Shown: piece by piece, positions 1 through 19,267 of the stretch
Numbering within the stretch: the first letter of the stretch is position 1
Layout of the letters: each line of letters opens with the position of its first letter
IMG/VR virus record: IMGVR_UViG_2721755725_000016
Span: 1-19,267 of that record
Source of the DNA: a virus
Taxonomy: Duplodnaviria > Heunggongvirae > Uroviricota > Caudoviricetes
DNA: 19,267 nt
Strand: one strand, 5' to 3'
The notes under the pieces: model-generated
Database searches by the model: none
The model's input: the letters and a program-made list of their open reading frames with translations, nothing else
What the model was told of the DNA's origin: nothing
Translations under genes and position numbers: made by a program

Positions 1-360
1 TTAACTGACCCGCATGTATTCACCTGATATTGCGTTGTCAGCGCCGCCAGTATCGCGCATAACAGCGCACTGACCGGGTAAACCGTAGCGCACGACCGTT
101 GCGTTAGTATCACCGCCGCGCCGTATCTGGCGCGATTCATACACTGTCACCCGCTCAAGCAGTCCACCAGCAACCATGCTTTCCAGTGTGCGCCGGGTTG
201 ATTCGAGCTGGTGACGCTTATCGAACGACACCATGCCATGAAGCAGGTAGGCCACACCCGACACATCGAACGGCGGCGCACCAATCTCACCAGTCACCCA
301 TTCGAGGTTATCCGGTTCAAAGTAGCTAAGTATCTCTTTTTTGCGACTGGTCATTCTCAT
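1..360 (-). CDS. hypothetical protein (119 aa), divergent from the HNH gene
   Basis: Complete minus-strand ORF (ATG at 358-360, stop at 1-3). No motif recognised by eye. Confidence 0.4.
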   Translation of the reverse strand: MRMTSRKKEILSYFEPDNLEWVTGEIGAPPFDVSGVAYLLHGMVSFDKRHQLESTRRTLESMVAGGLLERVTVYESRQIRRGGDTNATVVRYGLPGQCAVMRDTGGADNAISGEYMRVS

Positions 361-906
361 GGCTGGCTGATTCCTTATTGTGGGATAGCACTATCATACA
401 ATAAGTGGGTTAAAGGGAGAGCGTTACCGCCTGATATGCTGTATGAATAACAACCAAATTTCAGGTGCGGAAAAAGATATGGGGGTACTTTTGGGGGTAT
501 CTATAAAAAATGAACAATAAAAAAGGCAACAAAAACAAAGCTTATCGCCTATGTGTATTGTTCCTATTATCGCACCATTTATATCAAGCAATTACGATTA
601 AATCCTCTCTTTGTCTGCATCATGATTTTTTCCGTGTAACTCCATGTGTAAGTAATTTTCGTCAACATAAATCAACAATAGAGCATCCGTATCTCAGATT
701 GGCTCAGTCTTGTTGATTTTTTCATCTTGATGAAACAATATTTCTGATATTGATGTTGGACATTTGGGGGGGCAGCTTAGCAGGCCTGTACAGGTTGTTT
801 CATTGATTATTGCTCTATATGCCTGCCCTTTTAGATAGCCCTTTCCTGTCTACTTCCATCTATGGTGTAATCCCTTGCGAGATTAAGGTTTCTTTCGAGA
901 GATAGT

Positions 907-1566
907 ATGGAATTATTCGAAAATTATTTGTCAGCGTTACCTAAAAAAAAGCGATTGAGTAAAGTCAAGTTGATTATCCTAAAGAGATTATGGGTTTCAG
1001 ATGATTTTGATTTTCCTAAACCTTGGGTCCCATCGACAGAATTACTGGAATTGACAGGGCAAAAGTACTTCGATAGACGAACAAGAGAGTTGCGTGATGA
1101 ACTAGGCTGTGATCTCGAAAGCTCGTACATTCCGGAATTCTCGGGACATGCTTGGCGGCTGAAATCAAGCATGATTGCCCCGCCAATGGAAAGGGAATAT
1201 CTGACAGAATCACAACGATCCAGTTTATTTTCTAACTGCAGCAATACATGTGCAACATGTGGTAAAACTGTTGCCGCTGGGGTCAGGGGGCTACAAGCGG
1301 ATCACAAAATACCTTTGTCACGCGGTGGTGGAAATGAGTTAACCAATTGGCAAGCTCTTTGCCACAATTGCAACGTAGGTAAGAGAAGAGCATGTGAGGG
1401 ATGTACTGAAGATTGTTACACATGCTCATGGGCATTTCCTGAAAAATTTGGGATAACAACAATGCTCCATCTGCCAGAAGCTAGTTTAAGAAGAGCCCAA
1501 CAACTAGCTGATGCAAAGGGTTTTTCTTTAGACGAAATCGTTGACTACGCAATACGCAAGCTTTGA
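907..1566 (+). CDS. HNH endonuclease (219 aa), candidate restriction endonuclease
   Basis: C-terminal HNH/zinc motif CATCGK...ADHKIPLSRGGGNELTNWQALCHNCN, followed by CEGCTEDCYTC. Convergent with the adjacent C5-MTase, 3' ends overlap 22 bp. AT-rich. A8 tract at 943-950 (codons PKKK). Confidence 0.7.
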   Translation: MELFENYLSALPKKKRLSKVKLIILKRLWVSDDFDFPKPWVPSTELLELTGQKYFDRRTRELRDELGCDLESSYIPEFSGHAWRLKSSMIAPPMEREYLTESQRSSLFSNCSNTCATCGKTVAAGVRGLQADHKIPLSRGGGNELTNWQALCHNCNVGKRRACEGCTEDCYTCSWAFPEKFGITTMLHLPEASLRRAQQLADAKGFSLDEIVDYAIRKL

Positions 1567-2615
1567 ACATCATTCGATTCCAGTGGTGATGCCAACTGTT
1601 TTTTTTTCATTAGATCAACCGCTTCGAGTGCTTTACGAATTTGCCTTCCTGTTGCTTCGGCAACAGGAGGAGGAAAAGCGTTACCTACTTGACGATAAGC
1701 AGCTGTTTTTTTCCCAGAGAATTCCCACCAGTCCGGGAAACCTTGGATTCGTGCAGCCATTCTCACCGTCAAACGAGGCATATTTTCAAGACCTGCTCGA
1801 ATATTTCCGTCTCTTCCAATATACCCAGTAAACCCCTTTTCAGGGCTACTATCAGCTATGGAATGCCCGTTGACTCCAAGCGCTTGCCAAGCTTTTTTGG
1901 CTCTCGTCGGTCCAAGGTCTGGACCTCCATGCTTATGGGAACCGCCAACAAGTGTAGGGGCTATATTGTTAGCGGCCTTTCTCCATGCCTCGGCTCCTTC
2001 CCAGCCACCCTGTGACATTAAGTCAAAGAGAGCATCACCCACAGTCGGTGGTATCAACGTTTCACTCGGCCAACGAAAATGAGCGGAATACTTACCACGC
2101 AATGCAACTAAAAGAACTCGGGGACGAAGCTGAGGAACTCCGTAATCAGAAGCGTTATGAAGTTTCCAAAAGGTTTTATAACCCATTGCAGAGAAAGCAT
2201 GATCTAGTTCTTGTCGGTATTGTTTAAACTTTGGGTCTAATAAACCTGAAACATTTTCAATCATTACTGCTTTTGGCTTAATGATGTTCACAATTTTGAG
2301 CGCTGTTGGAAACAAATCACGTTCATCATCTTTGCCTAGTTGTTTCCCTGCTTTTGAGAATGGCGGGCAGGGCACTCCCCCTGCGACCAAGTCAATATCA
2401 GAAAAATTATATGCAGTATGTTCAGCAAAATGCTTAACGCAACCCTCTATGATATTTTCCCAACCTAAAGAATGGAGCTCATTGTTGAGGCGAAGAGTTT
2501 CGCAGGCAGCAGGATCAATCTCGACGAGCGCGCGGTGAGTGAAGCCAGCGTTATGTAACCCTAGAGCTTGACCTCCTGCCCCTGCACAAATCTCTACAGA
2601 TGTGTATTGTAACAT
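1545..2615 (-). CDS. DNA cytosine-5 methyltransferase (356 aa)
   Basis: C5-MTase motifs in canonical order: motif I EICAGAGG, motif IV GGVPCPPFSKAG, motif VI ENV, motif VIII QLRPRVLL, motif X QVGNAFPPPVAEA. A9 tract on the coding strand (plus-strand T9 at 1599-1607, codons KKK) near the 3' end. Confidence 0.85.
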   Translation of the reverse strand: MLQYTSVEICAGAGGQALGLHNAGFTHRALVEIDPAACETLRLNNELHSLGWENIIEGCVKHFAEHTAYNFSDIDLVAGGVPCPPFSKAGKQLGKDDERDLFPTALKIVNIIKPKAVMIENVSGLLDPKFKQYRQELDHAFSAMGYKTFWKLHNASDYGVPQLRPRVLLVALRGKYSAHFRWPSETLIPPTVGDALFDLMSQGGWEGAEAWRKAANNIAPTLVGGSHKHGGPDLGPTRAKKAWQALGVNGHSIADSSPEKGFTGYIGRDGNIRAGLENMPRLTVRMAARIQGFPDWWEFSGKKTAAYRQVGNAFPPPVAEATGRQIRKALEAVDLMKKKQLASPLESNDVQSLRIA

Positions 2616-3115
2616 GTCATTAAACCTGTATATAAAAACAGTTGTATGTTTATCTGATCAGAGACCATTACGCAACAAATTGTACAAAACAAGTAGTACC
2701 GTCGCTATTGAACCGGTCAGCTTAGTTACTTGATTGCTGAATGACAAGGCAATCTACAACTTTGTTTTGGAATCCTATATTTATCAAATAACTAACATTC
2801 GACAGTACTATTGGCATTCTCTTGATCAGACAGGCAGAATCTCATGTGGACTGAATAAAATGCCTTAGCTGAGTACGAAAAGAACTACTATCTGTTTACA
2901 TGATTTTTTGTCCGTAAGATGCATTGCGTCCGCTGTAAATAGCAGACGCATTCTGCAGAGAACAAATGAATAAGAAAGATTGGCACGCTGCTTGTGGAAT
3001 TCAGCTTTGGCTTCGTCGCAACATGTCGGTTGTTTGTCGTGCTCGTAAGATATCTACGGTCTGAACCGCCCCGGAAATCCTGGAGACTAAACTCCCTGAG
3101 AAAGAGGTAAACAGG

Positions 3116-3441
3116 ATGACTAAAAATACTCGTTTTTCCCCGAAGTCCGTCAGCGGGCGATTCGTATGGTTCTGGAAAGTCAGGATGAATATGACTCACA
3201 GTGGGCGGCAATTTGTTCCATTGCCCCAAAGATTGGCTGTACGCCGGAGACTCTGCGTGTCTGGGTTCGCCAGCATGAGCGGGATACCGGGGGCGGTGAT
3301 GGTGGGCTCACCAGCGCTGAACGTCAGCGTCTGAAAGAGCTGGAACGTGAAAATCGTGAACTGCGCCGCAGTAACGATATCCTTCGCCAGGCTTCCGCTT
3401 ATTTTGCGAAGGCGGAGTTCGACCGCCTCTGGAAAAAATGA
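3116..3441 (+). pseudogene. IS orfA, frameshifted (C5 tract reduced to C4)
   Basis: Copies 2 and 3 read ttttCCCCCgaag; copy 1 reads ttttCCCCgaag at about 3140-3144. The reading frame breaks after MTKNTRFSP and resumes as the 3166..3441 ORF. Confidence 0.8.
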
Positions 3442-4328
3442 TGCCACTGCTGGATAAGCTGCGTGAGCAGTACGGGGTCGGACCGGTATGCAGCGAACTG
3501 CATATTGCCCCGTCAACGTATTACCATTGTCAGCAACAGCGACATCATCCGGATAAACGCAGTGCCCGTGCGCAGCACGACGACTGGCTGAAGAGAGAGA
3601 TACAGCGCGTATACGATGAAAATCATCAGGTGTACGGTGTGCGTAAAGTCTGGCGTCAGTTGTTACGGGAAGGAATCAGGGTGGCCAGATGTACAGTGGC
3701 ACGTCTCATGGCGGTTATGGGACTTGCCGGTGTTCTCCGGGGTAAAAAGGTCCGTACGACCATCAGCCGGAAAGCCGTTGCCGCAGGCGACCGCGTAAAC
3801 CGTCAGTTCGTGGCAGAACGACCTGACCAGCTGTGGGTGGCTGATTTTACTTACGTCAGCACATGGCAGGGCTTCGTCTATGTGGCGTTTATCATTGATG
3901 TGTTTGCCGGATACATCGTGGGGTGGCGGGTCTCATCGTCTATGGAAACGACATTCGTGCTGGATGCGCTGGAGCAGGCGTTGTGGGCCCGTCGTCCGTC
4001 TGGCACCATCCATCACAGCGATAAAGGCTCTCAGTATGTGTCACTGGCCTATACGGAGCGACTAAAAGAAGCCGGATTACTGGCATCAACAGGGAGTACA
4101 GGCGACTCGTATGACAACGCGATGGCTGAGAGCATCAATGGTCTTTACAAAGCGGAGGTAATACACCGTAAGAGCTGGAAAAACCGTGCAGAAGTGGAAC
4201 TGGCCACACTAACGTGGGTGGACTGGTATAACAATCGACGATTGCTGGGAAGGCTGGGCCATACTCCTCCGGCAGAAGCAGAAAAAGCTTATTATGCTTC
4301 CATCGGAAACGATGATCTGGCAGCCTGA
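3438..4328 (+). CDS. IS3-family transposase OrfB (296 aa)
   Basis: Identical 296-aa product in all three copies. Integrase-core motifs including [10 protein letters not shown]. Confidence 0.9.
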
Positions 4329-4370
4329 GTTCACAGATAAAACACTCTCCAGGAAACCCGGGGCGGTTCA

Positions 4371-4634
4371 GACTGAAGATAATGTGATTGCTCCCGCCTG
4401 CTCAACACTCTGTGATCGATACGAATCAGTTCGTACTTATCTACTAGGAAGTTGACTGTATCGGCTAAGGGGAATCCCGTTTTCAATATGTACCTTCATA
4501 ACAGTGTCGTCAATGCGCTGCGTATCGTTAAGAGTCAGGCTGTAGTGTTTGTCCTGCAGGTATGTAACTAGGGGCTGTCAGACGGTTACAGAGGACTTCG
4601 CCACACGTTTTCGGAATATAGGTAAAATTCTCAT
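4371..4634 (-). pseudogene. CbtA/YeeV/YpjF-family toxin remnant, multiply frameshifted and 3'-truncated by IS copy 1
   Basis: Manual minus-strand translation gives MRILP..., LQDKHYSLTLNDTQRIDDTVMKVHIENGIPL and ADTVNFLVDKYELIRIDHR in three different frames, matching my recollection of the CbtA-family order. The reading frame runs straight into the IS end at 4370. Confidence 0.7.
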
Positions 4635-4781
4635 CGTCGGTTATTCTGCGAATAAAAGAAATTAATTGCGGACGGGTTTTTCGCGGTACGTCACTGTCGT
4701 ATGGCAGCCAGCGTATCTTGGTTTATGCCCTGCTCCGTATTGTTATGTCGGTCGGTATGGCATAATGCAGTCCTAGCTTTT

Positions 4782-5130
4782 TCATCGCTGGCAAATGTAC
4801 CAGTGCGAACCGAAGGGGGATTCACCGATCATCCTTTTCGCATACAGCGTGACGGTCTGCTGATGACGGGGATTCAGTTCACCGCTGGTGAACATGAGTT
4901 CCAGTTGTTTCATCAGCAGTGGAAAGGCTTGGTCCAGATGGTATGCATCCGCATCGCTGAACCGGCCTCTGATACCGGCGCGGTCTGCAAGGTAATGCAA
5001 CTGATTGCCCTCCTGCACCAGACGGGCGCCAAAACGGGGTGTCACTGTCACGAACGGTGCAGGGCAGCCCCCACCAGGGGCGGTCGTGATTGTCGTCGGG
5101 ATAATTTGTTTCATGGAGCGTGTCTGACAC
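4782..5130 (-). pseudogene. CbeA/YeeU/YfjZ-family antitoxin with internal frameshift
   Basis: N-terminus MSDTLHETNYPDDNHDRPWWGLPCTV is in one frame (start 5130); the remainder ...TVTPRFGARLVQEGNQLHYLADRAGIRG... is in the +1 frame down to the stop at 4782. The break is near 5045-5055 and looks like a roughly 10-bp imperfect duplication (gtgacagtgaca). Confidence 0.6.
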
Positions 5131-5209
5131 GATAAAATCCTCACAGAAAATCGGTTAAGAACGGTCAGGTAATGTCGATAATTCTGCTCATCAGAATGCC
5201 CTTACTGAC

Positions 5210-5431
5210 TCAGTTCAGAGTGACGCTCATCAGCCGGACATACGGGCCAAAACTGTCCTTACGGCGTTCTGCAAACACGGCCAGCACACCGGGAATATTC
5301 TGCACTTCACGACCGGTATACGCCTTAGCACTGCCGTGCCAGCGGTATTTGCCGGTACAGAACGGAAAAAGACGGGATGCAGGATGCTGTTGGTGAATAC
5401 GCATGGCTTCACCACGGGTGATGATTTTCAT
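5210..5431 (-). CDS. DUF987 family protein (YeeT/YkfH/YpjJ-like, 73 aa)
   Basis: MKIITRGEAMRIHQQHP...FPFCTGKYRWHG...VRLMSVTLN closely matches the recalled YeeT-family sequence. Sits in the conserved position between the RadC-like gene and the antitoxin. Confidence 0.8.
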   Translation of the reverse strand: MKIITRGEAMRIHQQHPASRLFPFCTGKYRWHGSAKAYTGREVQNIPGVLAVFAERRKDSFGPYVRLMSVTLN

Positions 5432-5499
5432 GGTGTGATACCTCTGAAGACAGAAGATAAAAGTGAAAACAGGTGTGATGTGGTGGTGACGGTGACGGG

Positions 5500-5976
5500 T
5501 TAAAGCAGACCATGTTCGGCAAAGGAGAAAACCTGGTTGCCACCAACTATCAGATGGTCCGGCACCCGGATATCCACCAGGCCCAGTGCCTGTACCAGAC
5601 GTTCCGTGATAAGGCGGTCTGCCTTGCTGGGTGTGACTTCACCGGACGGGTGATTGTGTGCCAGCACCACGGCTGCGGCATTGTGGTACAGGGCGCGTTT
5701 AATCACTTCCCGGGGATGGACTTCCGTGCGGTTGATGGTGCCGGTGAAGAGGGTTTCACCGGCAATCAGCTGATTCTGGTTGTTCAGATACAGCACCCGG
5801 AATTCTTCACGCTCCAGTCCCGCCATGTTCAGAATCAGCCATTCCCGTGCCGTACGGGTGGAGGTGAAGGCCACGCCGGGTTCATGAAGATGGCGGTCCA
5901 GGGTTTTCAGGGCCCGCAGAATGAGGCTGCGCTCTCTGGTTGTCATTTCTCCGGGCAGAAAGGAAAGCTGCTGCAT
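5500..5976 (-). CDS. RadC-like JAB/MPN domain protein (YeeS/YfjY/YkfG family, 158 aa)
   Basis: JAMM-type motif HNHPSGEVTPSKAD and surrounding conserved context. Confidence 0.85.
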   Translation of the reverse strand: MQQLSFLPGEMTTRERSLILRALKTLDRHLHEPGVAFTSTRTAREWLILNMAGLEREEFRVLYLNNQNQLIAGETLFTGTINRTEVHPREVIKRALYHNAAAVVLAHNHPSGEVTPSKADRLITERLVQALGLVDIRVPDHLIVGGNQVFSFAEHGLL

Positions 5977-5991
5977 TGTTCCGGCCCCCTT

Positions 5992-6477
5992 TCAGTCGAT
6001 GATGCGCATAATGGCGTTGCATTCCGGATGCTGCAGGGCGTAATCCCGCAGCCGGTAATAATGGACCGTCATGGCATAACACTCCGTACGACAGGCATGA
6101 TGGCTGTACGTCATCAGACAGGCGGCAATACCGGCGGCTTCCGGGCTCATTTCAGCGCGGTTACCGTTCATGGCATTGAACAGTACCCATGTTTCTCCAT
6201 CATCTTCATCCGGTTCTGGAGCCATAAATGCCCCGCCGTTGTTCAGGGTGTACAGATTCCAGATACCACCACAGTAGTCTTCGCAAAGACGGTCCATCCA
6301 GCCGAAGATACGGGGCTCCAGGGTCACCCACTGTGAAATGAGGCCAAAATGTTGCGGCCAGAAGCTGATGCGCTGTTCATCAGGGACGAGAGTAGCAACC
6401 AGCTGAGGTGGGTTATTCCCTGATGCAGCGGTTACGGAAACAGAAGGTGTGGTGGAATTATGCGTAACGGTTGTCAT
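5992..6477 (-). CDS. antirestriction protein, KlcA/ArdB-like (YfjX/YafX family, 161 aa)
   Basis: Sequence character of the Antirestriction family and conserved position immediately upstream of the RadC-like gene. Confidence 0.75.
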   Translation of the reverse strand: MTTVTHNSTTPSVSVTAASGNNPPQLVATLVPDEQRISFWPQHFGLISQWVTLEPRIFGWMDRLCEDYCGGIWNLYTLNNGGAFMAPEPDEDDGETWVLFNAMNGNRAEMSPEAAGIAACLMTYSHHACRTECYAMTVHYYRLRDYALQHPECNAIMRIID

Positions 6478-6567
6478 GAGATTATTCCTTATAAAAAGTA
6501 AATGAATGGAAGAATGCCCGGGGAAGGGACAGCCGTGAGTCAGGACTGCGCTTTCAGGGAAAAGGCA

Positions 6568-7386
6568 TCAGCGCATGCTCTCCAGCAGCGTTTCTGCCAT
6601 CACCCACAATGCCCGGTTGAGCTTAATGTCGGTATCGATGCTGTGAATGGCACGGGTGTGGATACGTTTTCCTTTTGCACTGCGACCGGAAAGCCCGCCT
6701 TTCAGCATATTCTCCTGGATGGTCTGATAAGCACTCCACAGGTCCTTACCGTAATCCTCCCTGCGTCGTGGTGTCAGAATGTCGGCGGTGGTGACGGGCT
6801 GATGTTCGTCACCATAACGGTAAGTCAGTGCCGCCTGTGCCAGCGCCTGGCGTGCCGGTGGCGGCAGGACCAGCGACTGCATGGCATCACGCTTCTCCTC
6901 TATCCGGTCAAACACACCCACCACCTCGTAAGCCCCTTCAATGACTCTGTCCACCACATTTCCCCGGTGCGGAACACGCACTTCCCCCAGAGACTGACCA
7001 CAGACGCAGCCGTTCTGGCAGACGAATCTGAAGTAACCCGGCAGCATCTGGTAGCTGGAGGTACCGTCATGGGAGTTGAGCAGAATAATTTCAGGGACAT
7101 GTTGTCCGTTTATCTCCCCGTCACGGCGCAGACGCAGCATGTGTTTGGTATACCCCCGGCGGCCCGGGTCACGTACGCGGGTCTGGCAGGCGAAGAATGG
7201 CTGAAAGCCTTCCCGCTGCAGGCTTTCCAGCACTGTGATGGTGGGGATGTACGAATACCGTTCACTGCGGGAGGTATGCCGGTCTTCCCCAAAAATGCTG
7301 GGAACATAGTGCATCAGTTCTTCATGGGTCAGTGGGCGGTCACGGCGTATCTGATTAATCCGTCCGAAGCGACTGGCTAATCGCAT
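6568..7386 (-). CDS. DUF932 protein (YafZ/YfjQ-like, 272 aa from the preferred start)
   Basis: Preferred start ATG at 7384-7386 is preceded by AAGGAG at 7-nt spacing. The track's longer ORF starts at 7446. Conserved position upstream of the antirestriction gene. Confidence 0.7.
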   Translation of the reverse strand: MRLASRFGRINQIRRDRPLTHEELMHYVPSIFGEDRHTSRSERYSYIPTITVLESLQREGFQPFFACQTRVRDPGRRGYTKHMLRLRRDGEINGQHVPEIILLNSHDGTSSYQMLPGYFRFVCQNGCVCGQSLGEVRVPHRGNVVDRVIEGAYEVVGVFDRIEEKRDAMQSLVLPPPARQALAQAALTYRYGDEHQPVTTADILTPRRREDYGKDLWSAYQTIQENMLKGGLSGRSAKGKRIHTRAIHSIDTDIKLNRALWVMAETLLESMR

Positions 7387-7413
7387 AATTAACTCCTTAT
7401 CTGATAATGAAAT

Positions 7414-7450
7414 AAAAGCAAAAAGGCCATGTCCCCGGAGGAACATGGCC
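7414..7450 (-). terminator. rho-independent terminator downstream of the 312-aa secreted-protein gene
   Basis: 8-bp stem GGCCATGT/ACATGGCC (7425-7432 and 7443-7450) with a 10-nt loop, followed on the minus strand by UUUUUGCUUUU (7414-7424). Confidence 0.55.
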
Positions 7451-7475
7451 TGATGGAATATATTATTGCTGATGA

Positions 7476-8414
7476 TTAATGTTGCTGATTTTTCTCTTTA
7501 ACTTTTGACCATGAGGGGCGTCGGTTGCCGGAAAATTCCTTCTGCATTGACCAGTAACCAATCGGGAACTGCTTCACCAGCACCCCGTTGATACCAATAT
7601 CGACGGACAGATACTGACCGTTGTTGATGCTGCCCTTGCGGATGTACGCATCCGCACTGCAGGTGCCGGTATCATACTGCCGCCATGTTGCGGTATCGCG
7701 GGCGGCAACATAAAAATCACCGAAAGCACAGCCCGTTGCTGACTTACGATTCAGAACGGCAACGTAATACTTAGTGTTGGCTATAATGGCGCAACTGCTG
7801 CTCTGACCGCCGCAGACCTGCCATAACGTTTTGCTGCTGTCACCCTTAAAGGTCCAGATAGTGTCTGCCGGTGCGCCGTCTGTATGTGTTACTGGCAATG
7901 CCGGAGCCTGCTGCACTGGTGTAACGTCGGGTACGTCGCGGCGTAATAGTCGTGCTTCAGCATCCCCGACATCGCCAAACATGTTTTCCTCTCCGCTGTT
8001 GTAATAAAAACCGGCAATAACATGTTCTGAGGGGATATACAGTATTTTCAGATAATGGTCACCGCAATTACCCCGCTCACAGACAGACCCCAGCAGCCAC
8101 TTCTCGTCACCAACGACCACCGGAATTAATCCACTGTCAGGGCCGTTCATGGAGCCCTGTTTTCCCGTTAACCCGGTGAGTCCTGCTGACTTCAGCGCAT
8201 CATCAAGGTCTTTCTTGAATACCGGGTCGGCATCGTAGATACTGCCCAGAAAGGGGCAGGAACCGTATCCGTTTTCATTATCACCAGCATCAGGATCACA
8301 GCGCATTGCATCTGCTGCCGTTTTTGCGACACCGGCAGCGTAAACTCCGGTGGAAATAAAACAAAGCGAGGATATCAGTATTATCTGTTTTAATTTACGT
8401 AATACAAGAAACAT
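7476..8414 (-). CDS. secreted cysteine-rich protein (312 aa), function unknown
   Basis: N-terminal signal peptide MFLVLRKLKQIILISSLCFISTGVYA. Eight Cys in the mature part, including CERGNCGDH. Own RBS and own terminator. Confidence 0.65.
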   Translation of the reverse strand: MFLVLRKLKQIILISSLCFISTGVYAAGVAKTAADAMRCDPDAGDNENGYGSCPFLGSIYDADPVFKKDLDDALKSAGLTGLTGKQGSMNGPDSGLIPVVVGDEKWLLGSVCERGNCGDHYLKILYIPSEHVIAGFYYNSGEENMFGDVGDAEARLLRRDVPDVTPVQQAPALPVTHTDGAPADTIWTFKGDSSKTLWQVCGGQSSSCAIIANTKYYVAVLNRKSATGCAFGDFYVAARDTATWRQYDTGTCSADAYIRKGSINNGQYLSVDIGINGVLVKQFPIGYWSMQKEFSGNRRPSWSKVKEKNQQH

Positions 8415-8440
8415 GATTATTTTTACTCCATCCTGTTTAT

Positions 8441-8469
8441 ATAAAAGAAACGGGCTCCGTGAAGAGCCC
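8441..8469 (-). terminator. terminator-like hairpin downstream of the 136-aa secreted-protein gene
   Basis: Stem GGGCTC/GAGCCC (8452-8457 and 8464-8469) with a 6-nt loop, followed on the minus strand by GUUUCUUUUAU. Confidence 0.45.
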
Positions 8470-8479
8470 TGTAAAAAAT

Positions 8480-8890
8480 TTAAAAGTCAATGGTATTAAG
8501 ACCAACATTCTTTTTGATGGAGGGATCGTAAATAACAACGGTAAGATGGTCTTTGTCTGAAGAACGGACAAACTTAGCGGTGGCCTCACCACTGCATGTT
8601 GCATGACGGTTATAATCCATCATTTTACCTTTGCTGGTAGCAAGATTGACAACGATGATATAAGGATCATAACAGGCCGAACCTCCCGGACTGCTCAGCA
8701 AGGCATATTTGCCATCATCAGAGACACCAATGAGGCTGCATATCCCGTCTTTTATATCCTCACTTCCGCACATCTGCTCACTTCCATCTTTCACATCAAT
8801 CACAGTACGGGGTAATTTAACCTCTGTAGCATTAACTGATGCACTCAACAACAAACCTGAAACTATTAATGACAATATAAACGCTTTCAT
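8480..8890 (-). CDS. small secreted protein (136 aa), function unknown
   Basis: Signal peptide MKAFILSLIVSGLLLSASVNA, four Cys in the mature part. AT-rich. Start lies 49 bp from the IRR end of IS copy 2. Confidence 0.6.
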   Translation of the reverse strand: MKAFILSLIVSGLLLSASVNATEVKLPRTVIDVKDGSEQMCGSEDIKDGICSLIGVSDDGKYALLSSPGGSACYDPYIIVVNLATSKGKMMDYNRHATCSGEATAKFVRSSDKDHLTVVIYDPSIKKNVGLNTIDF

Positions 8891-17028: not shown

Positions 17029-17910
17029 CTATAAATCTCTACTCATTAAATCAGATATTTTTATCAAGCTCATTTCTCTGTCTTTGTTTACATAAAGCTG
17101 AAGCAAGCGGGTGTATCTCTCGCTTATAGATTCAAGTGCAAAAGGCTTTATTGATTCCTTAATAGCCTGCGTATCTTTCGGATCATCACTAAAAACCAAG
17201 GCAGAAATCATCGGATTGCTCACTTCCTTACCTGACTTCTCACCCCAAATCAGCAGATCAACAATAGGTATCACTCTATTAGATATCAACTTCTGAAGGG
17301 TCTTTAATCCAATCCTTTTCTGAGCGACATGCTCTCTCTCTGGTACTTTTAACTCTTTTCGCCATAGAGGTAGAAGGTGAGTCAGGCTGGTAATAATTTC
17401 GTCATCAGTGGCGTCATCTAAATCTATAGAAACGAGTATGATGTTAGGGGAACAATTACTTAGGTTTCCAGTAACACTCGCAAGCATAGCGTTTGCCTTG
17501 AGGTAGCAATCCTCTTCGTCTCTTTTAAAAAAGCCTTGATCTATCGATGAGAAAGAGTACATGGCCAGCTCTGAAAATGTTACTGGACTAACCCCCATAG
17601 CTGAAGATAATGAGGGAAGATCATCGTACTCATTTCTTAATGATGGGGCTTCATCATTTACTTTGCGAATAAATTCTTCGACCTCTTCCTCTTCTTCATT
17701 GAGAATGGTTAGGTTAGGATCGCCCGAAAAAATCCTTTCATATTTTATATCGTACTCTTCTTTGAATATAGCAGTGTCATCTTTTGCATGACGCAATAAA
17801 AAATCGCGCCACTCTAATTCTTGAATCAAGTCCGGCAAGGTTAAATCATTTAAAAATTCATAATTACTAATATCAAACCATGCTAAATCTTGTTTTTTGG
17901 CTCTCACCAT
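17029..17910 (-). CDS. AT-rich orphan protein (293 aa), acidic, no recognisable domain
   Basis: Clean ORF with visibly lower GC than the flanking int and alpA. Acidic runs EEEEEVEE and DLDDATDDE. Occupies the int-alpA slot. Confidence 0.6.
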   Translation of the reverse strand: MVRAKKQDLAWFDISNYEFLNDLTLPDLIQELEWRDFLLRHAKDDTAIFKEEYDIKYERIFSGDPNLTILNEEEEEVEEFIRKVNDEAPSLRNEYDDLPSLSSAMGVSPVTFSELAMYSFSSIDQGFFKRDEEDCYLKANAMLASVTGNLSNCSPNIILVSIDLDDATDDEIITSLTHLLPLWRKELKVPEREHVAQKRIGLKTLQKLISNRVIPIVDLLIWGEKSGKEVSNPMISALVFSDDPKDTQAIKESIKPFALESISERYTRLLQLYVNKDREMSLIKISDLMSRDL

Positions 17911-18052
17911 ACGCCACCCCGCGCCCCTAATTCTGACGGCTATGCCAGCCCGTAGGGGTGTACGGGTTTTCGGGGATCAGCCTAGACATAGCCTATTCTT
18001 TGTTCGTCTACATAAGTCTACTACCATTGCTTAACACGGTCTATTCATACAG

Positions 18053-19267
18053 TTAAGCTCGTTTCCCAAACGAACCATGAACAACGTTCTCCTCCTTCTC
18101 CAGCGCATCCATATAGTCGGCATACCATTGAAGCATCTCCCGCCTTCCATCCAGATATTGCGCATGGTTGTATGTGCCACGAATTGAGTTCTTATCAACG
18201 TGAGCGAGCTGCGTTTCTATCCACGCGGTGTTATAGCCCTGCTCATGCAAAATCGTGCTCATAGTGTGCCGGAACCCATGACCAGTTACACGTCCAGCGT
18301 AGCCAATGCGCTTAAACACTTGGTTTATGCTGGCCTCACTCATTGTTTTCCTTGGATCATTGCGCCCGGGAAACATAAGAGGGTAATTGCCTGTTATTTC
18401 TCTAATCTTCCCAATAAGCGAAAGAGCCTGATCAGACAATGGCACAATATGAGGCCGCCGCATTTTCATACGTGAAGCGGGTATCTCCCAGATAGCCTTG
18501 TTGAAATCAATTTCATCCCATAATGCGCCACGTAGTTCGCCAGTCCGCAAGCCGGTGATAATCAGTAGACGAGCCGCCATAACAACCAATGCGCTTCCTG
18601 AGTAACTGGACAATGCCTTGAAAAAATCAGGTAATTCTTTAGCTGTAAGGAAAGGGTAATGATTAGATTCATGGCCTTGCATCGCGCTAGTAAGGTCTGG
18701 TGCAGGGTTATACTCTGCGCGACCAGTGACTATTGCATAGCGGAAAACTTCCCCGCACCGCTGCCTCACTTTTTTGGCTTTTTCTGTAGCACCGCGCCCC
18801 TCGATGCGCCGCAGCACATTCAGAAGTTCAAGTGGTTTGATTTCGGCGATTGGTTTTTTGCCAATGTAAGGGAACACATCTTTGTTGAAGGCTTCGAGGA
18901 TGTCTGAAGCATAACCAGCAGACCATTTTTTTAATTTGCTGCTGTGCCACTCAAGGGCAATATCTTTGAAGGTGTTGTTTAACTGCGTTTCCCGGGCAAT
19001 CTTTTCCTCTCGTTTCGCTTCCATCGGATCGATACCACCAGCGATACCTCTTTTCGCATCTTCACGTTTTGCCCGAGCATCGGCTAGAGTAACCTCAGGA
19101 TACACACCTAGTGCCAATAGCTTCTCTTTACCAGCTACACGATATTTAAGTCGCCAGTATTTACCTCCATTAGGTTTTACCAAGAGATACAAACCGCCAC
19201 CATCGGCCAGCTTGTAAGCCTTCTCTTTTGGCTTGGCTGTGTCTATTTGACGGGCATTGAGTTTCAC
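18053..19267 (-). CDS. int: P4-type tyrosine integrase (at least 404 aa; begins at the window edge, possibly 5'-partial)
   Basis: N-terminal AKPKEKAYKLADGGGLYLLVKPNGGKYWR. Catalytic HGFRHT and C-terminal GTYNHAQY (Tyr). First codon in the window is GTG at 19265-19267. Confidence 0.9.
   Translation of the reverse strand: MKLNARQIDTAKPKEKAYKLADGGGLYLLVKPNGGKYWRLKYRVAGKEKLLALGVYPEVTLADARAKREDAKRGIAGGIDPMEAKREEKIARETQLNNTFKDIALEWHSSKLKKWSAGYASDILEAFNKDVFPYIGKKPIAEIKPLELLNVLRRIEGRGATEKAKKVRQRCGEVFRYAIVTGRAEYNPAPDLTSAMQGHESNHYPFLTAKELPDFFKALSSYSGSALVVMAARLLIITGLRTGELRGALWDEIDFNKAIWEIPASRMKMRRPHIVPLSDQALSLIGKIREITGNYPLMFPGRNDPRKTMSEASINQVFKRIGYAGRVTGHGFRHTMSTILHEQGYNTAWIETQLAHVDKNSIRGTYNHAQYLDGRREMLQWYADYMDALEKEENVVHGSFGKRA

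Follow-up and report, generated by a model that had tools for sequence, protein, structure and literature searches.

A predicted mobile Type II restriction-modification module with a putative LexA box in the thrW island of Escherichia coli O111

The thrW island of E. coli O111 carries a pair of genes, encoding an HNH nuclease and a C5-cytosine DNA methyltransferase, that is as a whole best explained, at a probability that we put at roughly 0.8 on sequence evidence, as a self-contained, horizontally mobile Type II restriction-modification (R-M) module with the mechanism and regulation proposed below. That the two predicted enzymes form a Type II R-M pair is very likely, and the module is probably of class IIP. 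Two features of a Type II system are present, namely separate and adjacent methyltransferase and endonuclease genes and their co-inheritance in unrelated genomes, and both enzymes appear to be catalytically complete by their motifs. An earlier note on this DNA had put forward a candidate Type II system, a reading that is supported here by the co-occurrence of the two genes, by the two-gene module that the loci share, by purifying selection and by a PADLOC model. The alternative given in that note, in which the HNH protein is not a restriction enzyme and the methyltransferase is an orphan, does not fit a conserved two-gene module.

Locus and conservation of the gene pair

The window, by which we mean the whole stretch of 19,267 nucleotides analysed, contains nuclease and methylase ORFs that converge and overlap by 22 bp at their 3' ends, as had been described. 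These genes, the domains of the nuclease and the predicted control elements are as follows.

863..871, plus strand: possible extended -10 element TGgTGTAAT for the nuclease gene, inferred from a reading of the sequence
907..1566, plus strand: candidate HNH restriction endonuclease gene, 219 aa, RefSeq WP_001444700.1, from the ORF list
907..1191, plus strand: N-terminal winged-helix domain, residues 1-95, proposed sequence-recognition module
1204..1389, plus strand: HNH (beta-beta-alpha-Me) catalytic domain with Cys4 zinc site, residues 100-161
1393..1425, plus strand: second Cys4 cluster (C163, C166, C170, C173), probable structural zinc site
1453..1563, plus strand: C-terminal ribbon-helix-helix (CopG-like), residues 183-219, proposed dimerisation and DNA-contact element
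1545..1566, no strand: 22-bp overlap of both 3' ends, convergent genes with no intergenic terminator
1545..2615, minus strand: C5-cytosine DNA methyltransferase gene, 356 aa, RefSeq WP_000942525.1, from the ORF list
2624..2643, no strand: predicted LexA (SOS) box ACCTGTATATAAAAACAGTT, core CTGT-N8-ACAG at 2626-2641

The same overlap is found in the Citrobacter and Dryocola loci, and in the remaining genome loci the spacing between the two genes ranges from -4 to +48 bp. Both genes had been called AT-rich relative to the island, and this bias is real but modest, with a GC content of 42.4% for the HNH gene and 45.9% for the methylase gene, compared with 49.8% for window positions 4401-19267 and 53.8% for the insertion sequence (IS). 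An IS does lie between the pair and the antirestriction cluster, as previously noted; it is IS1203 (IS3 family), with ORFs at 3166-4328, and the antirestriction gene (PF03230) at 5992-6477 on the minus strand adjoins RadC and DUF932 genes.

One test proposed in the earlier note was whether homologues of the nuclease ever co-occur with the methyltransferase, with a consistent absence counting against the R-M reading. The outcome was the opposite, as the methylase is adjacent in 91 of 96 loci. An orthologous C5 methylase adjoins the nuclease in all 16 genome loci, which come from Gamma- and Alphaproteobacteria, Cyanobacteria, Planctomycetes and one nominal Bacteroidota genome, and in 75 of 80 metagenome loci. 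Of the five metagenome contigs left, four end too near the gene to tell, and only L024 is without a methylase; among the 92 loci that are informative, the nuclease is tied to the one methylase orthologue in 91. L024 is a 1.5-kb contig on which the nuclease gene is intact and divergence sets in about 45 bp after its stop codon, and may represent a solo nuclease or an assembly chimera. At one locus (L063) the nuclease is partnered by a methylase of only 26% identity. The metagenome arrangements are 58 convergent, 15 divergent and 2 tandem, and the flanks differ between loci such that the nuclease and the methylase are the only genes in common; no third conserved ORF was found in the 16 genome loci. 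Neighbours of the pair in related loci include integrases, PIN toxins and CP4-type island genes. Two Endozoicomonas loci (L016 and L017) have kept the methylase intact next to nucleases shortened by truncation to 152 and 91 aa. The enzyme family comprises 348 protein clusters from Proteobacteria, Cyanobacteria, Planctomycetes and one genome labelled Pontibacter (Bacteroidota), and no homologues of the nuclease were found in plasmid and phage collections. Comparison with the Citrobacter and Dryocola orthologues gave dN/dS values of 0.09-0.16 for the nuclease gene and 0.06-0.09 for the methylase gene, indicative of purifying selection on both.

Architecture and relatives of the two enzymes

The nuclease combines four elements: a winged helix, the HNH domain and its zinc site, a further Cys4 cluster and, at the C-terminus, a ribbon-helix-helix (RHH). 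The canonical HNH zinc motif claimed for this protein was borne out by a match to Pfam HNH (PF01844, E = 3.8e-10, residues 115-159), with the motif residues C115-x2-C118, D132-H133, N147 and C152-x2-C155-N156; the catalytic motif, the CxxC...CxxC zinc site and the beta-beta-alpha fold are all present. The cysteines of the second cluster are invariant across 49 homologues. The suggestion that the N-terminal domain might bind DNA also held, since in the AlphaFold2 (AF2) monomer model (pLDDT 89.9), and by fold match, this domain is a winged helix and therefore a DNA-binding fold, and its recognition helix is invariant. At the C-terminus the AF2 model has an extended segment followed by two helices. 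The window nuclease's own tail had no Pfam match when searched alone; Pfam RHH_1 was matched in 14 of 49 homologues (best E = 1.2e-5), and a profile of the tail matches CopG (1b01/2cpg, E = 3e-5) across the whole of that 45-residue protein, as well as the RHH domains of ORF56, MazE6, NikR and HicB. RHH domains generally dimerise, and we infer that the nuclease does so through this tail.

Among known enzymes, Hpy99I has a C5-methylase partner, as is the case here. KpnI, Hpy99I, PacI, SphI and NlaIII are Type IIP HNH nucleases, with subfamilies set out by Orlowski and Bujnicki (2008, PMC2441816), and like these Type IIP systems the present one combines a small separate HNH nuclease carrying Cys4 zinc site(s) and a separate methylase in a mobile two-gene module. 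The order of winged helix, HNH, Cys4 and RHH in the present nuclease is not that of PacI. Nor is it that of Hpy99I, which also has two Cys4 clusters but is built from a beta-barrel and two beta4-alpha2 repeats (PMC2699513). Solved Type II HNH enzymes in the PDB gave no sequence or whole-chain fold match to the nuclease, and no named, characterised restriction-enzyme relative was found by PDB sequence or fold or in the homologue lists. In PADLOC, the window nuclease matches the model REase_II PDLC03478 at E = 5e-21 over residues 50-207, a model that is matched by all 49 family members examined (E down to 3e-24). Positions 45-207 of the 219 in this model align with the window protein from the recognition helix of the winged helix to the start of the RHH, and so describe the same architecture and length; at about 73 bits over 160 residues, PDLC03478 is a relative rather than the same family.

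An orphan methylase might instead lie beside an unrelated HNH nuclease, for example a homing enzyme or a McrA-like, modification-dependent (Type IV) enzyme. JGI annotation names homologues of the nuclease 'McrA', the best PDB match both by sequence and by HNH-domain fold is EcoKMcrA (6ghc), and there are weak matches to PADLOC mREase_IV (E = 5e-4). However, the likeness to McrA is confined to the HNH domain, and the N-terminal 5mC reader of EcoKMcrA is absent here and replaced by the winged helix. EcoKMcrA, moreover, is not linked to a methylase, whereas the present family has its cognate methylase adjacent, and we do not consider the nuclease to be a McrA-like Type IV enzyme. Strict linkage to a single methylase orthologue, the absence of homologues from the phage and plasmid collections, and the self-destructive outcome expected of a 5mC-dependent nuclease beside a 5mC methylase together render the orphan-methylase explanation extremely improbable.

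Linkage of C5 methylases to a small endonuclease is common, dcm-vsr being an example, and the HNH protein could on this basis be a repair or nicking partner that works like Vsr, nicking the T:G mismatches left where m5C is deaminated at the target of the methylase. The linkage seen here, together with loss of the nuclease where the methylase is kept, would also suit a non-toxic accessory gene, and SOS control of the methylase would set the module in a context of DNA damage. Such a role is nevertheless very unlikely. The Vsr fold differs, and vsr is co-directional with and overlaps dcm, whereas here the partner is an HNH protein encoded convergently or divergently from separate promoters, so that the locus is not a Dcm-Vsr pair. 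Every family member tested matches a Type II restriction-enzyme model, and the combination of a dimerising RHH with a sequence-reading winged helix is suited to double-strand cleavage of a palindrome. We know of no mismatch-specific HNH enzyme with a methylase partner.

The methylase gave a full-length model match to Pfam PF00145 (E = 1.1e-68, residues 5-327) and scored 154.6 bits against TIGR00675, above the cut-off of 100.65. It had been said to carry all C5-methyltransferase motifs, and we recovered I (CAGAG, residue 10), IV (PC, 82), VI (ENV, 120), VIII (QLRPR, 162) and X (GNAF, 311) by regular expression; motif IX, which the expression missed, was read by eye as RLTVRMAARIQGFPD within the Pfam match. 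These motifs of a C5-cytosine methyltransferase (Dcm/HhaI class) follow the canonical order, VIII and IX being separated by a variable region. Matches were also obtained to PADLOC MTase_II and DruM models, the top PADLOC models being those of Druantia type II DruM (PDLC00029, PDLC00026 and PDLC00032, 428-477 bits, nearly the full length of the methylase). Membership of Druantia type II was rejected because the partner genes are lacking, no large gene resembling druE, druF or druG adjoining the methylase either in the window or at related loci, and the DruM resemblance, as judged from sequence, is methylase homology only. Within the methylase family the target-recognition domain and the core are conserved to the same degree (0.71 and 0.72, respectively), the former with the invariant block APT-VGGS-KHGG-DLGPTRA, which implies that a single specificity is probably shared throughout the family.

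As to what that specificity might be, comparison with PDB chains found no relative of the target-recognition domain (residues 170-290), the homologue lists of nuclease and methylase hold generic names only, and no papers naming either RefSeq accession were found. A Markov-corrected test for depleted palindromes in 370 kb from related loci, computed without control genomes that lack the system, ranked GCCGGC (0.35) lowest together with GTGCAC, CCCGGG, GGGCCC, GGCC and CCWGG, words that are depleted in many bacteria anyway.

Putative LexA box and proposed regulation

Two elements of the module are absent from the earlier note: the C-terminal RHH domain of the nuclease and, new here, a predicted LexA box 9-11 nt upstream of the methylase ATG. 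The motif CTGT-N8-ACAG is the LexA consensus used by Gammaproteobacteria (PMC8565304), and it occurs once in the whole window, at this position. It has the same 16-nt core as the umuD and sbmC boxes, and its position weight matrix score of 21.8 bits falls within the range of 16 known E. coli sites (14.1-28.3), the runner-up in the window scoring 13.7. As in the E. coli SOS genes umuDC, sbmC, dinI, dinD and recA, the predicted operator is 20 nt long with a perfect CTGT-N8-ACAG, and its flanks are as in dinI and dinD; unlike in those genes, the gene apparently controlled is the R-M methylase of an island rather than one for repair, mutagenesis or a toxin. Equivalent boxes are found upstream of the methylase in at least eight unrelated sequence contexts, with conserved position. 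It is probable that LexA binds this box in E. coli, and methylation would then be SOS-inducible. The loci of Thiothrix, cyanobacteria, planctomycetes and alphaproteobacteria lack a LexA box upstream of the methylase, and SOS control would therefore be confined to one branch of the family. Among motifs of other lineages, GAAC-N4-GTTC and the cyanobacterial motif were not enriched upstream of the methylase, a single GTTC-N7-GTTC being present at one locus (L044). No plausible divergent small ORF or RNA family that the box might serve was found, the Rfam scan returning no RNA family and upstream small ORFs showing no conservation, and a LexA-regulated small toxin or sRNA divergent from the box was accordingly rejected.

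A factor encoded by the system itself, either the nuclease RHH tail acting in the manner of a C protein or the methylase, might bind CTGT-N8-ACAG in place of LexA. RHH domains are classical operator binders, R-M systems commonly autoregulate, and a different palindrome, TTTAC-N4-GTAAA, lies upstream of the methylase in eight other loci, in one of which (L035) it is also found upstream of the nuclease. However, the box fits the 20-nt E. coli LexA consensus well beyond its CTGT/ACAG arms, as reflected in its score and in the umuD-identical core, and it occurs only where known hosts are Gammaproteobacteria, with the exception of L005 (labelled Pontibacter). Near-identical RHH strands (GVKTMVSIS) accompany either the CTGT box or the TTTAC palindrome, and loci with different RHH strands have the CTGT box in common. 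The RHH tail was dropped as a binder of the CTGT box because the palindromes upstream of the methylase do not co-vary with the RHH, and upstream of the nuclease gene a search for an RHH operator gave no convincing conserved repeat. These observations make a system-encoded factor unlikely, and LexA is retained as the probable ligand. For the nuclease gene, the possible extended -10 element is conserved in the upstream regions of the window and of three related loci (L002, L003 and L023), and a sigma-70 consensus scan, which requires a -35 element, gave nothing beyond chance near either gene.

From these elements a mechanism can be proposed. The methylase would place 5-methylcytosine on one short target sequence, which the nuclease would read chiefly through its invariant N-terminal winged helix; a nuclease dimer formed by the C-terminal RHH would bring two HNH active sites to cut both strands of unmethylated DNA. 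The nuclease gene would be driven by its own LexA-independent promoter, while host LexA on the strong SOS box just upstream of the start codon would hold the methylase at a basal level. DNA damage, including the double-strand breaks that self-restriction causes and the single-stranded DNA that conjugation brings in, would lead to RecA-mediated LexA cleavage and to more methylase. Since the genes converge and overlap, transcripts of the induced methylase gene may extend, in antisense, into that of the nuclease. Overall, restriction would be alleviated and autoimmunity prevented by a feedback loop, so that the steady-state methylase level could stay low; we advance this feedback role tentatively. 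The same caution extends to the joint reading in which the nuclease is a new four-domain type with a dimer-making RHH tail and host LexA serves as the control element of the family, by damage-induced methylase and a nuclease damped through convergent transcription in an alleviation or anti-autoimmunity loop, a reading that we regard as possible rather than probable.

A search of the literature on LexA-controlled R-M methylases returned nothing relevant. The BsuMI methylase operon ydiO-ydiP of Bacillus subtilis reportedly belongs to the LexA regulon and would, if so, be a precedent for LexA control of R-M C5-methylase genes; BsuMI differs in phylum, in its LexA motif (GAAC-N4-GTTC), in being a multi-gene system and in its unrelated nuclease subunits. 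In the C-protein systems PvuII, Esp1396I and BamHI the timing and balance of methylase and nuclease are likewise set through a small DNA-binding dimer. In contrast to these, the candidate controller here is host LexA acting on the methylase gene, and the only additional DNA-binding element encoded by the system is an RHH fused to the nuclease, whereas C proteins are helix-turn-helix proteins. With no third conserved gene in the 16 genome loci and no conserved upstream small ORF, the module is not a C-protein-controlled system.

Carriage in E. coli and significance

Among complete E. coli genomes about 1% have the module, for the most part O111 together with some O157:H7 Shiga-toxin strains. 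Of 56 carrier genomes, 54 are at 99.8-100% identity and two carry a variant at about 91%. We considered whether the genes are an R-M pair by descent that is silent or inactive in E. coli O111, a passenger on a degenerating, IS-riddled island. The island has been rearranged by three copies of IS1203 and contains pseudogenes; of the 1,781-bp query, two O111 strains have kept no more than the first ~150 nt (window 880-1030), and thus the pair can be lost; and strain 14614 has a 1-nt length difference. Carriers within E. coli are also largely clonal, and their intactness therefore says little. Against this, both ORFs are intact in the 54 near-identical carriers, which span several lineages (O111, O157:H7 and sporadic isolates), the ~91% variant is carried by two further genomes, the genes are under purifying selection relative to their Citrobacter and Dryocola orthologues, and the putative LexA box and the possible extended -10 are conserved. 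On balance a silent passenger is quite unlikely. The only methylome study found on carrier strains analysed 95JB1 and 95NR1 by SMRT sequencing, which is blind to m5C, and does not mention the methylase (bioRxiv 10.1101/173336).

As a kind of R-M system the pair is ordinary, an HNH nuclease with a C5 methylase being a known combination, and RefSeq labels both genes generically. The pair nevertheless defines a widespread, uncharacterised enzyme family in which the recognition module is invariant, such that one specificity determination would annotate the whole family, and the family might yield a new m5C-sensitive restriction enzyme. Conservation of the LexA box suggests a way of balancing methylase and nuclease without a C protein. 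To our knowledge, alleviation of restriction after DNA damage is an established phenomenon in Type I systems and not in Type II, and SOS control, if true, would tie Type II restriction to the SOS response. In its O111 and O157:H7 carriers the module may shape phage and plasmid uptake, and it may add an unrecognised m5C mark that is missed by SMRT methylomes.

The convergent gene pair and its surroundings

ORF calling confirmed both genes of the convergent HNH/C5-methylase pair that an earlier note had read from the sequence as a candidate Type II restriction-modification (R-M) system, with the lengths, convergent orientation and 3' overlap described there. The AT-richness also claimed for the pair is real but modest, as GC content is 42.4% for the nuclease gene and 45.9% for the methylase gene against about 50% for the remaining window. 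The insertion sequence said to separate the pair from an antirestriction cluster is IS1203, beyond which lie genes for RadC, PF03230 and DUF932 proteins.

Features of the window
863-871: possible extended -10 element of the nuclease gene, TGgTGTAAT, conserved
907-1566, + strand: HNH nuclease gene, 219 aa
1545-1566: 22-bp overlap of the convergent 3' ends
1545-2615, - strand: C5-cytosine methylase gene, 356 aa
2626-2641: core of a putative LexA box (20-mer ACCTGTATATAAAAACAGTT, 2624-2643), its end 9-11 nt away from the methylase ATG (2615)
3166-4328: IS1203 ORFs between the pair and the RadC/antirestriction/DUF932 cluster
5992-6477: antirestriction gene (PF03230), clustered with RadC and DUF932
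3100-4330, 8980-10195, 14020-15233: three copies of IS1203 (IS3 family)
10247-10858, 12818-13885, 17029-17910, 18053-19267, all - strand: second-element genes

The window is a thrW-associated CP4-type island of E. coli O111. Its right half carries genes of a second integrative element, broken by IS1203, whose products are a primase-type zinc-ribbon protein, an Ash-family protein, a DUF6387 protein and a tyrosine integrase. The RadC/antirestriction/DUF932 segment (5500-8890) is in reverse orientation compared with strain 11128, implying an IS-mediated inversion, and only 2 of 5,426 genomes have 80% or more of the window together at a single site. In Citrobacter and Dryocola the pair directly adjoins the same CbtA/RadC/antirestriction module without an IS. 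The pair itself is 100% identical to NC_013364.1 (strain 11128), where RefSeq names the products "HNH endonuclease" (WP_001444700.1) and "DNA cytosine methyltransferase" (WP_000942525.1). The entire pair was found in 56 of 5,426 complete E. coli genomes, mostly O111, plus a set of O157:H7 isolates from cattle and occasional other strains; searches of plasmid and phage collections returned no homologues. In two O111 strains (NZ_CP168991.1 and NZ_CP077506.1) all of the 1,781-bp query but its first ~150 nt (window 880-1030) is missing, and the pair has therefore been deleted there. A 1-nt length difference across the pair in NZ_CP077460.1 (O111:NM 14614) is a possible frameshift. A silent relic in O111 is possible, given an island riddled with IS copies and the loss of the pair from some strains, but the genes and their control elements are conserved.

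The co-occurrence of nuclease and methylase, named in the earlier note as a test of the R-M reading, was examined in GTDB with one genome per species. A methylase orthologue (50-92% identity) lies immediately beside the nuclease in all 16 loci encoding a nuclease relative, 15 of them convergent (gaps of -22 to +48 bp) and one divergent. These loci come from Enterobacteriaceae, Neptuniibacter, Thiothrix, Thiolinea, Endozoicomonas, Acetobacteraceae, Qipengyuania, a cyanobacterium, a planctomycete and a genome labelled Pontibacter. The methylase likewise adjoins the nuclease in 75 of 80 metagenome loci (58 convergent, 15 divergent, 2 tandem), and four of the other five end at most 130 nt from the nuclease gene and so are uninformative. 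In all-against-all ORF comparison these two genes were the only ones common to distant loci, their neighbours being integrases, PIN toxins or CP4-island genes. Such strict linkage speaks against an orphan methylase with an unrelated HNH neighbour or a McrA-like Type IV nuclease, and so against the earlier note's own alternative of a non-restriction HNH with an orphan methylase; the McrA reader domain is also absent from the nuclease.

The only candidate for a solo nuclease is metagenome contig L024 (OGJZ01018048.1, 1504 nt; positions 1030-1504). Its nuclease gene is intact (92% identity), and the match to the methylase gene is lost at a T-run about 45 bp past the nuclease stop codon; the alternative to a solo nuclease is an assembly chimera. 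In locus L063 (PPCM01000010.1, 3001-4790) a nuclease homologue (51% identity) accompanies a C5 methylase only 26% identical to that of the window, which may reflect a partner swap or a change of specificity.

The nuclease gene of two Endozoicomonas loci (L016, 5995-6453; L017, 143-418) has shrunk to 152 and 91 codons, beside a methylase gene that is whole and keeps its putative LexA box. Such one-sided decay is expected if the nuclease is the harmful member of the pair; the two methylases may be on their way to becoming orphans. Both genes are under purifying selection, with dN/dS against the Citrobacter and Dryocola orthologues of 0.09-0.16 (nuclease) and 0.06-0.09 (methylase). Linkage, pattern of decay, selection and the match to a restriction-enzyme model described below all support the Type II interpretation, to which we assign a probability of about 85% on sequence evidence. 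As an R-M pair it would be ordinary in kind.

Domain architecture and recognition

Pfam HNH (PF01844) matches the nuclease at residues 115-159 (E = 3.8e-10), and invariant positions in an alignment of 49 homologues (53-92% identity, without large gaps) mark four parts. The first (residues 1-95) is a winged helix with an invariant recognition helix, Q52-K53-Y54-F55-D56-R57-R58-x-R60-E61-L62, and invariant W83, R84 and S87. It is followed by the HNH core (C115, C118, D132-H133, N147, C152, C155 and N156 invariant), a second Cys4 cluster (C163, C166, C170 and C173 invariant) and, from about residue 183, a poorly conserved tail. On profile evidence this tail is a ribbon-helix-helix (RHH) domain: Pfam RHH_1 is matched by 14 of the 49 homologues (best E = 1.2e-5), and the tail profile matches CopG (1b01/2cpg; E = 3e-5) across all 45 residues of the repressor, as well as the RHH domains of ORF56, MazE6, NikR and HicB. 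The tail of the window nuclease, searched alone, gave no Pfam match.

The window nuclease (E = 5e-21) and all 49 relatives (best 3e-24) match the PADLOC Type II restriction-enzyme model PDLC03478 (219 positions) over a stretch that begins at the recognition helix and ends where the RHH starts, making the family a relative, of the same layout, of a restriction-enzyme cluster. Were the nuclease instead a Vsr-like repair nickase, linkage to a C5 methylase would also be expected, but gene orientation, the restriction-enzyme model match and the proposed dimeric design all speak against this. A short hairpin-capable element sits in the nuclease leader, after the putative -10 and before the ribosome-binding site (window 871-892; 5965-5987 in related locus L003), with pairing kept despite sequence change (CCTT-N8-AAGG in the window, CCTTG-N6-CAAGG in Dryocola), which might be a leader structure.

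The methylase is a full-length C5-cytosine enzyme (PF00145, E = 1.1e-68; TIGR00675). Of its motifs, I, IV (PC), VI (ENV), VIII (QLRPR) and X (GNAF) were found by regular expression and IX (RLTVRMAARIQGFPD) by eye. Conservation of its target-recognition region (residues 171-282) matches that of the catalytic core (0.71 vs 0.72), and the region contains an invariant block, APT-VGGS-KHGG-DLGPTRA; together with the invariant recognition helix of the nuclease, this argues for one specificity across the whole family. The recognition sequence could not be deduced: no relative of the target-recognition domain was found among solved structures, the homologues bear only generic names, and a palindrome-depletion test was not decisive. 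The top PADLOC models for the methylase were Druantia type II DruM (428-477 bits), above generic MTase_II models, and no Druantia genes lie near it; tools detecting DruM only could mis-call the locus as Druantia.

We liken the pair to Type IIP systems that have an HNH nuclease, a group whose subfamilies in a 2008 classification include KpnI, Hpy99I, PacI, SphI and NlaIII, among others (PMC2441816). Of the features of Type II R-M systems that sequence can show, separate adjacent genes and joint inheritance as a unit were found; as to homology with characterised enzymes, the nuclease matches the PADLOC model but no solved Type II enzyme. The pair does not belong to the McrA, Druantia II, C-protein or Dcm-Vsr groups, a defining feature of each having been sought and found absent. 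What is new relative to described systems is the nuclease architecture (winged helix, HNH, Cys4, RHH) and a conserved putative LexA box on the methylase gene.

A putative LexA operator upstream of the methylase

The upstream regions of enterobacterial loci contain, before the methylase start, the palindrome CTGT-N8-ACAG, which is the E. coli LexA operator motif (PMC8565304) and occurs once in all 19,267 bases of the window. The 16-nt core equals the umuD and sbmC SOS boxes exactly, and its flanks are found in the dinI and dinD boxes (Table 4, PMC3009722). With a weight matrix derived from the table's 16 E. coli sites, the box scores 21.8 bits, similar to dinI and recA and within the 14.1-28.3 of the known sites, against 13.7 bits for the runner-up in the window. 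Across 490 kb of related loci 21 positions reach at least 16 bits, and 20 of these sit 9-29 nt upstream of a methylase start, in at least eight sequence contexts between which the surrounding DNA cannot be aligned (enterics; L026; L004/L005/L095; L031; L033; L085; L029; Endozoicomonas L016/L017). No LexA-type box was found upstream of the nuclease gene in related loci, and the region beyond the box held no plausible divergent small ORF and no known RNA. An SOS operator on the methylase gene is unexpected but well supported, and LexA probably binds it. We rejected the box as an operator for the RHH tail, because nearly identical RHH strands accompany either the box or a different palindrome, and loci with differing strands have the box in common.

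Thiothrix, cyanobacterial, planctomycete and alphaproteobacterial loci are without the box, so the putative SOS wiring belongs to one branch of the family, in hosts using the CTGT-N8-ACAG motif. A second palindrome, TTTAC-N4-GTAAA, lies about 69 nt upstream of the methylase start in eight loci (L028, L030, L032, L035, L037, L038, L039 and L093), which account for 8 of its 9 occurrences in all loci; it overlaps a -35-like TTTACA, and L035 has it 52 nt before the nuclease start as well. The Bdellovibrio LexA motif TTAC-N3-GTAA (PMC8565304) is similar, with a spacing one base shorter. In L035 (2543-2606) and L038 (2754-2817), a 22-bp repeat containing CTGTCTACAAAAACAG (PWM 12.4 bits) also occurs three times in tandem, some 0.5 kb upstream of the methylase gene. 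Metagenome locus L044 has one copy of the alphaproteobacterial LexA motif, GTTC-N7-GTTC, some 68 nt before the methylase start; with about 0.3 sites expected by chance over all upstream regions, it is not significant alone.

A search of the literature turned up no Type II methylase under LexA control. Au et al. in 2005 reportedly placed the B. subtilis BsuMI methylase operon ydiO-ydiP in the LexA regulon. A single methylome study covers carrier strains (95JB1 and 95NR1); it relied on SMRT sequencing, by which it states that m5C was undetectable, and does not discuss the methylase gene (bioRxiv 10.1101/173336).

A proposed mechanism

Domain content, linkage and selection, like the presence and conservation of the box, are shown by the sequences; the mode of action that follows is inferred. 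RHH domains generally dimerise, and the nuclease would form a dimer through its RHH tail, recognise the methylase's target sequence via the winged helix and cleave both strands with its two HNH sites, while the methylase would place m5C on one short, probably palindromic, sequence. LexA would keep the methylase gene at a basal level until induction by DNA damage or entering single-stranded DNA. As the genes are convergent and overlap without an intergenic terminator, this induction may also send antisense transcription through the nuclease gene. A feedback or alleviation role for LexA control is offered tentatively, as something that might be so rather than as the expected outcome. If LexA control is true, it would permit a low steady-state methylase level, with fewer mutations from m5C and a lower risk of protecting phage DNA by accident, and methylase would increase whenever breaks appear.

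Follow-up and report, generated by a model that had tools for sequence, protein, structure and literature searches.

A DUF6387 gene paired with alpA behind a candidate RNA leader in a probable, decayed EcCIMP1-like phage satellite of Escherichia coli O111

The gene found between the integrase and alpA genes of a probable, decayed phage satellite of E. coli O111 encodes a full-length member of the DUF6387 family and, together with a structured RNA on its upstream side and alpA on its downstream side, constitutes a portable block located at the int- or att-proximal end of many gammaproteobacterial integrative elements. The sequence reached far enough downstream in 25 distinct DUF6387 loci, whose proteins share 25-100% identity with the one studied here, and in every one of them alpA was found directly downstream on the same strand, at a spacing of 89-216 bp. 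Since DUF6387 precedes alpA directly in every relative checked, it looks like a component of excision or induction control and not like random cargo. The reading preferred here, which is possible but tentative, is that DUF6387 is a non-enzymatic, replaceable accessory of Int/AlpA-controlled excision or induction, positionally analogous to the iolg gene of PICMI elements. The window (i.e., the whole stretch of 19,267 nucleotides analysed) carries by itself a modest message, the gene being already annotated and the island decayed. Its features are collected in Table 1.

Table 1. Features of the int-alpA region in the window
Feature	Position	Strand	Basis and remarks
alpA, 65 aa, AlpA-family regulator/excisionase	16634..16831	minus	Pfam Phage_AlpA, E 8.9e-20
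Segment exchanged between this island and its E. coli sister islands	16823..18076		blastn breakpoints vs L022 and L023; GC 39.0%
alpA leader	16832..16894	minus	predicted folds, -18.1 kcal/mol, z = -2.1
Strong hairpin downstream of DUF6387 (40-85 nt past its stop)	16944..16989	minus	folding
DUF6387 (PF19924) gene	17029..17910	minus	293-aa acidic all-helical product; Pfam and AlphaFold model
Structured RNA, Rfam int-alpA (RF02996)	17925..17992	minus	46.7 bits vs gathering score 35.8
Integrase, P4-type tyrosine, 404 aa	18053..19267	minus	Pfam Arm-DNA-bind_3, Phage_int_M, Phage_integrase

The gene, its protein family and the host island

The ORF coordinates and the Pfam domains of the neighbours agreed with a first-pass annotation that had placed a 293-aa ORF between a P4-type integrase and alpA on a common strand. 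The ATG start codon of this ORF matches the N-termini of its homologues in the alignment, and a gap of 142 nt separates it from int. As that annotation had also proposed, the ORF is AT-richer than either neighbour: its GC content is 38.0% (GC3 36.1%), that of int 47.6% and that of alpA 43.4%, while values of 46.3%, 48.9% and 34.0% were obtained for the 143-aa gene, antA and the DUF6387-alpA spacer, respectively. The two acidic runs that had been pointed out, EEEEEVEE and DLDDATDDE, are both found in the translation.

The product had been regarded as an orphan, which is not the case: it matches Pfam PF19924 (DUF6387) at 132 bits (E 3.7e-38; gathering cut-off of 28.9 bits for the whole-protein HMM score), its residues 5-269 covering profile positions 6-256 of 258, and it is identical to a RefSeq protein labelled 'DUF6387 family protein' (WP_000251023.1), present in E. 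coli and E. albertii. The relatives comprise 47 close homologues and 497 family cluster representatives, and the DUF6387 model is matched by all 51 members of the deep alignment A2. The window protein is a plain member showing no difference from the family. A second protein search with A2 returned only two further clusters. DUF6387 is an island gene. True phage genomes essentially lack it (0 of 50,697 records, as the one match was to a Salmonella contig filed in error), and few plasmids carry it (5 of 72,556).

In alignment A2, only W11, Y17 and R184 (window numbering) are invariant, there is no invariant His, Cys, Ser, Lys or Glu, and the window protein has all three invariant residues and also keeps the near-invariant F12, R35, D169, L180, D218 and T253. 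A HEPN-like motif around R184 was considered and rejected because no His is conserved. Neither another Pfam domain nor a helix-turn-helix or other DNA-binding domain was detected in the protein, in agreement with the previous remark that it has no recognisable catalytic or DNA-binding motif, and no obvious long hydrophobic stretch was seen when the sequence alone was judged by eye. The protein as a whole is acidic (pI 4.6, net charge -20), and residues 166-230 are basic (pI 8-10) in the subfamily to which the window protein belongs. Homology searches placed it in a known family. Its AlphaFold model, a confident one (pLDDT 90.2, pTM 0.82), matched none of the solved and viral structures compared. 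PDB profile sequence searches gave nothing meaningful, NCBIfam gave no match, the sole PHROGs match was a family of unknown function, and in the literature searched DUF6387 is named by two papers, in gene tables only, the family being without an assigned function. Thus, no homology to a characterised housekeeping or structural family emerged, and DUF6387 is without detectable enzyme, DNA-binding or defence signature. Because it has few invariant residues, no other domain and no obvious hydrophobic stretch, a binding protein fits better than an effector, and it would act as a non-enzymatic binding or adaptor protein.

The island of the window is probably a phage satellite (PICI) of the EcCIMP1 type, now decayed, which occupies tRNA-Thr of E. 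coli O111. The tRNA-Thr gene (thrW) lies just outside the window, int is the first island gene beside it, and the RefSeq gene order is tRNA-Thr, int, DUF6387, alpA. The order tRNA-Thr, int, alpA, antA, ash matches that of EcCIMP1-type islands at 95-99% identity. EcCIMP1 of E. coli MP1 occupies the same site, between proA and yagU at tRNA-Thr, and shares the backbone of int, alpA, antirepressor, Ash-family protein, primase and PerC. However, its slot gene, EcCIMP1_002 (PMC11773190), is unrelated to DUF6387, the sister islands L022 and L023 have no int-alpA RNA at gathering score, and the window island is interrupted by three IS1203 copies, with a primase annotated as truncated. Excision, replication and packaging induced by a helper phage were shown for EcCIMP1 itself (PMC11773190), and AlpA is the master activator of the related PICIs EcCIMP1 and EcCICFT073 (PMC11773190, PMC6092414).

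Such decay of the island could suggest that DUF6387 is a functionless, decaying passenger hitch-hiking with alpA, as could a 98%-identical copy of the gene that is split into three ORFs at another locus (L044). This is very improbable, however: comparison with a 90%-identical homologue gives a dN/dS of 0.21, homologues from several orders of Gammaproteobacteria match the protein over its full length even at 25% identity, and conservation also covers the leader, the Shine-Dalgarno sequence and the start codon. The 293-aa ORF is a real gene under purifying selection.

Exchange of the slot and constancy of the alpA context

The gene had been proposed to be an independently acquired cassette, and the comparison with sister islands supports it. 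In the islands of E. coli M10 and EH09-18-41, located at the same tRNA-Thr site, identity to the window is 95-99% on both sides of the slot and breaks sharply at 16822 and 18077. The segment exchanged between these boundaries runs from the last eight int codons through the RNA leader, DUF6387 and all of the alpA upstream region into the first three alpA codons. The slot of the M10/EH09-18-41 islands holds a 129-aa opposite-strand ORF or no gene, that of M10 being a small opposite-strand ORF; L023-type sister islands have a slot without a gene, and strain TUM9757 carries an unrelated 265-aa coiled-coil protein, which was rejected as a diverged DUF6387 (hhalign probability <1%). A survey of 5,426 complete E. 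coli genomes found 86 with the DUF6387 allele and 153 with the 265-aa allele, while the EcCIMP1-type slot sequence occurred in 663, being full length in 29 of them. In CP4-57 of E. coli K-12, the gene between intA and alpA is yfjH, on the opposite strand, as had been stated in the first-pass annotation; the possibility that yfjH is a diverged DUF6387 was likewise rejected, as it has no Pfam DUF6387 match and an hhalign probability of 0.3%. Occupancy thus differs among related islands, and the earlier description of the position as variable cargo is correct regarding variability, while the pairing of DUF6387 with alpA at every locus speaks against random cargo.

In fact, whereas the slot varies, the context of DUF6387 does not. 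The integrase gene is directly upstream on the same strand in 17 of 20 distinct DUF6387 loci. The 25 loci with alpA downstream belong to at least five different kinds of integrative element, and their backbones include EcCIMP1-like PICIs, a cf-PICI-like circle (L048) and EARL/ROD21-like islands (L015, L050), in which DUF6387 is the first gene at the island edge, as is ORF28 of ICEKp258.2, annotated as DUF6387 (PMC10763509). SEN1999 of ROD21 is probably another member, judged by length and position only. Additionally, DUF6387 was found in a fis-adjacent island (L053) and in an island where alpA is followed by two additional tyrosine recombinases (L025), and it keeps its place both in a BREX island, where BREX lies downstream of alpA (L051), and in an element whose RNA leader is preceded by a toxin-antitoxin-like insertion with a Panacea domain (L042). 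Cargo families of hotspots are normally found in many contexts, and DUF6387 is unlike them because the position directly upstream of alpA is the sole context seen (25 of 25).

These observations bear on the previous inference that the slot gene serves defence or anti-defence, or, more broadly, that DUF6387 is a conflict gene (including helper interference or superinfection exclusion) which binds a phage or host protein. Such a role would be in line with a slot that is polymorphic between near-identical flanks, an AT-rich cassette (39% GC), the exchange of divergent DUF6387 alleles between near-identical int and alpA genes, and an acidic, non-enzymatic product, like many inhibitor proteins. The authors of the EcCIMP1 study treated the slot gene of that island as a possible accessory gene (PMC11773190), and the defence hotspot of P4-like satellites adjoins int, according to the work cited within PMC10803314. 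The DUF6387 slot resembles the variable region on the integrase side of satellites in that it is variable and adjoins a P4-type integrase in a satellite-like element. However, it differs from such regions in being tied to alpA everywhere and in having no counterpart in PADLOC: no family of PADLOC-DB 2.0 was matched by DUF6387 at E <= 1, and none by the alternative slot occupants or yfjH. Furthermore, recognisable cargo sits at other positions of the same elements in two loci (L042 and L051), DUF6387 has no effector signature, and the PICMI defence hotspot is located between prim and fis, at the end of the element opposite to int-alpA (PMC10803314). The inference of a defence or anti-defence function was therefore not upheld, and a conflict role in general is considered unlikely; if true, the gene would represent a single-gene system of a new kind and mark a new PICI hotspot.

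The RNA leader, the spacer and the alpA leader

The window copy of the int-alpA RNA exceeds the Rfam gathering threshold and has the same three-helix architecture as RF02996, an entry whose Rfam type is gene/sRNA, whereas in the loci examined the distance from the end of the RNA to the slot ORF is always 13-16 nt. In the window, 14 nt separate the end of the RNA from the DUF6387 ATG, and the RNA was therefore read as the 5' leader of the slot gene. The motif precedes the slot ORF by 13-16 nt in 10 further DUF6387 loci, as it does in a locus whose slot gene is unrelated (L024), a distance that leaves no room for a separate promoter. This invariable position, together with the conserved Shine-Dalgarno sequence shared with the slot ORF, suggests that the RNA acts in cis as a 5' leader, so that a motif curated as an 'sRNA' has the position of a leader of the slot gene. 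Covariation across 12 sequences agreed with the structure, as 100% of the cells were paired, compensatory changes occurred in 7 of 15 pairs, and none of 500 shuffles reached the observed score. The leader, Shine-Dalgarno sequence and ATG, with a mean column identity of 81%, are conserved better than the proteins encoded downstream, which are 43-90% identical to that of the window, with one unrelated. DUF6387 may thus be translated behind the RNA leader from a transcript reading through from the int side.

On the other side of the gene, the first 105 nt after the DUF6387 stop have a predicted fold of -27.2 kcal/mol (z = -5.6), and equivalents of the post-stop hairpin were found in 11 other loci, with their position kept and their sequence varying. 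A canonical terminator was looked for and not found: a consensus terminator scan called none, and a canonical U-run follows the hairpin in only 2 of 12 loci (L006 and L007). The hairpin may serve as a terminator or insulator, or else as an inverted repeat bound by protein. The core of the repeat, CGCTTTG...CAAAGCG, is kept in the window, L029, L040 and L007 despite saturated synonymous sites. The one difference between the window and L029 would break the DNA palindrome but keeps RNA pairing through G-U, and for this reason an RNA hairpin or terminator is favoured over an operator. In the alpA leader, which contains tandem GTCTAC-like repeats, upstream CUCCU and CUGUC are predicted to pair with the Shine-Dalgarno region (GACAG...AGGAG), and an analogous predicted anti-SD/SD hairpin precedes most of the 19 alpA genes examined, including that of CP4-57.

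The spacer also gave reason to weigh whether DUF6387 is a regulator or sensor resembling Stl, which would keep alpA silent or AlpA inactive until a signal comes from a helper phage or the host, with the allele and the alpA upstream region setting specificity. Stl is mid-sized and strongly different between related islands, and Stl (Rpr) of Gram-positive SaPI/PICI elements is likewise encoded between int and the excision/activation gene. Judging by the breakpoints, DUF6387 is exchanged as a unit with all of the alpA upstream region, the position-conserved inverted repeat lies between DUF6387 and alpA, and the basic segment 166-230 of the window's subfamily is consistent with such a function. 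In addition, spacer divergence tracks DUF6387 (rho 0.64) closer than AlpA (rho 0.43), a descriptive comparison of non-independent pairs that linkage alone could explain. However, two features of Stl/Rpr, an N-terminal helix-turn-helix and divergent transcription, are both absent from DUF6387, which is co-directional with alpA; L023-type sister islands have no slot gene, the experimentally inducible EcCIMP1 carries an unrelated one, and the repeat difference described above argues against an operator. Such a regulator is thus quite unlikely. How helper phages are sensed and AlpA is triggered in Gram-negative PICIs is nevertheless a stated open question, helper activation of alpA being described as unknown and no repressor having been found (PMC6092414, PMC10803314), and the DUF6387 module bears on it as a widespread family of unknown function, with no solved or viral structure match, that is tied to alpA across several classes of mobile element. 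In the broadest proposal, which we regard as improbable, the RNA leader, DUF6387 and alpA would be an unrecognised control switch common to PICI, cf-PICI, PICMI-like, ROD21-like and defence islands, in which DUF6387, with a new fold, would be the missing Stl-like sensor or gatekeeper that couples AlpA-driven excision and induction to a helper or host signal, swapped alleles setting specificity.

Positional analogy with PICMI iolg genes

The preferred reading of DUF6387 as an accessory of Int/AlpA-controlled excision or induction is modelled on the PICMI elements of Vibrionaceae. In these, the int-alpA slot is filled by 13 unrelated families, and iolg is needed for excision, as shown for the iolg of PICMI115 only (PMC10803314). 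Like the iolg/icg genes, DUF6387 is contiguous with or overlaps int, on the same strand and upstream of alpA, and has no known function; in both cases many unrelated families occupy the slot and some elements have none. The overlap of DUF6387 with int in L048 measures 4 nt, exactly as in iolg, and the DUF6387 genes also present in Vibrionaceae lie beside fis, which is the PICMI integration site. On the other hand, the window gene is 142 nt from int and behind an RNA leader, and the comparison is one of position, not of sequence; neither DUF6387 nor PF19924 is mentioned in the supplements of PMC10803314, which give locus tags only.

As a positional and functional analogue of iolg/icg, DUF6387 would act with Int and/or AlpA in the control of excision, integration or induction. 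Because sister islands work without it or with a different slot gene, it would be an accessory and not a core component, and its role may be modulatory or specificity-giving. DUF6387 itself is not a directionality factor of the AlpA/Xis type, which are winged-helix proteins of about 60-90 aa, as it has 293 aa, a pI of 4.6 and no HTH_17 or Phage_AlpA match. The RDF-like gene at the locus is the neighbouring alpA.

Identity of the slot gene

It was confirmed that the ORF under study lies between a P4-type integrase gene (int) and alpA, with all three on the same strand, and that it is AT-richer than its neighbors, with 38.0% GC versus 47.6% in int, 43.4% in alpA and 46–49% in the next two genes, while the spacer separating it from alpA has 34%. 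Both poly-acidic runs pointed out in the first-pass annotation were found in the translation; with a pI of 4.6 and a net charge of –20, the protein as a whole is acidic. A dN/dS of 0.21 against a 90%-identical homologue and an N-terminus aligning in register with those of the homologues establish the ORF as a genuine gene, and such purifying selection contradicts the idea of a functionless passenger, which is highly improbable.

Features of the island and their positions in the window
Feature	Positions	Strand	Remarks
DUF6387 ORF	17029..17910	–	293 aa, ATG start
P4-type integrase (int)	18053..19267	–	one flank of the DUF6387 ORF
alpA	16634..16831	–	other flank of the DUF6387 ORF
int-alpA RNA (Rfam RF02996)	17925..17992	–	46.7 bits; gathering score 35.8
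Hairpin	16944..16989	–	40–85 nt 3′ of the DUF6387 stop; 105-nt stretch, –27.2 kcal/mol, z = –5.6
alpA leader	16832..16894	–	tandem GTCTAC-like repeats and a segment able to pair with the alpA Shine-Dalgarno
IS1203 (IS3-family), with ALIL frameshift pseudoknot	3396..3512	+	interrupts island
IS1203, with ALIL frameshift pseudoknot	9798..9914	–	interrupts island
IS1203, with ALIL frameshift pseudoknot	14836..14952	–	interrupts island
AntA-type antirepressor	15357..16190	–	
C4 antisense RNA (RF01695) and isrK (RF01394)	13277..13364 and 13427..13504	–	inside/beside Ash-family gene
CbtA/YeeU region	about 4300..8400		corresponding to L026 5832..9917

The designation of the gene as an orphan proved wrong, since its product belongs, over its full length, to Pfam DUF6387 (PF19924; 132 bits, E 3.7e-38) and is already annotated in RefSeq as 'DUF6387 family protein' (WP_000251023.1), a known family whose function is unassigned. 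The window protein has 47 close homologues across Enterobacterales, and a profile search gathered 497 cluster-50 representatives of the family, with named members extending to Photobacterium, Oceanisphaera, Marinobacterium and Amphritea. The family was absent from the true phage genomes searched, is rare among plasmid records, and is mentioned in just two papers of the literature searched, only as a gene-table entry in each. In one IMG/VR contig (L044, 3923..4879), a copy 98% identical to the window gene is split into three ORFs and is therefore a pseudogene there.

The proposed structure prediction and Foldseek search yielded a confident AlphaFold2 model (51-sequence alignment, pLDDT 90.2, pTM 0.82), nearly all helical with two short strand pairs, but not a match revealing function, as Foldseek returned none in BFVD at E <= 0.001. 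Additionally, profile searches of PDB sequences gave empty or insignificant matches, and the lack of a counterpart among the solved or viral structures searched is a new observation for the family. W11, Y17 and R184 are the only invariant positions of the deep alignment, F12, R35, D169, L180, D218 and T253 are near-invariant, and a conserved residue hinting at catalysis (His, Cys, Ser, Lys or Glu) was not found. No second Pfam domain was found in DUF6387 proteins, nor was any obvious long hydrophobic stretch seen on reading the sequence by eye; segment 166–230 is basic in the subfamily of the window. PADLOC and NCBIfam searches with the protein gave no match. That no DNA-binding domain is detectable counts against a regulator or sensor of alpA resembling Stl, the master repressor of Gram-positive phage-inducible chromosomal islands (PICIs). 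The appeal of this rather improbable role is that it would supply the missing helper-sensing step of Gram-negative PICIs.

Exchange of the slot content

The proposal that the int-alpA interval is variable held up. In the CP4-57 island of E. coli K-12, the slot is indeed occupied by yfjH on the opposite strand, unrelated to the window protein. Two sister islands at the same site, in E. coli M10 and EH09-18-41, have flanks 95–99% identical to the window and lose homology to it at 16822 and 18077, so that the exchanged segment (1,254 bp, 39% GC) spans the last 8 int codons, the DUF6387 gene, the entire alpA upstream region and the first 3 alpA codons. Between these flanks, M10 carries an opposite-strand ORF of 129 aa, whereas EH09-18-41 has no annotated gene; the slot of TUM9757 encodes an unrelated 265-aa coiled-coil protein and that of p10B a distant DUF6387. 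Of 5,426 complete E. coli genomes, 86 carry the DUF6387 allele, 153 the 265-aa allele and 663 slot sequence of the EcCIMP1 type, which is full length in 29 of them.

Allelic replacement also takes place within the DUF6387 family, since in the locus pairs L010/L039 and L006/L007 Int and/or AlpA are 92–99% identical and the DUF6387 alleles only 46–55%. In the former pair, Int and AlpA are 99% and 97–98% identical and DUF6387 only 48–55%, depending on the alignment, and nucleotide homology ends at DUF6387 codon 45 and resumes exactly at the alpA ATG. A second insertion point exists in the same intergenic region, where L042 (1133..3617) has received 3.1 kb, comprising a Panacea-domain (SocA-like) antitoxin-like gene and small ORFs, between the int 3′ end and the int-alpA RNA.

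Linkage to alpA and the putative RNA leaders

Loci were drawn from genomes, metagenomes, IMG/VR, plasmid records and gene-position look-ups, and removal of copies at least 95% identical left 25 distinct loci in the main tally, plus L051 and L053. In 25/25 loci for which 450 bp or more of downstream sequence is available, an AlpA gene lies directly downstream of DUF6387, on the same strand and 89–216 bp away, including for members just 25–35% identical to the window protein. A P4-type integrase gene is directly upstream on the same strand in 17 of the 20 loci with enough upstream DNA, overlapping DUF6387 by 4 nt in L048. The three others, in which an integrase gene is not adjacent, are L042, whose insertion left the place of DUF6387 unchanged, and L015 and L050, which have the same island-edge layout as EARL/ROD21-like islands and ICEKp258.2, where the final two genes, at the far end from int, are alpA (ORF27) and a gene annotated as DUF6387 (ORF28) (PMC10763509). 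Judging by length and position only, SEN1999 of ROD21 (876 bp, beside the AlpA-type RDF SEN1998) is probably another member.

The rest of the element contains PICI genes in several loci, two further tyrosine recombinases in L025, YfjJ-like genes in L018 and L053, a BREX system in L051, and terminase and capsid genes in the cf-PICI-like circle L048. The record of this circle (CP018459.1, K. pneumoniae 'plasmid' pKp_Goe_795-4, 16,971 bp, circular), with terminases, a capsid protein, a head-tail adaptor, int, the DUF6387 gene and alpA, looks like an excised capsid-forming PICI and not a plasmid. In Photobacterium damselae (L053, 7594..9419), DUF6387 is followed by two tandem alpA genes and directly preceded by fis, the hallmark integration site of the Vibrionaceae satellites called PICMI, the integrase not being adjacent on this side.

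DUF6387 is never free cargo in the collected loci. The first-pass suggestion of a conflict gene, acting in defence, anti-defence or helper interference, accords with the variable slot, the AT-richness and the swapped alleles; however, the link to alpA is obligate, PADLOC matches are absent, and effector features are missing, making such a gene unlikely. Defence cargo is unsupported, and on synteny a role tied to AlpA appears likelier.

The RF02996 match stops 14 nt short of the DUF6387 start codon, which leaves no room for a promoter, and the slot gene must therefore be transcribed through the element. Ten further DUF6387 loci have the motif 13–16 nt ahead of the slot ORF, and so does L024, where this ORF is the unrelated 265-aa gene. 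Across the 12 instances (window, L003, L004, L010, L012, L024, L029, L030, L032, L034, L039 and L042), the motif with its GAGGTG Shine-Dalgarno and ATG shows 81% mean column identity, exceeding the conservation of the downstream proteins; all 180 of 180 pair cells are paired, 7/15 pairs show compensatory changes, and the observed covariation was attained by 0/500 shuffles. RF02996 is typed in Rfam as an sRNA; since 12/12 instances end 13–16 nt before the slot ORF start, whatever the ORF, with a common GAGGTG, the data suggest instead a cis-acting 5′ leader, a new reading of this RNA. An alternative fold is predicted for the window, in which C-rich loops of the motif pair with the G-rich ribosome-binding region. 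The fixed succession of RNA leader, DUF6387 and alpA, retained without exception in several classes of element, is equally new.

Downstream of DUF6387, hairpins of different sequence, varying by allele group, occupy the equivalent position in 11 other loci. A U-run follows in only 2/12 loci, and the strong hairpin of the window, which may be either a terminator or a binding site, was not picked up by a scan for consensus terminators. For most of the 19 alpA leaders examined, among them those of the window, L003, L007, L011, L012, L015, L018, L020, L021 (CP4-57), L024, L025 and others, an anti-SD/SD hairpin is predicted, also where DUF6387 is lacking. Apparent compensatory changes occur in it (CTCCC/GGGAG in L012 versus CTCCT/AGGAG elsewhere), and alpA may be translationally controlled through it. 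Co-variation of the DUF6387-alpA spacer is closer with DUF6387 (rho 0.64) than with AlpA (rho 0.43), which is suggestive only, because physical linkage alone suffices to explain it.

Possible role and host island

Beyond the identity, synteny, RNA leader and cassette structure, which are shown, we infer tentatively, as the best reading, that DUF6387 could be an accessory protein without enzymatic activity that serves the excision-induction step run by Int and AlpA. Its synthesis would depend on a transcript reading through the RNA leader. Functionally, the nearest precedent is found in PICMI, in the iolg/icg slot, where a gene of unassigned function directly follows int and precedes alpA; this slot holds 13 unrelated families, or no occupant in some elements, its gene was reported necessary for excision in PICMI115, and the defence hotspot is located elsewhere in the element (PMC10803314). 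DUF6387 would be modulatory or specificity-giving and not essential, because EcCIMP1 works with another occupant and many sister islands have none. EcCIMP1, which has a backbone in common with the window island, is a PICI with experimentally shown induction and transduction by phage Kapi1 and with alpA as master regulator (PMC11773190).

The window derives from the chromosome of an E. coli O111:H8-type STEC, with the island at tRNA-Thr beside proA. Its backbone comprises int, alpA, a 143-aa gene, an AntA-type antirepressor, DUF4222, an Ash-family protein, small ORFs, a TOPRIM/DUF927 primase and PerC. This PICI copy is decayed and probably immobile, because it carries three IS1203 insertions and its primase is labelled truncated in the annotation of the matching genome. 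Residues 166–266 of the antirepressor, its C-terminal half, have a match to PDC-S22, a candidate defence model of PADLOC (E 1.2e-10). The C4 antisense RNA and isrK pair, also found in sister islands L022, L023 and L029, resembles P4/P1-type immunity regions. Additionally, the CbtA/YeeU region, with CbtA-family toxin fragments, a frameshifted YeeU-family antitoxin, DUF987, a JAB-domain protein, an antirestriction protein and DUF932, and with a DNA cytosine methyltransferase and an HNH endonuclease beyond it, looks like the remnant of a second, CP4-44-like island fused to the PICI.
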